Source: a virus (Duplodnaviria; Heunggongvirae; Uroviricota; Caudoviricetes). Taken from it: a DNA stretch of 47,449 bases. This document shows, in pieces, positions 1 through 47,449 of the stretch. A model generated the notes under the pieces. That model worked only from the letters and a program-made list of their open reading frames with translations, had not been told where the DNA came from and searched no databases. The position numbers were made by a program, and so were the translations under genes. The stretch is from IMG/VR virus record IMGVR_UViG_2585427767_000006; one strand, given 5' to 3'. Every line of letters begins with the position of its first letter. Positions within the stretch are counted from its first letter, which is position 1.

Positions 1-235
1 TCAATAAATCCCATCATTGCGATCAACCTCATCCTTAACCATTGATGCGAGCAGTTCTTCCAGTTTCTGCGCTGACAGCTTTACCTGGTGATCTTCAGCA
101 TCTTCCCGGGCTATTGTGGTTCGCGCAGTGGCTGATTTTGCTGACATCACCACAGGGGGCAGACGGACCATTGAACCATGGCCTCCGGAACAAATAAGGG
201 CAAAAATAACAACCACTATCGAAAGCTCACAAACT

Positions 236-405
236 AACCGCAGCACGTTCCTGCATACGACGTGTCTGCGGCATAATCCCAATGATTACTCCCTGACAGG
301 ATTTGCAGGCCACTCAATATCAGGTGCAGTTGATGTATCAACACGATTCAACAATACCCGATATTTATTCCATGCCTCCAGCAACGATCTTTCTTCCTCC
401 GTTGC
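236..405. repeat. Direct repeat copy 1 (~170 bp), derived from the 3' end of tfa
   Basis: Sequence from AACCGCAGCACGTTC through TTCTTCCTCCGTTGC recurs at 1286..1454 with roughly 85-90% identity judged by eye (offset ~1050 bp). Confidence 0.7.
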
Positions 406-555
406 GATTTCCAGATCTACAGCATCCTGCAGTGGCGCAATATACTCACTGAATTCCTGGATGTAGAACTGTGTGGTGACGGTCTTCCAGCCATTCGGCT
501 CCTGCTGTATCGAAGCATACCAGGCTATTTCAATATCGCTATGCTGCGGCAGCAT
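286..555 (-). pseudogene. tfa: Tail fibre assembly protein Tfa, C-terminal fragment only
   Basis: C-terminal ~55 aa ([54 protein letters not shown]) closely match the C-terminus of lambda Tfa; the N-terminal half of a ~194-aa Tfa is absent. Confidence 0.6.
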
Positions 556-611
556 TTAACCCCTTGTAATTCATCGCCATAATTGATTTAATTCACAAAT
601 AAAACTATAAC

Positions 612-1280
612 ATGGTGAAATTAATGAAAAAAAACACAGATGATGGGGCTAAAATTTACACACCACTTACCCTAAAGCTTTATGACTGGTGGGTTTTGGG
701 AGTATCAAATCGGCTTGCATGGGGATGTCCTACAAAGGAACACCTTCTTCCACACTTTCTGGAACATTTAGGTAACAACCATCTGGATATTGGTGTTGGA
801 ACTGGGTTTTACCTTACTCACGTACCTGAGAGTAGTCTGATATCTTTAATGGATTTGAACGAAGCTAGCCTGAACGCGGCATCTACAAGGGCTGGGGAAT
901 CAAAAATTAAACATAAAATTAGCCATGATGTTTTTGAACCTTATCCCGCGGCGTTACATGGTCAATTTGATTCCATTTCCATGTTTTACCTTCTTCACTG
1001 CCTGCCTGGAAATATATCTACAAAAAGCTGTGTAATACGCAATGCGGCGCAGGCCTTAACTGACGATGGAACTCTATACGGAGCCACAATTCTTGGCGAT
1101 GGAGTTGTGCACAATAGCTTCGGTCAAAAACTGATGCGCATTTACAATCAGAAAGGCATCTTTTCAAACACAAAAGATTCCGAAGAAGGCTTAACACATA
1201 TACTCTCAGAGCATTTCGAGAATGTTAAAACCAAGGTTCAAGGTACTGTAGTAATGTTTTCCGCTTCAGGGAAAAAATAG
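612..1280 (+). CDS. Class I SAM-dependent methyltransferase (cargo gene; substrate unknown)
   Basis: 222-aa ORF with Rossmann motif I LDIGVGTG followed by an acidic post-I residue (LMDLNEASL); no DPPY/NPPY DNA-MTase motif; AT-rich upstream region; opposite strand to the tail genes. Confidence 0.7.
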   Translation: MVKLMKKNTDDGAKIYTPLTLKLYDWWVLGVSNRLAWGCPTKEHLLPHFLEHLGNNHLDIGVGTGFYLTHVPESSLISLMDLNEASLNAASTRAGESKIKHKISHDVFEPYPAALHGQFDSISMFYLLHCLPGNISTKSCVIRNAAQALTDDGTLYGATILGDGVVHNSFGQKLMRIYNQKGIFSNTKDSEEGLTHILSEHFENVKTKVQGTVVMFSASGKK

Positions 1281-1285
1281 CATCC

Positions 1286-1454
1286 AACCGCAGCACGTTC
1301 TTGCTTAAGACGTGCTGCGGCATAATCCCAATGATTACTCCCTGACAGGGTTCGTAGGCCACTCAATATCAGGTGCAGTTGATGTATCAACACGGTTCAG
1401 CAGCATCCGATACTTTTTCCAGGCTTCCAGCAACGGGGTTTCTTCCTCCGTTGC
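1286..1454. repeat. Direct repeat copy 2, containing a second tfa 3' remnant (approx 1335..1470, minus strand, no start codon)
   Basis: Minus-strand translation gives ...[36 protein letters not shown], a Tfa C-terminus; the 5' part of the repeat forms an 11-bp dyad CCGCAGCACGT-N11-ACGTGCTGCGG. Confidence 0.65.
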
Positions 1455-1473
1455 ATATACAGCTCACCTTTTT

Positions 1474-1767
1474 TCACCCACGATTAACCAACAGCCAGAC
1501 CAGCAGACACGCCACCACCGGCACAGCAAAATCCATCAGGCTTGCCACATCCCATGCACGTGTATCAAAACCGCCCCACCACGGCATATTCATTCGCTTG
1601 CCATGCCCGAACATTTCAATCCAGCGATATTCTGCCTGGGTATGTTCACGCGCAATGAAGAACGTACAACCGGCTATCGCTCCGTAAGCCCAGTTTCCGG
1701 TAAAAAGACCAACCAGTATCTGCGCAGCCACAGCACAAAGTGCATGAAGTAAGGGGCTTATATCCAT
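1474..1767 (-). CDS. Small integral membrane protein (97 aa), last gene of the stf-coupled cassette
   Basis: Two or three hydrophobic segments (AVAAQILVGLFTGNWAYGAIAG; FAVPVVACLLVWLLV); strong SD AAAGGAGGAA 5 nt upstream of the ATG, 12 nt after the stop of the preceding gene. Confidence 0.5.
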   Translation of the reverse strand: MDISPLLHALCAVAAQILVGLFTGNWAYGAIAGCTFFIAREHTQAEYRWIEMFGHGKRMNMPWWGGFDTRAWDVASLMDFAVPVVACLLVWLLVNRG

Positions 1768-1779
1768 TATTTCCTCCTT

Positions 1780-2058
1780 TCAGCTCCATTCCCGAAGCGG
1801 TGTTTCCAGCTCCACGACATAATCAGAGAATACAGAAACATCAAACAAGTCATCAAGAATGCGAATGTTGACAAAATAACCGTCATTCCGGACACAGACA
1901 GGTTCTCCCTCTTCTGTTACCCCTGTTTCTGTGTAGGTGAAACCAATTTCATCGACTAACAGTTTATTCTGGAGGTCTTCATCCTCCTCCCAGTCAAGAG
2001 ATGACAGGAAGGATTTAAACTCTCTGTTACCAGGAAATTTCAAAGTTAAATCTTTCAT
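1780..2058 (-). CDS. Small acidic protein (92 aa), translationally coupled to stf; putative tail-fibre accessory/chaperone
   Basis: ATG overlaps the stf stop (ATGA) and is preceded by SD AAGGAGG inside the stf 3' end; acidic composition (DWEEDEDLQ). Confidence 0.5.
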   Translation of the reverse strand: MKDLTLKFPGNREFKSFLSSLDWEEDEDLQNKLLVDEIGFTYTETGVTEEGEPVCVRNDGYFVNIRILDDLFDVSVFSDYVVELETPLREWS

Positions 2059-4079
2059 ACTGCCTCCTTGATTTGCCTGTCATTTAATTCTTTAAACCAG
2101 ACTCTGAAATTTCTGATGTGTCCAAACAAATGACGCGTTCCTGCTGCGGTCTGCCCACCAAACCGGTACGATGTTGCTGTAATTCCAAATATTTTACCAT
2201 TAAGGTTTGTTGTATAATTACCATTGCATATTGCATTTACTGATAAATCAGATTTAGCTCTCACACCCACAATGAACCTTTCTCCATCTGAGGCAATTTG
2301 TGGCTGAACCATTCCTACGTTGGCGCTTATCTTTCCTGTTGAAACAAACCCCAGCGATAAATAATTATCATCAATACTGTGCCCTCCAACATCAAATATC
2401 CTTGGCGCAACATTGGGCGGTGTACTCCAGCTCCTGCTTACTTCGCACAATACCGTAAAAGGCCTTGTTGACAGGTTATTCTGCGATGGGATAGTAACTA
2501 CATCACTTGCGCGTGTTGTTGGCATTGTAGTTACAATAAATGACGATGCCGTATTGCCCAGTTCAATTTGCGGCGTCGTCATGGTTAATGTTGAGTCATC
2601 ATAGAATGGCTCATTACTTATTTTGTTTGACATATAAAAAGCACAGTTAACGGTATCAATATCCGTATTAGCTGTATAAGTGGACTCATAGTAAGTCCAC
2701 TCACCCTGTTGTTCAGCTTTGGCCGTTATAAGGGATGTATTACCGCTTACTGTTGCAATCCGGGTATCCAGATCAAGATAAGAGTCAGCAGAGAAGGTAT
2801 CTGTTCCACCAATAATAACTGAAACTCTTAACCTGCATCGTGCTTTAGCGCCTTTAACCCGGCACGAAAAAGTGAAACATTCACCACTTGCCAGCGGGAA
2901 TCTGTCTGCTGCAACCACACCATGCACAGTATAGCCACCTGTTGTTCCCACTATACTTTCCGTGGGTGTCACCGTGGCATAATTGAACCCCCGTTTATCA
3001 GTGCCAAATGTTTTATTCAGTGCGGAATGAACAGTCCATGAGTCTGGTTTATTTGAGTTCCTCAGATAATTTGTCCTCTGTCCTTCAATCAATAAGCCAT
3101 CGCGCTCAAATCGCGGTTCATCAACTTCAGCAAGCTTGAGTTGGCCGGACTTATTAATATACGTTGCTGTTGAAGCACGTTTAAACTTAACAATCTTGTC
3201 GCCTGGCATTGTTATTTCATCGTCACCTATAACAATCTTTTTATATGATGGCGAAAAACCCGTAATCATATCCAGTGAATCGTTAAACGGTATCCACACA
3301 TCAGGCAGCGGCGGCACTATATTCACATAGGGCTCTGCAGTCACTTCCGCTGCGGCTTCTGCGCGGTCTGCCGCCTTTTCAGCTCGTGTCGCTGCCGACA
3401 GAGCCTCATCCTTTTTCTGCCCGGCCGTTGTTGCGTCTGCTGCGGCCTCCCGCGCTTTTGTGGTGGCGATTCCGGCATTCTCAGCGGCTGACTCTGCATT
3501 ACGGCGGGAAGCCTCTTCACTGCCTGCGGAGGCTTCCTCTGACGCACGGGCATTTGTCTCTGAACGTTCTGCCGCTGTTGCTGCATTTTGTGCGGCTGTT
3601 TTTGAAGAAGCTGCCGCTTTCGCGCTGTTACCTGCATTCGTCTCTGATGTTTTCGCCGCGTTCCTGGACGATGCCGCTGCTGTTTCTGATTTCTTTGCTG
3701 CCGCTGCGCTCTGAGAGGCGGCTTCAGCGTTGCGTGCCACCTCTTCCACCATCTTTTCAAAACGATACAGTGCCTCCGGACGAACATCATCTTCTGTTGC
3801 AGCGCCCAGAAAATCATTCAATGTCCCCGGCTTAGAATCCTCATACACGGTGATGGCCCCGGCATGTGAAGGCGGAAAACCTTCAACCAGCAGGATAACG
3901 CTGTACTGGCCATACTCGACATCCATGCTGTAACGTCCGGCTTCATCCGGATTTTCTGAGGCCACCGTGTTCACCACAACCGTGGTGCTGTTACGTTTTG
4001 CTTTGAGCTGAATGGTGCAGTTCTGTATTGGTTTTCCCGCACCATCTTTCAGCACACCTGAGATTTTTACTGCTGCCAT
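2055..4079 (-). CDS. stf: Side tail fibre protein Stf
   Basis: N-terminus MAAVKISGVLKDGAGKPIQNCTIQLKAKRNSTTVVVNTV... matches lambda Stf; Ala/Ser/Glu-rich repeat region follows; C-terminal part is divergent. ORF-track start 4085 is GTG; ATG at 4079 aligns with lambda. Confidence 0.85.
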   Translation of the reverse strand: MAAVKISGVLKDGAGKPIQNCTIQLKAKRNSTTVVVNTVASENPDEAGRYSMDVEYGQYSVILLVEGFPPSHAGAITVYEDSKPGTLNDFLGAATEDDVRPEALYRFEKMVEEVARNAEAASQSAAAAKKSETAAASSRNAAKTSETNAGNSAKAAASSKTAAQNAATAAERSETNARASEEASAGSEEASRRNAESAAENAGIATTKAREAAADATTAGQKKDEALSAATRAEKAADRAEAAAEVTAEPYVNIVPPLPDVWIPFNDSLDMITGFSPSYKKIVIGDDEITMPGDKIVKFKRASTATYINKSGQLKLAEVDEPRFERDGLLIEGQRTNYLRNSNKPDSWTVHSALNKTFGTDKRGFNYATVTPTESIVGTTGGYTVHGVVAADRFPLASGECFTFSCRVKGAKARCRLRVSVIIGGTDTFSADSYLDLDTRIATVSGNTSLITAKAEQQGEWTYYESTYTANTDIDTVNCAFYMSNKISNEPFYDDSTLTMTTPQIELGNTASSFIVTTMPTTRASDVVTIPSQNNLSTRPFTVLCEVSRSWSTPPNVAPRIFDVGGHSIDDNYLSLGFVSTGKISANVGMVQPQIASDGERFIVGVRAKSDLSVNAICNGNYTTNLNGKIFGITATSYRFGGQTAAGTRHLFGHIRNFRVWFKELNDRQIKEAV

Positions 4080-4095
4080 ATCCACTCCACAAAAA

Positions 4096-4117
4096 AGCCC
4101 GCCTGAACCGGCGGGCT
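4096..4117 (-). terminator. Intrinsic terminator downstream of lom
   Basis: Perfect 8-bp stem AGCCCGCC/GGCGGGCT with 6-nt loop, followed on the minus strand by a run of 6 U. Confidence 0.6.
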
Positions 4118-4143
4118 GTCATAACACTGTGTTACCTGGCTAA

Positions 4144-4743
4144 TCAGAACTTATAACCGACACCCACGATGAAACCGTCAGTGCGCCAGTCGCCACTGCC
4201 GGAGCCTTCATAAGCAATATCAATGGCCACGGATTCGGTCGGGTTAAACTGCACGCCAGCTCCCCACGCCAGAGACGTGTTGCTGTGGCGATCGTCATCA
4301 CTTCCGGTCAGCACATCGTGCGTTTTCCCCTTGTTGTCAGTTACGCGGAGATAATCCCCGGAGAACGTCGAAACACGGCTGTAAGCCACACCTGCCATCG
4401 CATAAGCACTGAACCATTCATTCACGCGTACAGATGGCCCCGCCATCATGCTGAACCAGCGGTTACGCACTGAATCTTCATGCCAGCGGGTATCGCTGTA
4501 ATGCGTTCTTTGCTCATCTTTGGCATTGGCATAACTGAATGACGTCACCAGCCCCAGCGTGTCCGTAAATTCATAACGGTATTTCACGTTAATGCCCTTC
4601 AGGTCATCACTGCCTGGCATATCAGTATGGGTCTGAAGATACCCGGCGCTTAGTGTGGACTGATGCTCTGCTGCGCTCGCTGGCGTACCAGCGGCAACCA
4701 GCCAGACTACTGCGGACAGAATAACAGCACATAATTTACGCAT
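4144..4743 (-). CDS. lom: Outer membrane protein Lom (Ail/PagC/OmpX family)
   Basis: 199-aa protein with signal peptide and beta-barrel ending in C-terminal F; matches lambda Lom; SD GAGAGG upstream. Confidence 0.9.
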   Translation of the reverse strand: MRKLCAVILSAVVWLVAAGTPASAAEHQSTLSAGYLQTHTDMPGSDDLKGINVKYRYEFTDTLGLVTSFSYANAKDEQRTHYSDTRWHEDSVRNRWFSMMAGPSVRVNEWFSAYAMAGVAYSRVSTFSGDYLRVTDNKGKTHDVLTGSDDDRHSNTSLAWGAGVQFNPTESVAIDIAYEGSGSGDWRTDGFIVGVGYKF

Positions 4744-4767
4744 AATTACCTCTCGCTTTTCTGCAAT

Positions 4768-4791
4768 AAAAAAGGCACCATTTCTGGTGCC
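4768..4791 (-). terminator. Intrinsic terminator between J and lom
   Basis: Stem GGCACC/GGTGCC, loop ATTTCT, followed on the minus strand by UUUUUU. Confidence 0.5.
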
Positions 4792-4810
4792 CGTATCTGG
4801 GTTATAAAAT

Positions 4811-7800
4811 TCAGCTAATCGTGATGCCTGCAGTGGCTTTCTTCATCACAACAACCAGCAAATCGCTGATACTTGCTGTGGGATACCAGCCATTTACCAG
4901 CCATGCTGACACCGAAAACTCCAGTGTCATGTGACCGTGACCGGCAGGCATATCAATAACGCCACTGTAAATCAGCGTATTATCCAGCGCGGTACGGTTA
5001 TAAATTTCAGCACCGTTTTTCCGCACTATCAGACGGCATGAGGAGTAAATATCAGTATGCTCTCTCTCATGCTTAGCGCCACTGAATGCCACCGCCGGAA
5101 TAACAATTTGCCGGTCAAACGGCTGATCGTCATAAACCCTGACGGTAATGGTCCCTGATGGCCACCGCTCCGGTGCTCGGGAGTCCCGGGGGAAAGCTTT
5201 ACCCACTGTTTTAACGAGATCGCCTTCAATCTGGTTCGCGGACAGTTTTCCCAGAACCCGGCAGTTCTCGTTAATCGTGACGTTGTTGAGCGTCCCGGAG
5301 TTCGCATTCACGTTACCGCTGATATCGGCATTTTTCGCCGTCAGCCGCCCGTCCGGTGTCAGGGAAAATGCCGGAGGATTACCGCCGCTGGTAATGGTGG
5401 GAGCCGTCAGATATTTCAGGAACACTTCGTTCATGAATATCTGATCGCCCTGACCAACAAACATCGGCTTTGTGTTGCCATTCGCAGGATTAACCATCGC
5501 AATCCTGTCCGCCGCCAGCAGCACCTGACTCTGCATGCCGTCAGGGGTGTTCTCAATACCGGCACCAATACCCGCGATATAAAGGCGTCCGTCCTGCATC
5601 TGCTGCAGCTTCACAGCCCACATGCTGTTCAGGTTATTATTTGTATCAACCTGAACTTTCTGTATCTGCTGGATTGCCGCACTCTGATTTTCCAGTTTTT
5701 TATTGACGGTCTGCGTGATTTCATTGCTGACATTCGTAATGGACGTCCTGATTTCAGCCAGGTCCGGCGCAAGCTGACCGTTATCAATCTGCGTCCACAG
5801 CTCCTGAGCCAGATGGCTTTTCCCTATCTCGCCTTTGAAAAAATCCAGATAGCCGGATGCATCATCACTCGGCTGGCCAACAGCCTCCACAAATGCCGAT
5901 TTGCCAACGGTGTTCACACTGCGGATGTAAAAATAATAATCATGGCCCGGTTTGATATTGATACTGGCAGCTATCCAGTACAGCGCCGTGCCAAGATAAC
6001 GCGCGCTGGTTTCAACCTGCCTGATATCCGCAATCCGATTTTCCGAGAACCAGAACTCAAACTGTACCGTCGGATCATAAACCGCAAGATGCGGCGTGGC
6101 GGTTATCTGAAAATAGCCCGGCGTCAGCTCAATCCGCGATGGCGCTGCCGGTGCGGCAATCCGGAACGATACCGACGCCGGATCGCCCTGCTGCCCCCAC
6201 GCATTTACCGCCCGGACTGTCAGACTGTAATTTCCCAGAGCCAGCTGCCTGAAGCGGTATGTGGTTTCCGTCGTCCGGGCCGTGCTGACCAGCCGCTCAC
6301 TGCCGTCATCCGCTGCCACGGTCAGGCGAAGCATAAAGCTCACGCCCTTCACCACCTTCGGCGTATCCCAGCGCGCCAGCACCTGGTATTCCCCGCTGTC
6401 TGCGGTGACTTCGGCGGTCAGGTGCTGCACCGCTGGCGGCGTGACACCATTCACCGTGCCGCTCTGGTCGCCGTCAAAGTGCGCCCCGTTATCCACGATG
6501 GCTTCTTTTTCCGGTACATGCTGCACGGCAGTGATGGCATACGTGCCGTCATCGTTCTCACGGATACTCACACAGCGGAACAGGCGCTGGCGCAGCGTCG
6601 GCAGCTTCAGCCCCCACACGCTGTATTCGGCAACGCCGTCAGGAACCCGACTCACTTTCACCTTCACGCCGTCGGTGACGGACTGAACCTCCACGCTGAC
6701 CGGACTCCCCTGCCCGTCAACCAGGCTTATCAGCGTGGTACCGGAGGATGGCAGCGTGATTTCACGGTCGAGCGTCAGCGTCCGGGTCTGGCTGTTCACC
6801 GCCAGCACGCGCCCGCCAATGCTGATCCCCGCATAGTCATCATCGCAGATTTCAATAACATCACCCGGTACATGGCGAAGCCCTTCTGCGCCGACGCTGA
6901 AATCCACGGTCTGCGTTTCCAGCAGTTCTGTTTTAATCAGCCACAGCCCGGCGCGGTGTGCCTGCCCCCGGCTGGTACAGCCAAAGGCATCCATCTTCGT
7001 GACGTTACGACCGTAACGGGCAATGGCCTGCGTGTCCTCCACAAGCTCTGTCGCCGTCTCCCAGCCGTTATCCGGGTCAATCCAGTTCACCTCAACGGCA
7101 TTATGACGGTCCTTCAGGGCGCTGAAGCTGTAGCGGAACGGCGCGCCATCATCCGGCATCACCACATTACTGCGGTTATAGGTCCACACCTTATCCGATG
7201 GCCGGTCCTGCACGAACGTCAGCGTCTGCCCGTTCCATACCGGCATACAGCGCATCGCCGAGCAGAAATCACTGAGCACATCCCACGCCTTGCGCTGCGT
7301 GGTCAGCCAGGCATTACAGGTGATGCGCGGCTCCGTGCCACCAAAGCCATCCGGCACCGACTGGTCGCAATTCTGGCCGATGACATACAGCGCCCATTTG
7401 TCCACATCCGCCGCACCGAGACGCTTCCCCATGCCGTAGCGCGGATGGGTCAGCATATCCCACAGACACCAGGCCATGTTGTTGCTGTATGCCGGTTTAA
7501 ACGTCCCGTCCCAGATACCGCTGTATTGCCGCGTCTGCGGGTTATAGTTCGACGGCACCTGCAGAATACGCCCGCGCAGATGATAATTACGGCTCACCTG
7601 CTGGCTGCCGAACTGCTCCGAGTCCACCTGCACGCCGACCAGTGCCGTGTTCGGGTAGCACTGTTTCACATCGATGATTTCGGTGTATGACGACCAGAGC
7701 GTTTTGTTCTGCAGCTGGTCTGTGGTGCTGTCCGGCGTCATCCTGCGCATCCGGATATTAAACGGGCGCGGCGGCAGGTTATCCACCACCACTGAGGCCA

Positions 7801-8290
7801 GATACTGCGAGGTGGTTTTACCCTTAATGGTGATGTCTTTTTCCGTCACCCAGCCACCGTTACGTTGTATCTGAACCAGCAGGCGGACTTCCGATGGATT
7901 CCTGTCCCCCTTTGAGGTGGTTTCCACCAGTGCCTGCACACCGAAGGTAAAGCGCAGACGGTCGATGTTTGCCGACGTGATGGTGCGGGTGATCGGCGTG
8001 TCATATTTCACTTCCGTACCCAGCACCGTCTCGGAACCGGAGGATTCAAATCCCTCCGGCGGAGTCTGCTCCTGCTCACCGGCCCGGAACACCACCGTGA
8101 CGCCGGATATATTGGTATTCCCCTCACTGTCCAGCACCGGCGTACTGTTCAGCAGCACGCTTTTTAATCCATCCACCGGACCTTCAACCGGCCCTTCGCT
8201 GATGGCATCGATCACACTCAGCAGCTGCGTGGATTTCAGGTTGTCCTTCGCTTCGCGCGGGGTATGCCCCTTACTGCTTCCTTTACCCAT
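4811..8290 (-). CDS. J: Host specificity / central tail fibre protein J
   Basis: 1159-aa protein in the lambda J position directly after I; fibronectin-like middle and C-terminal receptor-binding region. Confidence 0.95.
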
Positions 8291-8305
8291 TCCTCACACT
8301 CCATA

Positions 8306-8332
8306 AACAACAAAGCCGCCCAAAAGGCGGCT
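8306..8332 (-). terminator. Intrinsic terminator between the lipoprotein moron and the J start
   Basis: Stem AGCCGCC/GGCGGCT with loop CAAAA, followed on the minus strand by UUUGUUGUUU; lies 25-45 nt upstream of the J ATG. Confidence 0.5.
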
Positions 8333-8356
8333 CATGAGTTACAGCAGGATTAACTA

Positions 8357-8695
8357 TTATTTACATGCATTAACACTATCAGCAAAAATTTTTGGCGTTA
8401 ATGCTGGTACACGTTCATAAAGAGTAAAACTACTGCCATTTCCTGCTTTTTTGATATCAAGCACAACATCATATCCCCCCATAGCCTGTGGAACTAAAAG
8501 GCTTACCCCATTCTCAATAGGAAGGGATGTTATAGGTGTTCCATTACCAGCCCATTGTCTGGATATGCAGCCTGACAATTCATCAATATTTTTTAATGAA
8601 TTACCTTCCATTACAGGTTTTCCGGATTTTACGTAATCCAAAGATTTACATCCTGTTAAGGCAATAATCGTGCAGAATAAAATCGTTTTGTTCAT
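8357..8695 (-). CDS. Lipoprotein (moron inserted between tail genes I and J)
   Basis: Signal peptide MNKTILFCTIIALTGC with lipobox LTGC; AT-rich island 8296..8767; lambda has no gene between I and J. ORF-track start 8707 is TTG; ATG at 8695. Confidence 0.6.
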   Translation of the reverse strand: MNKTILFCTIIALTGCKSLDYVKSGKPVMEGNSLKNIDELSGCISRQWAGNGTPITSLPIENGVSLLVPQAMGGYDVVLDIKKAGNGSSFTLYERVPALTPKIFADSVNACK

Positions 8696-8767
8696 ATAGC
8701 TAACCAATAGAATAATTATCAGTGTTCGATATAAATATTAAATCAGTTAGAACATGAGTAAATAATA

Positions 8768-9409
8768 TTACCGCCCAATTACCACAACCTGACCACCATC
8801 CCCTTCATCTGCCGTGCTGATCTCCTGAGATGCCACACGTGACCCCACGCGCATTTCACCGTACAGAACAGGCAGGACATTGCCCTGGGCAACCATGTTA
8901 TCCAGTGAGGAGAAATAGGTGTTCTGTTTGCCGTTATCCGTTGTCTGTGTACGTGGAGTTTTGGGTTTAGGGGCCAGCATCTGTGCGACACCACCAAGCG
9001 TCATCGCTGCCCCCATAGAAAAGAGAATGTCACTGAAAGCGATACTGATTCCTGGCATCCAGATTGCCGTAGCAATCAGCGCCGCACCCAGCACTGCCTG
9101 AAAAACACCACCACTTTTGGCACCCGCCAGACGCGGTACGATGTGGATCACGGCACCATTTGCCAGCGGCTCATTAAGACGGGATGATAATTCGGTTTCT
9201 CCTGCATCCCGCCCGGCAATCCGTACCTGATACCAGCCATCGCTCAGTTTCTGACGAAACGCCGGGAGCTGTGTGGCCAGTGCCCGGATGGCTTCAGCCC
9301 CCGTTTTCACACGAAGGTCGATGCGGCGGCCAAATCGTTGCAAATCCCCGTAAAGGCAGATGCGTGCCATGCCCGGTGACGCCAGAGGGAGTGTGTGCGT
9401 CGCTGCCAT
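8768..9409 (-). CDS. I: Tail assembly protein I
   Basis: N-terminus MAATHTLPLASPGMARICLYGDLQRFGRRIDLRVKTGAEAIRALATQLPAFRQKLSDGWYQVRIAGRD and C-terminus NGKQNTYFSSLDNMVAQGNVLPVLYGEMRVGSRVASQEISTADEGDGGQVVVIGR match lambda gpI almost exactly, by eye. Confidence 0.9.
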   Translation of the reverse strand: MAATHTLPLASPGMARICLYGDLQRFGRRIDLRVKTGAEAIRALATQLPAFRQKLSDGWYQVRIAGRDAGETELSSRLNEPLANGAVIHIVPRLAGAKSGGVFQAVLGAALIATAIWMPGISIAFSDILFSMGAAMTLGGVAQMLAPKPKTPRTQTTDNGKQNTYFSSLDNMVAQGNVLPVLYGEMRVGSRVASQEISTADEGDGGQVVVIGR

Positions 9410-10050
9410 TTGTCGGTGTACCTCTCTCGTTTGCTCAGTTGTTCAGGAATATGGTGCAGCAGCTCGCCATCACCACAGTAAATGGCGGCATGATTCGGCA
9501 CCGATGAACCAAAACAGCACAGCAGCACATCGCCCGGTTGTGCTGATGACAACGGCACCTGATACAGCCCTGTGGCCTCCAGATTATCCAGATAGAGATT
9601 CTGACCGTGACGCCACCAGTCATCCTCGCGATGAAAATCCGGCATCTCAATCCCCGCCAGATGATAAGCATCCCGGAACAGCGTGTAACAGTCCGTCACC
9701 CCGTGCTCAAAGCGCCGCCCGGTGAGATGCGGCACACAGCGGAACTTATGAATCGCCCCCCGGCAGACCAGCAACCACGGCAAATCACTCTGCACCTGCA
9801 GCCGCCGGTCAGCCTCACTCAGCCAGGGCAGACCACCGGGGTGGCTGTGGACCAGCGCCACAATCTCACCCTGCATTTCTGCCTGCAGCCAGTCCTCCGG
9901 AGCCATCCGGAAATAATCCTCCGGCTCACCGGAGATATTCACGCAGGGGAAATATCTTTCCCCCTCCGGCGTGCTTACCACGAAGCCGCACGACTCCGCT
10001 GGCGCACATCGCCGGGCGTGCGCCAGAATCGCTGATTCTGTCTCTGTCAT
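9307..10050 (-). CDS. K: Tail tip assembly protein K (MPN/JAB plus NlpC/P60 domains)
   Basis: HSHPGG...SEAD JAB motif and a C-terminal Cys/His NlpC/P60 region; overlaps I by ~100 nt as in lambda; start taken at ATG 10050 (ORF-track start 10092 lies inside L). Confidence 0.85.
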   Translation of the reverse strand: MTETESAILAHARRCAPAESCGFVVSTPEGERYFPCVNISGEPEDYFRMAPEDWLQAEMQGEIVALVHSHPGGLPWLSEADRRLQVQSDLPWLLVCRGAIHKFRCVPHLTGRRFEHGVTDCYTLFRDAYHLAGIEMPDFHREDDWWRHGQNLYLDNLEATGLYQVPLSSAQPGDVLLCCFGSSVPNHAAIYCGDGELLHHIPEQLSKRERYTDKWQRRTHSLWRHRAWHASAFTGICNDLAAASTFV

Positions 10051-10054
10051 GGGA

Positions 10055-10753
10055 TTACTGCGAAAGTTTGTTAATGGAAAGGAAGCCGCCAAAGTTGCCG
10101 ACGTTATTGCGAAACTTACAGCCGCTCAGGCATTTGCTGCATTTATCCTTCGTGATATCGGACGTCGGCTGGTCATATTCATCCGCGACTGCCGGACCGT
10201 GATAACCGCACTCATCACCGCGATAGGTCCAGGTGCAGGTGTTGGCCAGCATGATACGCCCCGGAAAAACAGCGCCATCCGTTTCCGTCGGCGTGGACAG
10301 TACAAAGGAGGCACTCACCGCGCTCAGTTCGCTGCACTGCTCGATGCGCCAGCGGCTGATCACCTCCTGCTCCGGATCGGCGTCACTGTTTCCGTTGACG
10401 AAGTTCACCGCATCCAGAAAACGGGCGTAAACCTTACGCCGGACCACCGTTCCGCCGACCAGACTCTGCAGATCTTCCGCCATCCCGGTGACCATACCGT
10501 ACAGGTTAGAAACCGTCAGCGTGGGGCGCGTACTGGTGCCTTTGCCATTCAGTTCAAAACCACTCCCCTGAATGGGATACGGCTGATACTGTCGCCCCTG
10601 CCAGGTGACCGGCTCACCTTTTTCGTTCTGCTCATTACAGAAAAAATAACGTTCTCCACCGACCTCTGTCAGGTCGATTTCCCAGAGCACCACGCTGGCC
10701 GACTGCTCCGCACGGGTGCATTCATTCAGTGTTTCCTGCCGGATATCCTGCAT
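10055..10753 (-). CDS. L: Minor tail protein L
   Basis: 232-aa ORF in lambda order between M and K; Cys-rich C-terminus. Confidence 0.9.
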   Translation of the reverse strand: MQDIRQETLNECTRAEQSASVVLWEIDLTEVGGERYFFCNEQNEKGEPVTWQGRQYQPYPIQGSGFELNGKGTSTRPTLTVSNLYGMVTGMAEDLQSLVGGTVVRRKVYARFLDAVNFVNGNSDADPEQEVISRWRIEQCSELSAVSASFVLSTPTETDGAVFPGRIMLANTCTWTYRGDECGYHGPAVADEYDQPTSDITKDKCSKCLSGCKFRNNVGNFGGFLSINKLSQ

Positions 10754-11085
10754 CAGTTCACCACCTGTTCAAACTCTGCGCTGAACTCAACACGCAGCAT
10801 ACTGACCCGCGACGACCATTTTGCGCAGGTCACCTTTATCTGCCGCCACTCATAAGGCGGCGTCCACAGAAAGGCTTTCCAGCCCCCGTGCTCTTCCAGA
10901 AACGACTCCAGTACCGTGGCCTCCTCACGGGGGACAGAAAGCGTCACGCTGTACGTTTTCAGGTTGGCATTCAGCCCGGCAGGCGCTCGCTGGGAATAGC
11001 CATCACCAAAGCGCACCTTTCTTACAGAAGGGGCCGAAGCCACATCCATACCGGGTTTCACTTTCCAGCGGAAGGTCTTCATCAT
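10753..11085 (-). CDS. M: Minor tail protein M
   Basis: 110-aa ORF immediately after H, overlapping by 4 nt; lambda gpM position and size. Confidence 0.9.
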   Translation of the reverse strand: MMKTFRWKVKPGMDVASAPSVRKVRFGDGYSQRAPAGLNANLKTYSVTLSVPREEATVLESFLEEHGGWKAFLWTPPYEWRQIKVTCAKWSSRVSMLRVEFSAEFEQVVN

Positions 11086-13652
11086 CCACCTCCGGAGAAC
11101 AGACCACCATCGCGCATCTGTGCCTGAATTTCATCACGGGCACCCTTGCGGGCCATGTCATACACTGCCTTCATCATCTGTGGACCTGGCAGACCATTCG
11201 TACCGTCGTTCTGAATCACCACGTGATTGTTCTGATTAAAATTAATGCCTTCAGCCCGCCGCATCTGCGCCGGACTTCCGGCACCGCCCACATAACCACC
11301 TTCCGCATAGCCCCGCATCAGGCGGTACAGGTTGCCGACACCAATCCGGCTGGTTGCCTCCTTCGTGAAGACAAATTCACCACGATGAACAATCCCCGCT
11401 GGCTCATATTTGCCGCCGGTTCCCGTAAATCCTCCGGTTGCAAAATGGAATTTCGCCGCAGCGGCCTGAATGGCTGTACCGCCTGACGCGGATGCGCCGC
11501 CACCAACAGCCCCGCCAATGGCGCTGCCGATACTCCCGACAATCCCCACCATTGCCTGCTTAAGCAGAATTTCTGTCATCATGGACAGCACGGAACGGGT
11601 GAAGCTGCGCCAGTTCTGTTCACTGCCGGTCAGCATCGCCGCCATATTCTGTGCAATACCATCAAAGGTCTGCGTGGCCGCGTTTTTAACCTGCGAAAAA
11701 CTGTCCGTCGCACTTTCCGCCCACTCGCCCCAGCCGGACTTCATCCCGGCCATCCAGCTTCCACGAAGCTGCTCCTCCGCAGACCAGGTGTTCTTCAGTG
11801 CCGATGTGGCCTTCGCCAGCGCAGCCGGATTATCACCGTACACCTCACGAAGGCGCTGCTCTTCCGACTCCCGCTGCGCCTGACGGTCGGTGAGGCCGCG
11901 GGCTTTTGCGCTGATTGCCGCCTGCTTCGCGCTTTGCTGCTGTTCAAACCGCGCCGCCTGCTGTGCCAGCTCATTCAGCCGCTTCTGGTGTTCAATCTTG
12001 TCGCCCAGCTCAGCCAGCTGGCGTTTGTACTCCAGCGTCTCTTTCTCATGAGCCAGCAGGGATTTTTCCTGCTCAGATAACTGCCGTTTCGTGGCGGCCT
12101 CTTTCAGGACCACATACTGATTTTCCGCTTTCCATAAATCACGGCGCTGCTGGCTGATTTTTTCATTCGCACCGCTGTGCTTCTCCAGCGTCCTGAGCTC
12201 AGTTTCAAGCGCCAGCAGGGCTGCATGCGCCTGGTCTTCCTGGCGCTCACCGGCAGACACCTTCACACCGGACGGCTTTTTCTGCGTCGACTCATAATCC
12301 TTTTTTGCCGACGCCATCAGCGTGTTGTAATCCGCCTGCAGGATTTTCCCGTCTTTCAGGGCCTTATTCAGCTCTTCCTGCCGGGCGGTATATTTCTCCA
12401 GTGGCGTCAGCAGGCGCTCATACGCCTTCTGCGCCTCTCCGGTATACTTCAGCTGTGACGACTCACGCTCAGCCCTGTCCCTTGCCGCCAGTTCACCGGC
12501 TTTTTCCATATCCGACTGCAGCGTTGCCGCTGCCAGACCCAGACGGGCATTTTCCCGGTCATCCCATGCGCCCTGAAGGTTGGCCCGGAAAGAGGAGGTT
12601 TTACCGCGGCGCTGGCTCCGACTCTGGTACCACTGCCATTTTTTATCCGCCTCATCAAATGCCTTCTGTGCACTGGCGAGCATATCCGCTGAGAATTCCG
12701 GACGACCGATATCCAGAATGGCATCCCACATCGATTTGAATGCCTTCCCTGTTTTATCCGCCCAGGTCTCCAGTGTTCCCATGTTTTCTTTCAGGCGACG
12801 GGTCTGCTCATCAAAGCCTTTCGTGGCGATATCGTTCGCCGCCTGTAAGGCCCCGGCCTCGTCTCCGGAACGCTGCAGTTGTGCAACATACGCAATCTGC
12901 TCTGCCGTCACGTTACGGAACTGGCGCGCCATCGCCATCAGTCCCGACCTCGGGTCAGTGGTCAGCTTCCCGAAGGCTTCAGCGACTTTATCTACCTCCA
13001 CTCCGGATGCAGACGCAAAACGCGCGACACTCTGGTTGATGGCATCAAACTGTTCACCACCACGCACACCGGCATTCACCAGGGCTGCCAGTGACTCTCT
13101 CGCCTGGTTAAACGTCAGCCCTGCTGCCTGCCCGGCTCTTGAGAGCGTCAGCATACGATCGGCAGTCAGTCCGGCCTGATTGCCGGAAAGGACCAGCGTT
13201 TTATTAAATTCTGAAAGCGTGGCGTCGCCCTGGTACCAGGCGTACGCCAGCGCACCTGTCGCCACCGCCAGCGAGGTGACCCCGACCATCGGCAGGGTGA
13301 TCGCACCGGCAAGCCCCCTGAACATGGGGATCATCCCGCCGAAGGAGTCCTTCACCTGACCGCCCTGTTGCAGCAGGATCAACCAGGGATTCTGACCACC
13401 GGCAAGCTGCGTGGCGATATCCGTAAACTGTGCGGGCAGGGTTCGCATGGCCGCTTTATACTGCCCGACGGAAATCCCGGCTTTTTGTGCAGCCAGCGCC
13501 TGGCGGCTCAGGCCCTGTTCAACAGCACTGGCGGTTTTTCTGGCGTCGGTATCCAGACCTGAAAAATGACGCCTTACCCGGCTCATCTGCTCATCGAAAC
13601 GGACAGCATCCAGACTAAGGTCAATAACAAGATCACCAACCGGCTGGGACAT
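11082..13652 (-). CDS. H: Tail tape measure protein H
   Basis: 856-aa protein with long coiled-coil middle and Gly-rich C-terminal region, in lambda H position. Confidence 0.9.
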   Translation of the reverse strand: MSQPVGDLVIDLSLDAVRFDEQMSRVRRHFSGLDTDARKTASAVEQGLSRQALAAQKAGISVGQYKAAMRTLPAQFTDIATQLAGGQNPWLILLQQGGQVKDSFGGMIPMFRGLAGAITLPMVGVTSLAVATGALAYAWYQGDATLSEFNKTLVLSGNQAGLTADRMLTLSRAGQAAGLTFNQARESLAALVNAGVRGGEQFDAINQSVARFASASGVEVDKVAEAFGKLTTDPRSGLMAMARQFRNVTAEQIAYVAQLQRSGDEAGALQAANDIATKGFDEQTRRLKENMGTLETWADKTGKAFKSMWDAILDIGRPEFSADMLASAQKAFDEADKKWQWYQSRSQRRGKTSSFRANLQGAWDDRENARLGLAAATLQSDMEKAGELAARDRAERESSQLKYTGEAQKAYERLLTPLEKYTARQEELNKALKDGKILQADYNTLMASAKKDYESTQKKPSGVKVSAGERQEDQAHAALLALETELRTLEKHSGANEKISQQRRDLWKAENQYVVLKEAATKRQLSEQEKSLLAHEKETLEYKRQLAELGDKIEHQKRLNELAQQAARFEQQQSAKQAAISAKARGLTDRQAQRESEEQRLREVYGDNPAALAKATSALKNTWSAEEQLRGSWMAGMKSGWGEWAESATDSFSQVKNAATQTFDGIAQNMAAMLTGSEQNWRSFTRSVLSMMTEILLKQAMVGIVGSIGSAIGGAVGGGASASGGTAIQAAAAKFHFATGGFTGTGGKYEPAGIVHRGEFVFTKEATSRIGVGNLYRLMRGYAEGGYVGGAGSPAQMRRAEGINFNQNNHVVIQNDGTNGLPGPQMMKAVYDMARKGARDEIQAQMRDGGLFSGGG

Positions 13653-14046
13653 ATCTCACACCTCCCGGAATCCCCGCTGAAGCCATCATTAATGCGGCAT
13701 CATCCACCATGACATCCGCCACATCCGCAGACGATAAAATATCGCGCCCTCCGTCCCCACCGAACCGGACGCCTCCGGCAAGTCCTGCCGCTTTCTGCAT
13801 CAGCATTTTGTCCTCATCCGGCCTCTCCACCTGCTCTTCCTCATGCCGGGGGACAAGCAGACTGAAATCAGAGGGATGCATATCCGGATCGCAAAAAAAC
13901 AGGCTGAGTACAGCGTACGTCAGCCCGGAAAAATGCATATCCAGCTGGGTATCCTGAAAATAATGCGTGCGGTAAAAACGGTGCCAGTCGGCATATTCGG
14001 TGGATGTCATCCCGGCAAGCATGGCGCGCCAGTCGGGTCTCCCCAT
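13633..14046 (-). CDS. T: Tail assembly protein T (made as G-T fusion by -1 frameshift)
   Basis: ORF in the -1 frame relative to G, overlapping the H start; slippery heptamer GGGAAAG in the G 3' end. Confidence 0.75.
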   Translation of the reverse strand: MGRPDWRAMLAGMTSTEYADWHRFYRTHYFQDTQLDMHFSGLTYAVLSLFFCDPDMHPSDFSLLVPRHEEEQVERPDEDKMLMQKAAGLAGGVRFGGDGGRDILSSADVADVMVDDAALMMASAGIPGGVRYVPAGW

Positions 14047-14072
14047 CTCACGCGCCAGTCTGAGGGCAAAGT

Positions 14073-14504
14073 TCAGCTCGCCGTCGAAGACTTTCCCGCA
14101 GAAAAATCATCATCAGTCAGCGTGTTATTTTTCGCCACTTCAGTAATATCAGTATCCGGACGAACAGCTTCGATCATCCCGGACAGGCACAACACCACGT
14201 CTTCCGCCCGGGCAATGGCATCGGCAGGCCAGGTGGTGAGCACTTCCTGCTCTATCTTCATCACGGCCTCATTCATTGACGGTGACCCCGTTTTCTGCGG
14301 ATGGTTATGCCACAGGGACATCGCCACCAGAAACGCGCCGGTTCTGACGAGATCTTCCACGCTTACCTGCAGGTTGCCGCTGGATTCTGCCTGTTCTGCA
14401 CGCCGTTTCAGGAGGGCAAGATGCTCGATACGCTGCAGCGCAGACAATTCGGAAAGCGTGACAGACACACCGTTATATTCAAATTGTTCTGTTTTCAGAA
14501 ACAT
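14073..14504 (-). CDS. G: Tail assembly chaperone G
   Basis: 143-aa ORF after V; C-terminus ...FSAGKSSTAS contains the conserved slippery site. Confidence 0.85.
   Translation of the reverse strand: MFLKTEQFEYNGVSVTLSELSALQRIEHLALLKRRAEQAESSGNLQVSVEDLVRTGAFLVAMSLWHNHPQKTGSPSMNEAVMKIEQEVLTTWPADAIARAEDVVLCLSGMIEAVRPDTDITEVAKNNTLTDDDFSAGKSSTAS
14091..14097 (-). other. Programmed -1 ribosomal frameshift slippery site G GGA AAG (G to G-T)
   Basis: Minus-strand heptamer GGGAAAG seven codons before the G stop, the same heptamer as in lambda. Confidence 0.7.
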
Positions 14505-14517
14505 GTATTACCTCCGT

Positions 14518-15270
14518 TTACCCTGCAGCGCCCGCTTCAGTAACGGTGACTTCAGCCACTGCGGCGAACTGACCATTTCCGCTCACCACAGGGATCTGCA
14601 CCTTACCTGTCGCCATGCCGTTTACCGTAATTGTCATATCTTTCACACTAATGGTGGCTTTCGACGGATCGGCGGAAACCGCTCTGAACGTCTTGTCGGT
14701 TGCACTTTCCGGCTCAAAAGAAACCGTCAGGGTGGTTGTTTTCCCTTTTGCCACCGTACCGGATGTCGGCGTCACCTTAATCGCACTGACCGGCGTAATT
14801 TTGCTGCGTTCTTCCGCTACAGAAGGTTTACCCACGTTAGTGACTTTCACCGTGCGGGTGATCACTTCTTTCGCCGTCACGGCCTTACCGATACTGCTGA
14901 CCCAGCCACGAAACACATCCACCGTGCCATTCGGAAAACGGATTTTATAGGCCCGGACATCGCCGCTTTCAAACCAGCCTATAAGCCCTTTCTGACCTTC
15001 CTCTCCCGGTTTCCAGGCCAGCGTAAAACTGGTATCACCTGCAGATTTCTGCCCCTGCCCGGTCGCGGTCCAGTCTGCGTCTTCATCATCCAGGTAGTTA
15101 TCATCGTAGGATTCTGCCGTCATCTCGCCCGGCGTCAGATCCTTCACCTTAGCCAGTCGCTGCCAGTCAGCGTCTGACAACGGGTTTGCATAAGCATCAC
15201 CCTTGCCGTTGTAAACCCACAGAGTGGTACCGGCACCTTTTACTGGCTCCAGGGGATTTGGTGTTGCCAT
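14518..15270 (-). CDS. V: Major tail protein V
   Basis: N-terminus [33 protein letters not shown]... matches lambda gpV; C-terminal Ig-like domain. Confidence 0.9.
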
Positions 15271-15277
15271 ATCGTCC

Positions 15278-15673
15278 TCACATCTCGTATGTAATGGAAT
15301 AAGTCAGATCCGCAGAGCTCCATAACGCCATATCGTCATCACGACGATACTCATAGCCCTGCGTAACCATCGTGGTAATCAGTCCTGCCAGTGCCGGGAT
15401 CGCAGTCATCGCCGGATAAATCCGGCTTTCCATCCACTGATCAAGCTCTGAATCCGGTACCTGTGCCGGTAAAAACACCTCAATATGCAGTGTGGCCCGC
15501 CAGGTATCTGCATCCAGCTCTTCACCGGTATACTCTGCATCCGTCAGATAAACCGCGATCGCAGGAAAATCCTCTTCGTCAAAAACAACGGGGCGACCAT
15601 CAAACAGCGTCGCCCCGTGTTCATGCTGCTCGAGTGCATCCAGCACTGCAGCACGGATATCAGTGTGTTTCAT
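15278..15673 (-). CDS. U: Tail terminator protein U
   Basis: 131-aa ORF between Z and V in lambda order. Confidence 0.9.
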
Positions 15674-16245
15674 CGTTTTATCGCAATCCTCAGTTGTTGT
15701 TTCAGCGCGGATGCCAGTTCTCCGGGCAGGCGTTCACGCCGGATACGGTCAACATTCTCATCAAATGCCTGTTTCAGTGGGGCCGCCATCGGGATTTTCA
15801 CCACCTGAATGGGAAGGCGATTACGCTTTTTCCTTCCCTTGTCGTCATTGCCCTCCTCATATCTGGCCTGGGGAAGACGTTGCATAACATGCCAGCGCCC
15901 ATTATTTAATCGCTGGATAAATGCCCGCTGATAACGATGCTGACCGGCTTTGAGTATGCTGTTCGGACGACGCCCCAGCATTCTGATCCCCAGCTTAATC
16001 ACAGGGAGATCACCGCGGTTAACGATAATTCTGGCATTCGGATTTCTGACCGTCGCCCGTTTCAGTCTGGACCGTTCCTTTACCAGTTTCCGTCTCACCC
16101 TGGTTTCCCGGGCAACCTGTGACGAAGACTGATTAATCGCCGTTGTGGCCACGCGGTTAATGGTCATTGCAGAAGCAGCCGGAATGGCGTTTTTACGAAC
16201 CCGGCTCAGATTATCAATCGCCTGATCAAGCCCTTTTATCGCCAT
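15670..16245 (-). CDS. Z: Minor tail / tail completion protein Z
   Basis: 191-aa basic protein following FII, overlapping U by 4 nt. Confidence 0.9.
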   Translation of the reverse strand: MAIKGLDQAIDNLSRVRKNAIPAASAMTINRVATTAINQSSSQVARETRVRRKLVKERSRLKRATVRNPNARIIVNRGDLPVIKLGIRMLGRRPNSILKAGQHRYQRAFIQRLNNGRWHVMQRLPQARYEEGNDDKGRKKRNRLPIQVVKIPMAAPLKQAFDENVDRIRRERLPGELASALKQQLRIAIKR

Positions 16246-16260
16246 AATTTCACCCTGCGT

Positions 16261-16614
16261 TTATCGTCGCCGGTTAACAGCGGGTGGTTGCCCACGGTTG
16301 AGCCAGAGATAACAGCTTCCCCCGTCATCCGGAGAAACACGATCCACCCAGAACATCTCGCCGTTAATGGTCAGCGTGTCACCACGCCGCACGGCACGCA
16401 CCGTATCCGTCCGCACAAATAATGACGGGCTGCTTCCTTCAATACGGACCCCGCCACCGGCAAAACCCAGCGACTCCGGATCGTCAAAAACCCCCTGAAC
16501 TTCGCCGCCACGTTGTGCTCCGGAGGTGAACTGCGCACGGATCCCCATCACTTCAACGATCGTACTGTCCACCCCGGCAAGGGCAGCATCAAAGGCATTC
16601 TGAAAATCACGCAT
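16261..16614 (-). CDS. FII: Head-tail connector protein FII
   Basis: C-terminus FWVDRVSPDDGGSCYLWLNRGQPPAVNRRR matches lambda gpFII. Confidence 0.9.
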   Translation of the reverse strand: MRDFQNAFDAALAGVDSTIVEVMGIRAQFTSGAQRGGEVQGVFDDPESLGFAGGGVRIEGSSPSLFVRTDTVRAVRRGDTLTINGEMFWVDRVSPDDGGSCYLWLNRGQPPAVNRRR

Positions 16615-16990
16615 ATTCAGCCGTTCCGTGCTGTATCATGGCCGTTGCCAGTGATGATGGCACCAGAACACGCATACCCCGTAACGCCAGCTCAACGGGA
16701 CGACCTGTCTCCGGGCAATACCCCATTACTTGCAGGCACTTCCGTACCCGGACGGCTTTAACATCATCCGGAGCATCCGTGTTGTTCAACTGCTCACCAT
16801 CGTCTGTGTGATTTTGATCAGCCCCGCTCTCATCAGAGTGCATAATGCCCTCCGGGGAAACAGCAAGCTCCTCTTCCCACTCAGACACACGTTGAGCAAT
16901 ATCCGCAGCACTCCCCGACATATCCGCCTCGCGCCCCAGCAGGCCAGCCAGTTGACGAAGACGATTCAGATTTTCTTCTTTTGTTGCCAT
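16607..16990 (-). CDS. FI: DNA packaging protein FI
   Basis: Position between E and FII; start taken at ATG 16990 (MATKEENLNRL) with SD AGGAGG; acidic middle region. Confidence 0.7.
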   Translation of the reverse strand: MATKEENLNRLRQLAGLLGREADMSGSAADIAQRVSEWEEELAVSPEGIMHSDESGADQNHTDDGEQLNNTDAPDDVKAVRVRKCLQVMGYCPETGRPVELALRGMRVLVPSSLATAMIQHGTAEYA

Positions 16991-17041
16991 CTCAGCCTCC
17001 TGTGAAAAAAGACACGGGGGCATTTCGCCCCCGCTCACGGA

Positions 17042-18070
17042 TTATTTCACCTGCACCACCACAAACTCATCCGGATCCGGCAGCACCATCAGCGGTGCGG
17101 ACTGCGTCATGGTGAATTCACGGGCCGGATCGCCCACAGTCAGCCAGTGTTTCGGATAACGGGAAGAGGCCACCACACCTTCGGACAACGCCTGCGCATC
17201 CTGAATGGCACCATAGCAACGAATGCCCTCTGCTGCCGTATTCCCCAGGACCAGTGTGCCCTCCGGCAGATAACGTTTTTCGGTACCGTCGTCTGCCACA
17301 TAAGACGTTTTCGCCACCACAATGGCCAGATCACCGTAATACCCTTTGAAAGACACCACCGCCCCCAGGTCTTTCACTGCCGTTTCGAGTTGTGAATTTG
17401 AGCCGCGACGGGTATCCAGTTTTTCGCGGAACAGCTTAAAGCCATTCAGCAGACGCCAGACCGTACCGTCCATAATGGCAATATTCACAAGACCGCTGGC
17501 CTGATCGCAGTAAAGGTCAATATCATGCGTCGGATCAAACGTATCACGGTCCTGCTCAGACCATTTTTTACCGTCGGCCTGCTCAATGTTATTTCCTTCA
17601 GAGCGTCCGAAATCCACCTCGACCGTGTCAAACTGTTCCCCTTCCATGGTGTATTTGCCATACAGCACGGCATTCACCGCCTGCATTTCTTCCACCTGGA
17701 CAATAGCGTGCTCTTCCTGTTTGAGGTTATCGGTAATGATACGCAGACGACGGTAGGCCGGGTCGTTCAGCTGAGCCGGATCTTCACCGGGAAGGCGCTC
17801 AACCGCCTGCTGGTAATTAAATTCGTGTTTCGGCTTGACGTAGCCCGGACGCAACACGCGGGTTTCACCACCACGATGGCGCAGCACTTTTCCTTCAACG
17901 ATCGGGGAGACATAGGCCGCCACCGGCGTTTTTCCGGTAATTTTGTCCAGCATCACCTCTTCGGTGTGGAAATTCACCGTACGGCGGAAAAACAGCTCCA
18001 GAAATAGCGCACGGAATTTAACTTTTTGTTCGGTATAACCGAGTAACTGGCGGGTCGTAAACAATCCCAT
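17042..18070 (-). CDS. E: Major capsid protein E
   Basis: 342-aa protein with segments YVSPIVEGKV, PGYVKPKH, GDPAREFTMTQSAPLM matching lambda gpE. Confidence 0.95.
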   Translation of the reverse strand: MGLFTTRQLLGYTEQKVKFRALFLELFFRRTVNFHTEEVMLDKITGKTPVAAYVSPIVEGKVLRHRGGETRVLRPGYVKPKHEFNYQQAVERLPGEDPAQLNDPAYRRLRIITDNLKQEEHAIVQVEEMQAVNAVLYGKYTMEGEQFDTVEVDFGRSEGNNIEQADGKKWSEQDRDTFDPTHDIDLYCDQASGLVNIAIMDGTVWRLLNGFKLFREKLDTRRGSNSQLETAVKDLGAVVSFKGYYGDLAIVVAKTSYVADDGTEKRYLPEGTLVLGNTAAEGIRCYGAIQDAQALSEGVVASSRYPKHWLTVGDPAREFTMTQSAPLMVLPDPDEFVVVQVK

Positions 18071-18127
18071 AAATCAGTTCCTTTCATTCAGAAATCAGTC
18101 AGGCCACCATGGTGGCCTGATAACGTG

Positions 18128-18475
18128 TTACGGCAGAGCCGCGTGACTCAGGGCTGTGCCGGCAAAGGCATTTGCCTTTTTGTGTTCATCCACACTGTCA
18201 GGCCAGCGGATTGCCTCCGTCGCAAAGGTCCCCGACTTGTAATAGGTCAGCACCGTCTCTGTGCCTTCAAGCGGCAGTACCAGTATGCCAACCGCACTAC
18301 CGGCTTTCTGTCCATCCCAGACCACCAGTTTCCCGGTGGCTTCATCCAGCATCAGGGGCGTCAGAGCCGGTGTTGCAGAAGAAATCCCGCTGCTGCCTGT
18401 GGCGGTATGAGCCGGATCATTACCGGCAAAAATACGTACTTCCGCACGCTGTTCAGTGATGGTTTTCGTCACCAT
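18128..18475 (-). CDS. D: Head decoration protein D
   Basis: 115-aa protein with DPAHTAT and TYYKSGTFA motifs as in lambda gpD. Confidence 0.9.
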   Translation of the reverse strand: MVTKTITEQRAEVRIFAGNDPAHTATGSSGISSATPALTPLMLDEATGKLVVWDGQKAGSAVGILVLPLEGTETVLTYYKSGTFATEAIRWPDSVDEHKKANAFAGTALSHAALP

Positions 18476-18511
18476 TTTGTTAAAACCTCATATTGATGGT
18501 CAGCACTGACT

Positions 18512-20017
18512 TCATGGCATGGCCATGAGCATTTTCACGTCCGCATCACCGTCTGCTGACGTCTGTGACACGCCACCCCGCACCGCTGCCGGTGAATGAT
18601 TCGCCATGAAATGTTCAAACAGGGCGGTTGTGGATGCAGAGACCGGTTCGGCCTTACCTGATCCCGCAGCCAGCACAGCCCGGGCGTTCTCCACGGTCAT
18701 TCCCGGGCAGGCCGCCAGTTTTTCAGCCTGCGCTTCTGCCCCTTTTGCCTCATCCAGGGCCATGATCTGATCACGAAGTGAGGGCCCGGCATCCGCCAGT
18801 GGTGCAGCCGCCAGGATCGGGCGGGCTTTTTCCACCGTCATCTCCGGCATCGCCGCCAGCGTTGCCGCCAGTTGTTCACGACCGTTCGCTTCTTCACACG
18901 CCATAATGCGATCGGCTTCACTCTGCGCGGATGCCACCGGCTGCTGCGGTGCCGCCACGGCCAGAATCGCCCGGGCCTGTTCAACGCTCATGCCCTGTTG
19001 CCCTGCCAGCATCGTGGCAAGCTGTTCACGTCCTTTCGCTTCCTGGCATGTCAGGATCCCCATCACTCGCTGGTTCTCCTGCACGGCGGCTTCCGTTGCA
19101 GTTAATTGCGGCATAGTGCCTCCTCTGACATTACTGTTCAGCGCCGTGGCCATCACACTGATGGCATCCGACGCATTGATTAATTCATCCGCCAGCCCGG
19201 CCTCAATGCCGGACTGACCTTCAAAAACGGCGGCCTCTGTTCCCGTGACTGCATCAACAGACAGACCGGTAAACATCGCCACTTTTTCGGCAAACATCCG
19301 GCGCGCCGCATCAATCCGCTGCTGCATGTCCTGGCGAACCTCTGCCGGCAACGCTTCAAACTGATTGCCATCCACCTTGTGCGCCCCTGAGTAAATCAGC
19401 GTGATATCCACACCGGCCTGCGCCAGATGACCGGCATAGCTGACATGGCTCATCATCACGCCAATGGAGCCGATACGGGATGTCTGGGTAACCAGCCGTC
19501 GGGAGCAGGCAGACGCCAGCAGCATGGCTGCAGAACAGGCCGTGTCATTGCACAGTGCCCAGACCGGCTTCTGCTGACGGAGGCGGTAAATCATGTCAGC
19601 GCAGTCAAACGCGCCGGCGGCCTGCCCGCCCGGACTGTCAATGTCCAGCAGTACGCCCCGCACCTGGCTATCCGCCATTGCCTGCTGAAGACAGGCGACA
19701 ATGCCGTCATAGCCTGTCATTCCGGAAAATGGCCGCATACCACCCAGCCGGTGCACCAGCGTGCCGGTCACCGGCAGTACAGCAATACCGTTCACCACCC
19801 GGTAAACACGGGCCGGTCGTTTACCTCCGGCCATATACTCGTCCGTTTCAGCCAGCATTCCGGGAGCATCAAGCTGTACCTGCTGTTGTGGTACCGAAAG
19901 ACTTGCTGCCCCCATCTCGCGCCCGAGCGCGCAAAAGAAAACCCGCGCATAGGCGGGCTCCAGAAGCAGCGGTTCATTGAATGCTGCGGCAATAATGTGT
20001 GAAAGATTACGTCTCAC
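18512..20017 (-). CDS. C: Prohead protease / minor capsid protein C, including in-frame scaffold (Nu3-like) C-terminal region
   Basis: N-terminal S49/ClpP-like peptidase region; C-terminal repeated Ala-rich helical segments; between B and D. Confidence 0.85.
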   Translation of the reverse strand: MRRNLSHIIAAAFNEPLLLEPAYARVFFCALGREMGAASLSVPQQQVQLDAPGMLAETDEYMAGGKRPARVYRVVNGIAVLPVTGTLVHRLGGMRPFSGMTGYDGIVACLQQAMADSQVRGVLLDIDSPGGQAAGAFDCADMIYRLRQQKPVWALCNDTACSAAMLLASACSRRLVTQTSRIGSIGVMMSHVSYAGHLAQAGVDITLIYSGAHKVDGNQFEALPAEVRQDMQQRIDAARRMFAEKVAMFTGLSVDAVTGTEAAVFEGQSGIEAGLADELINASDAISVMATALNSNVRGGTMPQLTATEAAVQENQRVMGILTCQEAKGREQLATMLAGQQGMSVEQARAILAVAAPQQPVASAQSEADRIMACEEANGREQLAATLAAMPEMTVEKARPILAAAPLADAGPSLRDQIMALDEAKGAEAQAEKLAACPGMTVENARAVLAAGSGKAEPVSASTTALFEHFMANHSPAAVRGGVSQTSADGDADVKMLMAMP

Positions 20018-21599
20018 GTGGTGTTGTCTCCTCTTCCGGCCTGCGACTCTCCGCTATCTGCTGCTGATACGCCTGCGCTATCCACACCGGACGTGAGAGT
20101 CCGGCTTTTTGCCGCTCAGCAGATTCCCTGACCTGCTGGCGGAAAATGTCCTGATAATCCTCGCCCATCAGCGCCAGCTCTTTCTCATACGTGCTCAGTC
20201 CGGCCTCAATGCGCATCACTGATTCCTGGACTTCCTTGAGCCCGTCAATGGCCATTCTTCCGGCACCAATCCACTCTGCCCGTGACCAGGCTGATCGCGC
20301 CTGATAAAAATCAAAACGTGCCCGTGGCGGACGAATAATCCCCCGAAGAAGTGCCTCTTCCAGCCAGCAGGAAAACATCTGCGTGGCCAGCCGGGCCGCA
20401 ATAAATTTTCGCCGCCCCATAAAATAGCGCCACGACTCATTGGCGGAGGCGCGGGCACTTGAGTAACTGACCTTCGAGTAATCACGGGACAACTGTTCGT
20501 AGGAAACGCCAAGACCGGCGGCGATATACCGCAGCAGCGCCTGTTCAAGCGCAGAAAATCCATTGTCTGAATCCTGCGCAGTCTGTAGTTTCAGAGCATC
20601 ACCAGGGAAAAGGTGCGGAATTTTGACACCGCCCAGTGTCACGTTATTCGTGTCATACCAGCTGGAGAACTTCTCCAGAATATTAATAAGCGGATTATCC
20701 TTCTGCTCCTGTGGCGCGCCGGCGATATATTCAAAGGCCTTTTCGGTATCAAGTTCACTTTCAATCGTCGCTGCATACATCGCCTTCACTATGGCCGACT
20801 GAAGCTGTGTTGCCTGCAGGGAATCGAGCATCTTCAGCCGTTCCATGACGCTGTAAAACTGATTAGCCCCACGGGTCTGCCCGTCCTCCACCGGCTCGAA
20901 AATATGCAGCATGGCCGGACGCCCGGTGGGAAGTTCACGCGGGATCCGTTCCCATCGTCCACTACCAGAGAACGGAAAATCATCCTCACAGATATGGTAC
21001 GCGACGGCACGGCCATATCGATCGACCTCCACACCGGCCCGCAGAAAACGGTTCCCCATACCGTGTCCAGGCGTGTCCACCCGTTTCGGACTCACGGCTT
21101 TAAAACGCGTACGGAATAACTGCGTGGTTTCCGTATCCCAGACCGGCTGCACAAAGATTTCGCCGTTAAACGCATGAACGCCCACACCTTCACGGATAAA
21201 TTCCGTGAAGGTGCGTTTTCCTTCCACGTCGATCTCGCCAAACATCCCTTCGGCGTATTCCGACCAGGCCGCCTCCACCTCATCGACAAAGCTTTTTGCT
21301 GCGGTCTCCCGCATCCCCAGCCAGCGCCAGTTCGGACGGTAGCTGATCAGAAACATATGCCCGACAATGTGATCCTTATGCAGAGCCACCGCATTAGCCG
21401 CTATTCCGTTATTGCGCACCAGATCATCTGCCCGGGCATTCCCCAGACGCAACGCGGGCAGCAGGGCCGCATCGGCACTCTGCGCCGGTGGCAACCACTC
21501 AGCCATTTGCCCGCCAAATCCTGCACCGCCCCCGTTGTAGCTGAGACTATCACGAAGCGGAACGCCGTTCACATCAATCAGGACAGGCGTTCGTTTCAT
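20007..21599 (-). CDS. B: Portal protein B
   Basis: 530-aa ORF following W and overlapping C, in lambda order. Confidence 0.9.
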   Translation of the reverse strand: MKRTPVLIDVNGVPLRDSLSYNGGGAGFGGQMAEWLPPAQSADAALLPALRLGNARADDLVRNNGIAANAVALHKDHIVGHMFLISYRPNWRWLGMRETAAKSFVDEVEAAWSEYAEGMFGEIDVEGKRTFTEFIREGVGVHAFNGEIFVQPVWDTETTQLFRTRFKAVSPKRVDTPGHGMGNRFLRAGVEVDRYGRAVAYHICEDDFPFSGSGRWERIPRELPTGRPAMLHIFEPVEDGQTRGANQFYSVMERLKMLDSLQATQLQSAIVKAMYAATIESELDTEKAFEYIAGAPQEQKDNPLINILEKFSSWYDTNNVTLGGVKIPHLFPGDALKLQTAQDSDNGFSALEQALLRYIAAGLGVSYEQLSRDYSKVSYSSARASANESWRYFMGRRKFIAARLATQMFSCWLEEALLRGIIRPPRARFDFYQARSAWSRAEWIGAGRMAIDGLKEVQESVMRIEAGLSTYEKELALMGEDYQDIFRQQVRESAERQKAGLSRPVWIAQAYQQQIAESRRPEEETTPRET

Positions 21600-21802
21600 A
21601 ACCTCACTCCCAGCGGACGACGGCGACGCCGGGTTGTCCCCAGTACCGACTCCGCATCATTGATCGCCCGGTTAAGCTCATCCAGAGAAGCCGCCGTATA
21701 TTCAATTCTGCGACCATCTTTCTGGACAGACACCACCCGTTTACCGGTTAATAAATCAAGGCGCGCCTGACGCAGCGCCTGCAGTTCAGCGACTGTAACC
21801 AT
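21596..21802 (-). CDS. W: Head-tail joining protein W
   Basis: 68-aa protein with LTGKRVVSVQKDGRRIEYTAASL resembling lambda gpW. Confidence 0.85.
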   Translation of the reverse strand: MVTVAELQALRQARLDLLTGKRVVSVQKDGRRIEYTAASLDELNRAINDAESVLGTTRRRRRPLGVRL

Positions 21803-23714
21803 TCACTCCTCCGGACAGCTTCGCTGCCAGTTCTTTAAGGGTTGGCCGGGTCGTCTCTTCTTCCCGGGATTTTGCCAGTACAGCCAGATCAAGCTGCCAG
21901 CGTTGCACGGACACACGTAATGCCGCGTAGGCATACACCAGGCAGTCCAGCGCTTCGTTACGCCGCTTTTTGTTATCCCACAGCAGACGCATCTTTCCTT
22001 TTTCCCACTTCTCCACAAGCTCTTCCGCGACCAGTTGCTGCGCCTCTGTCTGCGAAAAAATCTCCGGATCATCAGGAAAACGGATGGCATACGACGTGGC
22101 TTCATCCACAGGCGTGGGATCGGCTTTCATACGGGCATAGAGAATTTCTTTTGCGGTGTCCGTCCCCACTTCACACAGATACACGCCCCGCTGATTGCGG
22201 GTTTTTGGCATGGTGATCACCGGCTTGCCATAGACAGATGCGCCTTTTACCGGCAGCACCCGGAAAACACCGTGTTTTTTTGACCTCTGATAAACGATTT
22301 CGCCATCGATCCCCCCGATGTCCCAGCAGACACGGGAAATAGTCATTTCGGTTCCGTCTGCATGGCGGTATTTTTTGTTGATCGCCGCATCCAAACGTAA
22401 CAGCGTCTCTTCCTCATCGGGACGCCCCATAATGATGATTTTATCCACCAGAAAGGCTTCCTCTCCCGGAGCCCATCCCCAGACATACATCTCGAAACGG
22501 TTTCGCTGCGAGTCAATGCCCGCCGTCAGATAAACCACCCGGGCAGGCACCGCCGCCGTGTAACGCACAACCTTATCCATCAGTACCTGGTGATCGAGTT
22601 TTTCGCCCACGGCCTCTTCCCAGGTCTCGCCCAGCGTGGTGTTCACAAAGGTTTTCAGGCCGTTGGGATCTTTCAGTGCATCCAGCCAGTCATAGACAAT
22701 CTGTACCCAGGTGGTGAACGGACTGTACGCCGTCCAGATATGGAAAGTGATGGAACGCGGCGGCGGAATTTCATCACACCGGGCGCTGAAAAACATCAGG
22801 CCGTCACGGGTCCACATGCCCGTGTTTTCACAGATCCACCGCCCGTTACTCTGGTCAAGCTCAGACTGATGGATCACACAGCCATGATGCTCACAAAGGT
22901 AGAAAACACTTTCTGGTTTATTCTTCTCCCACTTAAGACCGAAAGGCGAGGCATCATCGCCAAATTTCAGATACTGCTCCTCCCCACAGTGCGGACAGGG
23001 CACATAAAAACGCATGAAGTGTGCCGACTCGTTAGCGGCTTTTTCGATCTGGCAGGAGCCTTTGATTTTAGGCGTCGAGCCGCGAATGGATTTTGGCCAT
23101 ACAGAGCCCTCAATACGTTTATCCCCCAGCAGGGTTGGCGAACCCTCTTTTTCAACATCCGGTTCGAACGAGGAAAGCTCGTCATAACAGACCACATCCA
23201 CGGATTTTTCACGGTAGTTTTTTGCTGCCGCACCACCCAGACACCAGAACCCCACACCGGAGGAAAAACGCTTCAGGGTGAGCGTATTATCGCGGTGTTT
23301 TCTTCCGAACCATGGAGCCAGCTCCAGCAATGCAGGAACATCCCTTATCGTTGGCTCAACATGAGATTTCATAAAATCTTCAGCAGCTGAGTCCGTGGGC
23401 TGAAAAAGAAGGCTGTTGCGTGATTTATGCTCAATAAAATAAGCCTCCACTCCCAGCAACATCTTTGTATAACCAACACGGGCAGATTTAATCAGGTTAA
23501 CCGTGCGAATCAGATCGTTGCCCATACAGTTCATGATGCCAACCTGAAACGGCAGTGTTTCCCACCGCCCGGGGGTATAAGACGACTCTTTAGGAAGGTA
23601 ATAATGTTTATTGGCCCACTGAACTGTCGTCAGTGGAACAGGAATAATGAGAGATAAAAGCCCTGTAGCTATCGCACCGGCTGCATTAGCTGCCTTCTGC
23701 GCGTCTGAAATCAT
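21786..23714 (-). CDS. A: Terminase large subunit A
   Basis: [20 protein letters not shown], Walker-A-like region and [14 protein letters not shown] match lambda gpA; start at ATG 23714 gives a lambda-like ~29-nt overlap with Nu1 (ORF-track start 23756 also possible). Confidence 0.95.
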
Positions 23715-24234
23715 CGATCCACCCGCCCACGTTTTCACCGGCCTTAGCTGCAACATTGGAGGCTTTCGCGATTTCAGTTTTCACCACATCAAGGTGTGAT
23801 GGTGAAATGTCCGGATATTTACGCTGTAATGTCAACGGCACACGCACAAGTATCCCCGAAATCTCCTGTGCCACACGTTGCAGAATGAAGGTAAACAGTT
23901 CAGTTTCCAGCACTACTCCGTCTTCACGGGCATTTTTCAGTTCCTGCGCATCTGCCTGCGCTTTTGTGAGCCGGTAGCGTTCATAGTCAATGGTGCCGGG
24001 TTGTAAATCTGACTCCGCTGCCGCACGCAAATCGTCCAGTTCTTTGCGGAGCTTTTCGTTTTCGATATCAGTTTCCCTCTGCGCATACCACTGAATTGCC
24101 ATGGCAGTATCAAATACAGATTCAATGCCCTTACTACCTTTGGAGGCGCAAGGGAGTCCCTGAGACTGCCAGCGTTCAATCGTCCGCGGGTCCACGTTGA
24201 AAATTTCGGCAAGCCTCTTTTTATTAACCTTCAT
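23686..24234 (-). CDS. nu1: Terminase small subunit Nu1
   Basis: N-terminus [28 protein letters not shown] (winged HTH) and [29 protein letters not shown] match lambda Nu1. Confidence 0.9.
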
Positions 24235-24411
24235 GAAAACAACCCATTATCAAATACAAGGCCCGACATGAAAACGCCAGAAAAAGGCATTTTCGGACAC
24301 TTTCATGTCGGACCTTTACGGATGTAATATTAAAAAAAAACAAAAAGTTATATTCGAGAAGTACCGACACGATTTTCCCTGAAAAATTTTCATAAATAGT
24401 GAAAAACCGCG

Positions 24412-24423
24412 AGGTCGCCGCCC
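24412..24423 (-). other. cosN cohesive-end site (12-nt GGGCGGCGACCT on the minus strand)
   Basis: Minus strand reads GGGCGGCGACCTCGCGG..TTTTCACTATTTATGAAAATTTT, as at the lambda left end; cosB region lies between this and the Nu1 start. Confidence 0.75.
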
Positions 24424-24622
24424 CGTAACCTGTCGGATCACCGGAAAGGACCCGTAAAGCGATAATGATTATCATCTACATATCACAACGTGCGTGGAGG
24501 CCATCAAACCACGTCAAATAATCAATTATGACGCAGGTATCGTATTAATTGATCTGCATCAACCTAACGTAAAAACAACTTCAGACAATACAAATCAGCG
24601 ACACTGAATACAGGGCAACCTC

Positions 24623-24856
24623 ATGTCAACGAAGAACAGAACCCGCAGAACAACAACCCGCAACATCCGCTTTCCTAACCAAATGATTGAACAAATTAAC
24701 ATCGCTCTTGTTCAAAAAGGGTCCGGGAATTTCTCAGCCTGGGTCATTGAAGCCTGCCGCCGGAGACTGTGCTCAGAAAAAAGAGTTTCGCCTGAAGCAA
24801 ACAAAGAAAAGAGTGACATTACTGAATTGCTCAGAAAACAGGTCAGACCAGATTGA
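24623..24856 (+). CDS. YlcI-like small protein (DUF3950-like)
   Basis: 77-aa protein NRTRRTTTRNIRFPNQMIEQINIALVQKGSGNFSAWVIEACRRRL, recalled as the YlcI family of DLP12-like prophages; opposite strand to late genes. Confidence 0.55.
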   Translation: MSTKNRTRRTTTRNIRFPNQMIEQINIALVQKGSGNFSAWVIEACRRRLCSEKRVSPEANKEKSDITELLRKQVRPD

Positions 24857-24913
24857 AGCAATTTAGATAATCGTGCAGACTACGCCCCCTCATATCACAT
24901 GGAAGGTACTACA

Positions 24914-25324
24914 ATGGCTCAGGTTGCCATTTTTAAACAAATATTCGATAAAGTGCGAAATAATTTAAACTATCACTGGTTTTATTCTGAACTAAAACGT
25001 CACAATGTCTCACATTACATTTACTATTTAGCCACAGAGAATATTCATCTTGTTCTTGAAAACGATAATACGGTTTTAATAAAAGGACAGGGTAAGGTTG
25101 TAAATGTAAGATTTTCAAAAAATAAATGCCTTATAGAAGCCACCTTAAAAGGATTCAAATCAGGAGAGTTATCATTTTACGAATACAGGAAAAATCTTGC
25201 TACAGCAGGGGTTTTCAGATGGATTACAAATATCCACGAAAACAAAAGATATTACTATACCTTTGATAATTCATTACTCTTTACTGAGAACATTCAGAAC
25301 ACTACACAAATATTTCCGCACTAA
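24914..25324 (+). CDS. YbcV-like protein (DUF1398-like)
   Basis: Start at ATG 24914 with SD GGAAGG; position next to the ylcI-like gene between cos and Rz as in DLP12. Confidence 0.5.
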
Positions 25325-25631
25325 ATCATAACGTCCGGTTTCTTCCGTACCAGAACCGGACTCGCTGGCATGATGAAATATGTGTACCCGGTAACCCCGG
25401 TGTGCATCGTTTTTGATTATTCCCCCACACTTGTGCAGAAGGAGTTCCCCGTCAGGCTACAGTCATAATTAATGCAAGAGTACAGCGACGATACAGCGCA
25501 CAGAAATAAATCAGGTATCCATTGACTTCACAAAGACGGTGCATAGCATCGACAGGAGTAATTGCGTAAATTGAACTCTTGGCACACTTTAGCCACCGGC
25601 GAATCTTCAGCGGATTATCCTTGGCCGGTTT

Positions 25632-26096
25632 TTATCTGAGGCATTGCTCTCGAATGTATAGCTGTGCCCCTTCAAGTTGTTTTTGCATTATTATCAGTCG
25701 CGCTCTGAGGGTGAAATAATCCCGTTCAGCGGTGTCTGCCAGTCGGGGGGAGGCTGCATTATCCACGCCGGAGGCGGTGGTGGCTTCACGCACTGACTGA
25801 CAGACTGCTTTGATGTGCAACCGACGACGACCAGCGGCAACATCATCACGCAGAGCATCATTTTCAGCTTTCGCATCAGCTAACTCCTTCGTGTATTTTG
25901 CATCGAGCGCAGCAACATCACGCTGACGCATCTGCATGTCAGTAATTGCCGCGTTCGCCAGCTTCAGTTCTCTGACATTTTTGTCGCGCTGGGCTTTGTA
26001 GGTAATGGCGTTATCACGGTAATGATTCAGCCCCAGACTAAGCGCACCACAGGCCACCAGCAGGGCAATGATGACCACGCACAGTACGCGGTTCAT
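25632..26096 (-). CDS. Rz: i-spanin Rz
   Basis: N-terminal signal-anchor ([18 protein letters not shown]) and coiled-coil periplasmic domain; follows the endolysin. Confidence 0.85.
25694..25876 (-). CDS. Rz1: o-spanin Rz1 (embedded in Rz, +1 frame)
   Basis: Lipobox LVVVGC, proline-rich mature part ([15 protein letters not shown]); entirely inside Rz. Confidence 0.8.
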
Positions 26097-26272
26097 TTCA
26101 CCACCAGCGTATCTGACCGATGAAATAACCGGAGGCCATAATCACAAACACCAGCCAGATAAGAATGAACTTCCAGGTGGATAATTTTTCAGCCATCACT
26201 CGAATCTCCCGAATCAGTTTGCTAAAATCAAACACACTTTCTCCTTTGACTTTTCCGGAGTCAGGAAACACA

Positions 26273-26303
26273 AAACCCCGCTTGGTGCCAACAAACGGGG
26301 TTT
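26273..26303 (-). terminator. Intrinsic terminator-like hairpin downstream of the endolysin gene
   Basis: 8-bp stem AAACCCCG/CGGGGTTT with 15-nt loop; U-rich on both sides. Confidence 0.45.
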
Positions 26304-26394
26304 TTACTTTTATTCACTTACGTTTCGCCACTTCGCAGGATTTCATGTTATCCGCCCGCGTGGCCATGCCTTATTTTTCAGCAAAATATTCTGC

Positions 26395-26928
26395 TTATCT
26401 GTCGATACCCCAGCACGCCAGCGCGCTCTCCTGGTCACGACGGGATACCTGACCGTAGCAGTTGTTTGAACGAATACGGCAGTCTCTGCCACCGTCCTTA
26501 ATCCACCAGCGAATCGCCTCACACGCTCCCCTGCGATCACCTGCATTAATTCGTTTATAAAACGTCGACGGAAAACACTTACCGGGGCCAATGTTGTACG
26601 GACAGAATGACGCGATCCCCGCTTTCTGGGGTTCACTCAATGGCACTCTGATGTTTTTCTCCACCCATGCCAGCGCCTTATCACGCTCAATGGCGTTAAC
26701 CCGGTCGCATTTTTCCTTCGACAACTTCATGCCCGGAACGACAGGTTTGCCATCCACCAGGATGGCACCGCGGCAGATGGTCCAGATACCCGCGCCATCA
26801 CGGTATGCCGTGGTGTGGTTACCTTCCTTTTCATCCAGAAACTGGTCGAGAATGTCAGGCGCAGGCGCACCAGCGGCAATCAGCGCCAGAACGGCAGCCG
26901 ACAGGCCGTATCTGATTTTTGCGTTCAT
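26395..26928 (-). CDS. R: SAR endolysin (T4-lysozyme-like muramidase, R21 type)
   Basis: N-terminal signal-anchor-release segment (LSAAVLALIAAGAPAP) followed by E-x8-D-x5-T catalytic triad (EGNHTTAYRDGAGIWT). Confidence 0.9.
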   Translation of the reverse strand: MNAKIRYGLSAAVLALIAAGAPAPDILDQFLDEKEGNHTTAYRDGAGIWTICRGAILVDGKPVVPGMKLSKEKCDRVNAIERDKALAWVEKNIRVPLSEPQKAGIASFCPYNIGPGKCFPSTFYKRINAGDRRGACEAIRWWIKDGGRDCRIRSNNCYGQVSRRDQESALACWGIDR

Positions 26929-26991
26929 GGATATTTATCAGGATTTATCGGTTTCTGCCCACGGACAGGTTTATCTGTTCCGGTCAGTGAC

Positions 26992-27342
26992 TTAAGGTTG
27001 TGATTCCGGAGGAGTCTTCAGAGAACCAGTAATTCTTCCCGGTAGCTTTCCTTTGTAGGTTATCCATACATTCTGCGCCTCTAAAATTACGGGGCGCTTT
27101 TCCGGCGACTGCTCATCCCCTTCACATAACCCGGCAGCAACATCCAGGAAGACCTGTCTGATGCTCCTTCTGGCTGCTGCCTCATAAAACTCCAGCGCGG
27201 CACCTTCAACACGGTCCAGCGAGATGTCCAGGTCAAAAATTTCACCGTCAAAGCGTTTTTTGTCCCGTAACGCTAAAGTTACCGTAACTTTATTCTCAAA
27301 ATTGCGGATCCCTTTCACAATCAGTTTATAGTTTTGAGTCAT
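26992..27342 (-). CDS. Hypothetical protein between holin and endolysin (YdfR/DUF1327-like)
   Basis: 116-aa ORF starting 5 nt after the holin stop; resemblance to Qin YdfR is from memory only. Confidence 0.45.
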   Translation of the reverse strand: MTQNYKLIVKGIRNFENKVTVTLALRDKKRFDGEIFDLDISLDRVEGAALEFYEAAARRSIRQVFLDVAAGLCEGDEQSPEKRPVILEAQNVWITYKGKLPGRITGSLKTPPESQP

Positions 27343-27346
27343 TGAA

Positions 27347-27553
27347 TTACTCTCCCCGTGCAGCCTTACGACGGTCCTCTCTGATTTTGAAATACAGGTT
27401 AGTCAGATATGTCAGCAGCCCAAACAGCAGACTCCCCAGCACGCCTATTGCCGCCCACTGAGACGGGGAAACCCTGTCCAGCAACTGCAGGAACCAGTAG
27501 CCCGTTCCCACCGCTGACGTGGTGTATGACACACCTGTTGTGATTTTTTCCAT
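27347..27553 (-). CDS. S: Pinholin, S21 type (class II holin)
   Basis: 68-aa product [68 protein letters not shown] closely matches phage 21 S21; upstream in-frame ATG at 27562 would give the antiholin form. Confidence 0.85.
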
Positions 27554-27712
27554 CTGGTACATACCCCGTCTCCCGTTATCCGGAAGCTGACAACAATAAA
27601 AAAAGCCACCAGTTAAGTACTGATGGCTCTGATAACTCATGCAGGCATCTCAGACGACCCACTGACACTACCGGTGAGTTTAACGATACCTTCCATTTGA
27701 CTGGCTCACTTT

Positions 27713-29566
27713 TTATGATGATGCCGGTGCATTTATCTCCAGCACCAGACTTTCTATCTCAACGCCATACGCTGCATTTTTGGTAATATCCGTCAGCGTC
27801 AGCGCATTCAGCCCCAGTGTCAGACTGTCTTTTATGACCTGGAATGCCGGGCCAGCCACTCCATTCAGTTTCGGAGTAACCGTGGCACTGCCGGCGGTGA
27901 ACACCAGCTCCAGCGTCTGCCAGTCGTTACTGTAATTCCCGAACTCGCCCAACTTTGTGTTTCCGGCTTTCTTGTGATGCATCAGATTCAGTTTGCCGTC
28001 TGTGGTCTGGGTGAAGAACGACATCAGGAACGGGTTACCAGTCCCGGTCATCGCCACGACGTCAGGTAACGCTACATCGGTATACAGATAAATTCCCAGA
28101 CCGAACTGGTTGTTGGTCAGTGCGCCTGACAGTCGAAACTTACAGCTCAGTCTGCCACCCCGTGTCAGCAGGGAGACTGCGTCATCCACCGGGCGCGTCA
28201 GGGACCAGGCTTTATTGCTCTGCTTGGTGATCTTAAATACACCATCTGACAACTGAATTCCGCCATTCTTAATGCTCCAGCCCTGCGCAGCAGCATCTCC
28301 GGCTGTCGGCAACAGGGAGATTGTGCGTACGGATGCATCTTCAGACGGCCCCGATGGCGTGTCGCCGCCGGGCGAGGGTTTGATTTCCGGTGCCTTACCA
28401 CTAATGAAGGCTAAGGTGCGACCGGCTACGTTCAGAATAGCAGTTGCCATACGATCGGGAATAATGCCACGACGCGCCCATGAGCTGAAATGCGTCGGGC
28501 GATTTGATGATACCCAGTTTTTGTTCGTTCGGGATGCCGAACCGTAATAACCAGACCCGGCAATATCAGGATCTTCTGACGGGTTGTTTGTCGGTGTATT
28601 AACTCCGCTACCATCGGTCATAAAGGGAACAAAATAAATCTGCTGGGATTCTTTACCTTTATATGCACCATATACCACTTCATATTGCGTACCGTGTTCT
28701 TGTTTCCACGCGTATGTCGTGTCGCCACAAATCCAGGGGACTGATGCCGGACTTCCACCGTGACACTGCGCTGCCAGCCCGGCAAGGTCAGCACGGAACT
28801 GCTGTACCATTGCAAGAAATGCTGCTGGCTGCTGGGCGTAACTGGCATTCGTCATATCGAATTCCCCCTGCATCCAGCATATCGCCAGCAAAACGTTTTT
28901 CGGGTTTTTCTGCAATGCTGCCTTCGTGCGGAAAAGCAGATCCTGATATAACGGCTTACCCACTCCCCAGCGAGCCGAATCCTGACTGGCTCCCGTGGAC
29001 TCGCTGAATGTCCCCTCCGTGCCCTGGGTGAATGCCGAACCACCACGACAGCATGGTACCAGCAGGATCCCCGCATTATTAGGGATATACGGAAGCAGTT
29101 TTTTGGCAATATGTAAGCCCTGTCCGACACAGCCGTACTGCCCTTTGCTCAGGTCAGCCCGGGGATGGTTAATCGTACTCATATCCTGAACATCATGCAG
29201 ACAATGGTCAGCAGGAATGATGTCGTTAAATACGCATACTTCACCACCGGGAGTCACTGTGTTACGACGGGCCAGTTGCTTAATGCGCGGATGGGGCGCA
29301 TCGTATGAATCCGGAAGCGGAAGCCCTTCACCGTAAGCCATGGCATTGGATTGCCCGGCCAGTACGATGACGTAGTACCACTCCGGCTCAGTTGCACCAC
29401 TGACGACCACATCACCTTCTGCTGCAATCGCCTGCATCAGGGTATAAGGGGTTATGGCCACCGGACTACCAAACGGCTGCCAGCCCTCTTTCAGTTTATG
29501 TGTCAGCTTTTCCGCAAGATCTGACGGCGACGCCGCCCTGACAACATCATAGTGTTTAAATGCCAT
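27713..29566 (-). CDS. nanS: Prophage 9-O-acetyl-sialate esterase NanS-p (DUF1737 N-domain plus SASA esterase domain)
   Basis: N-terminus MAFKHYDVVRAASPSDLAEKL and the position directly upstream of the holin match the nanS-p gene of Stx-type phages; start at ATG 29566 (SD GGTGGAAAG) rather than ORF-track 29581. Confidence 0.8.
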   Translation of the reverse strand: MAFKHYDVVRAASPSDLAEKLTHKLKEGWQPFGSPVAITPYTLMQAIAAEGDVVVSGATEPEWYYVIVLAGQSNAMAYGEGLPLPDSYDAPHPRIKQLARRNTVTPGGEVCVFNDIIPADHCLHDVQDMSTINHPRADLSKGQYGCVGQGLHIAKKLLPYIPNNAGILLVPCCRGGSAFTQGTEGTFSESTGASQDSARWGVGKPLYQDLLFRTKAALQKNPKNVLLAICWMQGEFDMTNASYAQQPAAFLAMVQQFRADLAGLAAQCHGGSPASVPWICGDTTYAWKQEHGTQYEVVYGAYKGKESQQIYFVPFMTDGSGVNTPTNNPSEDPDIAGSGYYGSASRTNKNWVSSNRPTHFSSWARRGIIPDRMATAILNVAGRTLAFISGKAPEIKPSPGGDTPSGPSEDASVRTISLLPTAGDAAAQGWSIKNGGIQLSDGVFKITKQSNKAWSLTRPVDDAVSLLTRGGRLSCKFRLSGALTNNQFGLGIYLYTDVALPDVVAMTGTGNPFLMSFFTQTTDGKLNLMHHKKAGNTKLGEFGNYSNDWQTLELVFTAGSATVTPKLNGVAGPAFQVIKDSLTLGLNALTLTDITKNAAYGVEIESLVLEINAPASS

Positions 29567-29826
29567 GGTTCTTTCCACCATCTGAAAAATGATTCTTTAA
29601 AATACCTGACATGTAATACAGAAAAAACACAAAACCATACCTTAAATAAAAACCTCATCATCAAGCAGATATGCATGGATAAACTACAAGACGAGATATA
29701 AACCACCCTGCATTTAAATAAACAATAAACAACATCAGAAAAATAATTCTGCTCTATGGTTTACAATCAAAAATATCATTTATACTTTTCAGAACATCAC
29801 CAGCAAGGCATAAACAAGGAAACTAA

Positions 29827-30162
29827 ATGAAGTGGATTGTGATTGATACAGTTATCCAGCCATCATGCGGAATATCTTTTTCAGTCATATGGAGTAAAAT
29901 AAAATTAATAATCTGGTATCAATCGGATGCTTTCTTACCTCCTGAAAGTATATTTACACTGACTCACACAGGCATCATGCTCAATAACAAAGTGCTACCT
30001 GTAACCATTTACAACGTAGTACCATTCAATAAAACATTCTGGAATTTAATCAAAAACAGCCAGGAATGCCCTACAAATACAGATAACGTATTGAATGAAT
30101 GCTTTAATAACCGTTGCACTCTGCAAATATGTCCTTATGGACTAAAACAACAAAGTCCATAA
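29827..30162 (+). CDS. Hypothetical Cys-rich protein (111 aa) in the stx-slot cargo
   Basis: SD AAGGA 6 nt upstream of ATG; candidate sigma70 promoter TTTACA-N15/17-TATACT upstream; 6 AUA codons; two strong hairpins immediately downstream. Confidence 0.4.
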
Positions 30163-30218
30163 GGAGTTTACTCACATCTGACAAAATCAATATAAACAGC
30201 CCCTCCGGAGAGGGGCTG
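30132..30218. terminator. Tandem hairpins (likely bidirectional terminators) after the plus-strand cargo ORF
   Basis: 12-bp perfect stem TCCTTATGGACT/AGTCCATAAGGA (30132..30165, spanning the stop codon) and 9-bp stem CAGCCCCTC/GAGGGGCTG with 4-nt loop (30197..30218). Confidence 0.5.
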
Positions 30219-30609
30219 GAGAGTGGCGCTATGTGCCATTGCATGGTGCCGGGTGCCTCCCGGTGAATTCAGTACCAGCACCTGAATCCGCGATTATCCC
30301 ATATACCTACTCGCTGATTGCCCCTCCGCACAGGGGGATTCACCATGCCAGTTTCTTTTAACAAACTCCCCGCAAACCAGACAACAATCAACCGCCTGAA
30401 TTGTGAAGTATTTAAAAATTTCTCCCGCTAACTGATACCCGGCTAACAGTCTGGCGTTTTCTTTTTCAGCAACGGGAAAGCAACAACCACCACACCCGCC
30501 ACCAGCACACCGTCAGCCAGCACTGACATTATCCGGCTGCTGCAATGCCATTCACAAAAACAGTAAGCAATCACTTTTTACCGTAACCGGTGATAATCCA
30601 GATATGTAT

Positions 30610-30966
30610 CTACCCCAGATGAGTAATCCGAAGTTCATCCATACCACAGGTCCTGGCTATTCTGTTGTACTCCTGAACAAGAGCAAATAATTCTGAATTA
30701 GCCACCATGAACTCATCGCAAACCCTCTGTATAGCATCACTATTCAGAATAATAACGTCTCTTCCCGAAAGACGATCAGGAGTACAGAACAAAACTGTCA
30801 AACGGCTGAAGGCCTTTGCTCGTGCTGCATTGACTATATCAATACGCTGCCTAAGGATGAAACACCCCGACGCCTCATCAATATTCACTCTACCCACACC
30901 ATATGAATGATAAATATTTAATGCTGAAAAAACCATTAGACCGTATAACAAACACTCAATCAACAC
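30610..30966 (-). CDS. Hypothetical ORF at the position stxA occupies in Stx phages; coding status doubtful
   Basis: 118-aa ORF with GTG start and no convincing SD at either the GTG or the internal ATG (30936); AT-rich. Confidence 0.25.
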   Translation of the reverse strand: MLIECLLYGLMVFSALNIYHSYGVGRVNIDEASGCFILRQRIDIVNAARAKAFSRLTVLFCTPDRLSGRDVIILNSDAIQRVCDEFMVANSELFALVQEYNRIARTCGMDELRITHLG

Positions 30967-31073
30967 TTAACAGAACTTTTATTTTTGACAAACATATAAT
31001 ATTTTCAACAATATCCTGAGCCAGGTATATTTCAGTATAAGGCTCTGCCGGAAGGAATCTGGAAGAATGAATA

Positions 31074-31150
31074 TGGCGCGCTGTACTGGATTCGAACCAG
31101 TGACCGATTGCTTAGAAGGCAATTGCTCTGTCCGGCTGAGCTAACAACGC
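31074..31150 (-). tRNA. tRNA-Arg (anticodon UCU)
   Basis: Minus-strand 77-nt sequence GCGTTGTTAGCTCAGCCGGACAGAGCAATTGCCTTCTAAGCAATCGGTCACTGGTTCGAATCCAGTACAGCGCGCCA folds as a cloverleaf with anticodon loop CUUCUAA and T-loop TTCGAAT. Confidence 0.9.
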
Positions 31151-31250
31151 TGAATACCGATAATGGACCGCCATCGGGGACCCGCCCCCGCACCAACAAC
31201 CCTGTTATCGTGTCGTCTGCTCTTCCTGATAAGCTAATGGCGGTTTGTGA

Positions 31251-31326
31251 TGGTGGCCCTTGCTGGATTTGAACCAGCGACCTGGCGATTATGAGTCGCT
31301 CGCTCTCACCACTGAGCTAAAGGGCC
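31251..31326 (-). tRNA. tRNA-Ile2 (anticodon CAU, ileX/ileZ-like; could alternatively be Met)
   Basis: Minus-strand 76-nt sequence GGCCCTTTAGCTCAGTGGTGAGAGCGAGCGACTCATAATCGCCAGGTCGCTGGTTCAAATCCAGCAAGGGCCACCA; 7-bp acceptor stem, anticodon CAU, very close to E. coli ileX. Confidence 0.85.
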
Positions 31327-31469
31327 GGGAGCAGAATAATAACGGTCCGTAATTAATTCCACAATAAAAAACCCACTCGGCGGCGGGTTGTTGAAACTCT
31401 TCTAACGTCAGGCATAAAAAGCCCATCGTTATGACGAATTTACCACAGATTCCGGAAAAATCAACCTTG
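31327..31469 (-). promoter_or_regulatory. Putative late promoter / Q-utilisation region with terminator-like hairpin downstream of Q
   Basis: Minus strand has TTGATT-N16-TAAATT promoter-like hexamers just after the Q stop and a short GC hairpin followed by UUUUU near 31366..31389; assignment by analogy to lambda, not verified. Confidence 0.3.
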
Positions 31470-32291
31470 TTACCTAGTTACCTTTTTTAACTGCCGCTCA
31501 GCCCATGCTTCTTCAATATCAAACCGGGTCACCAGCGCATCATAGAATTTCTTAACTGTTTTTTCCCATGACGCGCGTGTTATCTGGTTTGTCACCTCGC
31601 ATATAGCATTAAATGCCTCCGTTGATGGTAGTCTTTCATAGCCACGACCACCACAACGCTGGCAGTCTCTGATAACAGGCATACCACGTTTTACCGACTC
31701 TTCACGGTAAAGGGCGACACCACGCCCACGGCAATCCTTACAGGCGGTGGAAACCTCACCCTTTCCGCCACACTCCGGACAGGCAACTTTTACCACCTCC
31801 CTGACTTTTTTCCATTCTTCCCAGTAAGACGGATACACGCCTTTTGTGCACTTTGCCCACACTGGTGGCTTACCATCCGGATACTGGATCTTGTTTGTAA
31901 AAACCTCGCTTTCAATAAATTTTTTTCCGTGACAGCAGGGGCACTGTTTTTTGCTCGCCGCGCTACGGGCATAATCTTCAAACGCATACGAAGCCATAAT
32001 GCGCATCACTACCGGTTTTATTTCTGCCGGAAGTTTTCTCAACGCCGCCACACGATCGCACCGACTGAGTGCATAATCTGCCAGTAATTCTGTTGCCCGC
32101 GCCCTGTCATTCATACTGATGCCCATTTTCCCCAGGAACGCAGAAAACCCCATCTCAGCCCGATTCTGTGTCATGCCCTGCGCGGCCATCACATCAGTGA
32201 TACTCAGCGCATCTTTTGACGTTGAGGCCGATGCATCGGTCAGGCCAGGGGATTTTGGGGAGTAGTATTTCGGTAAATCTTCCAGTTTCAT
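31470..32291 (-). CDS. Q: Late-gene antiterminator Q (zinc-binding Q family)
   Basis: 273-aa protein with multiple CxxC pairs (CPCCHGKK, CPECGGKG, CKDCRGRG, CQRCGGRG); immediately upstream of tRNAs and lysis genes; ATG overlaps the rusA stop. Confidence 0.8.
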   Translation of the reverse strand: MKLEDLPKYYSPKSPGLTDASASTSKDALSITDVMAAQGMTQNRAEMGFSAFLGKMGISMNDRARATELLADYALSRCDRVAALRKLPAEIKPVVMRIMASYAFEDYARSAASKKQCPCCHGKKFIESEVFTNKIQYPDGKPPVWAKCTKGVYPSYWEEWKKVREVVKVACPECGGKGEVSTACKDCRGRGVALYREESVKRGMPVIRDCQRCGGRGYERLPSTEAFNAICEVTNQITRASWEKTVKKFYDALVTRFDIEEAWAERQLKKVTR

Positions 32292-32662
32292 TTTTTGACC
32301 TGCCCTTCAAGCATTATGGGGTAAATCTTCACCCCCAGACGTCCACCAGATACTGGCTGACCACGAACGATATTGATTTCATCAAACTGCTCATCGTCCA
32401 TTAACACTCCCGCATGCGTCAGCGCATCCAGCGGTGCTTTCAGGATATTGTCCAGGTCGCGACGACGCTTATCCGGTGGCTCTGCAATCACCTTTATCGC
32501 CAGCCTTCCGGACAGGCTTAATTTCAGCCGCTGCTGGCGAACAATAAGCGCCACAGCCCGGCGATAACGCTTTCCCTCCTCCGAGATAAAATATGTGCTG
32601 CCACGGCGTCGCCAGTAAGTGTTCACCGTCGGCGGGTAAGGTAAAACCAAATCTATGAGCAT
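32288..32662 (-). CDS. rusA: Holliday junction resolvase RusA
   Basis: 124-aa protein with PPDKRRRDLDNILKAPLDALTHAGVLMDDEQ, the RusA catalytic-Asp signature. Confidence 0.9.
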   Translation of the reverse strand: MLIDLVLPYPPTVNTYWRRRGSTYFISEEGKRYRRAVALIVRQQRLKLSLSGRLAIKVIAEPPDKRRRDLDNILKAPLDALTHAGVLMDDEQFDEINIVRGQPVSGGRLGVKIYPIMLEGQVKK

Positions 32663-32674
32663 CAGTCACCTCTT

Positions 32675-33721
32675 TTACCCAAGCACGCCAGTTGCAAAGG
32701 CGTGATCAAGAAAACGAAAAATTAAATCAACCTGAGAACCATGCTTTTCTTCGAACGCCAGAGGATCCGCATGAAGCTCGTTGTGATGCTCCCGACACAG
32801 CGGTAGCGTGAAAATATCGTGAGATTTTGTCCCCATTCCGCCCTGACCATGACCAATCAGGTGATGGGGATCGTCGGCTGGCTTACCACAACACGCACAC
32901 GGCTGTGTCTTCACCCAGCGTGTGTATTTCTCGTTAACCCAGCGGCGACGTTTAGGTCGTTTCATGAAAGATTCCGGAGACTCAGGATCAACGGCAATGC
33001 TGACCACCGTCTCTTCCTGTGGCGGGGTTTGCTGGTGGGCGGGAGGCAGCGGCGCAAGATTTTTTGTGCGCTGCTTCAGTATGCTGGTGGCGGTCTGCTC
33101 TCCCGGTACGATGTCGCTTTCACGGTACATTGAGCGGATTTTTTCCGCACGCAACCCCAGCGAACGACGTAATACCGCTTCCGGTAGCGCGTCCGCCACC
33201 TGATTGCGGACCGCCCACCAGGATAATTCAGCCAGCGATAATTCCCGTTCCTGCGAGCCATTCATTGCATGGAGTATGACGTCAATCATCCATGCAGACA
33301 GGTTTTGGTGAGCAAGTTGCCCGAGTGATTCGGAGGTCTGGTCGCGCAGCTGGTTGTCGCAGTGCCAGCACAACACCATTGCGCCGGTACCATAACGGTG
33401 AATGACGGTTTCACTGTGGTGATAATCGCCGTGTGGCCACTGGCAGGATTTAACATGGCGCAGTAACCAGTCAGACAATGCGCCAGCGCCACCAGCAGCA
33501 CGAATCACTCGTTCGTCGCTGAAAAATAGCAGTAATGATTTATCCTCCGCCAGCGGCTGGCGAACGGCAGGAACGACCCCGGACGACAGATTACGCATGC
33601 TTTTCGGTTCCGGCTCCACCAGTACCCGGGTATTGTGGAATACCGGCATGGATTCACGGCCCGGCTTAACGATCACCAGCCCGAGTTCCGGTACCAGAAC
33701 AGGTCGAAGTAATACCCGCAC
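32675..33721 (-). CDS. DUF968-family protein with C-terminal HNH-like motif (YdfU-like)
   Basis: 348-aa protein; C-terminus CACCGKPADDPHHLIGHGQGGMGTKSHDIFTLPLCREHHNELH is a Cys/His HNH-like motif. Confidence 0.7.
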   Translation of the reverse strand: MRVLLRPVLVPELGLVIVKPGRESMPVFHNTRVLVEPEPKSMRNLSSGVVPAVRQPLAEDKSLLLFFSDERVIRAAGGAGALSDWLLRHVKSCQWPHGDYHHSETVIHRYGTGAMVLCWHCDNQLRDQTSESLGQLAHQNLSAWMIDVILHAMNGSQERELSLAELSWWAVRNQVADALPEAVLRRSLGLRAEKIRSMYRESDIVPGEQTATSILKQRTKNLAPLPPAHQQTPPQEETVVSIAVDPESPESFMKRPKRRRWVNEKYTRWVKTQPCACCGKPADDPHHLIGHGQGGMGTKSHDIFTLPLCREHHNELHADPLAFEEKHGSQVDLIFRFLDHAFATGVLG

Positions 33722-33722
33722 G

Positions 33723-34001
33723 TTACCTCCAGATGCGTTGCTGGAATGTGCGGGACGGACGCGGTGGGCGTTCGGAATAAGGGAGTCTGACGTAGATTAT
33801 CCAGTGACGATAATCGAGGCTGAGGGCTTTCTTAATCTCGTATCCGTGTCTGCGGTAGCACTGAATTAGCCACTCGGCCTGTTCTTCAGTGCATGGGGGA
33901 TGCTGGAACCAGTCAGATTTGAAAGTGCGGGAACGCCGCCCGTGCCTGCTGGCAAAGACGGCAGAATCATCAGAATTGTGTAATTTGGTATCGTGCGCCA
34001 T
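33723..34001 (-). CDS. Hypothetical protein (92 aa from ATG 34001)
   Basis: ORF abutting the DUF968 gene; weak SD; function unknown. Confidence 0.35.
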   Translation of the reverse strand: MAHDTKLHNSDDSAVFASRHGRRSRTFKSDWFQHPPCTEEQAEWLIQCYRRHGYEIKKALSLDYRHWIIYVRLPYSERPPRPSRTFQQRIWR

Positions 34002-34116
34002 CGGTTGTCTCTGCTGGCGCAGCAGGTGCCAGTTGTTCAGGCTGGCGTGCGAATTGTAAACCAGAATGCCAGGAAAAAACAAAACCCGCCGAAGCGGGTT
34101 TTTTGTACATATAGAA

Positions 34117-35214
34117 TTATGGTATTAATCCAGCTGTTCTTGCTTTATTAATATAATTTTTACAGTGGTTAGCCAAATACTCTGCAAACTTGCATGGAAG
34201 TGCATTTCCTATTATGACGCATACTTTATCCATCAAAGCTGTATCAAACACATAGTTATCAGGAAAAGTCTGTAGTCTAGCAGCTTCTCGAACAGAAATA
34301 GTACGCGTATCCTCAGGATGTCCATATCGCCCACGGCTTAAAGTTGTGCACCCACCTGTAATCGTTGGCGATACGTCATCCCAAAGCATACGACCATAAA
34401 CATTACTAAATCCTTTATAGTCGCCTTTATGGCAATCTGGACGGAGTTCTTCGGGAATACACTCCCAAGACATCCCTGGAACAGCCGCTTGTAACCGCTT
34501 TATATTGATCTCAGACAAATCCCTAACAATATGCCAACTCGACAATGGAAACTTCCCTTGCTTCTTAGCCTGTGAAAGAGTTAAGGGTTTTGGCATATCT
34601 CCAATAGCTTCTTTAACAGTTACCCATTTGGGTTTCTCTCTTCCATCCTTAGAGTGTGATCCATCAGGCAATGGGATGGCAAATCCTTTTCCTGCCAACA
34701 GAACAAGCCTTTTTCTGAACTGTGGTACACCAAAGTCAGCTACTTGCAAAACTCCATAATTAACTATGTAACCAAGTTTTTTCAATCTCTCAATTACTGG
34801 CGAAAGAAGATGATTTCCCCGGGAAGCTAATCCAGGAACATTTTCCATCATGATTGCTGATGGATTGGTTTCTTCAACCAACCGTAACATCTCGTTAATC
34901 AATAAATTACGAGGGTCCTCCCTTTTATACTTGGCAGTGAGACTAGTAAATCCTTGACATGGCGGGCACGCAGATAAAAGATCTAAATGTTGCTCAGGGA
35001 TAAGATTTAGGATATCACTCCCCTTTACAAACCGAATATCTTGAACAAAGAGTTTTGTCTCACGATGATTTGCTTGGAAAGTAGCGGCGGCATGTGCGTC
35101 CAGTTCAACGGCAGCTTTGACATCAAACCCGGCCATTTTTAGTCCCATGGTTAGTCCCCCACCACCGCTAAATAGGTCAACTGCATTCAAACTGGTCACT
35201 GTTTTCTCACTCAT
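34117..35214 (-). CDS. DNA cytosine-5 methyltransferase (Dcm-type)
   Basis: Motif I DLFSGGGG, catalytic motif IV PCQGF, motif VI ENV, motif VIII QFRKR; ATG overlaps the upstream gene's stop by 8 nt. Confidence 0.9.
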   Translation of the reverse strand: MSEKTVTSLNAVDLFSGGGGLTMGLKMAGFDVKAAVELDAHAAATFQANHRETKLFVQDIRFVKGSDILNLIPEQHLDLLSACPPCQGFTSLTAKYKREDPRNLLINEMLRLVEETNPSAIMMENVPGLASRGNHLLSPVIERLKKLGYIVNYGVLQVADFGVPQFRKRLVLLAGKGFAIPLPDGSHSKDGREKPKWVTVKEAIGDMPKPLTLSQAKKQGKFPLSSWHIVRDLSEINIKRLQAAVPGMSWECIPEELRPDCHKGDYKGFSNVYGRMLWDDVSPTITGGCTTLSRGRYGHPEDTRTISVREAARLQTFPDNYVFDTALMDKVCVIIGNALPCKFAEYLANHCKNYINKARTAGLIP

Positions 35215-37318
35215 TATTTCCCAACTTCAACTGTTCTGCCTCATCCAAGAATTCTTGGTGAGTTTGAGTTGTCCTCAGCAAGAACCCTGCCCAATCAACG
35301 GGTGTTAGGCGTTTTTCTTCGATGTATGCAGTATAAGCTTTACGACGTGCCCCACTCAAGCGCTCCCCATCACTTACCAGCGTAACGTGAAAATCAGATG
35401 CTATTGATTTAAAATCATTATGTCTCTCATCGTTCAAAAACTCCTCGAATGTTTCGAAGTAATTAATAATACGATCCATTTCATCATTGGAAATATAATG
35501 ATGTGGCTTTTTTATTTCAATTATTTGTAATTTTCCATCCTGACTAAACAATACAAAGTCTGGTCTTTTATTTTTTTTATCAAAATCTATAAGAAATATC
35601 TCCTCACCAGTTTTCTTTTTATAAAATTTTTGAAATTCCCTTTTAAGCGTGGACAACGTTTTATTTGCTGTAACTGGGACCCATTGAGGGTTAACTAGCC
35701 ACGGAGCGGATGCAATTAGATCTTGTAACTCATCTTCTGCTGTATCCTTTGCGTCTTTTAAAGACTCGAGACGCTCAATAATCTGAAGACGCTTTTTGAC
35801 CTTTTGACCAAAACTAACGGTTTCAGCTAGTTGAGCCGTTGCTAAAATATCGTTGAGAACATTGAGCGGTGTATCCGCTTTACTGGAAGCTTCTATTAAC
35901 TTCTCATCTAAGGATTGTAATGGTGCTAACATAATACTTAACTGCACTAAATTCTCGAGTGCATCAGGATCATGTAATTCATCACCTCGTAAAGATTTAC
36001 CCAACAACTTGGCTATTTTTTTAGCCTGTGCTCGCATATCCTTTTGACCGGCTCCAGGGTATGCTTGCTCGACCTTATCCTCCACTTGCGCTAATTCGAA
36101 GAATTGATTCATCATATTATTTCTAAGGGGGTCGCGAGTTATTTTACCCACAAGTAAAATAACTTCTTGCCCCCAATTCTGAAATTGCGTTCCTAAATCA
36201 TCAGACCATAGAATATCCCTTCTATCAGTTTGGATAAGATCTTCTTTTTCGTCTAACCAGTCAGCATGCAACTCACCTACCAAATATGAACGTATAGAGT
36301 GCTCTCCAGTAAAACCAGCTTTTCTATTAAAAACTGCTGTTTGCGCAGCAAACTTACCTCGGCAATAAATTCTAACACCTGCCATTAACTCGTCCTTATA
36401 AGGCTCTTTCGCGTATGCAATCCAACCTAATATCGGGTAAGCTTTCCCTTCATGTTCAAAACCGGCCTTAACAATTGATGAACGCGTGCCGTCAGGATTA
36501 AAAGCCGTATAATCACTTAAATCCGTACAAGAATCTGTCGCAATACTTCCACTCATGGAACGAAATTCAATTTTAGAGTTAGGCATAACAGGAACAGTAA
36601 ACTCTCCGACCTCAACTTCATAGTCAGGATTAGACTTTGTTTTCGAAGTATCAATCAGTTTAATATTCCAGTTTTTACTCTTCACTCCAAAACGTTGTGA
36701 AAGCTGCCGAGATAAATCTTTTATTTCGCTAATTTTTCTATATTCAAAATCACTTAATATTATTTTAGTATAGGTCCTGTCACTTAGTGTGCCGTCTAAA
36801 TCCCCAGTTTCCGGTTTATAAGACACTGCAGTATCATCCATTATTTTTTCTTTATCTAGCTGAATATGAGCAACCTCATACCCTTCCTTTCCATCACGAC
36901 TGATTTTTTCCCCACCGGCACTTATAATCTCGACCCTTTTACAAACACCAAAAGGTGCTAATTTCCCAACGCCTTTCCGTCCCATGACTTTGCGGTGAAA
37001 CACCTTCGAGGTTTCACCTCTTTTTGGATCCTTACGTCTTTCTTTGCCAACAACCAAATAAAAGTTCTGTAGTTCATCAGGCGCCATTCCGACGCCATTA
37101 TCTTCTACTTCTATTGTGACATTTTTTGACCTGACAACACCATCCTGTCTAACAGCCAAGTATTGGCCCATAGGTGCTTTTATAGTGACATTAGTCGCAT
37201 CTGCATCGTAACTGTTAGATACTAATTCGGCTATAACAGCATAAGCCCTGTCATATAATTTCACACCTAATTTATCTACTGTCATCCTTGATATCTGCAT
37301 TTCATATTGACGCGCCAT
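35207..37318 (-). CDS. GHKL (MORC/MutL-like) ATPase fused to a C-terminal PD-(D/E)xK-type nuclease domain; putative restriction/defence nuclease
   Basis: N-box ELVSNSYDADA, G1 DNGVGM, G2 GRKGVGKLAPFG in the first 130 aa; C-terminal IDFD...PDFVLF...IIEIKK nuclease-like signature; SD AAGGA upstream. Confidence 0.7.
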   Translation of the reverse strand: MARQYEMQISRMTVDKLGVKLYDRAYAVIAELVSNSYDADATNVTIKAPMGQYLAVRQDGVVRSKNVTIEVEDNGVGMAPDELQNFYLVVGKERRKDPKRGETSKVFHRKVMGRKGVGKLAPFGVCKRVEIISAGGEKISRDGKEGYEVAHIQLDKEKIMDDTAVSYKPETGDLDGTLSDRTYTKIILSDFEYRKISEIKDLSRQLSQRFGVKSKNWNIKLIDTSKTKSNPDYEVEVGEFTVPVMPNSKIEFRSMSGSIATDSCTDLSDYTAFNPDGTRSSIVKAGFEHEGKAYPILGWIAYAKEPYKDELMAGVRIYCRGKFAAQTAVFNRKAGFTGEHSIRSYLVGELHADWLDEKEDLIQTDRRDILWSDDLGTQFQNWGQEVILLVGKITRDPLRNNMMNQFFELAQVEDKVEQAYPGAGQKDMRAQAKKIAKLLGKSLRGDELHDPDALENLVQLSIMLAPLQSLDEKLIEASSKADTPLNVLNDILATAQLAETVSFGQKVKKRLQIIERLESLKDAKDTAEDELQDLIASAPWLVNPQWVPVTANKTLSTLKREFQKFYKKKTGEEIFLIDFDKKNKRPDFVLFSQDGKLQIIEIKKPHHYISNDEMDRIINYFETFEEFLNDERHNDFKSIASDFHVTLVSDGERLSGARRKAYTAYIEEKRLTPVDWAGFLLRTTQTHQEFLDEAEQLKLGNNE

Positions 37319-37894
37319 TTAAATATCCTTCTAAAAGAGTATTTTTTGCTCAAAAAGGGGAAGTTTATGTTTGACTAACATAGCAAAAAAACTTTCATCT
37401 TCAAGAGGTTCACACCAAAAGAATTTACCTGGTTCACATAACCAGCTGGATTAGTGTTGAGTTTTGGGTAAACCTGAGGATTGAGAAACCAGTACTGATA
37501 AATGGGTATCCGCTGTTTTCGTCCCTCTCCTGAGCTACCGTGTATTGAAATGGCATCGACACTATTACATGGTAGGAGGTTGTATGTATGGTTTAGATAT
37601 TTTGCATCTTTCACAGACACTTTTTACCTTTGCCATATCCTTCCACATTGTTTCTCCGGAAATCACTAACGGTTTGGCATTTGCATAACCATTATCAGCC
37701 ATAGCTTCTTGCCGTTAACTTCGGTTGCACCTGATTGTTGCTCACCTTCAGGCAATGATGGGTTATATACACGGACTGAGCTCACTGCAGTAACAACCTT
37801 CCCAGTCAACTTACCTATGCTTTCAACCATCATCGTAGCGGCATACTTCCGAATTGCTATTATTTCAATTCTGCACCGTTTGCTCAATGTAACG

Positions 37895-38305
37895 CTACCT
37901 AAAACGTCGCCGATAGAACGCCAGCACGCGCTGCATAACTTCGCTCTTCCGGCACTCGCTACAGATTATGTTCTGACGCCTGTCATAACGACGTATTTCT
38001 CCATCAGGTAATGACCAGATAAGGTCCGGATCAACCGCAGATGGTTTCTTCAGCTTTGCCCTTGAGAGCTTTTTACGGGCATTTTGCCAGTCCTTACGCG
38101 CCTGTTCAGGCGGGAATAACCCGTAACCAGAGTTGTATACATCGCCACTGGCAACCAGCTCTCTGGCCAGAACGCTCATCAGATATCTTGTTGCCCCAGT
38201 TCTAGCTTCCAGTTGTCGTAACGTCTCGCGCCCACTCTGGCGTACGAGTTCAAGAACCTGCCCTTTAATTTTTTCCCGCTCTTCTTGTGTAAAAACTTTT
38301 GCCAC
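37895..38305 (-). CDS. Hypothetical protein (136 aa) downstream of the replication initiator
   Basis: GTG start with strong SD AGGAGGG 5 nt upstream; basic C-terminus with CSEC pair; function unknown. Confidence 0.5.
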   Translation of the reverse strand: MAKVFTQEEREKIKGQVLELVRQSGRETLRQLEARTGATRYLMSVLARELVASGDVYNSGYGLFPPEQARKDWQNARKKLSRAKLKKPSAVDPDLIWSLPDGEIRRYDRRQNIICSECRKSEVMQRVLAFYRRRFR

Positions 38306-38345
38306 AAGCCCTCCTGAAAATTACCTCATGACCAGAAATACACAC

Positions 38346-39416
38346 TTACCCCCTGAAGCCCGGTGGAATTTCGGTATCCGGTTCAGAAATATGATTCACA
38401 CAACGCTGGTTGTTCGTGCCGCTTACCGGGAGCAACCAGGGGTTCTCAAAATTCCGGTCCGGTCCAAAAAACGTCGTCGCTCGCTGAACAAATTCCGTTC
38501 CCGTTTTCCCGGTAGCCGCCAGGTATCTTGCGTAACGCCTCACGCCATCCAGCATGGCCTCTGGTGGCACCCCCTCGCGTAATCTGGCCTTCCAGGCACT
38601 GAAAGCGGATTTCTTCGGGTTTGCTCCGGCACGCAACGGGTACTCCCGCCAGACCTGTTCGAACACATCCGGATAATCCACTCGTCCCACAGACTGCCCG
38701 GTGTTTTCCGGGACTACCCGATCGGCTTCCCGCTGAATGGCGGAATCGGCTTCGGGCTGCTGCAGTTGGTGTGATTGCTCCGGCCTTGCGGTCATCACCT
38801 GCTGCACAGCGCCCGAATCGGCTTTCAGCGCATACGCTGAATCGGCTTCCGGTGTCGTGCCTGCTGGCTGACCAAGATTGACGGTCTGAACATCCCCTGC
38901 CTGGTTCGTGGCGTTTTTTACGCCATGGACCATAGTGTTTTGATCTTCTTGATCTGTATCTTTATCTGTATCTTTATCTGTCGTGACTCGTCGTGACATG
39001 TGCGTGACATTTCGTGACGCGCCGTGACAATCGCCATTTTGTTCCCGCTTTCTTTCCCTCTCTCGCTGCGCCCTCTTGCGCTCTGCAGGAGATTTTGCGG
39101 TTTGCGAAATATTGCCGTTGTCCTCTTTAAGCACCTGGCGTTTTTCCCATCCAGTGATTAAATCACCATCAAGTCCCCGCCCCTGCATCGTCTGCAAAAT
39201 TGAATCAATTACCTCTTCTGTCACGTCGAGCGCACTTGCCAAATCTTCTGTCGTGACATCAATGTGACCTCGCGTGACATTTCGTGACGCGCTCACCAGG
39301 AGGTGGATATACACTGCCATCACTGTTGCAATTGGCTGCCCTGACACCCTGGCAATTGTTCGCCACTTAGGGTCATTTGGCATGTCATGCCATAATCTGA
39401 GCCAGGCGTTAGCCAT
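38346..39416 (-). CDS. Replication initiation protein (O-like) with internal origin iterons
   Basis: Position after cro/YdaT-like genes; two clusters of phased CGTGAC repeats inside the ORF; start at ATG 39416 with SD GAGGTGA (ORF-track GTG at 39422). Confidence 0.6.
   Translation of the reverse strand: MANAWLRLWHDMPNDPKWRTIARVSGQPIATVMAVYIHLLVSASRNVTRGHIDVTTEDLASALDVTEEVIDSILQTMQGRGLDGDLITGWEKRQVLKEDNGNISQTAKSPAERKRAQRERERKREQNGDCHGASRNVTHMSRRVTTDKDTDKDTDQEDQNTMVHGVKNATNQAGDVQTVNLGQPAGTTPEADSAYALKADSGAVQQVMTARPEQSHQLQQPEADSAIQREADRVVPENTGQSVGRVDYPDVFEQVWREYPLRAGANPKKSAFSAWKARLREGVPPEAMLDGVRRYARYLAATGKTGTEFVQRATTFFGPDRNFENPWLLPVSGTNNQRCVNHISEPDTEIPPGFRG
38982..39288. repeat. Putative replication origin: two iteron clusters (CGTGAC repeats with ~10.5-bp phasing)
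   Basis: CGTGAC at 38982, 38992, 39003, 39013, 39023 and (C/T)GTGAC at 39252, 39263, 39273, 39283; the 19-mer CGTGACATTTCGTGACGCG occurs in both clusters; AT-rich tandem repeat TCTGTATCTTTA x2 adjacent. Confidence 0.6.
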
Positions 39417-39487
39417 ACTCACCTCTTTTGATACCGAATCTTTTTACTCACAAATTGCCGGAAGTGATCCGGTATGAATATTGCGAG

Positions 39488-39913
39488 TCAATGCACAGCC
39501 ACAATATTTCCTGCAGGGCCACCACGATTCATCTGGTTGAAACCAGCGATCGCCACTGCGACAAAATCATCAGCGTCTCTCACCAGTCGTTCCCGCGTCT
39601 CCACTAGTTCCCGAAAATAGGCTGAGCTATGACTGCGCATTCGGGCCACCAGCAGAGGTGGCATTGCTTTTTCGATAGCTGGTAACAACGCCTGAATTTT
39701 TTTAACCGCATCAGGGGTGTCTTTCTCCACCCAGCGGAAAATTTTCTGAGTATTGCGAGCCAGGGCTTCCGGATGGCTGTCGTCATACAGTTCTGGGAAC
39801 GTCATACCCAACTCAAAATAAGCCTGGGTTATTCCAGCTGCTGGAACTTTTTCGCCATCAGGACGCGCCCAGGCATTCATCGCCATGCGGATGTGTTCAT
39901 GCTTGATTTTCAT
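39488..39913 (-). CDS. YdaT-like protein (CII-position regulator of Rac/Qin-type prophages)
   Basis: N-terminus MKIKHEHIRMAMNAW as recalled for YdaT; ATG overlaps the stop of the cro-like gene. Confidence 0.65.
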   Translation of the reverse strand: MKIKHEHIRMAMNAWARPDGEKVPAAGITQAYFELGMTFPELYDDSHPEALARNTQKIFRWVEKDTPDAVKKIQALLPAIEKAMPPLLVARMRSHSSAYFRELVETRERLVRDADDFVAVAIAGFNQMNRGGPAGNIVAVH

Positions 39914-40164
39914 GAATCAACTCCCATCAGCTTTTTCGTAGTAGTTTTATTCCTGCCAATAGTTAAAATTGCATCGGCAGAAAATAATCCGTTTGATGCA
40001 AGAGCGATTTTTTCAGCGTAATTTGTTTCGCCGGTATATTCTGTGCGAGGCAATTTTCCGTTATCCATCCATTTATAGATTGCTCTTTGGCTGACACCAC
40101 AAACGTCGGCCACAACAGCAACGCGAACAGTTTTGATTACATCTTCAAGTGTTTTCTGGTTCAT
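39910..40164 (-). CDS. Cro-like HTH regulator (DicC/YdaS position)
   Basis: 84-aa product from ATG 40164 with HTH VADVCGVSQRAIYKW; divergent from the repressor gene across an operator-rich 79-bp spacer. Confidence 0.7.
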   Translation of the reverse strand: MNQKTLEDVIKTVRVAVVADVCGVSQRAIYKWMDNGKLPRTEYTGETNYAEKIALASNGLFSADAILTIGRNKTTTKKLMGVDS

Positions 40165-40243
40165 ATCACCCTCACAATGTGAACTTTTAGTACATGCTAT
40201 AACAGAACTGACAGTACATTCAAGAGCGAATATCATTGAACTT
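40165..40243. promoter_or_regulatory. Right operator / divergent promoter region (OR-like)
   Basis: Three direct ~15-bp operator-like repeats GAACT-N4-(A)GTACAT / GGTTCAT at ~40181, ~40205, ~40237 between the divergent cro-like and repressor genes. Confidence 0.55.
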
Positions 40244-40663
40244 ATGGTTCATGAAGATAAAGCGCGTAAAGAGTTCGCCAGTAGGCTTGCGCTAGCCTGT
40301 GAAAACGCTGGTTATGAACAACATGGAAGGCAGGCAGAAATTGCCCGTCGAATGAAATTAACACCAAAAGCGGTTAGCAAATGGTTTAATGGCGAAACAA
40401 TTCCTCGCCGGGAGAAATTAAGGGAATTAGCAACACTAATAGGAACAACACCAACCTATCTTTTGGGAGAGGATACAGAAGAAAGTGGACAGGTACGTTT
40501 CTATCAGGAGTTAAATCCAAGACAAAAAATCATCATTGACCTTCTGGACGAGCTCCCTGACAGTGAGACAGATGAACTTTTAAAAACTCTTGAAGAGAAA
40601 AAACAGAAGTACAATGCAATTTACGAAGAGTTAGCACGAAAGAAAAAACAAAAAGCCTCTTAA
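40244..40663 (+). CDS. Prophage repressor, DicA-like (XRE-family HTH, no peptidase domain)
   Basis: 139-aa product from ATG 40244; HTH region RQAEIARRMKLTPKAVSKWFNGE; acidic/helical C-terminus resembling DicA; divergent from cro-like gene. Confidence 0.75.
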   Translation: MVHEDKARKEFASRLALACENAGYEQHGRQAEIARRMKLTPKAVSKWFNGETIPRREKLRELATLIGTTPTYLLGEDTEESGQVRFYQELNPRQKIIIDLLDELPDSETDELLKTLEEKKQKYNAIYEELARKKKQKAS

Positions 40664-40734
40664 ACCAGCATAAATCCGGTAGCGCCTTCCTCCGGGTTTG
40701 TGCTTCACTTTATCCCATCTCATTTTTTTACACA

Positions 40735-40785
40735 CAAAATGTACTAAAAGTACTTTACAACAATGAACGAAAAGTACATTATATA
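40735..40785 (+). promoter_or_regulatory. Left operator / early-left promoter (OL/pL-like)
   Basis: ATGTACTAAAAGTAC (inverted copy of the OR repeat) and GAACGAAAAGTACATT (direct copy) overlap a TTTACA-N17-CATTAT promoter reading toward the ydfA-like/dicB genes. Confidence 0.45.
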
Positions 40786-40959
40786 CCTGCCACCACCCCG
40801 CCCCACAGAATGCAGGGCAATACTTCGAGTTACCAGGCAGTGGTCAGGGGTTAAGTAGCCAGCCCGAGGCGTAAGAACATGACGGCAGGGTTCAACTTTA
40901 ATAACTATGCAGCAGGTTTTTGTTCCGCTACCCCGGCGTTAAGGGGAAATGAGGTCAGC

Positions 40960-41112
40960 ATGGATACTATCGAGCTTGGCAACAACGAATCTCTGGTATG
41001 CGGCGTGTTTCCCAACCAGGACGGCACGTTTACCGCGATGACATATACCAGAAGCAAAACGTTTAAAACTGAAGCTGGCGCGCGTCGCTGGTTAACCAGA
41101 AACACTGACTGA
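40960..41112 (+). CDS. YdfA-like small protein (DUF1391-like)
   Basis: 50-aa product MDTIELGNNESLVCGVFPNQDGTFTAMTYTRSKTFKTEAGARRWL with SD GAGGT, first gene after the repressor as ydfA is after dicA in Qin. Confidence 0.55.
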   Translation: MDTIELGNNESLVCGVFPNQDGTFTAMTYTRSKTFKTEAGARRWLTRNTD

Positions 41113-41123
41113 TGAGGTTGACG

Positions 41124-41462
41124 ATGGAATTTAAAGATTTACCTCCTTCAATCCAGGAGATTGCAGCACACACACTTCGTCATCGTCTGAACGAACTTGA
41201 ATTGAAATCGGTAACAAAAAAAGACACTGATAATATGGCTCGTAATGTGCGCGATGCGTTTACTGGGCTGTTTTCAGATACAGCTTTAAATATCCATGGC
41301 ACAGAGGATACAGCAAAACAATTTGCAGAAAAAGAAGTGGAAGATCCCAGTTCAAAGAGCCAGAAACAGCCAAACAACCATGAAATTAACGAACTGCTTC
41401 TGGCAACAGGCTTCATAAATATTAACGAATATGAACGCCGTAAAAAAATGTTATCTGATTAA
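41124..41462 (+). CDS. Hypothetical protein (112 aa) of the early-left operon
   Basis: ATG 41124 preceded by SD GAGGT; ORF-track start 41112 is also in frame; no recognisable motif. Confidence 0.45.
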   Translation: MEFKDLPPSIQEIAAHTLRHRLNELELKSVTKKDTDNMARNVRDAFTGLFSDTALNIHGTEDTAKQFAEKEVEDPSSKSQKQPNNHEINELLLATGFININEYERRKKMLSD

Positions 41463-41645
41463 TCCATCAAGATATCTTTTTAGCATCAGCGTTTCTACGT
41501 TATTAAAACCATCAGATTTTAACATAGCTTCGATTCGCTGATTTAAATTGCCAACTAACTGTTGATACTGAGTAGATGGAAGCATGTGTACCAGCTCCTT
41601 GAGAACACAATAACATGCACCAAGTTTTAACTCCTGCTCTGACAT
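41451..41645 (-). CDS. Hypothetical small protein (64 aa), antisense to the early-left operon
   Basis: ATG 41645 with strong SD GGAGGA 5 nt upstream; overlaps the 3' end of the convergent plus-strand gene by 12 nt. Confidence 0.35.
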   Translation of the reverse strand: MSEQELKLGACYCVLKELVHMLPSTQYQQLVGNLNQRIEAMLKSDGFNNVETLMLKRYLDGLIR

Positions 41646-41984
41646 TTTATCCTCCATTGAGGTTACTGGTTGAGAATGGAGACCTCTCGTGACAGCGTGT
41701 GGTCGTGCGCCGGACACGGATAAGAATCCGGCACTGACAGTTTACTGAAAGGATATTTCCCTGAAAAGTCAGACCATAACGCGAAAGCGCACGGCGAGGT
41801 AGCTGGTTCATAGATAGCCTGTCGTTAAATTTTCGTCGACCGTGCGCTTCCGGTTGTGGCAATCCGCGAAATGGCGCGGCGGTAAGTATGGCGGGGGTAT
41901 TCCTTCCCCCGTTGAGGACACCGGGTTGTCAGGTTGACCATACGCTTAAGTGACAACCCCGCTGCAACGCCCTCTGTTATCAAT

Positions 41985-42037
41985 TTTCTGGTGACTTTTG
42001 GCGGTATCAGTTTTACTCCGTGACTGCTCTGCCGCCC
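41985..42037 (+). ncRNA. dicF: DicF small RNA homologue (53 nt), with intrinsic terminator U-tract to ~42042
   Basis: Sequence TTTCTGGTGACTTTTGGCGGTATCAGTTTTACTCCGTGACTGCTCTGCCGCCC followed by TTTTT matches the E. coli Qin DicF sRNA as I recall it (one mismatch). Confidence 0.75.
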
Positions 42038-42325
42038 TTTTTAAAGTGAATTTTGTGATGCGGTGAATGCGGCTGAGCGCACGCGGAACAGTTAAAACCA
42101 AAAACAGTGTTATGGGTGGATTCTCTGTATCCGGCGTTAATTGTTAACTGGTTAACGTCACCTGGAGGCACCAGGCACCGCATCAACAAAGTTCACTTCG
42201 GTGATGAAAGGTAAGAGAAAATGTTGAATGTAGCTATTGAAAACCAGAACGGGTGGAATTATAGTGCACCTGCACCTCATAAAACGGGTGCCGGGCGTGG
42301 AAACCCGAAATCATTCACGGCGCAT

Positions 42326-42348
42326 AACCGCGCTCAGGCGGTTTTTTT
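42326..42348 (+). terminator. Intrinsic terminator between DicF and the Rha gene
   Basis: Stem AACCGC/GCGGTT, loop GCTCAG, followed by TTTTTTT. Confidence 0.6.
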
Positions 42349-42517
42349 ATGCGTTAAGCACAGCCACATTCGCATTATGGTGGGGCGTGCAGGGCAGCCG
42401 CAAGGCTGGCCGGGTTCCGTGATGACCGGTATTTCCACCCCTGTACGTCTCACCACCCTTATGGTCGTGGAAAACCTCGGTGGTGAGTTAATCAAATTCA
42501 TCGCGGAGGCTGCCATC

Positions 42518-43075
42518 ATGGCTACTATCCTTACCCTTTCTCACCCTGACGTAACCATCGAAAATGGTCGCGCTGTCACTACGTCTGTTGCGATCGCCGA
42601 GTTCTTTGGCAAACGCCACGAACGAGTGTTGGATAAAATTCGCAATCTGGACTGTTCAGCAAAATTCACTGAGCACAATTTTGTGTCGAGCGAATACACC
42701 GACTCAACCGGGCGCAAACTCCCAATGTACCAAATCACCAAAAACGGCTTCGTTTTCCTGGTGATGGGGTTCACAGGTAAAAAAGCCGCAACTTTCAAAG
42801 AAGCCTACATCGCTGAGTTCGATCGCATGGAGGAAGAACTGCGCCAGAATAACGCCCCGTCTCCCGACAAAATGATTCACGGGGACGGACGCACCCTGGT
42901 TATCCGTCTCGACGAACACGGCAATATCAAATTCACTGAAACCGTTCCTGACGGCGCAATGGTCTGCACCCTGGATACCTTCCGGTTTTATCTGGAGAAA
43001 CAAGGATGGACTCTTGTAAACCGGAGCGCAATTAAAAATATGACTGTGGAGCAATTGCTAAAAATTCATTGTTGA
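42518..43075 (+). CDS. Rha-family phage regulatory protein
   Basis: Rha signatures VAIAEFFGKRHERVLDKIRNL and MYQITKNGFVFLVMGFTGKKAATFKEAYIAEFDRME; start at ATG 42518 with SD GGAGG; the upstream part of ORF-track 42221..43075 contains a terminator. Confidence 0.75.
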   Translation: MATILTLSHPDVTIENGRAVTTSVAIAEFFGKRHERVLDKIRNLDCSAKFTEHNFVSSEYTDSTGRKLPMYQITKNGFVFLVMGFTGKKAATFKEAYIAEFDRMEEELRQNNAPSPDKMIHGDGRTLVIRLDEHGNIKFTETVPDGAMVCTLDTFRFYLEKQGWTLVNRSAIKNMTVEQLLKIHC

Positions 43076-43085
43076 GGACGCGATA

Positions 43086-43274
43086 ATGGAAACGTCACTA
43101 CCAAACGTTAATACGTCTGACGGGTGCTTTAATATTGGTGTTCTGCTCAGTAACAGGGATTTCACCGAGGATGCAATCAATATGAGAAAATATGAACCCT
43201 ACCTGCTGAATGACAATTCCATACTCTCCAGAATTGCCCTTCTTAAACTCGGTATTTTCGGAGAGTGGCGATGA
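43086..43274 (+). CDS. dicB: Cell division inhibitor DicB homologue
   Basis: 62-aa product METSLPNVNTSDGCFNIGVLLSNRDFTEDAINMRK... resembles Qin DicB over the N-terminal 35 aa as I recall it; SD GAGGA upstream. Confidence 0.75.
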   Translation: METSLPNVNTSDGCFNIGVLLSNRDFTEDAINMRKYEPYLLNDNSILSRIALLKLGIFGEWR

Positions 43275-43474
43275 ACACATTATTCGTACTCATTCTGACT
43301 GTACATCTCAATACTGGTGAGTCGCTTGATGCAATCACCGGCATGTACAACTCAATGAAAGAATGCATGGCTGCCGCAGCGGAACAGAAAATTCCCGGCA
43401 ACTGTTATCCGGTCGATAAAGTTATTCACATGGACAATAACGAAATCCCGGCAGGATTAAAAACAGCGCCGTAA
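43271..43474 (+). CDS. YdfD-like small membrane protein
   Basis: 67-aa product from ATG 43271 (SD GGAGAG); EQKIPGNCYPVDKVIH...EIPAGL as recalled for Qin YdfD; overlaps dicB stop by 4 nt. Confidence 0.55.
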   Translation: MNTLFVLILTVHLNTGESLDAITGMYNSMKECMAAAAEQKIPGNCYPVDKVIHMDNNEIPAGLKTAP

Positions 43475-43553
43475 TTAATATCCAGTTTCATTTTTATATG
43501 CCAGCAATGGCAGGGATTTGTTCACCCTTAAATCTGTAATGAGGTAAAACAAA

Positions 43554-46028
43554 ATGAGTAAAGTCTTTATTTGCGCTGCTATTCCTGATGAACAGGCCAT
43601 AAAAGAAGATAGCGCTGTTGCGGTGGCCACTGCCATTGAAGCTGGTGATGAGCGTCGCGCACGCGCAAAATTTCATTGGCAATTTCTGGAGCAATTCCCT
43701 GCAGCTCAGGACTGCGCTTATAAATTTATTGTCTGTGAGGATAAACCCGGCATACCCCGCCCTGCCCTCGATTCCTGGGATGCTGAATATATGCAGGAAA
43801 ACCGCTGGGATGAGGAGTCTGCTTCCTTTGTCCCGGTTGAGACTGAATCAGATCCGATGAACGTCACTTTTGACAAGCTGGTCCCTGAAGTACAGAACGC
43901 TGTCATGGTTAAGTTCGACACATGTGAAAACATCACCGTTGATATGGTTATTAGCGCACAGGAATTGTTGCAGGAAGACATGGCAACATTCGACGGACAT
44001 ATCGTTGAAGCGTTGATGAAAATGCCAGAAGTTAACGCCATGTATCCGGAGCTTAAGCTGCATGCCATCGGGTGGGTTAAGCATAAATGTAAGCCTGGTG
44101 CCAAATGGCCCGAAATTCAGGCAGAGATGCGCATCTGGAAAAAACGTCGCGAAGGTGAACGCAAGGAAACCGGAAAATACACGTCTGTTGTTGATCTCGC
44201 CCGCGCCAGAGTCAATCAACAGAACACTGAAAACTCAGCAGGAAAAATCAACCCAGTCACTGCCGCCATTTGTCGCGAATACAAGCAGACATGGAAAACG
44301 CTGGATGAAGAACTGGCCTACGCTCTCTGGCCTGGCGATATTGATACCGGAAACATTGACGGCAGCATCCATCGCTGGGCAAAAAATGAAGTTATCGACA
44401 AAGATCGCGAAGACTGGAAGCGCATTTCCGCATCAATGCGCAAACAACCCGATGCCGTTCGCTACGACCGTCAGACTATTTTTGGCCTTGTCCGTGAGCG
44501 TCCGATCGACATTCACAAAGATCCCGTAGCACTGAACAAATACATCACTGAATACCTGACTACCAAGGGCGTGTTTGAAGATGACGAAGGAACAAATCAG
44601 GGCACAGCTGGTACTCTCCCGTCACCAGTACCAGAAACTGATGCAGTGGAAACGGCAATGCCGGACAACGAAAAAACCGAATGCGAAGTGGAAGACGAAC
44701 CATCTGTAGAGCGTGAGGGACCGTTCTACTTCCTTTTCACCGATAAGGACGGCGAAAAATACGGTCGCGCAAACAAACTTTCTGGTCTGGAAAAAGCACT
44801 GGCCCTGGGAGCTACGGAAATCACAAAAGAGGAATACTTCGCACGTAAAAACGGTACATACTCAGGTTCACAACAAAATACTGGTGCATCTGACACGACC
44901 GCACAACCAGAGCCAGTAAAAGTTACCGCTGACGAAGTAAACAAAATTATGCAGGCAGCCAATATCAGCCAGCCTGACGCCGATGAACTGCTTGCAGTAT
45001 CACGTGGTGAATTTGTTGAAGGGATTAGCGACCCGAATGATCCGAAATGGGTTAAGGGGAACCAGACCCGCGATTCTGTGAACCAGAACCAGCAAGAAAC
45101 GGAACAGAACGACCAGAAAGCGGAACAAAACAGCCCAAATGCGTTACAAAACGAGCCAGAAACGAAACAGCCTGAATCAGTGGCGCAACAGGAAGTGGAA
45201 AAAGTCTGCACCGCCTGCGGTCAGACCGGCGGCGGCAACTGCCCTGATTGTGGCGCGGTAATGGGCGACGCAACATACCAGGAAACATTCGATGAAGAGT
45301 ATCAGCCTGAAGTTCAGGAAGATGATCCGGAGGAAATGGAAGGCGCTGAACATCCACACAAGGAGAACACTGGCGGCAATCAGCATCACGATAGCGATAA
45401 TGAAACTGGCGAGACGGCAGATCACTCAATTAAGGTGAACGGTCATCAAGAAATCACATCCACCAGCAGAATGTGGCACCACATGATGATCGACCTTGAA
45501 ACCATGGGAAAAAATCCCGATGCCCCGCTTATCTCAATAGGTGCAATATTTTTCGATCCGCAAACCGGAGATATGGGGCCGGAATTTAGTAAGACCATCG
45601 ATATGGATACTGCTGGCGGAGTCATTGATCGTGGCACCATTAAATGGTGGCTTAAGCAATCACGGGAGGCGCAATCTGCCATTCTGACCGATGAAATCCC
45701 GTTAGATGATGCACTGCTGCAATTGCGGGAATTTATCGACGAAAACTCCGGCGAATTTTTTGTTCAGGTCTGGGGAAATGGAGCCAACTTCGACAACACG
45801 ATTTTGCGCCGTTCATACGAACGGCAGGGGATCCCCTGCCCGTGGCGTTACTACAACGATCGCGATGTACGCACAATCGTTGAGCTGGGAAAAGCCATGG
45901 ACTTCGATGCTAGGGCGGCTATTCCATTCGAAGGTGAGCGCCACAATGCGCTGGATGATGCCCGTTACCAGGCAAAATACGTTTCAACTATCTGGCAAAA
46001 ACTGATCCCGAATCAGGCTGATTTTTAA
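43554..46028 (+). CDS. Large exonuclease-like protein with zinc ribbon and C-terminal DEDDh 3'-5' exonuclease domain (annotated in related prophages as exodeoxyribonuclease VIII-like)
   Basis: 824 aa; CTACGQTGGGNCPDCG zinc ribbon; C-terminal MMIDLETMG (Exo I), WGNGANFD (Exo II), HNALDDARYQ (Exo III) motifs; SD GAGGT. Confidence 0.7.
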   Translation: MSKVFICAAIPDEQAIKEDSAVAVATAIEAGDERRARAKFHWQFLEQFPAAQDCAYKFIVCEDKPGIPRPALDSWDAEYMQENRWDEESASFVPVETESDPMNVTFDKLVPEVQNAVMVKFDTCENITVDMVISAQELLQEDMATFDGHIVEALMKMPEVNAMYPELKLHAIGWVKHKCKPGAKWPEIQAEMRIWKKRREGERKETGKYTSVVDLARARVNQQNTENSAGKINPVTAAICREYKQTWKTLDEELAYALWPGDIDTGNIDGSIHRWAKNEVIDKDREDWKRISASMRKQPDAVRYDRQTIFGLVRERPIDIHKDPVALNKYITEYLTTKGVFEDDEGTNQGTAGTLPSPVPETDAVETAMPDNEKTECEVEDEPSVEREGPFYFLFTDKDGEKYGRANKLSGLEKALALGATEITKEEYFARKNGTYSGSQQNTGASDTTAQPEPVKVTADEVNKIMQAANISQPDADELLAVSRGEFVEGISDPNDPKWVKGNQTRDSVNQNQQETEQNDQKAEQNSPNALQNEPETKQPESVAQQEVEKVCTACGQTGGGNCPDCGAVMGDATYQETFDEEYQPEVQEDDPEEMEGAEHPHKENTGGNQHHDSDNETGETADHSIKVNGHQEITSTSRMWHHMMIDLETMGKNPDAPLISIGAIFFDPQTGDMGPEFSKTIDMDTAGGVIDRGTIKWWLKQSREAQSAILTDEIPLDDALLQLREFIDENSGEFFVQVWGNGANFDNTILRRSYERQGIPCPWRYYNDRDVRTIVELGKAMDFDARAAIPFEGERHNALDDARYQAKYVSTIWQKLIPNQADF

Positions 46029-46092
46029 TGTTCAACCCCGGTCGTTGCCCACCAGCTATAGTGGCGGCGACCATGATTAGCGAACGACGCTC

Positions 46093-46341
46093 ATGGCAAG
46101 ACTTATTCTGCTCACTGAGTGGGCAAAAGAGGAATTCAGTGAACCGGTCCCTACTCCGAGTACGTTAAGTAAATACGCTAAAGCCGGAATGATATTTCCT
46201 CTCCCCAAAAAAGTTGGAAGACGCTGGCGAGTGGATCCGCAAGCTCGCTTTGTCGGAATGGTAAACAAGCCGGAGGTGATCGCCACAGATCACCCTGCTT
46301 TGAAGAGGATACTGGAAGATGGCGCGCCCGCGAAAATATAA
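46093..46341 (+). CDS. xis: Excisionase (Xis-like DNA-binding protein)
   Basis: 82-aa protein MARLILLTEWAKEEFSE... directly upstream of and overlapping the integrase gene. Confidence 0.7.
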   Translation: MARLILLTEWAKEEFSEPVPTPSTLSKYAKAGMIFPLPKKVGRRWRVDPQARFVGMVNKPEVIATDHPALKRILEDGAPAKI

Positions 46342-47449
46342 AACCGATGTTCCGGGATTATCTCCGTATTTTGACAAAAGAAATAACAAAGTTTACTGGC
46401 GTTACAGGCATCCCATAACAGGCAAAAATCACGGTCTCGGCAGTATTGACCAGAAACTGGCAGAAACTATTGCAGCAGAAGCGAACAGCCGTCTTGCCCG
46501 GCAGCAAATGGAACAAATGCTCAGTCTGCAGGAGAAAATTATTAGTGATACCGGCGGTTCATCAACCGTTACCATTTTTCTGAATAATTACAGAAAAATT
46601 CAACAGGAAAGATATGAAAACGGCGAGATCAAACTCAACACGCTGAAACAGAAAGCGGCCCCTCTCAGGGTATTTGATGAACGTTTTGGCACCAGACCGT
46701 TAGATGCCATAACCGTAAAAGATGTGGTATCAGTACTGGAAGAGTACAAGGCCAGAGGACATAACAGAATGGGACAAATTTTCAGGAAAGTACTGATCGA
46801 TGTTTTCCGGGAAGCTCAGCAAACGGGCGATGTCCCGCCAGGCTTTAACCCTGCAGAATCGGCAAAAAAACCGCAGGTGCGGATATCAAGACAGCGACTG
46901 ACTTTTGATGAGTGGATGATGATTTATAACGCAGCGGAAAAGGATGGTTACTTTTTACAGCGCGGTATGCTGCTGGCACTGATGACAGGCCAGCGCCTTT
47001 CAGATATTTGCAAAATGCAATTTTCGGATATCCGGGATGGTTATCTTCATGTCGAACAGCAAAAAACAGGAACCCGGATTGCCATCCCTCTGGCTCTGCG
47101 TTGCGATAAATTAAATCTCACCCTGGATGATGTGGTGTCATCCTGCCGCGATTGCGTTCTTAGTCCGTGGCTATTGCACCACCATCACGCGAAAGGGACA
47201 GCTAAGCGCGGCGGGATGGTTAAGCCAGCAACATTAACCGTTGCATTTAAAAAAGCCCGGGATTCTGTGGATTACAACTGGCGTGCTAATGGCACCCCTC
47301 CCTCTTTCCATGAGCAGAGATCTTTATCAGAGCGATTGTTCAGAGAGCAGGGGGTTGATACCAAAATTTTGCTAGGCCATTCGAATCAAAAAATGACCGA
47401 TATTTACAACGACGCACGCGGTAAGGAATGGAAAAAACTGGTCATTTGA
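46319..47449 (+). CDS. int: Tyrosine site-specific integrase
   Basis: 376-aa protein; C-terminal catalytic region with R...HxxR...Y (LLGHSNQKMTDIYNDARG); stop codon is the last triplet of the window. Confidence 0.9.
   Translation: MARPRKYKTDVPGLSPYFDKRNNKVYWRYRHPITGKNHGLGSIDQKLAETIAAEANSRLARQQMEQMLSLQEKIISDTGGSSTVTIFLNNYRKIQQERYENGEIKLNTLKQKAAPLRVFDERFGTRPLDAITVKDVVSVLEEYKARGHNRMGQIFRKVLIDVFREAQQTGDVPPGFNPAESAKKPQVRISRQRLTFDEWMMIYNAAEKDGYFLQRGMLLALMTGQRLSDICKMQFSDIRDGYLHVEQQKTGTRIAIPLALRCDKLNLTLDDVVSSCRDCVLSPWLLHHHHAKGTAKRGGMVKPATLTVAFKKARDSVDYNWRANGTPPSFHEQRSLSERLFREQGVDTKILLGHSNQKMTDIYNDARGKEWKKLVI

Follow-up and report, generated by a model that had tools for sequence, protein, structure and literature searches.

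How does a methyltransferase gene come to lie between two copies of the end of a tail-fibre assembly gene, and do these copies have a part in its arrival or its loss? The question arises near the first letters of a Caudoviricetes record of 47,449 nucleotides (IMG/VR IMGVR_UViG_2585427767_000006, hereafter the window), where a sequence-only reading had proposed a cargo gene captured by recombination between tail-fibre assembly (tfa) genes, with flanking direct repeats that could mediate its deletion. The features on which our answer is built are collected in Table 1.

Table 1. Features of the methyltransferase (MTase) locus, in coordinates of the window
Feature	Position	Strand	Details and basis
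DUF4376-domain pseudogene, 3′ part, internal stop	1..189	-	RefSeq annotation of a 100%-identical locus, strain elppa4
Left direct-repeat copy	236..405	-	tfa stop 286-288, 39 tfa codons 289-405, 50 nt of 3′ flank; alignment and Caudo_TAP match
Hairpin 3′ of the left tfa′ remnant	238..271	-	terminator-like, tail GTTAGTTTGT; terminator scan; RNA fold -29.3 kcal/mol, z -3.4
tfa′ pseudogene, equivalent of K-12 tfaX	286..555	-	89-aa ORF, Tfa-like at residues 31-86 only; phrog_2341
Match to Rfam RF02111 'IS009'	329..532	-	full model, 112.5 bits against a gathering score of 117; tfa′ remnant as candidate sRNA
Promoter-like site ATGGCG-15-TTAAAT, pointing into the tfa′ remnant	554..580	-	K-12 counterpart ATGGCA-15-TTAAAT
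Putative MTase promoter TTGATT-17-TATAAC	583..611	+	identical to the ybcY constitutive RpoD promoter; sequence match
Predicted class I SAM-dependent methyltransferase, ybcY type	624..1280	+	218 aa; longest ORF from 612
Right direct-repeat copy	1286..1454	-	non-coding tfa stub, stop 1335-1337, 39 codons 1338-1454, and 3′ flank
GC-rich hairpin, 11-14 bp	1288..1320	.	common to convergent MTase and tfa transcripts; RNA fold
97-aa predicted protein, right flank	1474..1767	-	phrog_1443; fixed unit with the 39-codon tfa stub

The two repeats run in the same direction and are identical at 151 of 170 positions in a global alignment (88.8%; BLAST E-value 1e-58), in agreement with the diverged copies previously judged by eye. 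A 1-nt indel splits them into blocks of 140 nt (266-405 and 1315-1454, 89%) and 29 nt (236-264 and 1286-1314, 90%) in a repeat search, their likeness ends abruptly at both sides, and they have in common identical stretches of 35 nt (266-300) and 39 nt. The best of 200,000 random 140-nt pairs drawn from the window matched at 60 of 140 positions, against 125 of 140 for the repeats. Read on the minus strand, each copy holds 39 tfa codons and the stop, followed by about 50 nt with a strong hairpin; the tfa 3′ ends recognized by the sequence-only reading are therefore real, although its figure of about 45 codons is too high.

The right copy has an in-frame stop directly upstream and no start codon, and is a 39-codon stub belonging to the adjoining 97-aa module. 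Other prophage ends (L011, L012 and L013) have the same unit of 97-aa gene, stub and hairpin but lack the MTase. The right copy groups at 96% identity with the stubs of such MTase-less prophages, against 88-91% for the left copy, and the histories of the two must therefore differ. Homology to tfa on the right-hand side continues past 1454 in 1958 genomes, and two synthetic queries for tandem-duplication junctions were mostly covered by this longer right-hand tfa.

The arrangement is one already known, that of tfaD-ybcY-tfaX in the DLP12 prophage of E. coli K-12. In K-12 BW25113 the MTase gene is 99.5% identical over 653 nt and tail fiber assembly pseudogenes stand at both sides; by near-identity to K-12 ybcY and by its neighbours, the gene of the window is a ybcY orthologue. 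The three elements (tfaD′-ybcY′-tfaX′, beside appY-ompT-envY) share order and orientation with ours, positions 309-1454 align at 97.2%, and the promoter sequence is shared. The K-12 locus differs in having a longer right tfa (438 nt), a more diverged allele of the left copy (80-84% identical left of 405) and a setting in a remnant at argU, whereas the module of the window lies in a full prophage at ompW. Its MTase is, moreover, a frameshifted pseudogene, while the copy in the window is intact; the lesion is a 2-nt deletion that takes the G of the ATG at 624 and one A of an A-run. Disruption of the gene in related strains, on which the sequence-only reading had staked its interpretation, thus occurs in the K-12 lineage only, through this loss at the start codon.

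The canonical order is J-lom-stf-tfa(194 aa)-MTase-tfa′-hydrolase-ompT, as in phage PhiR26_1 and strain E2865, and also in phage 2G7b; the annotation of PhiR26_1 names the MTase gene 'putative uncharacterized protein YbcY'. Phages PhiR26_1, 2G7b and ev243 resemble the window in that MTase and tfa converge and a tfa′ remnant comes after the MTase, with 331-1454 aligned at 97.9-99.5%. In PhiR26_1, however, a complete, functional tfa of 194 aa serves as the right copy and the left remnant is cut at the equivalent of position 331, to be followed by an alpha/beta hydrolase and ompT. The left copy of the window, in contrast, is complete through its hairpin, after which come the DUF4376 pseudogene, which flanks the module on the left and adjoins a truncated ompW prophage junction just beyond the window, and the prophage end. 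The gene is bracketed by tfa 3′ ends, as had been claimed, but these are not equivalent, since the right one is a functional full-length tfa in the canonical layout.

The left copy forms part of an 89-aa ORF (286-555) that matches the C-terminal part only of Pfam Caudo_TAP (E 6e-25), with likeness to full tfa extending to position 462. That this remnant was retained for a function of its own, as the sRNA IS009 divergent from the MTase or as a Tfa-like chaperone of 88-89 aa, and that selection keeps the repeat for this reason, seems unlikely to us. The IS009 match covers the full model and the segment is clearly homologous to the family, but it narrowly misses the Rfam gathering threshold; the model is poor in base pairs, and the 3′ half, where its conservation is highest, is simply Tfa coding sequence, which matches the right copy too (62.8 bits at 1378-1476, minus strand). 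IS009 has also been treated as lying within genes (PMC5331693). The ORF is matched end to end by PHROG 2341, a family of 88-aa proteins, yet K-12, 2G7b, E2865 and elppa4 have it in a broken, split or truncated form, annotated as incomplete, split or with an internal stop. For the tfaX gene of K-12 a promoter has been listed (Shimada et al., 2014, PMC3946193) and the window has a near-identical site at 580-554, but the ATG of the ORF overlaps the -10 element of this sole candidate promoter, and evidence for expression of the remnant was not found in the IS009/tfaX literature. Finally, positions 406-611 are 99-100% conserved together with the MTase, which could reflect a function of the remnant, but hitch-hiking with a cassette that spread recently would explain it just as well. 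The Rfam 'IS009' and PGAP 'nucleocapsid protein' calls at the locus are by-products of tfa remnants.

On the opposite strand, between the repeats, the ORF 612-1280 is intact and exceeds four Pfam gathering scores (Methyltransf_12, 37.6 bits against 30; Methyltransf_23, 28.8 against 27; Methyltransf_25, 27.7 against 27; Methyltransf_11, 24.6 against 21.2), which upholds its earlier assignment to the class I methyltransferases. Its length had been given as 222 aa, but every homologue begins at M5 of the ORF, so that the true start is most likely the ATG at 624, for a protein of 218 aa. LDIGVGTG corresponds to motif I, residues D59, G61, G63, D81, H105 and D106 are invariant among 32 homologues, and a dN/dS of 0.09-0.20 indicates purifying selection. 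The predicted alternating beta/alpha fold superimposes on solved class I MTases, and the protein would bind SAM and transfer methyl groups.

The structural model is a single Rossmann domain of 218 aa, predicted to have the fold of a generic small-molecule MTase and not of a DNA MTase. Its nearest structural neighbours are small-molecule or lipid MTases, and from fold and context the enzyme most likely acts on a small molecule or lipid; the top Foldseek match (8ys9, 16% identity, TM 0.62) makes a PmtA-like lipid MTase a speculative idea. The expectation that the substrate could not be read from the sequence is borne out. Grouped at 50% identity, the ybcY-type family falls into about 1,700 clusters, almost all of solitary proteins of about 220 aa, and its distant homologues likewise stand alone, whether in chromosomes, on plasmids or in the company of insertion sequences; as the gene is solitary everywhere, its neighbourhood gave no indication of its role. 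Fusions among distant relatives, namely N-terminal extensions lacking domains and one eukaryote-like RCC1 fusion, offered no functional clue, the names in source records are generic ('UbiE'), and no functional study of ybcY was found in the literature.

A nucleic-acid methyltransferase, acting on DNA for anti-restriction or a superinfection block, or on rRNA or tRNA for drug resistance, is quite improbable. The protein has no match to a DNA-MTase Pfam family, the alignment shows no (D/N/S)PP(Y/F/W) or PCQ/ENV motif, a PADLOC search for a defence role gave no match, the single domain comes without a target-recognition domain, the top structural neighbours are those named above, and the homologues stand without a nuclease partner. 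The DNA methyltransferase reading was rejected, motif IV, target-recognition domain and family models all being absent. Elsewhere, the window already holds a genuine type II restriction-modification pair.

Morons, a concept of lambdoid phages reportedly put forward by Juhala, Hendrix and colleagues in 2000, offer a close description of the cassette. Judging from its sequence traits, the cassette behaves as one: it is an extra gene between modules that adjoin each other in related phages, its GC content departs from that of its surroundings, it has a promoter of its own and a hairpin at its side, and it shares the stretch beyond the tail fibres with cargo of the lom, bor and ompT type. GC lies at 0.375-0.445 across 501-1300, against 0.50-0.545 in 1-300 and 1401-1800, and the gene is absent from the otherwise collinear prophage ends L011, L012 and L013; the claim that it is cargo is well founded. 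The putative promoter TTGATT-17-TATAAC is listed as a constitutive RpoD promoter of ybcY and flagged for H-NS (PMC3946193). It is invariant in the E. coli, Citrobacter and Salmonella-plasmid copies, and its -10 element (606-611) would leave the MTase mRNA nearly leaderless; a second site at 556-583 resembles a promoter by consensus match only. The cassette differs from other lambdoid morons in that the hairpin, its candidate terminator, is common to the convergent tfa and not its own. This right hairpin lies 8 nt 3′ of the MTase stop codon and folds at -25.1 kcal/mol on the plus strand and -30.0 on the minus strand (z -5.1 and -4.4). Because a U-tract is absent on the plus strand, where the terminator scan made no call, its part as MTase terminator is uncertain.

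Exchange of tail-fibre genes through conserved tfa/stf segments is said to have been described by Haggard-Ljungquist and co-workers in 1992 and by Sandmeier in 1994. In line with such mosaicism, the tfa C-terminal block is 84-97% identical in nucleotides among otherwise different phages (85.8-86.3% to lambda), with breakpoints at its edges. Here, however, the block is present twice and in direct orientation, and so would be able to delete the cargo in between.

Of 5426 complete E. coli genomes, 3799 (70%) carry the MTase at an identity of at least 95%, and functional lambdoid phages have it too; 816 genomes show the left flank of the window joined to this module. Among loci with different flanks the core 331-1454 is 99.5% identical, and mosaic breakpoints, at 236, 309, 331, 529, 1320-1326 and 1454, cluster at the repeat ends; that at 1320-1326, where O157-type loci diverge, lies within or near the hairpin. 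The junctions of the cassette itself, at about 555 and at 1285/1286, are outside or at the edge of tfa homology, and with non-phage copies, as on a Salmonella plasmid and next to insertion sequences, it has promoter and coding sequence alone in common. The original capture was thus probably illegitimate, in disagreement with the proposed recombination between tfa genes, and tfa homology probably accounts for later spread and loss of the cassette rather than for its capture.

It could be argued instead that a single tfa took up a mobile MTase cassette and that the repeats arose from this insertion by target or insertion-coupled duplication, given that they stand immediately around a foreign low-GC gene and that the right one begins 5 nt past the MTase stop codon. 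We consider this very improbable. The copies are 11% apart, yet thousands of genomes have the cassette at 99-100% identity; the right copy is closer to MTase-less stubs than the left copy is; the left boundary varies among loci (236, 309, 331 or 529); a repeat of at least 170 bp is far beyond any transposase target duplication; and the right copy of the canonical layout is a complete, functional tfa, unlike the product of an insertion into tfa. Neither terminal inverted repeats nor a transposase is present, the only inverted-repeat pair returned by the repeat search being a weak chance match, and transposon or insertion-sequence cargo was rejected on these grounds together with the length (170 nt) and divergence of the repeats. 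A degenerate Gin/Cin/Pin-type tail-fibre switch that lost its invertase, suggested by the duplicated tfa segments beside a tail-fibre gene, as in the invertible tail-fibre segments Mu G, P1 C and e14 P, has next to no probability, being already refuted by the direct orientation of the repeats, with both tfa pieces on one strand, no alternative stf C-terminus, no recombinase annotated in 6 kb around the locus and the same direct layout in functional phages.

Records with both flanks, one repeat and no MTase number only 4, from 2 sheep strains, all at the same ompW site. Their single repeat is chimeric, its alleles being those of the left copy at 251-265 and of the right type from 301 on, which places the crossover in the identical block 266-300. 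In structure this allele corresponds to the predicted product of deletion by recombination, and it makes repeat-mediated loss, or the reverse gain, plausible, as the sequence-only reading had suggested. The event at this site may have been a loss; the MTase-less ompW allele could also be the ancestral one, although it is about 400-fold rarer.

Taken together, these results lead us to propose with good confidence a lambdoid accessory zone in which a ybcY-type moron stands between two independent tfa 3′ ends and is gained and lost through homology. The region would be the tail-fibre-distal accessory zone of a lambdoid prophage at ompW, and the MTase a moron complete in itself, its roughly 730 bp (555-1285) comprising a sigma-70 promoter and the coding sequence; it would run against the tail-fibre operon and use the post-tfa hairpin as its 3′ end. 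The repeats would not have been made by the cassette. The right one would be the rest of the tfa that closes the tail-fibre operon, shortened to 39 codons when an stf/92-aa/97-aa module replaced stf-tfa, and the left one a dead tfa remnant (tfaX/IS009) travelling with the cassette. As tfa 3′ ends and hairpins are conserved at 85-97% among lambdoid phages, they would serve as homology blocks at which general recombination, by RecA or phage Red, could exchange tail-fibre modules and bring in or drop the DNA in between; a crossover between the copies would remove 1050 bp, including the MTase. Expression of the gene would be from the prophage, with silencing by H-NS. We infer the direction of the events, the recombination pathway, the expression of the MTase and its enzymatic activity from the features described above.

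A relative of the gene is found outside phages, on plasmid pK2044 of Klebsiella pneumoniae (BAH65943.1; PMC5126061), as a protein of the same family with 64% amino acid identity over its full length. Like the gene of the window, this rmpA-adjacent MTase is solitary and lies in horizontally acquired, virulence-linked DNA, but its context is a plasmid, and tfa repeats are absent there. What is known of it is limited to its use as a marker linked to liver-abscess and hypermucoviscous strains (PMC5126061). A bolder proposal, which we regard as rather improbable, is that ybcY-type MTases form an H-NS-silenced fitness or virulence module shuttling among lambdoid prophages, virulence plasmids of Klebsiella (where it lies beside rmpA) and islands close to genes for type III effectors or toxins; the enzyme would methylate one specific small molecule or lipid that comes from the host, the diet or the envelope, and phages would gain and shed the gene through the homology of the two tfa 3′ ends.

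The layout is real but ordinary and known from the annotation of K-12; as a structural feature it is textbook lambdoid mosaicism with moron carriage, and of little importance. The locus does, however, provide a clean natural case in which a diverged 170-bp repeat apparently deleted or delivered cargo, through a crossover in a 35-nt identical block. The MTase itself is among the most prevalent cargo genes of E. coli prophages, present in 70% of complete genomes and under purifying selection, with an rmpA-adjacent homologue on plasmids of hypervirulent Klebsiella.

The tfa 3' ends on either side of the MTase form a diverged direct repeat, as the sequence-only reading had claimed. A 1-nt indel splits the repeat into two blocks in a search of the window (table), which together make up one 170-nt unit, identical at 151 of 170 positions in a global alignment and with abrupt limits of similarity at 235/236, 405/406, 1285/1286 and 1454/1455. 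This similarity is beyond chance, since 125 of 140 positions match where the best of 200,000 random 140-nt pairs from the window reached 60, and the BLAST E-value between the copies is 1e-58. On the minus strand, each copy holds the last 39 codons of a tail-fibre-assembly (tfa) gene with its stop codon, rather than the roughly 45 codons first estimated, and the ~50 nt after each stop carry a GC-rich hairpin (fold energies of -19 to -30 kcal/mol, z-scores of -2.8 to -5.1 by RNA folding). The coding parts differ at 15 nt, with seven codons synonymous and five amino-acid-changing, a pattern that fits two genes diverging while both were functional. The left copy ends an ORF whose match to Pfam Caudo_TAP is confined to the C-terminal 56 positions; the right copy has no start codon and an in-frame stop lies immediately upstream, so it is non-coding.

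Coordinates of the features discussed (nt of the window)
Feature	Coordinates	Strand	Remark
Repeat block, 29 nt	236-264 and 1286-1314		90% identity
Repeat block, 140 nt	266-405 and 1315-1454		89% identity
Hairpins after tfa stops	238-271 and 1288-1320		
Blocks identical in both copies	266-300 and 307-345		35 and 39 nt
Left boundary, window type	236		then DUF4376 pseudogene; 816 genomes
Left boundary, K-12	309		
Left boundary, canonical phages and O157	331		
Left boundary, strain R12	529		
ORF ending in left copy	286-555	-	89 aa
RF02111 match, left remnant	329-532	-	112.5 bits; gathering score 117
RF02111 match, right copy	1378-1476	-	
Weak promoter-like site ATGGCG-15-TTAAAT	580-554		directed into tfa' remnant
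Candidate MTase promoter TTGATT-17-TATAAC	583-611		
MTase ORF	612-1280	+	
MTase ATG and A8 run	624-636		
45-aa ORF	1225-1362	-	overlaps MTase 3' end and hairpin
CssrB match	1289-1351	-	32.6 bits; gathering score 76
97-aa (phrog_1443) and 92-aa (phrog_1361) ORFs	1474-2058	-	
Alanine-rich segment inside stf	3340-3830	-	GC 0.54-0.62; strong AT skew
622-aa protein	27713-29581	-	DUF1737, SASA (sialate O-acetylesterase-like), DUF6645
DNA methylase and GHKL-ATPase genes	34117-37318	-	
824-aa early-region protein	43554-46028	+	

Between the copies lies an intact class I SAM methyltransferase gene that passes four Pfam gathering thresholds. Its assignment and strand had been read correctly, but its length is almost certainly not 222 aa: residue 5 is the first residue of all 31 aligned homologues and of PHROG 2132, and the Citrobacter and Salmonella copies do not conserve the ATG upstream of 624, which argues that the true start is almost certainly ATG 624, giving a predicted protein of 218 aa. 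The dN/dS of 0.09-0.20 indicates purifying selection. In K-12, the gene is a pseudogene owing to a 2-nt deletion that removed the G of this ATG together with one A from the A8 run next to it; that run, exactly the spot of the deletion (about 5316 in the comparison locus L002), may be slippage-prone.

E. coli strain elppa4 contains an identical copy of the region (100%), there the terminal part of a lambdoid prophage (with J, lom, stf and others) inserted at ompW, beside yciE-trpA. In BW25113, two tfa pseudogenes with a frameshifted class I methyltransferase between them adjoin appY-ompT-envY, the place of tfaD, ybcY and tfaX in K-12 nomenclature. The arrangement in the window is that of the DLP12 prophage locus of K-12, which aligns with 309-1454 at 97%; the locus has long been annotated. 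Among 5426 complete E. coli genomes, the MTase CDS is present in 3799 (coverage at least 80%), always with at least 95% identity and with at least 99% in 3387 records, and the whole 1351-nt module is covered to at least 80% in 2736. The module is likewise carried by sequenced phages, PhiR26_1, 2G7b and ev243 among them.

In the canonical layout, seen in phage PhiR26_1 and strain E2865, lom and stf are followed by a full-length tfa (194 aa), the convergent MTase, a tfa' remnant, an alpha/beta hydrolase and ompT, and in 1958 genomes the right-hand tfa homology extends past the point where that of the window stops; the right "repeat" is thus normally the working tfa of the phage itself. In the window, by contrast, stf-tfa has given way to another fibre module, made up of a 676-aa stf and the 92-aa and 97-aa ORFs, and only the last 39 tfa codons are left. 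The 39-codon stub and its hairpin are a fixed appendage of the 97-aa gene, with MTase-less examples at prophage ends by ybhB and sitD, and phage 2G7b shares the right side of the window's module (homology over 331-1778 at 97.9%). The left copy travels with the MTase cassette and its left boundary differs among loci (table), while O157-type loci diverge on the right at 1320-1326, the hairpin end, with a yciG/F/E-catalase block preceding the full tfa. The breakpoints are thus concentrated at the ends of the tfa 3' block and of its hairpin, as would be expected if conserved tfa 3' segments are recombination sites between lambdoid genomes; the block is 85.8-86.3% identical even to lambda's own tfa. 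The two copies differ in origin.

After stf, the conserved 97-aa and 92-aa ORFs take the place of a Tfa-type chaperone, and neither has a match in Pfam or NCBIfam; RefSeq calls the 97-aa gene "frameshifted" in the identical strain, and the ORF is open in the window. The alanine-rich segment inside stf produces spurious long ORFs in other frames.

Capture of the MTase by recombination between tfa genes, as had been proposed, finds no support in the cassette's own junctions, which fall outside tfa homology or at its edge. Copies 88% identical, on a Salmonella plasmid and an insertion-sequence-rich contig, share only 555-1280, namely promoter region and CDS, and a Citrobacter copy (92%) retains 469-611. 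The more remote homologues, at 56-68% amino-acid identity, are lone genes outside phage contexts: in Salmonella, Enterobacter and Yersinia chromosomes, next to insertion sequences in Aeromonas, and on Klebsiella plasmids. The sharing of promoter and CDS alone with non-phage copies, together with these solitary homologues, argues that the MTase already existed as a free-standing mobile gene when a lambdoid phage acquired it. Solitary homologues lie near OspG-like kinases and cdtA in Escherichia albertii (L031), near PerC and an autotransporter in Salmonella (L029) and near a GDSL autotransporter in Yersinia (L006); two unrelated contexts (L006 and L023) share a CPBP (Rce1-like) gene or its remnant on the downstream side.

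The cassette has a GC content of 38-43% against about 50% in its flanks, a candidate promoter whose sequence is unchanged among the E. coli, Citrobacter and Salmonella plasmid copies, and a strong hairpin immediately 3' of the MTase stop, without a U-tract on the MTase strand. Shimada et al. (2014; PMC3946193) list this sequence for ybcY among constitutive RpoD promoters and flag H-NS in the spacer between ybcY and tfaX. Low GC and the promoter are marks of a moron, as the hairpin past the stop may be.

The repeats had also been suggested to mediate deletion of the MTase. A query built as the predicted deletion product (window 1-405 joined to 1455-1767) aligned without a break from flank to flank, through one repeat, in four records from two sheep isolates, ECL27977 and ECL27829. 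At the same ompW site, these strains have the same DUF4376 pseudogene, a single tfa stub of 120 nt and the 97-aa gene, and they lack the MTase. At the 19 copy-distinguishing positions, the single repeat carries left-copy alleles over 251-265 and right-type alleles from 301 on, which places the crossover inside the identical 35-nt block; within the right-type part, left-copy bases occur at 306, 354, 357 and 387, three of the four being found also in MTase-less prophage stubs. Such an allele is the exact product expected of homologous recombination between the copies, and an "empty" ancestor would look alike. Parsimony favours deletion as the probable direction of the event, given that the left flank occurs with the MTase in 816 genomes versus without it in only two strains.

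Several annotations overlap the locus. Rfam RF02111 ("IS009") spans the left remnant end to end just below its gathering score and matches the right copy through its unstructured 3' half, which is Tfa coding sequence only; IS009 has been treated as within genes (PMC5331693), and RF02111 in effect models the 3' region of tfa and the tfaX remnant. The promoter-like site means that the remnant may give rise to a non-coding transcript, and no observation requires one. The match to CssrB, a Shigella chromosomal sRNA, is weak and partial and covers hairpin and tfa stop. The 45-aa ORF, named "hypothetical protein" or "nucleocapsid protein" by PGAP/RefSeq in many genomes, is almost certainly spurious.

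Elsewhere in the window, a 365-aa C5-cytosine DNA methylase (Pfam DNA_methylase; PADLOC MTase_II) and, directly upstream, a 703-aa GHKL-ATPase protein with a PADLOC REase_II match look like a phage-borne type II restriction-modification pair. The 622-aa protein lies between the lysis and regulatory regions, and the 824-aa protein carries an Rv2179c-like 3'-5' exoribonuclease domain at its C terminus, whereas its N-terminal 640 aa match no domain.

Regarding the enzyme itself, the AlphaFold2 model is confident (pLDDT 90), none of the curated families searched claims the protein, and PHROG 2132, its family, is labelled "unknown function". No DNA-MTase motif or domain was found in Pfam or the homologue alignment, and PADLOC gave no match. 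As a family it is compact (out of 1.84 billion proteins, 1738 clusters at the 50% identity level, nearly all about 220 aa), with generic source names, uninformative domain fusions and the invariant motifs YxPxxLxxYDWWVLxxSN, LLHCLPG, GATILG and YNxKGIFSN in the homologue alignment. With modest confidence, we regard it as a putative methyltransferase of small molecules or lipids that the prophage would express.

A 64% identical homologue (6995-7648 of the Klebsiella pneumoniae plasmid NZ_CP082797, L033; also in L020) lies divergent beside rmpA, with rmpC, peg-344 and iroBCDN, and 603 records of Klebsiella plasmids carry homologues at about 67% nucleotide identity, frequently in two positions on one plasmid. 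Papers mention the Klebsiella homologue solely as a marker linked to liver-abscess or hypermucoviscous strains (PMC5126061, PMC9846069).

The sequence-only reading was thus largely right in spirit, with corrections on the origins of the copies, the capture route and prior annotation. The locus holds an ordinary moron, set at a mosaic joint of lambdoid type, whose gene family is very prevalent among prophages.

What the first reader, a model, noticed from the sequence alone, without database searches (positions are those of the whole stretch)
1474..2058. Two small genes tightly coupled to the 3' end of stf (acidic 92-aa protein and 97-aa membrane protein) replace the usual tfa
The 92-aa gene starts with ATGA overlapping the stf stop and has a perfect SD inside stf; the 97-aa membrane-protein gene follows after 12 nt with another strong SD. 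Immediately downstream lie only remnants of tfa. So the receptor-binding end of the fibre and its partner genes appear to have been exchanged as a cassette. A membrane protein co-translated with a tail fibre is unusual; it could be an exclusion or immunity protein matched to the fibre's receptor.
Basis: partly seen in the sequence, partly recalled or inferred. Interest (0 to 1): 0.5.

Follow-up and report, generated by a model that had tools for sequence, protein, structure and literature searches.

The report
Tail-fibre partner genes in a prophage
Two small, real and very common prophage genes follow the side tail fibre gene: one is a dedicated partner of this fibre type, and the other is an uncharacterised membrane protein that trails receptor-binding genes in many unrelated phages and is not matched to the fibre's receptor.

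Summary
On the minus strand, stf (2055-4085) ends in an ATGA overlap with a 92-aa acidic gene (1780-2058). A 97-aa three-helix membrane-protein gene (1474-1767) follows after 12 nt. Both have AAGGAGG ribosome-binding sites, and tfa remnants lie downstream.

The trio is not rare. Phage 21 has it (CPT_21_22-24), and about 21% of complete E. coli genomes carry the 92+97 pair.

The two small genes are separate modules.
- **92-aa gene (PHROG 1361).** It always follows a fibre gene ending in the same ~420-aa carbohydrate-binding C-terminal module. This holds in lambdoid, T1-like, T5-like (IrisVonRoten gp22-23-24), Seuratvirus and Dhillonvirus phages. It is not a Tfa homologue. It is most likely a trans-acting assembly partner or adaptor of that fibre.
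- **97-aa gene (PHROG 1443, no Pfam).** It follows unrelated receptor-binding genes: P22-like tailspikes, P2-like fibres and myovirus tfa. Sphingomonadales carry chromosomal copies.

The 97-aa protein stays 99% identical to its phage 21 counterpart while the fibre's receptor-binding region drops to 20-50% identity. A receptor-matched immunity protein is therefore not supported. Its function is unknown; my best guess is an inner-membrane accessory or exclusion-type protein.

The parts
4096..4117 (-). Terminator-like hairpin between lom and stf. Transcription into stf and the two small genes must read through it.
   Evidence: 8-bp stem, 7 GC pairs, T run. That read-through comes from Q-antiterminated late transcription is inferred from what is known of lambda.
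2055..4085 (-). stf, the side tail fibre gene. It is one uninterrupted ORF of 676 aa from the GTG at 4085. The probable true start is the ATG at 4079, which gives MAAVKISG....
   Evidence: PGAP splits it into two features, but the reading frame is intact.
3684..4073 (-). Stf N-terminal virion-attachment domain (Pfam phage_tail_N, aa 5-134).
   Evidence: E 3.2e-68
2058..3320 (-). Stf C-terminal ~420-aa module (aa 256-676). It contains the NCBIfam GTA_spike_fiber domain and ends in a ConA/galectin-like domain. Lateral fibres of T5-like, T1-like and other siphophages share it.
   Evidence: The last 150 aa hit Laminin_G_3 at E 4e-4, below Pfam's threshold.
2130..3032 (-). Hypervariable, presumed receptor-binding part of Stf (aa ~350-650). 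It is only 20-52% identical to phage 21 Stf, while the flanking parts are conserved.
   Evidence: CBM_4_9 hit at aa 445-485 is weak.
2063..2069 (-). Shine-Dalgarno AAGGAGG for the 92-aa gene, inside stf and 4 nt before the ATG.
1780..2058 (-). 92-aa acidic protein gene (PHROG 1361). Its ATG overlaps the stf stop (ATGA). It is the fibre-module partner.
1773..1779 (-). Shine-Dalgarno AAGGAGG for the 97-aa gene, in the 12-nt spacer.
1474..1767 (-). 97-aa three-helix membrane protein gene (PHROG 1443). The loop 40-75 is highly conserved (AREHTQAEYRWI...GxGKRxNMPWWGGFD).
1335..1454 (-). tfa 3' remnant immediately downstream of the 97-aa gene. It matches only the C-terminal ~30-40 codons of a Caudo_TAP protein. 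I read it as a recombination scar or linker.
   Evidence: The shared similarity with the phage 21-type phages extends to about window 1398.
286..555 (-). Second tfa remnant. Its 3' part (266-405) is an 89% direct repeat of 1315-1454. The two repeats bracket a methyltransferase moron.

Best explanation
The window is a lambdoid prophage inserted at ompW. Its late operon ends with stf, the 92-aa gene and the 97-aa gene. These are two independent accessory modules attached to the fibre gene.

**(1) Stf and the 92-aa protein.**
- Stf has the usual lambdoid N-terminal attachment domain. Its C-terminal ~420 aa are a carbohydrate-binding module: a GTA-spike-fibre domain followed by a terminal ConA/galectin-like domain.
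- This module has neither a Tfa partner nor an S74 intramolecular chaperone.
- The 92-aa acidic protein is its dedicated, translationally coupled partner.
- It is most likely a trans-acting assembly factor that may stay on the fibre end. In related phages it may help dock a second, distal fibre. That distal fibre gene is absent from this window.

**(2) The 97-aa protein.**
- It is a member of a large uncharacterised family of three-helix inner-membrane proteins.
- The gene sits at the very 3' end of receptor-binding-protein gene clusters, mostly in temperate phages.
- Its conserved, positively charged loop probably faces the cytoplasm.
- It most likely acts on a conserved host inner-membrane or cytoplasmic target. 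Candidates are blocking entry of superinfecting DNA, or interfering with surface-glycan biogenesis. It does not mask the fibre's own receptor.

**Shown:** the gene structure, the conservation, the co-occurrence patterns, and the lack of receptor matching.
**Inferred:** the chaperone/adaptor role, the membrane topology, late co-transcription, and any exclusion-type activity.
For: **Anatomy:**

**92-aa gene and the fibre module**
- The 92-aa gene overlaps (ATGA) a fibre gene ending in the same module in every context inspected individually. These are lambdoid, another siphophage prophage (45% identity over the C-terminal 420 aa), T5-like Stokescottia and IrisVonRoten, T1-like tonn and Seuratvirus VogelGryff.
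- Most of the 60 listed rows (of 144 phage records) also show a tail or tail-fibre feature under or beside the match.
- The gene after the 92-aa gene in the virulent phages carries Peptidase_S74, so it is a distal fibre with its own chaperone. The module-bearing fibre has no such domain.
- PMC11990801 describes IrisVonRoten Gp22 as a proximal fibre with a C-terminal galectin-like domain to which the T-shaped fibre Gp24 attaches.
- In 80 IMG/VR loci, 92-aa copies at least ~88% identical to the window lie directly before the 97-aa gene (41 of 41). Copies at most ~57% identical are separated from it by a 0.7-1.1 kb gene (33 of 33).

**97-aa gene**
- There are 435 family representatives at 50% identity, all small stand-alone proteins.
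- No Pfam, NCBIfam or PADLOC family reaches its cut-off.
- R40, E41 and W72 are invariant; H8, Q44, A45, E46 and P83 are nearly so.
- The 40-75 loop carries ~5.7 K/R against ~0.1 in the other loop.
- It lies directly behind a P22-like tailspike with a 4-nt overlap, then int. It lies behind tailspike plus O-acetylase, P2-like H fibres, myovirus tfa, a tail spike in Cobetia phage Carin-5, an S74 tailspike in Desulfovibrio and a LamG protein in Chelativorans.
- It is 99% identical to the phage 21 copy despite a diverged Stf receptor region.
- The prophage has its own holin, lysozyme and Rz cassette elsewhere.
Against: - No experiment or multimer model links the 92-aa protein physically to Stf.
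- Its sequence class correlates with the presence of a distal fibre gene. That fits an adaptor as well as a chaperone, and it rests on few independent lineages.
- For the 97-aa protein there is no direct functional evidence at all.
- No promoter-like site was found that would give it prophage-state expression: 12-nt spacer, background-level promoter matches. That is awkward for a classical lysogen-protecting exclusion gene.
- Chromosomal, non-phage copies exist in Sphingomonadales next to ligA, pnp, CFA synthase and ftsZ. These point to a cellular membrane function that I cannot name.
- A few copies sit in large phages that may be virulent.
- A Comamonas prophage repeats the trio at great divergence: a LamG-type tail protein, a ~95-aa ORF and a 98-aa membrane protein. 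Some functional tie to this fibre type therefore cannot be excluded.
Confidence: 0.6

Rival explanations
1. The 97-aa membrane protein is an exclusion or immunity protein matched to the receptor of this fibre. The three genes move together as one cassette.
For: - The gene is the last of the tail-fibre operon. This is the position that cor occupies in phi80/N15-type phages (my own knowledge).
- Trios with the same order recur in E. coli and, at great divergence, in Comamonas and Pantoea prophages.
Against: - The 97-aa protein is 99% identical between the window and phage 21, while the Stf receptor-binding region is 20-52% identical.
- The same family, at 60-83% identity, follows P22-like tailspikes, P2-like fibres and myovirus tfa genes with unrelated receptor-binding domains.
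- The fibre+92 unit occurs without it in the virulent phages inspected.
- The conserved loop is predicted to face the cytoplasm, not the outer membrane where the receptor is.
- There is no lipobox, and Cys11 is not conserved.
Confidence: 0.08
2. The 92-aa protein is mainly a structural adaptor or connector that docks a second, distal fibre onto the galectin-like end of the proximal fibre, giving a branched or extended lateral fibre. In the window the distal fibre gene has been lost and the adaptor is a leftover or a cap.
For: - In T5-like, T1-like, Seuratvirus and Tritos-type lambdoid phages the 92-aa gene lies between the proximal fibre gene and an S74-bearing distal fibre gene.
- The 92-aa sequence class correlates perfectly with the presence of a distal gene in 74 IMG/VR loci.
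- Distal fibres of 234 aa and 346 aa share their first 32 residues, which looks like a docking peptide.
- Branched LtfA/LtfB fibres are documented in T5-like phages (PMC4728585, PMC10713586).
Against: - The window and phage 21 types have no distal fibre, yet they keep the 92-aa gene intact. Synonymous changes (37) are as frequent as non-synonymous ones (34) against a 63%-identical copy that also lacks a distal fibre.
- In DT57C both LtfA and LtfB carry S74 domains, so that system is not the same as this module.
- In podovirus AnnaHegner the distal fibre is Gp10 and the proximal fibre Gp9. Consecutive gene numbers suggest no small gene between them; I did not inspect that locus.
Confidence: 0.25
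3. The 97-aa protein is a late lysis-timing factor, holin-like or antiholin-like, expressed with the fibre genes.
For: - It is a small protein with three hydrophobic helices and is co-transcribed with late genes.
- T7 gene 17.5 and T4 gene t are holins encoded right after tail-fibre genes (my own knowledge).
- One of 99 family members gives a weak Phage_holin_8 hit, E 0.0036.
Against: - The prophage has a complete class II holin, lysozyme and Rz cassette at 25.6-27.6 kb.
- The protein has no charged C-terminal tail; it ends ...LLVNRG.
- It has an unusually long, strongly conserved 35-residue loop.
- Non-phage chromosomal copies exist in Sphingomonadales.
- There is no credible holin family match.
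Confidence: 0.1
4. The 97-aa gene is a selfish or neutral passenger. It is kept because, together with the conserved 3' end of stf and the tfa remnant, it provides a conserved flank for homologous exchange of receptor-binding segments.
For: - The receptor-binding part of stf is swapped between conserved flanks that include both small genes.
- tfa 3' remnants recur as 140-nt repeats.
Against: - Protein-level purifying selection holds across Escherichia, Aeromonas, Comamonas and alphaproteobacteria. Several residues are invariant, and synonymous changes are about as frequent as non-synonymous ones.
- The gene is conserved in contexts that lack these flanks.
Confidence: 0.05

Closest known systems
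Phage 21 genes CPT_21_22 (side tail fibre), CPT_21_23 (hypothetical) and CPT_21_24 (putative membrane protein); also the Lambda_ev/1H12/PhiR47_2/Perceval phages
   Same: Same gene order, the same ATGA overlap and the same short spacer. The 92-aa protein is 93-100% identical and the 97-aa protein 99% identical. The DNA is 98% identical over 2.7 kb in PhiR47_2 and the Lambda_ev phages.
   Different: The central receptor-binding part of Stf differs from phage 21 (20-52% identity). Phage 21 has sitABCD downstream, where the window has tfa remnants and a methyltransferase. None of these genes has an assigned function. The phage 21 genome paper does not mention the tail fibre or these genes.
Two-component lateral tail fibres of T5-like phage IrisVonRoten (gp22 proximal fibre, gp23, gp24 T-shaped distal fibre) and equivalents in T1-like, Seuratvirus and Dhillonvirus phages
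   Same: The window Stf C-terminal 420 aa are 43% identical to gp22, and 53% identical (over 583 aligned residues) to Stokescottia's fibre. The 92-aa protein is 47% identical to gp23 and 50% identical to Stokescottia's copy. The gene overlap is the same.
   Different: The window has a lambdoid phage_tail_N attachment end and no distal S74 fibre gene. The virulent phages have no 97-aa membrane-protein gene.
Lambda Stf-Tfa (Caudo_TAP, PF02413) fibre-chaperone pairs
   Same: A small gene immediately 3' of the fibre gene, co-oriented and co-inherited with the fibre's C-terminal part. The position is the one tfa normally occupies.
   Different: There is no sequence similarity to Caudo_TAP or to any tfa PHROG. 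The protein has half the size and a different predicted fold with no PDB relative. The fibre end is a ConA-like globular module, not the lambda/T4 gp37-type tip.
Cor (phi80, N15, mEp167) and T5 Llp receptor-masking exclusion lipoproteins
   Same: Small envelope proteins encoded next to receptor-binding genes.
   Different: Cor and Llp are outer-membrane lipoproteins tied to one receptor, FhuA (my own knowledge). The 97-aa protein has no lipobox. It is predicted to be polytopic in the inner membrane, and it is not tied to one receptor-binding protein type.
Inner-membrane superinfection-exclusion proteins (T4 Imm, P22 SieA, HK97 gp15)
   Same: Small inner-membrane proteins that act on a conserved step, DNA entry, rather than on the receptor (my own knowledge). 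This would fit the lack of receptor matching and the cytoplasm-facing conserved loop.
   Different: No sequence or fold relationship could be tested: those families were not recovered by any search here. No prophage-state promoter was found, and cellular homologues exist.

Membership tests
PHROG 1361 (phage protein family of unknown function) - 92-aa protein | Full-length profile match | tested here: met
   E 1.6e-39, residues 1-91 against profile 1-91 of 92
PHROG 1443 (phage protein family of unknown function) - 97-aa protein | Full-length profile match | tested here: met
   E 1.1e-57, residues 1-96 against profile 1-96 of 97
Tfa / Caudo_TAP tail fibre assembly proteins (PF02413) - 92-aa protein | Sequence match to PF02413 or to tfa PHROGs (105, 188, 136) | tested here: not met
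   no hit at E 0.1 or better. The downstream remnants at 286-555 and 1335-1433 do match, which serves as a positive control.
Tfa / Caudo_TAP tail fibre assembly proteins (PF02413) - 92-aa protein | Encoded immediately 3' of the fibre gene and inherited together with the fibre's C-terminal domain | tested here: met
Tfa / Caudo_TAP tail fibre assembly proteins (PF02413) - 92-aa protein | Binds the fibre tip and is required for trimer folding | not testable with these tools
   No multimer prediction or experiment was available.
Two-component (proximal + distal) lateral tail fibre loci, IrisVonRoten gp22-24 type | Proximal fibre ending in the ConA/galectin-like module | tested here: met
   (43% identity over 435 aa; Laminin_G_3 E 4e-4, sub-threshold); description of Gp22 in PMC11990801
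Two-component (proximal + distal) lateral tail fibre loci, IrisVonRoten gp22-24 type | Overlapping ~92-aa gene after the proximal fibre gene | tested here: met
Two-component (proximal + distal) lateral tail fibre loci, IrisVonRoten gp22-24 type | Distal fibre gene with a Peptidase_S74 intramolecular chaperone after the small gene | tested here: not met
   In the window the 97-aa gene follows after 12 nt. The same holds in 41 of 41 closely related IMG/VR loci.
Receptor-masking exclusion lipoproteins (Cor, Llp) - 97-aa protein | Lipoprotein signal peptide with a conserved lipobox cysteine | tested here: not met
   The N-terminus MDISPLLHALC has no basic n-region, and Cys11 is not conserved in the family.
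Receptor-masking exclusion lipoproteins (Cor, Llp) - 97-aa protein | Association with one receptor-binding protein or receptor type | tested here: not met
Receptor-masking exclusion lipoproteins (Cor, Llp) - 97-aa protein | Blocks adsorption or infection when expressed | not testable with these tools
   Needs an experiment.
Holins - 97-aa protein | Small protein with 1-4 transmembrane helices | tested here: met
Holins - 97-aa protein | Encoded in the lysis cassette next to the endolysin; charged C-terminal tail; match to a holin family | tested here: not met
   The lysis cassette is at 25.6-27.6 kb with its own class II holin. The C-terminus is ...LLVNRG. No holin family matches the protein, and only 1 of 99 relatives gives a weak hit.
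Inner-membrane superinfection exclusion proteins (Imm/SieA/gp15 type) - 97-aa protein | Expression in the lysogen or early in infection | tested here: inconclusive
   No promoter-like site was found between stf and the gene, and matches in the region are at background level. No expression data are available.
Known anti-phage defence systems (PADLOC) | Profile match for either small protein | tested here: not met
   no families

The most novel reading that the evidence does not exclude
The 97-aa protein represents a large, unnamed family: 435 clusters at 50% identity, no Pfam entry, and cellular copies in Sphingomonadales. These are inner-membrane proteins that temperate podo-, sipho- and myoviruses place at the end of their receptor-binding-protein genes. 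On this reading it has a new, receptor-independent function tied to glycan-targeting fibres and spikes. It could be a new class of superinfection-exclusion or DNA-entry blocker. It could instead inhibit surface-glycan biogenesis, protecting progeny or lysogens. Separately, the 92-aa protein would be a new, non-Tfa, non-S74 class of tail-fibre chaperone or adaptor used by at least five siphophage lineages.
Probability: 0.3. Interest if true: 0.6.

Novelty: new variant of a known kind. Interest (0 to 1): 0.35.

Why it matters
Side and lateral tail fibres decide which O-antigen or capsule types a phage can reach, and engineers swap them to retarget phages and phage-derived particles. If the 92-aa protein is the obligatory partner of this widespread fibre module, it must be carried along in any chimeric fibre design.

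The conserved flanks also matter for engineering. The start of the C-terminal module, its last ~25 residues and the two small genes mark natural crossover points for swapping the receptor-binding region.

The 97-aa family is carried by about a third of complete E. coli genomes. It is expressed from an operon that every induction turns on, yet it has no name or function. Finding its target would fill a gap in the annotation of thousands of prophages, and it may reveal a new exclusion or envelope-remodelling mechanism.

As it stands, this particular window adds nothing beyond what phage 21 and many prophages already carry.

Tried and rejected
- **Family libraries.** Pfam, NCBIfam and PADLOC scans of both small proteins gave nothing above noise. 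The only hit was PhoR at E 0.042 for the 97-aa protein. A Pfam scan of 99 divergent 97-aa relatives gave only scattered chance hits.
- **Solved structures.** A PDB sequence search with the Stf C-terminal module found no relative.
- **Literature.** Searches for phage 21 side tail fibre work and for the phage 21 accession found no functional study of these genes. The DT57C papers describe branched fibres, but both of its fibres carry S74 domains, so it is only an analogy.
- **Distant trios.** hhalign of the 92-aa profile against the small ORFs between fibre and membrane-protein genes in Comamonas was weak for L026 (E 0.012, probability 3.6%) and gave nothing for L003. I do not claim homology.
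- **Neighbourhood summary.** The alignment-mode PHROG/Pfam summaries of upstream neighbours were too diffuse to give a clean percentage of receptor-binding-protein adjacency. I relied on individually inspected loci instead.
- **Viral contig scans.** The scan with the broad alignment A3 failed for lack of a conserved stretch. The scan with A1 returned only close E. coli relatives among the best 80.
- **Rejected ideas.** Lipoprotein: no lipobox. Main holin: a separate lysis cassette exists. Chance ORFs: the genes are conserved.
Full report
**What is in the window.** The window is a complete lambdoid prophage of E. coli inserted at ompW. It is 100% identical to several sequenced strains. On the minus strand the late operon ends with J (4811-8290) and lom (4144-4743). 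A terminator-like hairpin follows (4096-4117), and then stf, the 92-aa gene and the 97-aa gene.
- The stf frame ends ...GCA GTA TGA. The ATG of the 92-aa gene shares the ATGA at 2055-2058.
- AAGGAGG lies at 2063-2069, inside stf.
- After the 92-aa stop (1780-1782) come 12 nt containing a second AAGGAGG (1773-1779), then the ATG of the 97-aa gene.
- The 92-aa protein has pI 4.05.
- The 97-aa protein is predicted with pLDDT 93 as three long helices.
- Only C-terminal fragments of tfa follow.

**Are the genes real, and how common are they?** Both are full-length members of PHROG families of unknown function, 1361 and 1443. Both have hundreds of homologous clusters. Synonymous codon differences are about as frequent as non-synonymous ones between divergent copies. 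The identical arrangement is annotated in the classic phage 21 as side tail fibre, hypothetical protein and putative membrane protein. It is also in a dozen sequenced lambda-like phages at 98% DNA identity. The 585-nt pair is present at 80% coverage or more in 1127 of 5426 complete E. coli genomes. At least the 97-aa half is present in 1903. I found no paper that assigns either gene a function.

**The fibre.** Stf has the lambdoid N-terminal phage_tail_N domain. From residue ~256 (PLPDVWIPFNDSLDMITGF...) to the end it is a ~420-aa module. The module carries the NCBIfam 'GTA spike fibre' domain. It gives a weak CBM_4_9 hit and ends in a sub-threshold ConA/LamG-like domain.

The same module ends the lateral fibre of unrelated siphophages.
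- A prophage with T5-like tail genes: 45% identity.
- The T5-like phages Stokescottia and IrisVonRoten: 53% and 43% identity.
- T1-like tonn and Seuratvirus VogelGryff, where the module is inferred from the fibre-then-92-aa gene order rather than aligned.
- A second lambdoid type, Tritos and many O157-like prophages: 41% identity.

The BASEL paper describes IrisVonRoten Gp22 as a proximal fibre with a galectin-like C-terminal domain onto which the T-shaped fibre Gp24 attaches (PMC11990801).

**The 92-aa gene goes with that module.**
- In every one of these backgrounds a 91-93-aa homologue follows the fibre gene, usually with the same 4-nt overlap.
- A tblastn search finds it in 144 phage records. 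Most of the listed rows show a tail-fibre feature under or beside the match.
- It has no similarity to Tfa (Caudo_TAP) or to any other family.
- It folds confidently into a small alpha/beta protein with no PDB relative.
- Its structural relatives are uncharacterised Caudovirales proteins.
- The module-bearing fibre has no S74 intramolecular chaperone. The gene that follows the 92-aa gene in the virulent phages and in Tritos-type prophages does have one, so it is a distal fibre.

The simplest reading is that the 92-aa protein is the trans-acting partner of the ConA-ended fibre. It takes the place, but not the fold, of Tfa.

An adaptor role remains a serious rival.
- In 80 IMG/VR loci, copies at least ~88% identical to the window's lie directly before the 97-aa gene (41 of 41).
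- Copies at most ~57% identical are followed by a 0.7-1.1 kb distal-fibre gene (33 of 33).
- Two distal fibre types share their first 32 residues.

Against a pure adaptor, the window and phage 21 types have no distal fibre yet keep the gene under selection.

**The 97-aa gene is a separate module.** A profile search of 1.8 billion representatives finds 435 clusters, all stand-alone proteins of about 90-130 aa. Across them R40, E41 and W72 are invariant. H8, Q44, A45, E46 and P83 are nearly so. Within the closer set the loop AREHTQAEYRWI..FGxGKRxNMPWWGGFD is almost unchanged from Escherichia to Aeromonas and Comamonas. No Pfam, NCBIfam or PADLOC family reaches its cut-off, and no fold relative was found.

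The gene sits at the 3' end of receptor-binding gene clusters of many kinds.
- After a P22-like tailspike with a 4-nt overlap and just before int (JEP4).
- After a tailspike plus an LPS O-acetylase (611R6).
- After P2-like H fibres in Aeromonas and Leclercia.
- After the tfa of myovirus phiHAP-1.
- Between tailspike genes of Cobetia phage Carin-5.
- After an S74/pectate-lyase tailspike in Desulfovibrio and a LamG protein in Chelativorans.
- After a giant J in Comamonas.
- After the extra distal fibre in Tritos-type prophages.

It is absent from the virulent T1-like, T5-like and Seuratvirus phages that carry the fibre+92 unit.

In Sphingomonadales and related MAGs it is a chromosomal gene. There it lies next to ligA (three times), pnp, CFA synthase (twice), ftsZ and others, with no phage genes nearby.

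**Is it matched to the fibre's receptor?** No. Between the window and phage 21, Stf residues ~350-650 are 20-52% identical while the flanks are 74-100% identical. The 92-aa protein is 93% identical and the 97-aa protein 99%. Receptor-binding segments are thus exchanged inside a conserved frame, and the two small genes form the 3' side of that frame.

The family-wide charge distribution is ~5.7 K/R in the 40-75 loop against ~0.1 in the 22-27 loop. By the positive-inside rule this places the conserved loop in the cytoplasm, far from an outer-membrane receptor. There is no lipobox. The prophage has its own class II holin, lysozyme and Rz cassette, so the protein is not the holin.

**Most likely mechanism and its limits.** I infer, but have not shown, that Q-dependent late transcription reads through the hairpin at 4096-4117. 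All three proteins would then be made together by translational coupling.

The 92-aa protein most likely assists folding or assembly of the ConA-ended fibre and may remain at its end (about 0.5). Alternatively it docks a distal fibre, which is missing here (about 0.25).

The 97-aa protein inserts in the inner membrane and acts on a conserved host component. Four observations make an exclusion-type or envelope-remodelling accessory the best guess:
- its predominantly temperate distribution;
- its position at the operon end and moron hot-spot;
- its neighbourhood with O-antigen-modifying genes in P22-like phages;
- its independence from receptor type.

My confidence in that specific activity is low, about 0.3-0.4. 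The lack of an obvious lysogenic promoter and the cellular homologues both argue for caution. Rivals are a lysis-timing role (0.1) and a passenger flank (0.05).

**Novelty and verdict.** The sequences are already in databases and in a textbook phage, so this window adds no new member of note. What is not in the literature I could search falls into two points. First, a non-Tfa, non-S74 partner gene is shared by lateral fibres of at least five siphophage lineages. Second, one unnamed membrane-protein family trails receptor-binding genes across podo-, sipho- and myoviruses and has cellular relatives. The cassette idea is half right. The receptor-matched immunity idea is not supported. Interest is moderate to low for this locus itself, and higher for the 97-aa family as a target for experiments.

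Noticed in passing
[not shown]
   Followed up: partly
window 2055-4085 (-): RefSeq/PGAP annotates stf as two features: a pseudogene N-terminal fragment (3713-4079) and a 405-aa 'phage head spike fiber domain' CDS (2055-3269). The 676-codon reading frame is uninterrupted. The alanine-rich repeat region between them is probably what misleads the annotation. The likely true start is the ATG at 4079, not the GTG at 4085.
   Followed up: partly
window ~2130-3032 (-), Stf aa ~350-650: The central part of the Stf C-terminal module is hypervariable: 20-52% identity to phage 21, Tritos-type and L009-type fibres. The segment before it (aa ~250-350) and the last ~25 residues are conserved. This suggests natural crossover points for receptor-binding-domain exchange.
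   Followed up: partly
loci L049-L072 (Sphingomonadales and other alphaproteobacterial contigs), e.g. L069 5004-5282, L060 4941-5324: Chromosomal, non-phage copies of the 97-aa family lie downstream of ligA (three loci), pnp and other housekeeping genes, and upstream of CFA synthase (two loci, 3-nt spacing in L060) and ftsZ. This suggests a cellular membrane function from which the phage copies derive.
   Followed up: partly
L026 3551-5294 (Comamonas kerstersii); also L027 and L032: A prophage repeats the trio at great divergence. A ~390-aa tail protein hits the same PHROGs (5939/1419) as the Stf C-terminal module. An overlapping 95-aa ORF follows, with only weak similarity to the 92-aa profile (hhalign E 0.012). 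The 98-aa membrane protein comes last, 63% identical.
   Followed up: partly
L015 4286-4987 and L080 3418-4455: Distal fibre proteins of 234 aa and 346 aa, encoded between the 92-aa-type and 97-aa genes in other prophages, share their first ~32 residues. These match positions 1-32 of PHROG 4563. This may be a common docking peptide.
   Followed up: no
L078 2876-5292 (Escherichia phage 4A7): In phages 4A7, D2, 1W and 3W the stf gene is interrupted by a three-ORF transposase insertion, while the 92-aa and 97-aa genes downstream remain intact (90% and 99% identical).
   Followed up: no
window 34116-37317 (-): A DNA cytosine methyltransferase gene overlaps a 703-aa 'ATP-binding protein' gene in the early region of the prophage. 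This may be a restriction-modification-like or defence gene pair.
   Followed up: no
window 27712-29565 (-): A 617-aa SASA-family carbohydrate esterase gene lies directly upstream of the holin. This is the position of NanS-type esterases in Stx-phage-like late regions. Two tRNA genes (Arg, Ile) lie at 31073-31325, downstream of the antiterminator gene.
   Followed up: no
L094-L173 (IMG/VR loci): In roughly half of the 80 viral contigs the predicted prophage ends 3 nt after the stop of the 97-aa gene. Prophage-boundary callers therefore treat it as the last phage gene.
   Followed up: no

What the first reader, a model, noticed from the sequence alone, without database searches (positions are those of the whole stretch)
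8296..8767. AT-rich lipoprotein moron inserted between tail genes I and J
In lambda J follows I directly. Here a ~470-bp AT-rich island carries a lipoprotein gene (lipobox LTGC after the signal peptide MNKTILFCTIIALTGC) on the same strand, and an intrinsic terminator sits only ~25 nt upstream of the J ATG. A lipoprotein next to the receptor-binding protein is the typical position for a superinfection-exclusion factor (Cor/Llp-like logic) or a lysogenic-conversion surface protein.
Basis: partly seen in the sequence, partly recalled or inferred. Interest (0 to 1): 0.55.

Follow-up and report, generated by a model that had tools for sequence, protein, structure and literature searches.

The report
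Lipoprotein moron inside phage tail operon

Summary
On the minus strand, a 112-aa prelipoprotein gene (8357-8695; MNKTILFCTIIALTG|C) lies between tail genes I (8768-9409) and J (4811-8290). GC is 0.36 in the gene against 0.57-0.60 in the flanks, and a hairpin with a T-tract follows at 8333-8303. Compared with lambda and with most E. coli prophages, this is a 417-bp insertion, found in 334 of 5,426 complete E. coli genomes. The hairpin itself is homologous to one lambda already has before J.

The protein belongs to PHROG 914 (function unknown). It has no Pfam, PADLOC or PDB sequence match. The lipobox and two further cysteines are invariant, no member has Asp at +2, and pN/pS is 0.16. The predicted fold is a generic small alpha/beta domain.

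Homologues occupy three different tail-operon slots (I|J, K|I, T|tape-measure), always co-oriented and always followed by a terminator. The same protein sits upstream of at least four J receptor-domain classes. This window's J receptor domain occurs in more than 50 phages that lack the gene. The protein is not homologous to Cor, T5 Llp, mEpimmI Lpp021/Lpp010 or Bor.

Verdict: a genuine moron encoding an outer-membrane lipoprotein of unknown function. The most likely role is prophage-conferred phage exclusion, or another envelope conversion, that is not matched to the phage's own receptor. Interest is moderate.

The parts
8768..9409 (-). Tail assembly protein I gene, upstream neighbour. This is the longest ORF; PGAP starts it at 9343.
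   Evidence: Pfam PF06805 Lambda_tail_I E 4.5e-24 and PHROG 32 tail assembly protein E 2.5e-83. The 3' end aligns with the lambda I 3' end.
8344..8765 (-). Inserted moron cassette relative to the lambda-type empty I-J junction. Net insertion is 417 bp; boundaries are good to about 10 nt.
   Evidence: Pairwise alignment with the lambda I-J junction. The empty junction spans 284 bp against 701 bp here, between the same anchors in E. coli genomes. GC is 0.32-0.39.
8696..8767 (-). 72-nt AT-rich spacer between the I stop codon and the lipoprotein ATG. It is the presumed site of a moron promoter, which is not demonstrated. The Shine-Dalgarno sequence is weak.
   Evidence: No sigma-70 match at >=9/12 on this strand. 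By eye, the best candidates reach 8/12: TTTACT-16-TAATAT and TTTAAT-16-GATAAT (sequence).
8357..8695 (-). Prelipoprotein gene, 112 aa plus stop. PHROG 914; WP_001332187.1, annotated 'hypothetical protein'.
   Evidence: ORF. PHROG 914 E 7.3e-33 over the full length. The exact sequence is on >=1000 public contigs. 57 of 61 E. coli copies are intact, with 11 synonymous against 6 nonsynonymous polymorphic sites and pN/pS 0.16.
8648..8695 (-). Signal peptide (codons 1-15) and lipobox L-T-G-C. Cys16 (8648-8650) is the predicted lipid-attachment residue; Lys is at +2.
   Evidence: The lipobox is present in all 56 aligned members. No member has Asp at +2.
8303..8333 (-). Intrinsic-terminator-like hairpin (9-bp stem, 6 GC pairs) plus T-rich tail, immediately before the J ribosome-binding site. 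Homologous to the hairpin in lambda's I-J spacer.
   Evidence: -18.7 kcal/mol, z -2.8. Lambda homologue. An equivalent hairpin plus T-run follows the gene in the K|I and T|H slots.
4811..8290 (-). Tail tip / host-specificity protein J gene, downstream neighbour.
   Evidence: Pfam FNIII-A_GpJ, Phage-tail_3, Ig_J, Ig_J_second, Phage_Tail_Tip, Ig_GpJ_C. The last 199 aa are 54% identical to lambda J. The last 149 aa are 98-100% identical to phage 2G7b, PPompW prophages and VT1-Sakai.

Best explanation
The island is a moron: a 417-bp, horizontally acquired, AT-rich cassette of one gene followed by a terminator hairpin. It sits in the I-J intergenic spacer of a lambda-like prophage integrated at ompW.

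Its product is exported, cleaved by signal peptidase II at LTG|C, lipidated on Cys16 and sorted by Lol to the inner leaflet of the outer membrane, because +2 is Lys and not Asp. A 96-residue alpha/beta domain (beta-alpha-beta4-alpha), probably clamped by a Cys43-Cys111 disulfide, then faces the periplasm.

These steps follow from the sequence and from its conservation. The next steps are inferred. The gene is probably transcribed on its own in the lysogen and by read-through of the Q-antiterminated late transcript during lytic growth. The protein probably acts as an envelope-conversion factor whose most likely benefit is to exclude other phages.

The gene is linked neither to a particular J receptor domain nor to a particular tape-measure protein, and it moves between three tail-operon slots. 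So if it excludes phages, it does so as a stand-alone factor: either by masking a host envelope component conserved across Enterobacteriaceae, or by blocking a periplasmic step of injection, as HK97 gp15 and Ltp do. It does not act as a Cor/Llp-type mask matched to the phage's own receptor-binding protein.
For: Moron architecture:
- Extra DNA relative to lambda and to about 92% of E. coli genomes that carry this junction.
- GC 0.36 against 0.57-0.60 in the flanks.
- A hairpin plus T-run follows the gene in every slot.
- The gene is co-oriented with the tail genes in all ~90 loci examined.

Lipoprotein:
- The lipobox and Cys16, Cys43 and Cys111 are invariant in 56 diverse members. No member has Asp at +2. 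48 of 55 have exactly three cysteines.
- The AF2 model is confident: pLDDT 83.6, pTM 0.75.

Functional gene:
- pN/pS is 0.16 and 57 of 61 copies are intact.
- Homologues are 50-62% identical across five genera, with a conserved PQAMGGYDVVLD block.

Stand-alone, not matched to the receptor-binding protein:
- Three slots.
- At least four J classes accompany the identical protein.
- The tape-measure protein H is 25-100% identical among loci whose lipoprotein is 99-100% identical.
- This J receptor domain occurs without the gene in 53 phage records.
- Fraca has both cor and a homologue.

Precedents for exclusion by tail-module morons and phage lipoproteins:
- HK97 gp15 lies between the chaperone and the tape-measure gene and blocks DNA entry without touching the receptor (PMC3594210).
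- Lpp021 and Lpp010 exclude phages experimentally (PMC11893012).
- The Ltp lipoprotein targets the tape-measure protein (Bebeacua 2013, as cited in PMC3952083).
Against: - No experiment and no homology to any protein of known function. PHROG 914 is 'unknown function'. There is no Pfam, NCBIfam, PADLOC or PDB sequence match.
- No consensus promoter upstream, and the Shine-Dalgarno sequence of this copy is weak. In the K|I slot the upstream gap is only about 30 nt. Expression from the repressed prophage is therefore unproven.
- In this copy the terminator is the junction's own hairpin.
- Lipoprotein-positive genomes usually carry 2-4 lambda-type I-J junctions and are not depleted relative to other genomes. 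This argues weakly against broad exclusion of lambda-tailed phages.
- Distant family members are chromosomal and syntenic, outside prophages. The ancestral function is therefore cellular, not antiviral.
Confidence: 0.45

Rival explanations
1. Cor/Llp-type receptor mask: the lipoprotein binds and inactivates the outer-membrane receptor used by this phage's own J protein. It would block homotypic superinfection and protect progeny from adsorbing to debris.
For: It is an outer-membrane-sorted lipoprotein, in this window directly upstream of J. Every tested enterobacterial phage lipoprotein of this size class works this way: Cor, T5 Llp (annotation), and Lpp021/Lpp010 (PMC11893012). Co-orientation with the late operon would give late expression, as for Llp.
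Against: There is no homology to Cor, Llp, Lpp021 or Lpp010 beyond the signal peptide. Adjacency to J is not conserved, given the K|I and T|H slots. The identical protein accompanies at least four J receptor-domain classes. The same J receptor domain is widespread without it. Klebsiella homologues (52% identical) accompany 3,100-3,400-aa J proteins of quite different architecture. Fraca has a separate cor gene.
Confidence: 0.15
2. Lysogenic-conversion fitness or virulence factor unrelated to phages (Bor/Iss-like or Flpp3-like): an outer-membrane lipoprotein that alters serum resistance, envelope stress tolerance, adhesion or small-molecule binding, to the host's benefit.
For: The gene is carried by 6% of E. 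coli genomes, including clinical, avian and O104:H4 strains. The fold resembles the helix-grip/Bet v1-like Francisella virulence lipoprotein Flpp3 and the BamC N-domain. The wider family includes chromosomal, syntenic members with a cellular role. There is no linkage to any phage specificity determinant. Lom, another conversion gene, lies just downstream of J.
Confidence: 0.25
3. Lytic-cycle function: the gene is expressed mainly from the late transcript. It would serve the phage itself, for example by preventing progeny from injecting into lysed-cell debris or vesicles, or by modulating envelope disruption at lysis.
For: The gene is invariably co-oriented inside the late tail operon in three independent slots, with very short upstream gaps of 30-86 nt. 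There is no detectable own promoter. In lambdoid phages Q-modified polymerase reads through terminators such as the hairpin before J, which lambda also has (established lambda biology).
Against: The terminator immediately after the gene in every slot is the hallmark of an independently expressed moron (PMC3594210). More than 90% of closely related prophages do without the gene, so it is not needed for tail function or lysis. The prophage has its own lysis region elsewhere in the window (ORFs near 25.6-27.6 kb; not analysed further).
Confidence: 0.1
4. Decaying or selfish cargo with no current function.
For: Occasional disruption: IS1 inside the gene in strain 24AR0376, two frameshifted copies, one copy with indels and one truncated copy in IMG/VR, and a frameshifted P0002.
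Against: pN/pS is 0.16. 57 of 61 copies are intact. Residues are invariant across genera and across 56 diverse family members.
Confidence: 0.03

Closest known systems
HK97 gp15 moron (YebO-like superinfection-exclusion protein)
   Same: A single small envelope-protein gene inserted into a lambda/HK97-type tail operon, co-oriented, with deviant GC and a terminator. The Enterobacter members of this family occupy exactly the gp15 slot, between the tail chaperone and the tape-measure gene (PMC3594210). Both have chromosomal non-phage relatives. gp15 excludes phages without touching the receptor.
   Different: gp15 is an inner-membrane protein of the YebO family. This protein is a lipoprotein predicted to go to the outer membrane. 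It gave no Pfam match of any kind, which would include YebO if that family is in the copy searched. No exclusion phenotype is known for it.
Cor (phi80 / N15 / HK022 / Fraca) and T5 Llp receptor-masking lipoproteins
   Same: Small phage-encoded outer-membrane lipoproteins encoded in or next to the tail region. In this window the gene abuts the host-specificity gene J.
   Different: Unrelated sequences: only the signal peptides align. Cor and Llp are about 60-aa mature proteins, against 97 aa here. Cor and Llp stay next to their cognate receptor-binding gene. This family does not. Fraca carries both.
mEpimmI Lpp021 (type A) and Lpp010 (type C) exclusion lipoproteins (PMC11893012)
   Same: Coliphage lipoproteins encoded within the structural gene cluster of siphoviruses with lambda-like K, I and J genes. 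They are experimentally shown to exclude phages, Lpp010 even lambda.
   Different: 72 and 82 aa, unrelated in sequence. They are encoded downstream of J on the opposite strand. Their specificity follows the receptor (OmpA, LamB).
Ltp of Streptococcus thermophilus phage TP-J34
   Same: A prophage-encoded lipoprotein. Its target is the incoming phage's tape-measure protein rather than the receptor (Bebeacua 2013, cited in PMC3952083). This is a precedent for a receptor-independent mechanism.
   Different: It comes from a Gram-positive host, is surface-exposed, is encoded in the lysogeny module and has a different fold. No sequence relationship was tested or is expected.
Lambda Bor / Iss serum-resistance lipoprotein
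   Same: A lambdoid-prophage outer-membrane lipoprotein of about 100 aa, expressed in lysogens, that benefits the host.
   Different: There is no Pfam Lambda_Bor match in any of 56 family members. Bor lies by the lysis genes, not in the tail operon.
Flpp3 / DUF3568 lipoprotein (Francisella), BamC N-domain, DUF302
   Different: 6-12% identity and no sequence-profile relationship. The fold is common, and none of these proteins has a function that transfers.

Membership tests
Moron (Juhala/Hendrix definition, as summarised in PMC3594210) | Extra DNA absent from closely related phages at the same junction | tested here: met
   It is a 417-bp insertion relative to lambda and to the common empty junction. 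334 of 4,251 genomes with such a junction carry it.
Moron (Juhala/Hendrix definition, as summarised in PMC3594210) | Base composition differing from the surrounding genes | tested here: met
   GC is 0.36 against 0.57/0.60 here. It is 0.41-0.45 against 0.49-0.55 in nine other loci.
Moron (Juhala/Hendrix definition, as summarised in PMC3594210) | Own terminator | tested here: met
   A hairpin plus T-run lies directly after the gene in all three slots. Caveat: in this copy the hairpin is homologous to lambda's resident I-J hairpin.
Moron (Juhala/Hendrix definition, as summarised in PMC3594210) | Own promoter | tested here: inconclusive
   No sigma-70 consensus match at >=9/12 upstream on the coding strand. 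There are only 8/12 candidates, in AT-rich DNA.
Moron (Juhala/Hendrix definition, as summarised in PMC3594210) | Expression from the repressed prophage | not testable with these tools
   This needs RNA-seq, 5'RACE or proteomics of a lysogen.
Bacterial lipoprotein (signal peptidase II substrate) | N-terminal signal peptide ending in the lipobox [LVI][ASTVI][GAS]C | tested here: met
   MNKTILFCTIIALTG|C. A lipobox is present in 56 of 56 family members.
Bacterial lipoprotein (signal peptidase II substrate) | Outer-membrane sorting (no Asp at +2, E. coli Lol rule) | tested here: met
   +2 is Lys here. None of 55 scored members has Asp. This is a rule-based prediction only.
Bacterial lipoprotein (signal peptidase II substrate) | Actual lipidation and globomycin-sensitive processing | not testable with these tools
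   Experimental.
PHROG 914 (phage protein family of unknown function) | Full-length match to the family HMM | tested here: met
   E 7.3e-33, residues 1-112 on profile positions 1-118 of 118.
Cor superinfection-exclusion lipoproteins | Sequence homology to Cor | tested here: not met
   hhalign of the family profile against Fraca Cor aligns only the signal peptide and about 10 further residues. No superinfection-exclusion PHROG matched at E<=0.1.
Cor superinfection-exclusion lipoproteins | Encoded next to, and travelling with, the receptor-binding / tail-fibre gene | tested here: not met
   Three slots, two of them not adjacent to J. Double dissociation from the J receptor domain.
Cor superinfection-exclusion lipoproteins | Inactivation of FhuA / block of adsorption | not testable with these tools
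   Experimental.
T5 Llp lytic-conversion lipoprotein | Sequence homology to Llp | tested here: not met
   hhalign against T5 Llp (AAS77197) aligns only residues 1-20, the signal peptide.
mEpimmI Lpp exclusion lipoproteins (types A and C) | Sequence homology to Lpp021 or Lpp010 | tested here: not met
   hhalign probabilities are 17% and 31%, over signal-peptide residues only.
HK97 gp15 / YebO | YebO-like inner-membrane protein | tested here: not met
   No Pfam match of any kind. The protein is a lipoprotein without a transmembrane helix after cleavage. gp15 itself was not aligned directly.
HK97 gp15 / YebO | Moron located between the tail chaperone and tape-measure genes | tested here: met
   This is met for the Enterobacter/Citrobacter members (P0014; loci L008-L010, L072-L077). 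It is not met for this window's copy, which is at I|J.
Lambda Bor / Iss | Match to Pfam Lambda_Bor | tested here: not met
   No match in the window protein or in any of 56 members.
DUF3568 (Flpp3-like lipoproteins) | Sequence-profile membership | tested here: not met

The most novel reading that the evidence does not exclude
The family is a new class of receptor-independent exclusion lipoprotein. Anchored in the outer membrane and facing the periplasm, it would intercept a conserved component of the lambda/HK97-type tail-tip injection machinery as that component crosses the periplasm. Candidates are the tape-measure C-terminal domain, the central-fibre N-terminal part of J, or gpL, gpM, gpK or gpI. 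This would explain why the phage branch is found only inside such tail operons across Escherichia, Klebsiella, Enterobacter, Kluyvera and Jejubacter, whichever J receptor domain is attached.
Probability: 0.15. Interest if true: 0.7.

Novelty: new variant of a known kind. Interest (0 to 1): 0.35.

Why it matters
Morons in tail operons are where temperate phages keep genes that change the lysogen's surface. The few that have been tested (gp15, Cor, Llp, Lpp021/010) all turned out to be phage-exclusion factors.

This family is common: 6% of complete E. coli genomes, including O104:H4, and more than 1,000 public contigs with the identical protein, plus Klebsiella, Enterobacter and Citrobacter. It is under purifying selection. 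It is completely uncharacterised and absent from defence-system catalogues.

It is decoupled from the receptor-binding domain. If it does exclude phages, it would therefore act more broadly than the receptor-matched lipoproteins, which matters for phage therapy against these genera and for understanding polylysogeny. If instead it is a host-fitness factor, it is a widespread unrecognised conversion gene.

Either way the test is cheap: clone one 339-bp gene and run plating and adsorption assays.

Tried and rejected
- Named families. Pfam, NCBIfam and PADLOC scans of the protein and of 56 family members gave nothing. The only NCBIfam hit was VirB7, E 0.08, signal peptide only.
- PDB by sequence profile: nothing below E 0.5.
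- Direct profile comparison with Cor, T5 Llp, Lpp021, Lpp010 and phiAH14a p83: only the signal peptide or tether aligns.
- Island DNA in sequenced phages: absent at megablast level. By tblastn only Fraca and LMessi match, at 29-31%.
- Literature. Searches for WP_001332187 and phrog_914 found no papers. Keyword searches found no description of this gene.
- Promoter. No consensus sigma-70 site on the coding strand here or in the other slots.
- RNA. There is no Rfam family in the island. GcvB scored 19.5 bits against a 42-bit threshold, which is chance.
- Opposite-strand ORFs in the island (8451-8636 and 8536-8667, plus strand) were rejected. The polymorphism pattern is synonymous-biased in the minus-strand frame, and only that frame is conserved across genera.
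- The search for related loci with the broad alignment A3 failed because it has no conserved stretch. A2 was used instead.
- Crude test for exclusion of lambda-tailed prophages. 22 of 24 lipoprotein-positive genomes listed have at least two I-J junctions, against 34 of 54 sampled lipoprotein-negative ones. There is no depletion. The sample is biased by ranking and the order of acquisition is unknown, so this is only weak evidence.
- Linkage to the tape-measure protein. H is 25-100% identical among loci with the identical lipoprotein, so genomic linkage does not point to H as a cognate partner either.
Full report
**1. What is in the sequence**

All the genes concerned are on the minus strand.
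- Gene I is 8768-9409 (Pfam Lambda_tail_I, E 4.5e-24).
- Gene J is 4811-8290, 1159 aa, with six gpJ-specific Pfam domains.
- M, L and K lie upstream of I, and lom and a side tail-fibre gene lie downstream of J. This matches an identical annotated E. coli copy whose prophage abuts a truncated ompW and the yciE/trp region.

The 477-bp I-J interval holds a single ORF, 8357-8695, of 112 aa (MNKTILFCTIIALTG|CKSLDYVKSG...). GC drops to 0.32-0.39 across 8300-8800, from 0.55-0.63 on either side.

A 9-bp GC-rich hairpin with a T-rich tail lies at 8333-8303, just before the J ribosome-binding site. It folds at -18.7 kcal/mol, z -2.8.

**2. Boundaries of the insertion, and a correction**

I aligned the junction with lambda's I-J junction. 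The I 3' end and the J 5' end are collinear. Lambda's 60-nt spacer already contains a homologous hairpin (AAACCGCC-TGC-GGGCGGTTT, then TGTCATTTAT) at the same distance from the J ATG.

So the "terminator 25 nt before J" is a resident feature of the lambda-type junction. The cassette lies between the I stop codon and that hairpin, roughly 8344-8765.

In complete E. coli genomes the same anchors are usually 284 bp apart, against 701 bp here. That makes the net insertion 417 bp. 334 of 5,426 genomes carry the island, out of 4,251 that have such a junction. They include human, poultry and environmental isolates and an O104:H4 strain.

**3. The protein**

It matches PHROG 914 ("unknown function") over its full length, E 7e-33. 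It matches nothing in Pfam, NCBIfam, PADLOC or PDB sequences. Every public annotation reads "hypothetical protein", "lipoprotein" or "phage protein". The identical sequence is on at least 1,000 contigs.

Homologues of 48-62% identity occur in Jejubacter, Kluyvera, Klebsiella, Enterobacter and Citrobacter. An exhaustive profile search finds 125 clusters at 50% identity, nearly all 105-125 aa.

In 56 diverse members:
- the lipid-attachment Cys16 and two further cysteines (Cys43, Cys111) are invariant;
- every member has a lipobox;
- none has Asp at +2;
- 48 of 55 have exactly three cysteines.

This is the signature of an exported, disulfide-bonded lipoprotein that the Lol pathway sends to the outer membrane. 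That destination is a rule-based inference.

AlphaFold2 gives a confident model (pLDDT 83.6, pTM 0.75) of a beta-alpha-beta4-alpha domain. Cys43 lies in the first long helix and Cys111 at the end of the C-terminal helix.

**4. The gene is functional**

Among 61 E. coli-type copies in IMG/VR and RefSeq loci, 57 are intact. They show 11 synonymous and 6 nonsynonymous polymorphic sites, pN/pS 0.16.

Decay does occur:
- IS1 sits inside the gene in strain 24AR0376;
- two copies are frameshifted, one has indels and one is truncated.

**5. Genomic behaviour of the family**

I used the window's own tail proteins as probes on about 90 loci. The gene is always inside a lambda/HK97-type tail operon and always co-oriented with it. 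It occupies three different slots:
- I|J in all E. coli copies;
- K|I in Klebsiella, Kluyvera, several metagenomic phages and phage Fraca;
- chaperone T | tape-measure H in Enterobacter and Citrobacter.

The third slot is exactly where the founding moron, HK97 gene 15, sits (PMC3594210).

In every slot the gene is more AT-rich than its flanks, and a GC hairpin plus T-run follows it immediately before the next tail gene. In the K|I slot lambda has no intergenic space at all, so there the terminator travels with the cassette.

No consensus sigma-70 promoter is detectable upstream in any slot. The upstream gaps are short, 30-86 nt.

More distant members (21-30% identity) lie outside tail operons. 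One clade is chromosomal and syntenic, lipoprotein | GspH-like pilin | uvrB. Others lie next to an integrase or an HTH gene. So the phage morons seem to derive from a cellular lipoprotein family, as gp15 does from YebO.

**6. Test of the Cor/Llp logic**

A receptor mask should travel with the receptor-binding domain. It does not.
- The 99-100% identical E. coli lipoprotein lies upstream of at least four J C-terminal classes. These have 100%, 74%, 55% and 18% identity-times-coverage to the window's last 250 aa.
- The last 149 aa of this window's J are >=95% identical in 53 sequenced phages (2G7b, PPompW prophages, VT1-Sakai, Stx2a phages). None of them encodes the lipoprotein, because tblastn over the same collection found only Fraca and LMessi.
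- Klebsiella homologues accompany J proteins of 3,100-3,400 aa with carbohydrate-binding modules.
- Fraca carries both a cor gene and a homologue of this protein.
- Profile comparisons with Fraca Cor, T5 Llp and the experimentally verified mEpimmI exclusion lipoproteins Lpp021 and Lpp010 align only the signal peptides. All four of those genes lie beside or downstream of the receptor-binding gene.

The tape-measure protein is equally unlinked: 25-100% identity among loci with the identical lipoprotein. Only the physically adjacent M-L-K-I block is constant.

**7. What it most likely does**

Shown or strongly supported: this is a moron that encodes a conserved, selected, outer-membrane-type lipoprotein.

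Inferred:
- It is expressed in the lysogen, as morons are by definition (PMC3594210). During lytic growth it would also be expressed by read-through of the antiterminated late transcript.
- It changes the envelope to the benefit of the lysogen or the phage.

Every tested small envelope protein encoded in siphovirus tail regions has proved to be a phage-exclusion factor:
- gp15 (PMC3594210);
- Cor and Llp;
- Lpp021/Lpp010 (PMC11893012);
- Ltp, which targets the tape-measure protein (Bebeacua 2013, cited in PMC3952083).

On that basis I rate exclusion the single most likely function, at about 0.45 including the receptor-independent variants. The data favour a stand-alone factor over a mask matched to the phage's own J, which I rate at about 0.15.

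A host-fitness role of the Bor/Flpp3 type is the main rival, at about 0.25. It is supported by the cellular relatives and the lack of any linkage to specificity determinants.

A purely lytic-cycle role rates about 0.1. It is suggested by the strict co-orientation and the missing promoter.

A crude population check argues weakly against very broad exclusion of lambda-tailed phages: lipoprotein-positive genomes still usually hold 2-4 lambda-type I-J junctions.

**8. Novelty and score**

The kind of element, a tail-operon moron encoding a small envelope protein, is well known. The protein family is uncharacterised and unrelated to all characterised exclusion lipoproteins. Its mobility between three tail-operon slots and its independence from the receptor-binding domain are new details.

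I class it as a new variant of a known kind, of moderate interest (0.35). The most novel reading not excluded is a periplasm-facing lipoprotein that blocks a conserved step of lambda-type tail-tip injection. I give that a probability of about 0.15, and it would be worth about 0.7 if true.

Noticed in passing
window 8303-8333 (-) and lambda J02459 15451-15500 (L082:2452-2501): Lambda itself has a conserved GC hairpin plus T-tract in its 60-nt I-J spacer, at the same distance from the J start codon as here (z -3.8). So there is a terminator-like structure inside the late tail operon even without any moron. It may be a regulatory element or the docking site or scar where cassettes insert.
   Followed up: partly
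L098 (NZ_CP195347.1, E. coli 24AR0376), locus 1921-2618: An IS1 element is inserted inside the lipoprotein gene between I and J. This is a natural knockout that could serve as a comparison strain.
   Followed up: partly
L070 3350-9525 (IMGVR_UViG_2836662228_000003): In this phage the K|I slot holds about 4.8 kb of cargo besides the lipoprotein gene: Arc/RHH, Bro-N, KilA-N and Cro/CI-type HTH proteins plus two unknown ORFs. The K-I junction is therefore a multi-gene cargo hotspot.
   Followed up: partly
L091 6239-6661 (Pseudomonas phage phiAH14a p83) and L088 45958-46524 (mEp021 gp78): Other, unrelated cargo uses the same junctions. A 140-aa lipoprotein that shares only the signal peptide and tether motif sits upstream of I in phiAH14a. 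An HNH endonuclease sits between I and J in mEp021.
   Followed up: partly
L086 7001-7339, L092 258-620, L093 1279-1641: A distant clade of the family (about 23% identity) is chromosomal and syntenic: lipoprotein, then a convergent GspH/FimU-like minor pilin, then uvrB. This is unrelated to prophages and hints at the ancestral cellular role of the family.
   Followed up: partly
L008 5960-6000 (Enterobacter, upstream of the lipoprotein gene in the T|H slot): An inverted repeat, CCTCCttacttctGGAGG, overlaps the Shine-Dalgarno sequence of the lipoprotein gene and could sequester it. This suggests possible translational control in that slot.
   Followed up: no
window 4811-5260 (-) and window 1-4800: The J receptor-binding domain is 98-100% identical to that of phage 2G7b, the 'PPompW' prophages and VT1-Sakai. 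The prophage sits beside an ompW remnant, so this is a PPompW-type prophage. Downstream of J lie lom, a side tail-fibre gene, several degraded tail-fibre assembly fragments and a SAM-dependent methyltransferase on the opposite strand (annotation of the identical locus L002).
   Followed up: partly
window 9307-10092 (-) versus 8768-9409 (-): The K gene (JAB/MPN plus NlpC/P60 domains) and the I gene overlap by about 100 nt, as in lambda. PGAP calls a shorter I (start equivalent to 9343) than the longest ORF.
   Followed up: no

Follow-up and report, generated by a model that had tools for sequence, protein, structure and literature searches.

iraL, an STnc100-family sRNA and two small conserved phage genes in the stx-less late region of a lambdoid prophage

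The window, i.e., the whole analyzed stretch of 47,449 nucleotides (Caudoviricetes; IMG/VR record IMGVR_UViG_2585427767_000006), belongs to an apparently complete lambdoid prophage of E. coli adjoining ompW, and the question that it raises is what occupies the place where Shiga toxin-converting phages carry stxAB. An earlier note had read positions 29567–31073 as an AT-rich cargo of about 1.5 kb put in place of the toxin genes. The late genes are all located on the minus strand in the order Q, tRNA(CAU), tRNA-Arg(UCU), the segment, nanS-p, holin, DUF1327/YdfR, lysozyme and Rz/Rz1, and the backbone order of the Stx phages (Q, ileZ/arg tRNAs, slot, nanS-p, holin, endolysin, Rz/Rz1) is present. 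The following features flank the segment:

31470–32291, minus strand: late antiterminator Q, 273 aa (Pfam PF03589 Antiterm, E 2.7e-52; PGAP 'antitermination protein')
31437–31464, minus strand: candidate pR' late promoter immediately behind the stop codon of Q, TTGATT-N16-TAAATT plus a TGn extension (by eye)
31370–31389, minus strand: tR'-like intrinsic terminator between Q and the tRNAs, AACCCGCCGCCGAGTGGGTT then TTTTATT (terminator scan)
31251–31326, minus strand: tRNA with a CAU anticodon, ileZ-type tRNA-Ile2 (Met according to ARAGORN, tRNA-Ile according to PGAP)
31151–31250, minus strand: decayed remnant of argN, the middle tRNA-Arg, alignable with the intact argN genes of CFT073 and a Stx2a phage
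31074–31150, minus strand: tRNA-Arg(UCU), argO-type (ARAGORN; Rfam)
27713–29581 (PGAP start 29566), minus strand: nanS-p-type sialate O-acetylesterase (Pfam DUF1737, SASA and DUF6645; PGAP 'SASA family carbohydrate esterase')
27347–27640 (PGAP coordinates 27347–27562), minus strand: class II (P21 S-type) holin (Pfam PF04971)
26992–27342, minus strand: DUF1327/YdfR gene, between holin and lysozyme
26395–26928, minus strand: endolysin (phage lysozyme, Pfam PF00959) with a hydrophobic, Ala/Gly-rich N-terminus
25632–26096, minus strand: Rz spanin (ORF; PGAP 'lysis protein')
25694–25876, minus strand: Rz1 lipoprotein, embedded in Rz (ORF)

The candidate pR' did not reach the threshold score in the consensus scan and was assigned by eye only. 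The counterpart of the CAU tRNA is annotated as ileZ in the Stx2a phage. The anticodon-arm region of the argN remnant is scrambled, and it was called neither by ARAGORN nor by Rfam. Weak Rfam matches to Trp_leader (31363–31469) and Plastid-ycf2 (on a tRNA) were dismissed as look-alikes of a terminator and a tRNA. The gene order given in the earlier note was thus confirmed, except that the DUF1327/YdfR gene had been omitted from the lysis genes; the proposed SAR endolysin is a lysozyme, and its SAR character was assessed solely by eye. A tblastn search of the whole window with Stx2A and Stx2B gave chance matches only, with E values of at least 0.5. The feature that defines a Stx-converting phage, namely stxA and stxB between the tRNAs and nanS-p, was therefore absent as judged with the Stx2 queries, and the description of a Stx-phage-type late layout lacking stx holds.

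It was found that the segment itself contains iraL, an STnc100-family sRNA and two small conserved phage genes, an ordinary and already known content:

30610–30888, minus strand: 92-aa conserved late-strand gene, phrog_2873 (profile match, E 5.6e-58)
30443–30574, minus strand: DUF3927/TciB-like hydrophobic peptide, 43 aa (Pfam PF13064; PGAP WP_000562553.1)
30188–30377, minus strand: STnc100-family sRNA (RF02076; cmscan 132.4 bits against a gathering score of 47, E 3.3e-30)
29827–30162, plus strand: iraL, IraM-family RssB anti-adaptor, 111 aa (NCBIfam NF007393), antisense to the late operon
29760–29786, plus strand: iraL promoter, TTTACA-N15-TATACT, both hexamers identical to those of CFT073

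With a probability of about 85%, we consider the segment to be a mosaic of short, previously known accessory cassettes ("morons") located between Q and the lysis genes of an intact lambdoid prophage. Positions 29567–31073 and the potB prophage of CFT073, a reference uropathogen, show 98.9% nucleotide identity, and 863 of the 5426 complete E. coli genomes contain 80% or more of window 29400–31400, used as a 2-kb query. The stx-negative prophages with this conserved, annotated stretch include those of CFT073, 042 and JJ1886, which refutes a toxin-replacing cargo by the earlier note's own standard. The seemingly empty toxin slot is thus the well-studied iraL locus with a catalogued sRNA, present in about one-sixth of complete E. 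coli genomes. The CFT073 prophage has the same neighbours (tRNAs, DUF3927, STnc100, iraL, nanS-p/holin) at 97.6–98.9% nucleotide identity. It differs in its insertion site (potB instead of ompW), in a truncated nanS-p (full-length here), in an IS200 between Q and the tRNAs that the prophage studied lacks, and in an intact argN, which is decayed here.

The segment is composite both in composition and in evolution. With a mean GC content of 39.7%, it is poorer in GC than the window as a whole (50.4%), which agrees with the AT-richness noticed earlier, but the latter is patchy: 32.4% for 29582–30162 (29–35% for iraL with its upstream region), 52.0% for 30163–30406 and 41.4% for 30407–31073. Homology with other phages begins or stops at 30232/30240, 30406–30415 and 30542, which gives breakpoints at about 30240, about 30406 and 30542. 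Searches with anti-phage defence models (PADLOC) gave no match at E ≤ 0.01 for any of the three small proteins.

The stretch that had been described as hairpin-dense proved to be real structure, well above chance expectation. The STnc100 covariance-model match spans the full model (positions 1–206), the minimum free energy is -74.6 kcal/mol, and the terminator scan revealed an intrinsic terminator at 30197–30218 with a 9-bp GC-rich stem followed by TTTATATT. CFT073 has an STnc100 copy with 100% identity to this sequence. Inspection by eye revealed no convincing promoter for the sRNA. The two convergent mini-ORFs noted earlier, 30233–30361 on the plus strand and 30269–30391 on the minus strand, are best read as spurious, since they are situated within the STnc100 structure or on its antisense strand, and a PGAP pseudogene (30233–30358, plus strand) was rejected as a gene on the latter ground. 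In Stx2 phages, STnc100 is located 75 nt downstream of stx2 (PMC12370729). The copy studied here shares its late-strand position, between Q and the esterase/lysis genes, with the PasD sRNAs of EPEC prophages.

Because STnc100 coincides with mosaic breakpoints, it is probably a homologous-recombination junction between cassettes. It could even be proposed that STnc100 acts chiefly in cis, as a 3' end, a terminator and a recombination linker between late-region cassettes, and is no trans-acting regulatory sRNA. We consider this possible but doubtful. It agrees with the fact that STnc100 is always found on the late strand, at the 3' end of stx2B, a tolA-like gene, tciB/DUF3927 or the 92-aa gene as cargo, that the mosaic is broken at the edges of STnc100 or within it, and that multiple copies occur, four in tandem upstream of nanS-p in the compared locus L008 and two in L002; no validated STnc100 target was found in the literature searched. 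However, discrete STnc100 transcripts accumulate in uninduced EHEC: the list for EDL933 comprises 11 copies, each covered by RNA-seq reads, and for one of them a northern blot gave confirmation (PMC5331693). RIL-seq targets are known for the related PasD sRNAs, which depend on Hfq, and cis and trans roles can both hold.

The 111-aa Cys-rich plus-strand ORF had been credited with its own expression signals, and this was borne out: it contains five cysteine residues, is preceded by the Shine–Dalgarno sequence AAGGA and has the TTTACA/TATACT promoter listed above. The homology search identified its product. It scored 162 bits on NCBIfam NF007393 (cut-off 121; residues 1–110), and both CDS and protein are 100% identical to those of CFT073 (WP_000871291.1/c1429; PMC4045071, PMC12890032). 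The region from -100 to +33 is 97.7% identical to that of CFT073 with both hexamers intact; the locus agrees with the published definition of IraL (a CDS with 95% or more identity to CFT073 iraL over its whole length, and a conserved promoter region). Judged by sequence, the 111-aa ORF is IraL, and RssB binding and sigma-S stabilisation are carried over from the identical CFT073 protein, for which the RssB interaction and RpoS stabilisation were established by Hryckowian et al. 2014 (PMC4045071). The CFT073 gene is transcribed from its own promoter, active in uninduced log-phase cells as determined by 5' RACE (PMC4045071). iraL also responds to loss of fur and to a temperature of 37 °C. From the published construct covering '-100 to +33 relative to the TSS', the transcription start would be at about 29794.

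IraL belongs to the same family, NF007393, as IraM (YcgW) of K-12, whose structure with RssB is known (PDB 8TWD; PMC10844676). A phmmer comparison with IraM from this entry gave E 9.1e-32, aligning residues 1–78 onto 4–81. By this alignment, these residues match the crystallised IraM core (beta-barrel, hairpin and helix) without gaps; the C-terminal tail is Cys-rich and less conserved. The two proteins are about 59% identical (PMC4045071). Mg2+ starvation induces IraM, which makes contact with both domains of RssB, whereas IraL is active in log phase and bound only the RssB N-terminal domain in a two-hybrid assay (PMC4045071). The potB genomic island is given as the sole location of iraL in the IraL paper (PMC4045071), and JJ1886 has two copies (PMC4045071). 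Here the gene was seen among the late genes of a lambdoid prophage that appears complete, and it faces the late transcript head-on; this context is a useful by-product of the analysis, and the head-on orientation was not described in the literature searched.

It should be considered whether this iraL copy is a silent passenger, H-NS-repressed or promoter-impaired, with no role in RpoS control in this host. The low GC content of the gene and its upstream region is typical of targets of xenogeneic silencing, and H-NS could silence the 32% GC iraL region in some backgrounds. In addition, three substitutions upstream of iraL distinguish it from CFT073, one of them adjoining the inferred transcription start, and promoter mutations are known in some second iraL copies, with an effect that the IraL paper left unsettled (PMC4045071). 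However, the three substitutions are outside the hexamers, the -35 and -10 elements and the Shine–Dalgarno sequence are intact, the CDS is identical at every nucleotide to the functional CFT073 gene, and iraL is kept in hundreds of genomes. A silent copy therefore seems unlikely.

To locate the toxin position, the segment was compared with Stx2 phages. In Stx2c/Stx2a phages such as 2851, 1717 and Stx2a_WGPS8 the order is Q, ileZ, argN, argO, slot, STnc100, an IraM-like gene on the reverse strand, nanS-p and lysis genes. Window 29409–30406 is about 70% identical to these phages at the nucleotide level. Q has 144 aa in the Stx2 phages and 273 aa here, and the lysis genes also differ. Alignment with the Stx2a phage revealed that homology stops just past tRNA-Arg (window position about 31066) and restarts at 30406, which corresponds to 46 bp after stx2B, while positions 4299–5667 of the Stx2a phage locus (L003) have no homology in window 26000–33000. 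Because of this break and resumption, the positional equivalent of stxAB is, by alignment, only about 30407–31062 (about 660 bp), where the 92-aa gene and DUF3927 stand in place of stx2AB (1369 bp).

In phage WGPS8, STnc100 (L003 5697–5908) and an intact 107-aa IraM-like ORF on the opposite strand, 75% identical to IraL, are both located between stx2B and nanS-p. Altogether, 41 Stx2 phage records contain STnc100 and an IraM-like gene downstream of stx2B. As far as these comparisons go, STnc100 and the IraM-family gene are a shared backbone downstream of the stx position, coexisting with the toxin, and the finding of an intact IraM-like gene in a subset of Stx2 phages is a further useful by-product.

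These data leave very little room for the view that one foreign AT-rich cargo of about 1.5 kb replaced stxAB and is expressed as a whole from the Q-dependent promoter on induction. The Stx-phage-like gene order and the low mean GC content agree with it, and Q-modified polymerase would read the late-strand 92-aa gene, DUF3927 and STnc100. However, the AT-rich part (iraL with its promoter) and the hairpin stretch have counterparts downstream of stx2B, so they replaced nothing; the segment is composite, and iraL, antisense to the late transcript with its own mapped promoter (PMC4045071), does not fit Q-dependent expression.

Within the mosaic of known cassettes, the two genes at the stxAB position remain to be described. 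The DUF3927 peptide matched Pfam PF13064 with 95.6 bits (gathering score 25) and phrog_1470 'TciB-like' with E 7.8e-13; the TciB family name is an annotation and the function is putative. In phage JLK-2012 (tciA-tciB), the 3' part of the DUF3927 gene and STnc100 are 92.6% identical to the segment. The upstream partner of the TciB-like gene is different: tciA (TerB-like) in JLK-2012 and the phrog_2873 gene here.

The 118-aa minus-strand ORF with weak translation signals turned out to be longer than the gene that it contains. The mechanical ORF (30610–30966) reaches a GTG at 30966 without a Shine–Dalgarno sequence, while homologues have 91–95 aa, with identity down to 33%, and start where the 92-aa form, with its GTG at 30888, starts. 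Comparison with the PGAP-annotated homologue in L007 gave a dN/dS of 0.25 with 19/19/40 differences at the three codon positions. On these comparative grounds, the ORF holds a real gene with a 92-aa conserved core, and the N-terminal 26 codons look spurious. The AlphaFold2 model of the 92-aa protein was confident (pLDDT 89.7) and consists of a helix, a beta-hairpin and a helix. Fold searches with this model against PDB and BFVD yielded only generic helical-hairpin/prefoldin-like matches (best E 0.03, not significant), and Pfam, NCBIfam and PADLOC searches with the 92-aa/118-aa protein gave no match. A chance ORF, as the weak GTG, the missing Pfam and NCBIfam matches and the absence of a PGAP call here and in CFT073 might suggest, is highly improbable given the conserved length, the excess of third-position changes, the phrog_2873 match, the confident model and the PGAP annotation of a homologue.

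The remaining interest lies in the 92-aa protein and in the convergent arrangement of iraL and the late transcript. The late-strand order is the 92-aa gene, the DUF3927/TciB-like peptide and STnc100 ending in its intrinsic terminator; iraL, on the opposite strand, lies tail-to-tail with STnc100 and has a sigma-70 promoter of its own. In the lysogen, late transcripts would halt at tR' and iraL would be transcribed from its own promoter; IraL would bind the adaptor RssB and block delivery of sigma-S (RpoS) to ClpXP. The raised RpoS in growing cells would be a lysogenic-conversion trait, as was shown for the identical CFT073 protein. On induction, Q-modified RNA polymerase may pass tR', transcribe the tRNAs together with the 92-aa gene and DUF3927, override the terminator of STnc100 and continue antisense over iraL into nanS-p and the lysis genes. 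It is a speculative and rather unlikely proposal that the 92-aa protein, DUF3927 and STnc100 form a Q-induced, host-directed module at the stxAB position, with Q-driven antisense transcription switching iraL off at induction. If true, this shut-off would couple prophage induction to RpoS turnover. No promoter is claimed for this cassette because promoter-like sites are no commoner than in shuffled sequence (6 in 29300–31600 against a mean of 5.3); the site at 31008–30981 is a 9/12 match only.

The annotation of these loci is uneven. PGAP skips the conserved 92-aa phage gene in this genome and in CFT073, annotates its homologue elsewhere (WP_001017777.1) and calls a pseudogene antisense to STnc100. 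The intact IraM-like gene right after stx2B is likewise unannotated in several Stx2 phage records, including RefSeq NC_049944.

The segment at 29567–31073, between tRNA-Arg(UCU) and the sialate O-acetylesterase-type gene nanS-p, is already known. It is 98.9% identical to its CFT073 counterpart, 863 of the 5426 complete E. coli genomes, 042 and JJ1886 among them, contain 80% or more of the 2 kb around it, and its main gene has been experimentally characterised. It is thus the kind of conserved, annotated stretch of stx-negative prophages that the earlier note had named as refuting its view. The 7 kb compared (26000–33000) matched at 100% a lambdoid prophage of E. coli strain elppa4, whose integration site adjoins ompW and whose content spans from the integrase to the tail fibres. 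The late genes are all encoded by the minus strand, and the ORF, tRNA and Pfam calls reproduced the gene order of the earlier note (Q, tRNAs, segment, nanS-p, lysis genes), with the DUF1327/YdfR gene missing from its list.

Features of the late region
31470–32291, minus, late antiterminator Q (Pfam Antiterm)
31389..31370, minus, terminator-like hairpin (terminator scan)
31251–31326, minus, tRNA(CAU)
31074–31150, minus, tRNA-Arg(UCU)
30443–30574, minus, DUF3927 peptide, 43 aa (PF13064, 95.6 bits; phrog_1470 "TciB-like")
30188–30377, minus, STnc100 sRNA (Rfam RF02076)
29827–30162, plus, iraL (NCBIfam NF007393, PGAP, CFT073 identity)
27713–29581, minus, nanS-p (Pfam)
27347–27640, minus, P21-type holin (Pfam)
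26992–27342, minus, DUF1327/YdfR gene, between holin and lysozyme
26395–26928, minus, lysozyme (Pfam)
25632–26096, minus, Rz
25694–25876, minus, Rz1

The 100-nt spacer between the tRNAs (31151–31250, minus strand) is a decayed argN. Its alignment partner is the middle tRNA-Arg, argN, which is intact in CFT073 and in Stx2 phages; the part for the anticodon arm is scrambled in the window, and no tRNA was called in the spacer by ARAGORN, Rfam or PGAP.

The plus-strand 111-aa ORF is iraL. It scored 162 bits (cut-off 121) against NCBIfam NF007393, "anti-adapter protein IraM", and the crystallised IraM core (PDB 8twd) aligned to it without gaps (E 9e-32). Its PGAP accession, WP_000871291.1, is also that of the potB prophage of CFT073, and the coding sequence is 100% identical at the nucleotide level to CFT073 gene c1429, which encodes IraL (PMC4045071). 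For the CFT073 protein, interaction with RssB and stabilisation of RpoS were shown, and 5' RACE traced the log-phase transcript of the gene to a promoter of its own (PMC4045071); later studies saw higher iraL levels when fur was mutated and at 37 °C. The promoter hexamers (TTTACA, 29760–29765; TATACT, 29781–29786) and the AAGGA Shine-Dalgarno sequence are kept in the window, and the "-100 to +33" construct in PMC4045071 suggests a transcription start near 29794. The gene is antisense to the late operon, divergent from nanS-p and convergent with STnc100.

The hairpin-dense stretch matched the whole RF02076 model with 132.4 bits and E 3e-30, against a gathering score of 47, and the 3' end of this STnc100 is an intrinsic terminator (30218..30197). 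The mini-ORFs proposed there overlap the sRNA and are most plausibly artefacts. In elppa4 and CFT073, PGAP also annotates a pseudogene (30233–30358, plus strand; partial "hypothetical protein") that is exactly antisense to STnc100 and probably an annotation artefact. STnc100 is a known prophage element. In EDL933, 11 STnc100 copies were listed, all 11 with RNA-seq reads and one confirmed by northern blot (PMC5331693). In Stx2 phages, a copy follows the stx2 operon at a distance of 75 nt (PMC12370729), and a 2026 preprint relates STnc100 to PasD sRNAs. Some prophages have several copies in one late region: four tandem copies were found directly upstream of nanS-p in a prophage of strain 2011C-3911 (L008), and phage 640R1 (L002) has two copies, every copy on the late strand and each 3' of a cargo gene.

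Further STnc100 copies
L008 4637–5616 and 2665–2877, late strand
L002 3501–3694 and 3970–4158, late strand

Homology breakpoints (30232/30240, 30406–30415 and 30542) fall at or inside STnc100 and DUF3927, and other phages carry different cargo upstream of STnc100, e.g., tciA-tciB or a TolA-like gene. We infer that STnc100 has a second role as a junction at which late-region cassettes recombine.

The minus-strand 118-aa ORF contains a real gene that does not span its full length. Its homologues (33–65% identity) are 91–95 aa long, with starts coinciding with an internal GTG at 30888. One of them, WP_001017777.1, is annotated by PGAP in another lambdoid prophage, flanked there by the Q region and the holins; nucleotide identity to this homologue is 72%, dN/dS is 0.25, and differences at codon positions 1, 2 and 3 number 19, 19 and 40. 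The 92-aa protein matched phrog_2873, a family annotated as of unknown function. Its AlphaFold2 model was confident (pLDDT 89.7; helix, beta-hairpin, helix), and searches with it against PDB and BFVD gave no significant match. The DUF3927 peptide is encoded downstream.

A tblastn search with Stx2A and Stx2B found no homologue anywhere in the window, in agreement with the earlier note; its reading of the whole ~1.5 kb as a replacement of stxAB did not hold. In the Stx2a phage WGPS8 (NC_049944, L003), homology over the tRNAs spans window positions 31066–31366, ends just past argO and restarts at 30406, a point 46 bp beyond stx2B in the phage, running into nanS-p at ~70% identity. As in the window, STnc100 lies upstream of nanS-p, here between stx2B and nanS-p (L003 5697–5908), together with an intact 107-aa IraM-like ORF (5919–6242, minus) that is 75% identical to IraL and opposite to the late genes. 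Given the homology gap at 30407–31062 and these elements 3' of stx2B, only ~660 bp (the 92-aa gene and DUF3927) stands at the position of stxAB (1369 bp). By tblastn, the IraM-like ORF was found in 41 Stx2 phage records, some labelled iraM. In those phages, the toxin is accompanied by both STnc100 and the anti-adaptor gene. The WGPS8 ORF has a consensus TATAAT promoter; it is unannotated in NC_049944 and in many other Stx2c/Stx2a phage records, and a few records label it iraM.

The segment is more AT-rich than its surroundings on average (GC 39.7% vs. 50.4% for the window), as had been noted, but unevenly so: 32.4% at 29582–30162, 41.4% at 30407–31073, and 52.0% at 30163–30406.

In the lysogen, a candidate pR' (31464–31437, read by eye) would yield short transcripts ending at tR'. 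A protein identical to the window IraL binds RssB and blocks sigma-S delivery to ClpXP, raising RpoS during growth. Upon induction, Q would allow polymerase to pass the tRNAs, the 92-aa and DUF3927 genes and the STnc100 terminator; transcription would then run antisense over iraL into nanS-p and the lysis genes. The expectation that the cargo is induced with the prophage would therefore apply only to the late-strand elements, through Q read-through, and not to iraL, which is antisense with its own promoter. The remaining interest is modest and concerns the roles of the 92-aa protein and DUF3927, possible action of STnc100 in trans and possible interference of late transcription at iraL.

In CFT073, IS200C has inserted, together with its STnc490 element, between Q and the tRNAs (L006 21568–22159); this would part the Q-pR' region from the tRNAs and the late genes that follow them. 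The window prophage has no such insertion. The endolysin and Rz genes, which overlap in CFT073, are separated here by a spacer of ~300 bp (26097–26394, minus). It contains a 57-aa ORF (26098–26271, minus) whose C-terminus is hydrophobic and which matched no Pfam family. Upstream of Q, the nin region has a low-GC gene pair (34117–37318, minus) encoding a 703-aa GHKL-ATPase protein, which matched PADLOC "type II restriction enzyme" models, and a C5 cytosine DNA methyltransferase. The pair resembles a restriction-modification or defence module carried by the prophage. In the early/immunity region (41986–42460, plus), the known prophage RNAs DicF, isrK and C4 antisense RNA cluster beside dicB and ydfABC.

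Follow-up and report, generated by a model that had tools for sequence, protein, structure and literature searches.

What is encoded by a 111-codon open reading frame (ORF) that runs antisense to the late operon of a lambdoid prophage, with promoter-like hexamers in front of it and hairpins at its end? The ORF is located in a 47,449-nucleotide stretch of viral DNA (IMG/VR record IMGVR_UViG_2585427767_000006; "the window" in the following), which is a complete lambdoid prophage integrated beside ompW. An earlier note on this DNA, made from the letters and a list of their ORFs, had described the product as an unknown cysteine-rich protein. Instead, the ORF is iraL, a prophage-borne gene of Escherichia coli that was published in 2014 and is already known and functionally characterized. 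We put at about 95% the probability that this iraL is a lambdoid-prophage moron encoding an RssB anti-adaptor of the IraM family that stabilizes sigma-S. The direct basis of this reading is the identity of the protein, its family membership, the correspondence of promoter and mRNA 5′ end, the purifying selection, and the prophage context; binding of RssB and stabilization of sigma-S would carry over from the literature on the identical protein. As a discovery the assignment has little weight, since the 2014 publication already covers gene, promoter, transcription start, and mechanism, and the gene has its RefSeq annotation. It nevertheless illustrates well, with a gene that is common in E. coli, how a prophage moron rewires a central pathway of its host, the stability of RpoS.

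Identity of the opposite-strand gene

Both the ORF listing and direct reading of the window give an ORF of 111 codons on the plus strand (Table 1), and the ATG at 29827, the AAGGA Shine-Dalgarno sequence (SD), and the TTTACA and TATACT hexamers are all found where the earlier note had placed them. By BLASTP, 111 of the 111 residues of the product are identical to IraL of uropathogenic E. coli CFT073 (WP_000871291.1), and the coding DNA is the same as that of CFT073 iraL without any difference. The gene was named and characterized in CFT073 by Hryckowian et al. (mBio 2014; PMC4045071), where it is carried on the potB island and its product has 58.9% protein identity to IraM of E. coli K-12 (PMC4045071). 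A remote homology search, which the earlier note had proposed as a check, leads to the IraM family as well. The ORF matches the NCBIfam profile NF007393, "anti-adapter protein IraM," with 162 bits (cutoff, 121; E = 4.7e-48), with residues 1 to 110 aligned to positions 1 to 113 of the 114 in the profile, a full-length match above the curated cutoff. Furthermore, the IraM chain of PDB entry 8TWD matches residues 1 to 78 with an E value of 9e-32 (1e-39 using the family profile), and IraM was the sole match of the family profile in the PDB profile search. In matching genomes, the gene is annotated by RefSeq as "anti-adapter protein IraM."

Table 1. Coordinates of the features discussed (positions in the window unless another record is named)
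Feature	Position	Strand	Basis
nanS-p-like SASA carbohydrate esterase gene, first late gene past the iraL slot	27713..29581	-	Pfam DUF1737 + SASA + DUF6645
iraL -35-like hexamer TTTACA	29760..29765	+	Direct reading; same in CFT073
iraL -10 hexamer TATACT	29781..29786	+	Direct reading; 7 nt upstream of the RACE-matched start
iraL 5′ UTR	29794..29826	+	From the inferred start (A at 29794) up to the ATG; contains the SD
iraL CDS, RssB anti-adaptor, 111 aa	29827..30162	+	Identity with CFT073 IraL, NF007393, 8TWD, dN/dS
Cys tail, IraL residues 81-103	30067-30135	+	16-sequence family alignment
Hairpin 1, over the last codons and the stop	30132..30165	+	Perfect 12-bp stem, 10-nt loop
STnc100-family sRNA gene	30188..30377	-	Rfam RF02076, 132.4 bits
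tRNA-Arg(UCU) gene	31074-31150	-	ARAGORN, Rfam, PGAP
CAU-anticodon tRNA gene, RefSeq tRNA-Ile	31251-31326	-	ARAGORN, Rfam, PGAP
Late antiterminator Q gene	31470..32291	-	Pfam PF03589 Antiterm, E 2.7e-52
IraL-like gene of Stx phages	L005 3206-3541 (also L006, L007; phage records H60-H85)	Opposite to stxB/esterase	Homology, 74-76%

By chance, ORFs with 111 or more codons arose in 14 of 2,000 dinucleotide shuffles of the AT-rich block from 29582 to 30220. The earlier note had made its case depend on the ORF being conserved as coding in relatives; indeed, dN/dS values among the alleles of the IraM/IraL family are 0.09 to 0.28, indicating purifying selection.

[quoted passage not shown] The homology of the two genes is limited to the coding sequence (blastn over 29825 to 30146, 70.6%), whereas the promoter, the 5′ untranslated region (UTR), and the 3′ end are unrelated; K-12 iraM has its own canonical GC hairpin with a T-run about 70 nt beyond the stop codon. 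IraL differs from K-12 IraM also by an additional C-terminal extension of four residues (QQSP). K-12 iraM is described as induced by Mg2+ starvation (PMC10844676), whereas IraL acts in log phase.

The codon usage of iraL had been linked to the tRNA genes nearby. Six of its 13 Ile codons are ATA, so the count of six AUA codons in the earlier note was correct, but the proposed functional tie to the adjacent tRNA-Ile2 found no support and was rejected. All five family genes examined have 6 to 8 ATA codons each at a GC content of 34 to 36%. K-12 iraM, which lies beside the e14 prophage, is likewise AT-rich, and because it has 8 AUA codons without a phage tRNA annotated within 5 kb (11 kb examined), the link is unsupported. 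Moreover, iraL contains zero AGA or AGG codons, the codons for the neighboring tRNA-Arg(UCU). The AT-richness of the family genes is the simpler explanation of the Ile codon bias.

RssB interface and cysteine tail

The function of the protein has been studied in CFT073. Deletion of iraL lowered the level of sigma-S in log phase and halved its half-life (about 2.5 min compared to about 5 min), and iraL under its native promoter restored the stability of sigma-S (PMC4045071). [quoted passage not shown] Furthermore, iraL expression is raised in a CFT073 fur mutant, according to the literature.

Applied to the window, these data lead to the following model. Transcription of iraL would proceed rightward from its own sigma-70-type promoter, starting at about 29794 and opposing the phage late operon. 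The 111-residue IraL, probably an IraM-like β-barrel of the PmrD type, would bind the response-regulator-like adaptor RssB, and RssB in complex with IraL would be unable to deliver sigma-S (RpoS) to the ClpXP protease. In exponentially growing cells, sigma-S would thereby become more stable, and the host would have a raised general stress regulon.

The interface residues can be compared directly. Residues 1 to 78 of IraM form a PmrD-like β-barrel that was crystallized with RssB (8TWD; PMC10844676); the barrel bridges both domains of RssB and covers the α4-β5-α5 face that sigma-S needs (PMC10844676). [quoted passage not shown] Cluster II is identical at 3 of 5 positions, with the changes T13S and L75I, and cluster III at 2 of 4, with the changes H63N and I64V; P66 is identical. 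The substituted clusters II and III are those that contact the C-terminal domain and the linker of RssB. Hence, we infer from the alignment that the interface pattern agrees with the published binding of IraL to the N-terminal domain only.

The fold assignment rests on the sequence identity to 8TWD, because AlphaFold2, run with a shallow alignment of 16 sequences, gave no usable model (mean pLDDT, 36.9; pTM, 0.24). A scan of the ORF and of all 16 family members against the Pfam copy used here revealed nothing relevant, including no match to PmrD (PF11183) at E values up to 10, whereas precomputed tables list PF11183 for family members. The latter entries fit the idea that the protein is a PmrD-like connector whose target is not RssB but a different response regulator, e.g., phospho-PmrA, which it would protect, and so does the structure of IraM, which superposes on E. 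coli PmrD (4HN7) with an rmsd of about 1 Å; IraM and PmrD also both raise the net phosphorylation of their partner (PMC10844676). However, the identical protein copurifies with RssB and alters the stability of sigma-S (PMC4045071), its contacts to the RssB N-terminal domain are completely conserved, and neither our Pfam scan nor the PDB profile search returned PmrD, the latter giving IraM only. We consider such a connector extremely improbable.

The earlier note had also pointed to a hydrophobic N terminus. This is not a signal or membrane segment: residues 1 to 78 align to the soluble β-barrel of IraM, and judged from this alignment, the N terminus of IraL is the first strands of that barrel. 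The cysteine-rich C terminus, on the other hand, was seen correctly, with 4 of the 5 cysteines lying within the last 31 residues. Cys81, Cys92, Cys97, and Cys102 (CX10CX4CX4C) and the motif ICPxG are invariant in 16 of 16 aligned family members; the family-wide invariance of the four C-terminal cysteines is a by-product of this work. The C-terminal tail of IraM has been described as less conserved and flexible (PMC10844676). It may be that the Cys tail senses metal or redox state and thereby controls the stability of the anti-adaptor.

Taken by themselves, the four invariant cysteines and an N-terminal third rich in I, V, and W would also suit a secreted or membrane-bound Cys-rich peptide, that is, a toxin, a superinfection-exclusion factor, or a phage-defense factor, and the slot of the gene is typical of morons, with stx located immediately upstream of the STnc100/iraL slot in Stx phages. 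The alignment to a soluble, cytoplasmic barrel that was crystallized with RssB speaks against such a peptide, and the identical protein works on RssB in the cytoplasm (PMC4045071), which leaves this alternative with next to no probability. The preferred reading is that of a cytoplasmic anti-adaptor of RssB.

Promoter, transcription start, and the convergent sRNA

[quoted passage not shown] Positions 29794 to 29825 of the window match this published end at 31 of 32 bases, and the 5′ end falls 7 nt downstream of TATACT, from which it follows that the promoter call is right. By homology with the CFT073 end, iraL of the window would be transcribed from about 29794. The spacer between TTTACA and TATACT is 15 nt and therefore suboptimal compared to the optimum of 17 nt, and since our consensus promoter scan takes only spacers of 16 to 18 nt, it did not list the pair; the promoter is accepted because of the RACE-mapped start and not because of the scan. 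Furthermore, an alignment of the alleles revealed that the TTACA core and TAT(AC/GA)T are kept down to 60% protein identity, the -10 hexamer reading either TATACT or TATGAT in every aligned allele. The SD (29816 to 29820) is located 6 nt ahead of the ATG.

Upstream of the coding sequence, the window deviates from CFT073 at three bases: an A replaces the T that directly follows TTTACA (29766), an A replaces the G at position -2 (29792), and a T replaces a C in the stretch from the SD to the ATG (29824). Both hexamers and the SD are intact and the same as in CFT073, and the promoter allele of the window is presumably equally active. Alternatively, the window may carry a silent or decaying copy of iraL with an inactive promoter allele, so that only the RNA elements of the locus (STnc100 and the hairpins) matter. 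The three substitutions in the promoter and 5′ UTR and the suboptimal spacer point in that direction, and the literature also mentions the second iraL copy (iraL2) of the ST131 strain JJ1886, which has a point mutation in the -35 region whose effect on activity has not been established (PMC4045071). However, not only the hexamers and the SD but also the entire coding sequence is intact and the same as in CFT073, and the family is under purifying selection. In addition, a megablast search with 801 nt (29600 to 30400) gave at least 80% coverage in 1,432 of 5,426 complete E. coli genomes; the records ranked highest, of which many are ST131, matched the query at 100%, and 1,308 records matched it at 99% or more. 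A silent copy is therefore very unlikely, and we continue to regard iraL of the window as a probably active gene.

The 3′ end of the gene is less simple than it appeared. A stop codon within a perfect 12-bp hairpin and a 9-bp GC hairpin beyond it, 31 nt apart, are both present, as the earlier note had described, but its interpretation of the two as tandem terminators of the gene has to be abandoned, since the T-run of hairpin 2 belongs to the minus strand and hairpin 1 is lost in other alleles. A scan for terminators (stem plus T-run) from 29400 to 31500 revealed no plus-strand site.

The arms of hairpin 1 are at 30132 to 30143 and 30154 to 30165, with the TAA stop codon (30160 to 30162) inside the 3′ arm. 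As RNA, hairpin 1 folds with -17.5 kcal/mol (z = -5.25), and none of 200 shuffles was as stable; it is followed by GUUUACUC, in which 4 of 8 bases are U. In the 89%-identical allele, the arms read CCCTTACGGACT and TGTCCATAATTA and in the 76%-identical allele TCCTTACGGGCT and AGTCCATAATAA; the changes are uncompensated in both, and the 3′ ends of both alleles fold no better than shuffled sequences (z = -0.45 and -0.99, respectively). A conserved role of hairpin 1, be it in termination or in regulation, was considered and rejected on these grounds. In the allele of the window, hairpin 1 may still terminate transcription weakly or stabilize the 3′ end.

Hairpin 2 has a 9-bp GC stem (30197 to 30205 and 30210 to 30218), and on the plus strand it folds with -19.0 kcal/mol (z = -2.4). 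On this strand it is followed by GAGAGTGGCG, whereas on the minus strand the nine pairs are followed by the T-run TTTATATTGA, and the terminator scan calls stem and T-run on the minus strand only. This is where an sRNA gene of the STnc100 family ends: Rfam model RF02076 matches the minus strand from 30377 to 30188 over its entire length (positions 1 to 206 of 206) with 132.4 bits compared to a gathering score of 47. Hairpin 2 (30197 to 30218) is the terminator stem-loop of this sRNA, which is convergent with iraL and ends some 25 nt away from the stop codon of that gene. STnc100 adjoins IraL-like genes in two further loci (L005 and L008) and is also present in Shigella phage 75/02 Stx, and the stem of hairpin 2 with its minus-strand T-run is conserved wherever STnc100 neighbors an IraL-like gene. 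The reassignment of the supposed second terminator to the convergent STnc100 sRNA is thus another by-product of the analysis. A pseudo-CDS that RefSeq annotates as "hypothetical protein" at about 30233 to 30358 on the plus strand overlies STnc100 and is probably spurious.

A possible cargo slot in lambdoid and Stx phages

On the minus strand of the window, the order is Q, the CAU-anticodon tRNA, tRNA-Arg, a DUF3927 gene, STnc100, iraL (antisense), the esterase (named "SASA family carbohydrate esterase" by PGAP), holin, and lysozyme. The late operon reads leftward through the tRNA genes, STnc100, and iraL in antisense into the esterase and lysis genes. With its own promoter and its orientation opposite to the late operon, iraL is expressible in the lysogen without induction of the phage. 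The gene has the features of a moron: it is on the opposite strand within the late operon, has its own promoter and a deviating GC content (34.5% in the iraL block compared to 50% in the window), and is replaced by other cargo in relatives. The proposal of the earlier note that it is an autonomous moron expressed in the lysogen is right in its core, as this GC content and the transcription of the identical CFT073 prophage copy in mid-log phase indicate.

The CFT073 gene has a similar setting, a lambdoid prophage with the order Q, tRNAs, DUF3927, opposite-strand iraL, and esterase/holin. The two prophages differ in their integration sites, next to potB in CFT073 and next to ompW in the window, and in the esterase gene, which is truncated in CFT073 and intact in the window.

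The borders of the cassette became visible by comparison with the Stx1 phage Shigella phage 75/02 Stx. By blastn, homology stops at position 29566 of the window and resumes at 30240, and this break brackets the iraL cassette. In place of iraL, phage 75/02 Stx carries the anti-GcvB sRNA AgvB (locus L003, 4885 to 4944, plus strand) at the same position and in the same orientation, convergent with STnc100 and upstream of the esterase. The cargo is an RNA in the case of AgvB and a protein in the case of iraL, and the sequences are unrelated. The slot thus looks like a site of exchangeable cargo. It may be that the plus-strand slot between STnc100 and the esterase is a conserved cargo site from which lambdoid phages reprogram their host. 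Taken jointly with the reading of the Cys tail as a metal- or redox-responsive element, this is a tentative and rather doubtful proposal. If the slot is indeed such a cargo site, many Stx phages would tune the proteolysis of RpoS as well.

Phages converting to Stx2c or Stx2a production (e.g., phage 2851) have an IraL-like gene of 111 codons with 74 to 76% protein identity and a related promoter. It occupies the same slot in the same orientation, between stxB/STnc100 and the nanS-p esterase, and is an allele distinct from iraL of the window, without hairpin 1. On E. coli contigs that carry stx, a 76%-identical allele (P0005) stands between stxB and the esterase gene, and by tblastn, copies with 74% identity are present in 41 phage records, most of which belong to Stx2c- or Stx2a-converting phages. 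Among the matches listed, most phage records have no annotated feature at this gene. Sequence similarity of this kind suggests that many Stx phages carry an RssB anti-adaptor, too. We know of no characterization of the Stx2c/Stx2a-phage allele so far. The recognition of this IraL-like gene beside stx, in Stx2c and Stx2a phages whose records mostly leave it without annotation, is a further by-product.

Some other features of the prophage were noted in passing. Just downstream of Q (31370 to 31465, minus strand), a pR′-like site (TTGATT and TAAATT with a spacer of 17 nt) is followed by a strong hairpin with a T-run (31389 to 31370), an arrangement that would give a short late-leader RNA ending at tR′; the analogous late-leader RNA of Stx phages, StxS, activates the translation of rpoS according to the literature. 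Judged from an identical prophage annotated in RefSeq, the nin-like region that lies upstream of Q (34116 to 37317, minus strand) contains genes for a DNA cytosine methyltransferase and for a 703-residue "ATP-binding protein." An ORF of 118 codons between the tRNA-Arg and DUF3927 genes (30610 to 30966, minus strand) has no match in Pfam or NCBIfam and is unannotated in RefSeq; since a terminator-like site (30774 to 30756, minus strand) is located inside it, this ORF may be noncoding. Finally, Rfam models match three RNAs in the early-left region beside dicB (plus strand): DicF (41986 to 42037), isrK (42272 to 42348), and the C4 antisense RNA (42373 to 42460).

Follow-up and report, generated by a model that had tools for sequence, protein, structure and literature searches.

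A hairpin-rich segment of a lambdoid prophage is a copy of the known sRNA STnc100 adjoining a truncated DUF3927 gene

Does a hairpin-dense segment in a phage genome that also holds two very short open reading frames encode a small toxin, or is it a structured RNA? The question is raised by the window analyzed here, a stretch of 47,449 nucleotides (IMG/VR record IMGVR_UViG_2585427767_000006), in which an earlier note had described several perfect dyads and two convergent 28-residue mini-ORFs as a possible type I toxin locus that could equally be an sRNA. A direct check of the letters found the three dyads in place: CAGCCCCTC from 30197 with GAGGGGCTG from 30210, CCGGG from 30249 with CCCGG from 30259, and ATTCAG (30267) with CTGAAT (30282), the last pair being separated by a spacer of 9 nt and not by the 10 nt that had been given. 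The AGGGGGA motif proposed as a Shine-Dalgarno sequence was found at 30332, and the plus-strand ORF (30345..30431) and the minus-strand ORF (30443..30529) translate exactly as quoted. The interpretation is another matter. The hairpin-rich segment is a copy of the known prophage sRNA STnc100 adjoining a truncated DUF3927 gene, and there is no new toxin locus here. In its full form, our reading is that the minus strand carries the 3' part that remains of a DUF3927 gene and, after it, an entire STnc100-family sRNA gene with its own promoter, scaffold core and pairing linker, and we put the probability of this reading at roughly 0.85.

The identity of the RNA follows from a cmscan search, in which Rfam family RF02076 matched on the minus strand only, with 132.4 bits against a gathering score of 47 (E = 6.5e-30) and over model positions 1-206 of 206; by the model boundaries, the STnc100-family gene occupies 30188..30377 of the minus strand. 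No other Rfam family, including any riboswitch or ribozyme, matched at E <= 1. A tRNA-like cloverleaf, judged by eye, was rejected, as the segment has five helices and no T-loop. Published qPCR primers for STnc_100 (PMC12370729) have exact matches at 30328-30347 and 30255-30274, and the mature RNA is probably about 160 nt long, running from about 30348 to 30189. The window copy shares its helices, the position of its terminator and its prophage setting between Q and the lysis genes with the family, which is listed as "Gammaproteobacterial sRNA STnc100" and was first listed in Salmonella. It is a member with no essential difference, although its linker and U-tract differ from those of other E. 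coli copies.

The minimum free energy fold reproduces the consensus helices P1, P2, P4 and P5 of RF02076, with P1 closing a core that encloses P2, a short P3, P4 and P5, and with a 22-nt linker and an intrinsic terminator following the core (all features on the minus strand). The 5' strand of P1, GCAUGGUG (30341..30348), which closes this multi-helix core, and the 3' strand, CACCAUGC (30241..30248), are both drawn from the fold and from covariation. P2 is the hairpin CCCCCUGUGCGGAGGGG (30322..30337). P4, GGAUUCAG-GUGCUGGUA-CUGAAUUC (30265..30289), corresponds to the ATTCAG/CTGAAT dyad, and P5, CCGGGAGGCACCCGG (30249..30263), to the CCGGG-N5-CCCGG dyad. Next come the single-stranded linker, AAUGGCACAUAGCGCCACUCUC (30219..30240), a candidate seed region, and the terminator (30189..30218), composed of CAGCCCCUC-UCCG-GAGGGGCUG and the interrupted U-tract UUUAUAUU, which is the CAGCCCCTC/GAGGGGCTG dyad. 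A terminator scan found this hairpin (30218-30197) on the minus strand only, with nine pairs, seven of them G-C, a 4-nt loop and a T-rich tail; being interrupted, the U-tract is ill suited to the proximal face of Hfq and perhaps to termination. The three dyads thus belong to a single RNA gene on the minus strand, as P4, P5 and the terminator helix, and of the two possibilities raised by the earlier note it is the sRNA that holds.

RNA structure prediction, which had been suggested as a check, also came out in favor of structure, as the 190-nt segment folds better than its dinucleotide shuffles on both strands (z = -2.26 for the minus and -3.20 for the plus strand). Covariation was measured across 32 homologues from more than 12 enterobacterial genera. 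In this set 97.4% of cells pair, compared to 41-46% (about 44%) with the partners slid, double-sided compensatory changes occur at 14 of the 25 pairs, and the observed pairing values were reached by none of 500 shuffles. Changes on both sides are found in four of six pairs in P1 and compensatory changes in five of six in P4, where pair 132/158 is G-U in 15 of the 32 sequences, which fits the minus strand. The P2 hairpin is almost invariant between genera in the same alignment.

The conserved core also contains a predicted pseudoknot, which covaries strongly. One strand, J (AUCAGCG, 30312..30318, minus strand), is predicted to pair with the loop of P4 (UGCUGGU, 30274-30280, minus strand). Across 100 distinct cores, duplexes between J and the P4 loop had a mean energy of -7.97 kcal/mol with their own partner versus -4.25 kcal/mol with a foreign one, a value reached by 0 of 20,000 permutations, and a pseudoknot of 6-10 bp is kept across 91 paired sequence types. 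It is mentioned neither in the Rfam structure line nor in the 2026 Pas/STnc100 study.

Two sets of relatives help to place the window copy. PasD1 and PasD2 of EPEC E2348/69 (Pearl Mizrahi 2021, PMC8550237) sit in the same slot, right after DUF3927 and before a SASA esterase or holin gene, and have the promoter, P1 start and P2/P4 core in common with it; PasD and STnc100 have been judged to be of shared ancestry (Zhu, Shabalina and Storz 2026 bioRxiv). However, the STnc100 model gives PasD1/2 38-41 bits, compared with 132 for the window copy, and the P5/P1 3' part, linker (seed UGUGAG) and terminator of PasD are unrelated to those of the window; alignment found no near-identity between the window copy and the E2348/69 PasD that includes the UGUGAG seed and terminator. 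The second relative, EcOnc27/sRNA103, is an RNA bound by Hfq in CRAC experiments and located 3' of stx2B in O157:H7 that overlaps an STnc100 copy in the same moron slot downstream of PR' (Tree 2014, PMC4104026; PMC12711010). This Stx2 phage copy has a core identity of about 70%, but it follows stx2B and not DUF3927, and has another linker.

With the helices in place, the plus-strand ORF can be judged. The 28-aa ORF (30345..30431, plus strand) is considered spurious because it lies antisense to the sRNA promoter and to P1 and P2: the CAU in the 5' strand of P1 is the complement of its ATG, and the 5' arm of P2 is antisense to the AGGGGGA taken as its Shine-Dalgarno sequence. That the plus strand is nonetheless protein-coding, through this ORF or through the pseudogene of a "hypothetical protein" that PGAP places at 30233..30358, could be argued from the suitable distance of AGGGGGA ahead of the ATG and from the plus-strand hypothetical genes that PGAP calls over both the window RNA and PasD. 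In the RefSeq/PGAP records examined, the sRNA gene is unannotated and hypothetical ORFs are placed on the opposite strand. Yet the ATG that complements the covarying P1 strand is kept in 4 of the 32 homologues and gone in the other 28, the supposed ribosome binding site is an arm of P2, neither plus-strand ORF has a Pfam match, indels of 1 and 2 nt relative to the PasD loci fall within the plus-strand ORFs over the RNA core, and PGAP itself flags its call as incomplete or frameshifted. A coding plus strand is scarcely credible on this evidence, and the plus-strand ORF is not a gene.

The open frame of the other mini-ORF extends upstream of the 28 codons that had been described, past their ATG (30529) and as far as a GTG (30574), giving 43 aa at 30443..30574 of the minus strand, the form that PGAP annotates as WP_000562553.1. 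The ORF is a 5'-truncated DUF3927 gene. It matches Pfam PF13064 with 95.6 bits against a cut-off of 25 (E = 1.7e-27, profile positions 7-53 of 53), shares the SRIM-SVLADGVLVAGVVVVAFPLLKKK segment with the family, and encodes one hydrophobic helix plus a KKK tail. Full-length members, in contrast, are 52-57 aa long with an additional N-terminal hydrophobic helix, and overlap the upstream TerB gene by 4 nt in 12 of 12 E. coli loci examined. The window copy has neither, having lost the first 24 codons with the native start and first hydrophobic helix, and no TerB gene lies upstream of it. Its first 11 residues are unrelated to the full-length relatives by alignment, and homology with the full-length loci is seen at the DNA level only from 30542 (codon 11) onward. 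The full-length architecture of N-terminal helix, SRIM, second helix, basic tail and native start was thus not found in the window, and the DUF3927 remnant is probably without a function of its own here.

Type I toxins such as Hok, Ldr, TisB, Ibs and Zor are short hydrophobic peptides, many of which have a charged tail, and are matched by a cis- or trans-complementary antitoxin RNA. Were the hydrophobic DUF3927 peptide a membrane toxin of this kind and the neighboring structured RNA its antitoxin, the single helix with its KKK tail would be as expected, and so would the recurrent arrangement of the two genes, an STnc100 or PasD gene being found 3' of DUF3927 in the window, in the EPEC loci and in an Enterobacter locus. 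The gap from DUF3927 to the mapped PasD 5' ends is 41 nt at both EPEC loci, and at all 12 full-length E. coli DUF3927 loci similarity to the promoter region sets in 25-35 nt downstream. However, RNA and ORF run in the same direction without overlap, the RNA starting about 95 nt past the stop codon, and no excess complementarity was detected between them: by a crude measure that compared the duplex energies of full-length RNAs with 200 dinucleotide shuffles, the sRNA-mRNA duplexes of the window and both EPEC loci fell within the shuffled range (fractions of shuffles at least as good, 0.31, 0.42 and 0.71). DUF3927 similarity was found in only 5 of 123 loci searched (85 with an STnc100 match), and Stx2 phages have the RNA 3' of stx2B instead. 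In addition, the window ORF has lost its start, first helix and TerB coupling, and the 4-nt overlap with TerB seen for full-length DUF3927 in the 12 E. coli loci sets it apart from type I toxins, which are free-standing. A complementary antitoxin RNA was not found here, and the ORF that gave the locus its toxin-like shape is a truncated member of a two-helix family; a toxin-antitoxin pair is therefore very unlikely.

For the STnc100 gene, a promoter of its own can be proposed upstream of the core. A candidate -35 hexamer, TTGTCT (30379..30384, minus strand), aligns with TTGACT upstream of PasD1/2, and the pattern TTGnCT is unchanged among 10 variants from E. coli, phages and EPEC. A candidate extended -10 element, TGtTAAAAG (30355..30363, minus strand), lies 18 nt past the -35 and 6 nt ahead of P1, and TT.TTAAAA is likewise invariant in the 10 variants. 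A -10-like hexamer occurs 4-10 nt before P1 in the 32 cross-genus homologues, with an upstream TG in 17 of them. The RNA-seq 5' end of PasD1/2 coincides with the first G of P1, and an RpoD ChIP-exo signal has been reported at Salmonella STnc100 promoters (PMC10794520). Because the -10 hexamer, TAAAAG, is weak (4/6, without the final T), the assignment rests on conservation and analogy, from which we infer that TTGTCT and TGtTAAAAG are promoter elements of the sRNA gene.

The locus resides in the Q-to-holin "moron" region of a lambdoid prophage, in the order RusA, Q, tRNAs, DUF3927, sRNA, SASA esterase and holin, and the minus strand is the late-operon strand. This setting is general: of the copies in loci with a Q match, 21 of 21 lie downstream of Q on the same strand, and of those in loci with a holin match, 32 of 34 lie upstream of the holin gene on the same strand. 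An association with tRNA genes looked striking in the first Rfam scan; it was dropped as a defining feature, a tRNA gene lying within 500 nt of only 10 of 137 copies. Lambda 6S RNA and StxS are short terminated PR'-tR' transcripts just 3' of Q that are read through by Q-modified polymerase, and STnc100 is likewise a short terminated transcript downstream of Q. In the window, however, it lies farther off, about 1.1 kb from Q and beyond a candidate tR' (31389-31370) located between the two. A 6S/StxS-like PR' leader was rejected for the window copy, since two tRNA genes and this separate terminator-like hairpin intervene, which favors the promoter described above.

The anti-sRNAs AgvB and AsxR (RF02702/RF02703) also reside in the moron region after PR', and they have been described as converging on co-directional sRNAs such as EcOnc27. 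They differ in being 51-60 nt long, on the opposite strand and unrelated in sequence, and neither family matched at E <= 1 between 27000 and 33000 or at gathering score in the whole window, where the convergent partner is a PmrD/IraM-like gene.

The succession of promoter, conserved structured domain, variable linker and terminator is also the layout of a terminating riboswitch, and the copies are co-oriented with the late operon upstream of the holin gene, both of which would suit an element that acts in cis on the esterase and lysis genes, as a leader or attenuator of riboswitch-like type or as a signal for processing or stability. In E. coli copies the 3' arm of P2 (GAGGGGC) could, by eye only, pair with the 5' arm of the terminator, but an alternative antiterminator pairing appears not to be conserved: the terminator resembles P2 in E. 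coli copies and not in Klebsiella, Superficieibacter or Pantoea. The next gene after the terminator in the window, the PmrD/IraM-like gene, is on the opposite strand, and where 2-5 copies stand in tandem (20 of 99 loci) each has its own terminator. PasD is found as a distinct, abundant RNA whose partners are in trans, and lambda late genes are known to be transcribed by a Q-modified polymerase that passes terminators. Such a leader is accordingly a quite unlikely explanation of the locus.

For a trans-acting sRNA, the part expected to meet targets is the linker, which is unrelated between E. coli variants that have the same promoter and core (10-variant alignment). In PasD, the corresponding 3' segment contains the seed UGUGAG and is where the RIL-seq chimeras fall (PMC8550237), and by this analogy 30219..30240 is probably the target-pairing (seed) region. 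Applied to the window copy, the Hfq and seed behavior of PasD is an extrapolation, given the low score of PasD (38-41 bits) on the STnc100 model. A search of the window for sequences exactly complementary to the linker gave nothing meaningful, the best match being one 11-mer with 0.45 expected. Expression has been reported for relatives: by RNA-seq of EDL933, 11 of 11 STnc100 copies are transcribed, one of them confirmed by northern blot (PMC5331693), qPCR has been done with the primers that fit the window copy exactly (PMC12370729), and PasD1/2 are abundant, give northern bands of the expected size and have RIL-seq partners at their 3' ends (PMC8550237). Hfq-dependent stability has been reported for Pas sRNAs, yet the table of the same study shows little change of pasD1/2 in the hfq mutant (PMC8550237).

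A simple pairing sRNA would not require a core nearly as conserved as this one, which also contains a covarying pseudoknot, so the core may have a function of its own. In the strongest version of this idea, the pseudoknotted core is itself the working part of the RNA, whether by titrating a protein (as a decoy or sponge), by binding a ligand or by resisting nucleases, and seed pairing plays a minor role or none. From Pantoea to Escherichia, P2, P5 and the junctions hardly change and the stems covary, although the invariance of P5 in the 32-homologue alignment is partly imposed because loci were fished with the P5 19-mer. Retention of the 6-10-bp pseudoknot through 91 sequence types and the 2-5 tandem copies at 20 of 99 loci point the same way, and a 2022 survey lists no function for the STnc100 family (PMC9029176). 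The relatives, however, behave like ordinary Hfq-associated sRNAs whose RIL-seq partners map to the 3' linker, the hypervariable linker fits target diversification, and similarity to riboswitch or ribozyme families is absent at E <= 1, which together leave this version rather unlikely. We would offer, tentatively, a combined possibility in which the STnc100 core is a compact pseudoknotted fold of several helices with its own function, such as binding of a host or phage protein or nuclease resistance, and phages swap the 3' linker and terminator to retarget it.

Under the STnc100 reading, the sRNA gene would have a sigma-70 promoter of its own (TTGTCT, 18 nt, TGtTAAAAG), with transcription beginning at or close to G30348 and giving an RNA of about 160 nt in lysogens. 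The core would serve as a stable structured scaffold, while the variable linker beside the terminator would pair with target mRNAs or sRNAs, probably with Hfq, a role proposed by extension from PasD1/2, which are sister RNAs, and from EcOnc27. In the lytic phase, polymerase modified by Q would transcribe past the sRNA terminator.

The question raised by the hairpin-dense segment is thereby closed with an ordinary result, an already catalogued sRNA gene. The STnc100 family is still of interest, as it is widespread in E. coli, with a match in 3409 of 5426 complete genomes (63%) and up to 13 matching places per genome, and one copy lies directly 3' of stx2B; SNPs in that copy have been reported to predict haemolytic uraemic syndrome (PMC12711010). 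The covarying pseudoknot, together with a conserved core and a swappable linker, provides handles for structure-function work on this family.

The minus strand of the window at 30377-30188 matches the Rfam model of the prophage small RNA STnc100 (RF02076) over all 206 model positions with 132.4 bits (E = 6.5e-30; gathering score 47), and the Rfam scan returned no match on the plus strand of the same segment. An earlier note had described a hairpin-dense segment with two convergent 28-aa mini-ORFs as a possible small toxin locus or, equally, an sRNA; its sRNA alternative is borne out on the minus strand, and the toxin/mini-ORF reading proves incorrect. What lies here is a known feature, RF02076 beside a truncated Pfam PF13064 (DUF3927) gene. 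Direct checking located all three reported dyads, which are parts of the STnc100 RNA on the minus strand: CAGCCCCTC (30197) / GAGGGGCTG (30210) is the intrinsic terminator, a 9-bp stem that closes a loop of 4 nt and has a T-rich tail only on the minus strand; CCGGG (30249) / CCCGG (30259) is helix P5; and ATTCAG (30267) / CTGAAT (30282), whose arms are 9 nt apart rather than the 10 originally given, is helix P4. The predicted structure of the 190-nt core segment beats dinucleotide shuffles (z = -2.26 for the minus and -3.20 for the plus strand). Published "STnc_100" qPCR primers (PMC12370729) match the window exactly at 30328-30347 and 30255-30274.

Homologous loci were fished with a 19-mer taken from P5, and those recovered span many genera, including Pantoea, Kosakonia, Enterobacter, Klebsiella, Superficieibacter, Leclercia, Salmonella and Shigella; Rfam confirmed 47 STnc100 copies across 18 scanned loci, some in tandem. 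An RNAalifold consensus from an alignment of 32 cross-genus copies comprises P1, P2, a 3-bp P3, P4 and P5. In these helices 97.4% of cells pair, a share that falls to 41-46% after sliding the partners by 1-3 columns; double-sided changes occur at 14 of 25 pairs, and none of 500 shuffles reached any observed measure. Most of the covariation sits in P1 and P4. P2 and P5 are nearly invariant, in P5 partly because the fishing pattern came from that helix. G-U is frequent at one P4 pair, consistent with the minus strand being the RNA strand.

The plus-strand ORF (30345-30431) translates as quoted earlier, and the AGGGGGA motif resembling a Shine-Dalgarno sequence is present at 30332. Its ATG is complementary to a CAU within the 5' strand of P1, and the "SD" is a P2 arm. 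Only 4 of the 32 copies, all from Escherichia/Shigella, have a start codon at this position, a Pfam search with the ORF gave no match, and the RNA core differs from its EPEC relatives by 1- and 2-nt indels; on these grounds the ORF was rejected as a gene. PGAP places plus-strand "hypothetical protein" features, either pseudo or 132 aa, over STnc100 (30233-30358, pseudo) and over PasD, an STnc100-related sRNA of EPEC E2348/69 (locus L123, 2301-2699), and the STnc100 sRNA itself is without annotation in RefSeq. The pseudogene over STnc100 is most likely not a gene, and the features over both RNAs are probably annotation artefacts.

The minus-strand ORF (30443-30529), whose 28-aa translation also agrees, is open in frame as far upstream as the GTG at 30574 and is 43 aa long from that codon; both forms are annotated in sources. 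It matches DUF3927 with 95.6 bits across positions 7-53 of the 53-position profile. Full-length members, at 52-57 aa, differ in having an additional N-terminal hydrophobic helix (e.g. MTVKLRLAIVVVLLFLVVMVDF-SSRIM-SVLADG...), and they share 4 nt with an upstream TerB-domain gene in each of the 12 E. coli loci read. Homology of the window to these loci starts only at 30542, codon 11 of the 43-aa ORF, and upstream of this breakpoint unrelated DNA takes the place of TerB and the first 24 codons of DUF3927. Both candidate starts lack a good ribosome-binding site, and a remnant of a DUF3927 gene is the best reading of the ORF. The replacing DNA, about 520 nt without annotation (window 30443-31073, minus strand), includes a 118-aa ORF at 30610-30966 that has no Pfam match.

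In several settings, including an Enterobacter locus, the next gene after DUF3927 encodes STnc100 or PasD. Similarity to the promoter region of the sRNA starts 25-35 nt past the DUF3927 stop codon in each of the 12 full-length loci, and in both EPEC loci the PasD 5' ends map 41 nt past it; from this order and spacing, the two genes go together in E. coli prophages. The arrangement is nevertheless unlike that of a type I toxin-antitoxin system: the sRNA runs in the same direction as the DUF3927 ORF without overlapping it, the energies of sRNA-mRNA duplexes are no different from those of shuffles in the three loci compared, DUF3927 similarity was found in only 5 of the loci searched, and in Stx2 phages the RNA comes after stx2B.

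On the minus strand, the sRNA is preceded by genes for DUF968 (32675-33721), RusA (32288-32662) and the Q antiterminator (31470-32291), a terminator-like hairpin with a T-tract (31389-31370; 81 nt past the Q stop codon and ahead of both tRNA genes), a tRNA with a CAT anticodon (31251-31326), a tRNA-Arg with a TCT anticodon (31074-31150), the unannotated stretch and the DUF3927 ORF (30443-30574). Beyond the sRNA lie a plus-strand PmrD/IraM-like gene (29827-30162) and, again on the minus strand, a SASA sialate esterase gene (27713-29581) and then the holin gene. The hairpin is a tR' candidate for the late promoter PR', and the locus is the moron region (the Q-to-holin interval) downstream of PR' in a lambdoid prophage, where Hfq-bound sRNA genes were described by Tree et al. 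2014 (PMC4104026). The PmrD/IraM-like gene, an "anti-adapter" moron, is convergent with the sRNA and borders directly on its terminator, whose hairpin lacks a T-tract on the plus strand.

An identical 1.6-kb stretch is present in hundreds of E. coli genomes, and 3409 of 5426 complete E. coli genomes contain an sRNA match, at up to 13 places each. Copies also occur in many Enterobacterales genera (loci L034, L043, L044, L045, L072, L075, L078, L085, L091 and others), with 2-5 in tandem in 20 of 99 loci, sometimes with tRNA genes and isrI-like RNAs interleaved. They are co-oriented with Q or holin where such a match is present, and a tRNA gene lies within 500 nt of only 10 of 137 copies. Elsewhere in the prophage, DicF (75.8 bits; 41986-42037), isrK (67.7 bits; 42272-42348) and C4 antisense RNA (81.9 bits; 42373-42460) matches above gathering score are grouped within 500 nt on the plus strand.

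Upstream of P1, TTGnCT and TT.TTAAAA are invariant in an alignment of 10 E. coli, phage and EPEC variants. On this basis we infer that a candidate -35 element TTGTCT (30384-30379, minus strand), 18 nt before TGtTAAAAG, and this candidate extended -10 element (30363-30355, minus strand), 6 nt before P1, form the promoter of the sRNA. The RNA-seq-derived 5' ends of PasD1/2 coincide with the first G of P1, G30348 in the window. A -10-like hexamer before P1 in the cross-genus copies, with an upstream TG in 17 of 32, is only suggestive. RpoD has been reported at STnc100 promoters by ChIP-exo in Salmonella (PMC10794520), and in EDL933 all 11 copies are transcribed, one confirmed by northern blot (PMC5331693).

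PasD1/2 score 38-41 bits on the STnc100 model, and their homology to STnc100 was described by Zhu, Shabalina and Storz 2026. They are abundant, with RIL-seq chimeras and a seed (UGUGAG) located in the 3' linker between core and terminator; Hfq-dependent stability is reported for Pas sRNAs, while a table in the same paper shows little change of pasD1/2 in an hfq mutant (PMC8550237). The STnc100 copy after stx2B overlaps Hfq-bound EcOnc27, and SNPs in it are reported to be HUS-predictive (PMC12711010). The 10 aligned variants have promoter and core in common and completely different linkers and terminators, a pattern that suggests a conserved scaffold on which the seed can be exchanged. Phage mEp460_ev081 has the same truncated DUF3927 and core as the window and another 3' end. 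Because linkers vary on a shared core and the PasD seed lies in the 3' linker, the 22-nt linker at 30240-30219 (minus strand) would probably be the pairing region; a search for sRNA targets inside the window yielded none predictable. The interruption in the U-tail (UUUAUAUU), apparently caused by the PmrD/IraM-like insertion adjoining the terminator, makes it uncertain whether this copy binds Hfq.

Within the core, the segment directly 3' of P2 and of the 5' strand of P3 is complementary to the P4 loop, a candidate pseudoknot predicted to pair AUCAGCG (30318-30312) with UGCUGGU (30280-30274) on the minus strand. Across 100 distinct cores (loci L002-L137), duplexes with the own loop average -7.97 kcal/mol vs -4.25 for foreign loops, a difference reached by none of 20000 permutations, and complementarity is kept across 91 different paired sequence types. 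As P4 itself covaries, the predicted pairing would mean either a true pseudoknot or two alternative conformers. The Rfam structure line consulted does not show it, nor does the 2026 Pas/STnc100 study mention it. Together with the near-invariant P2 and P5, the candidate pseudoknot suggests that the core may do more than stabilise a seed.
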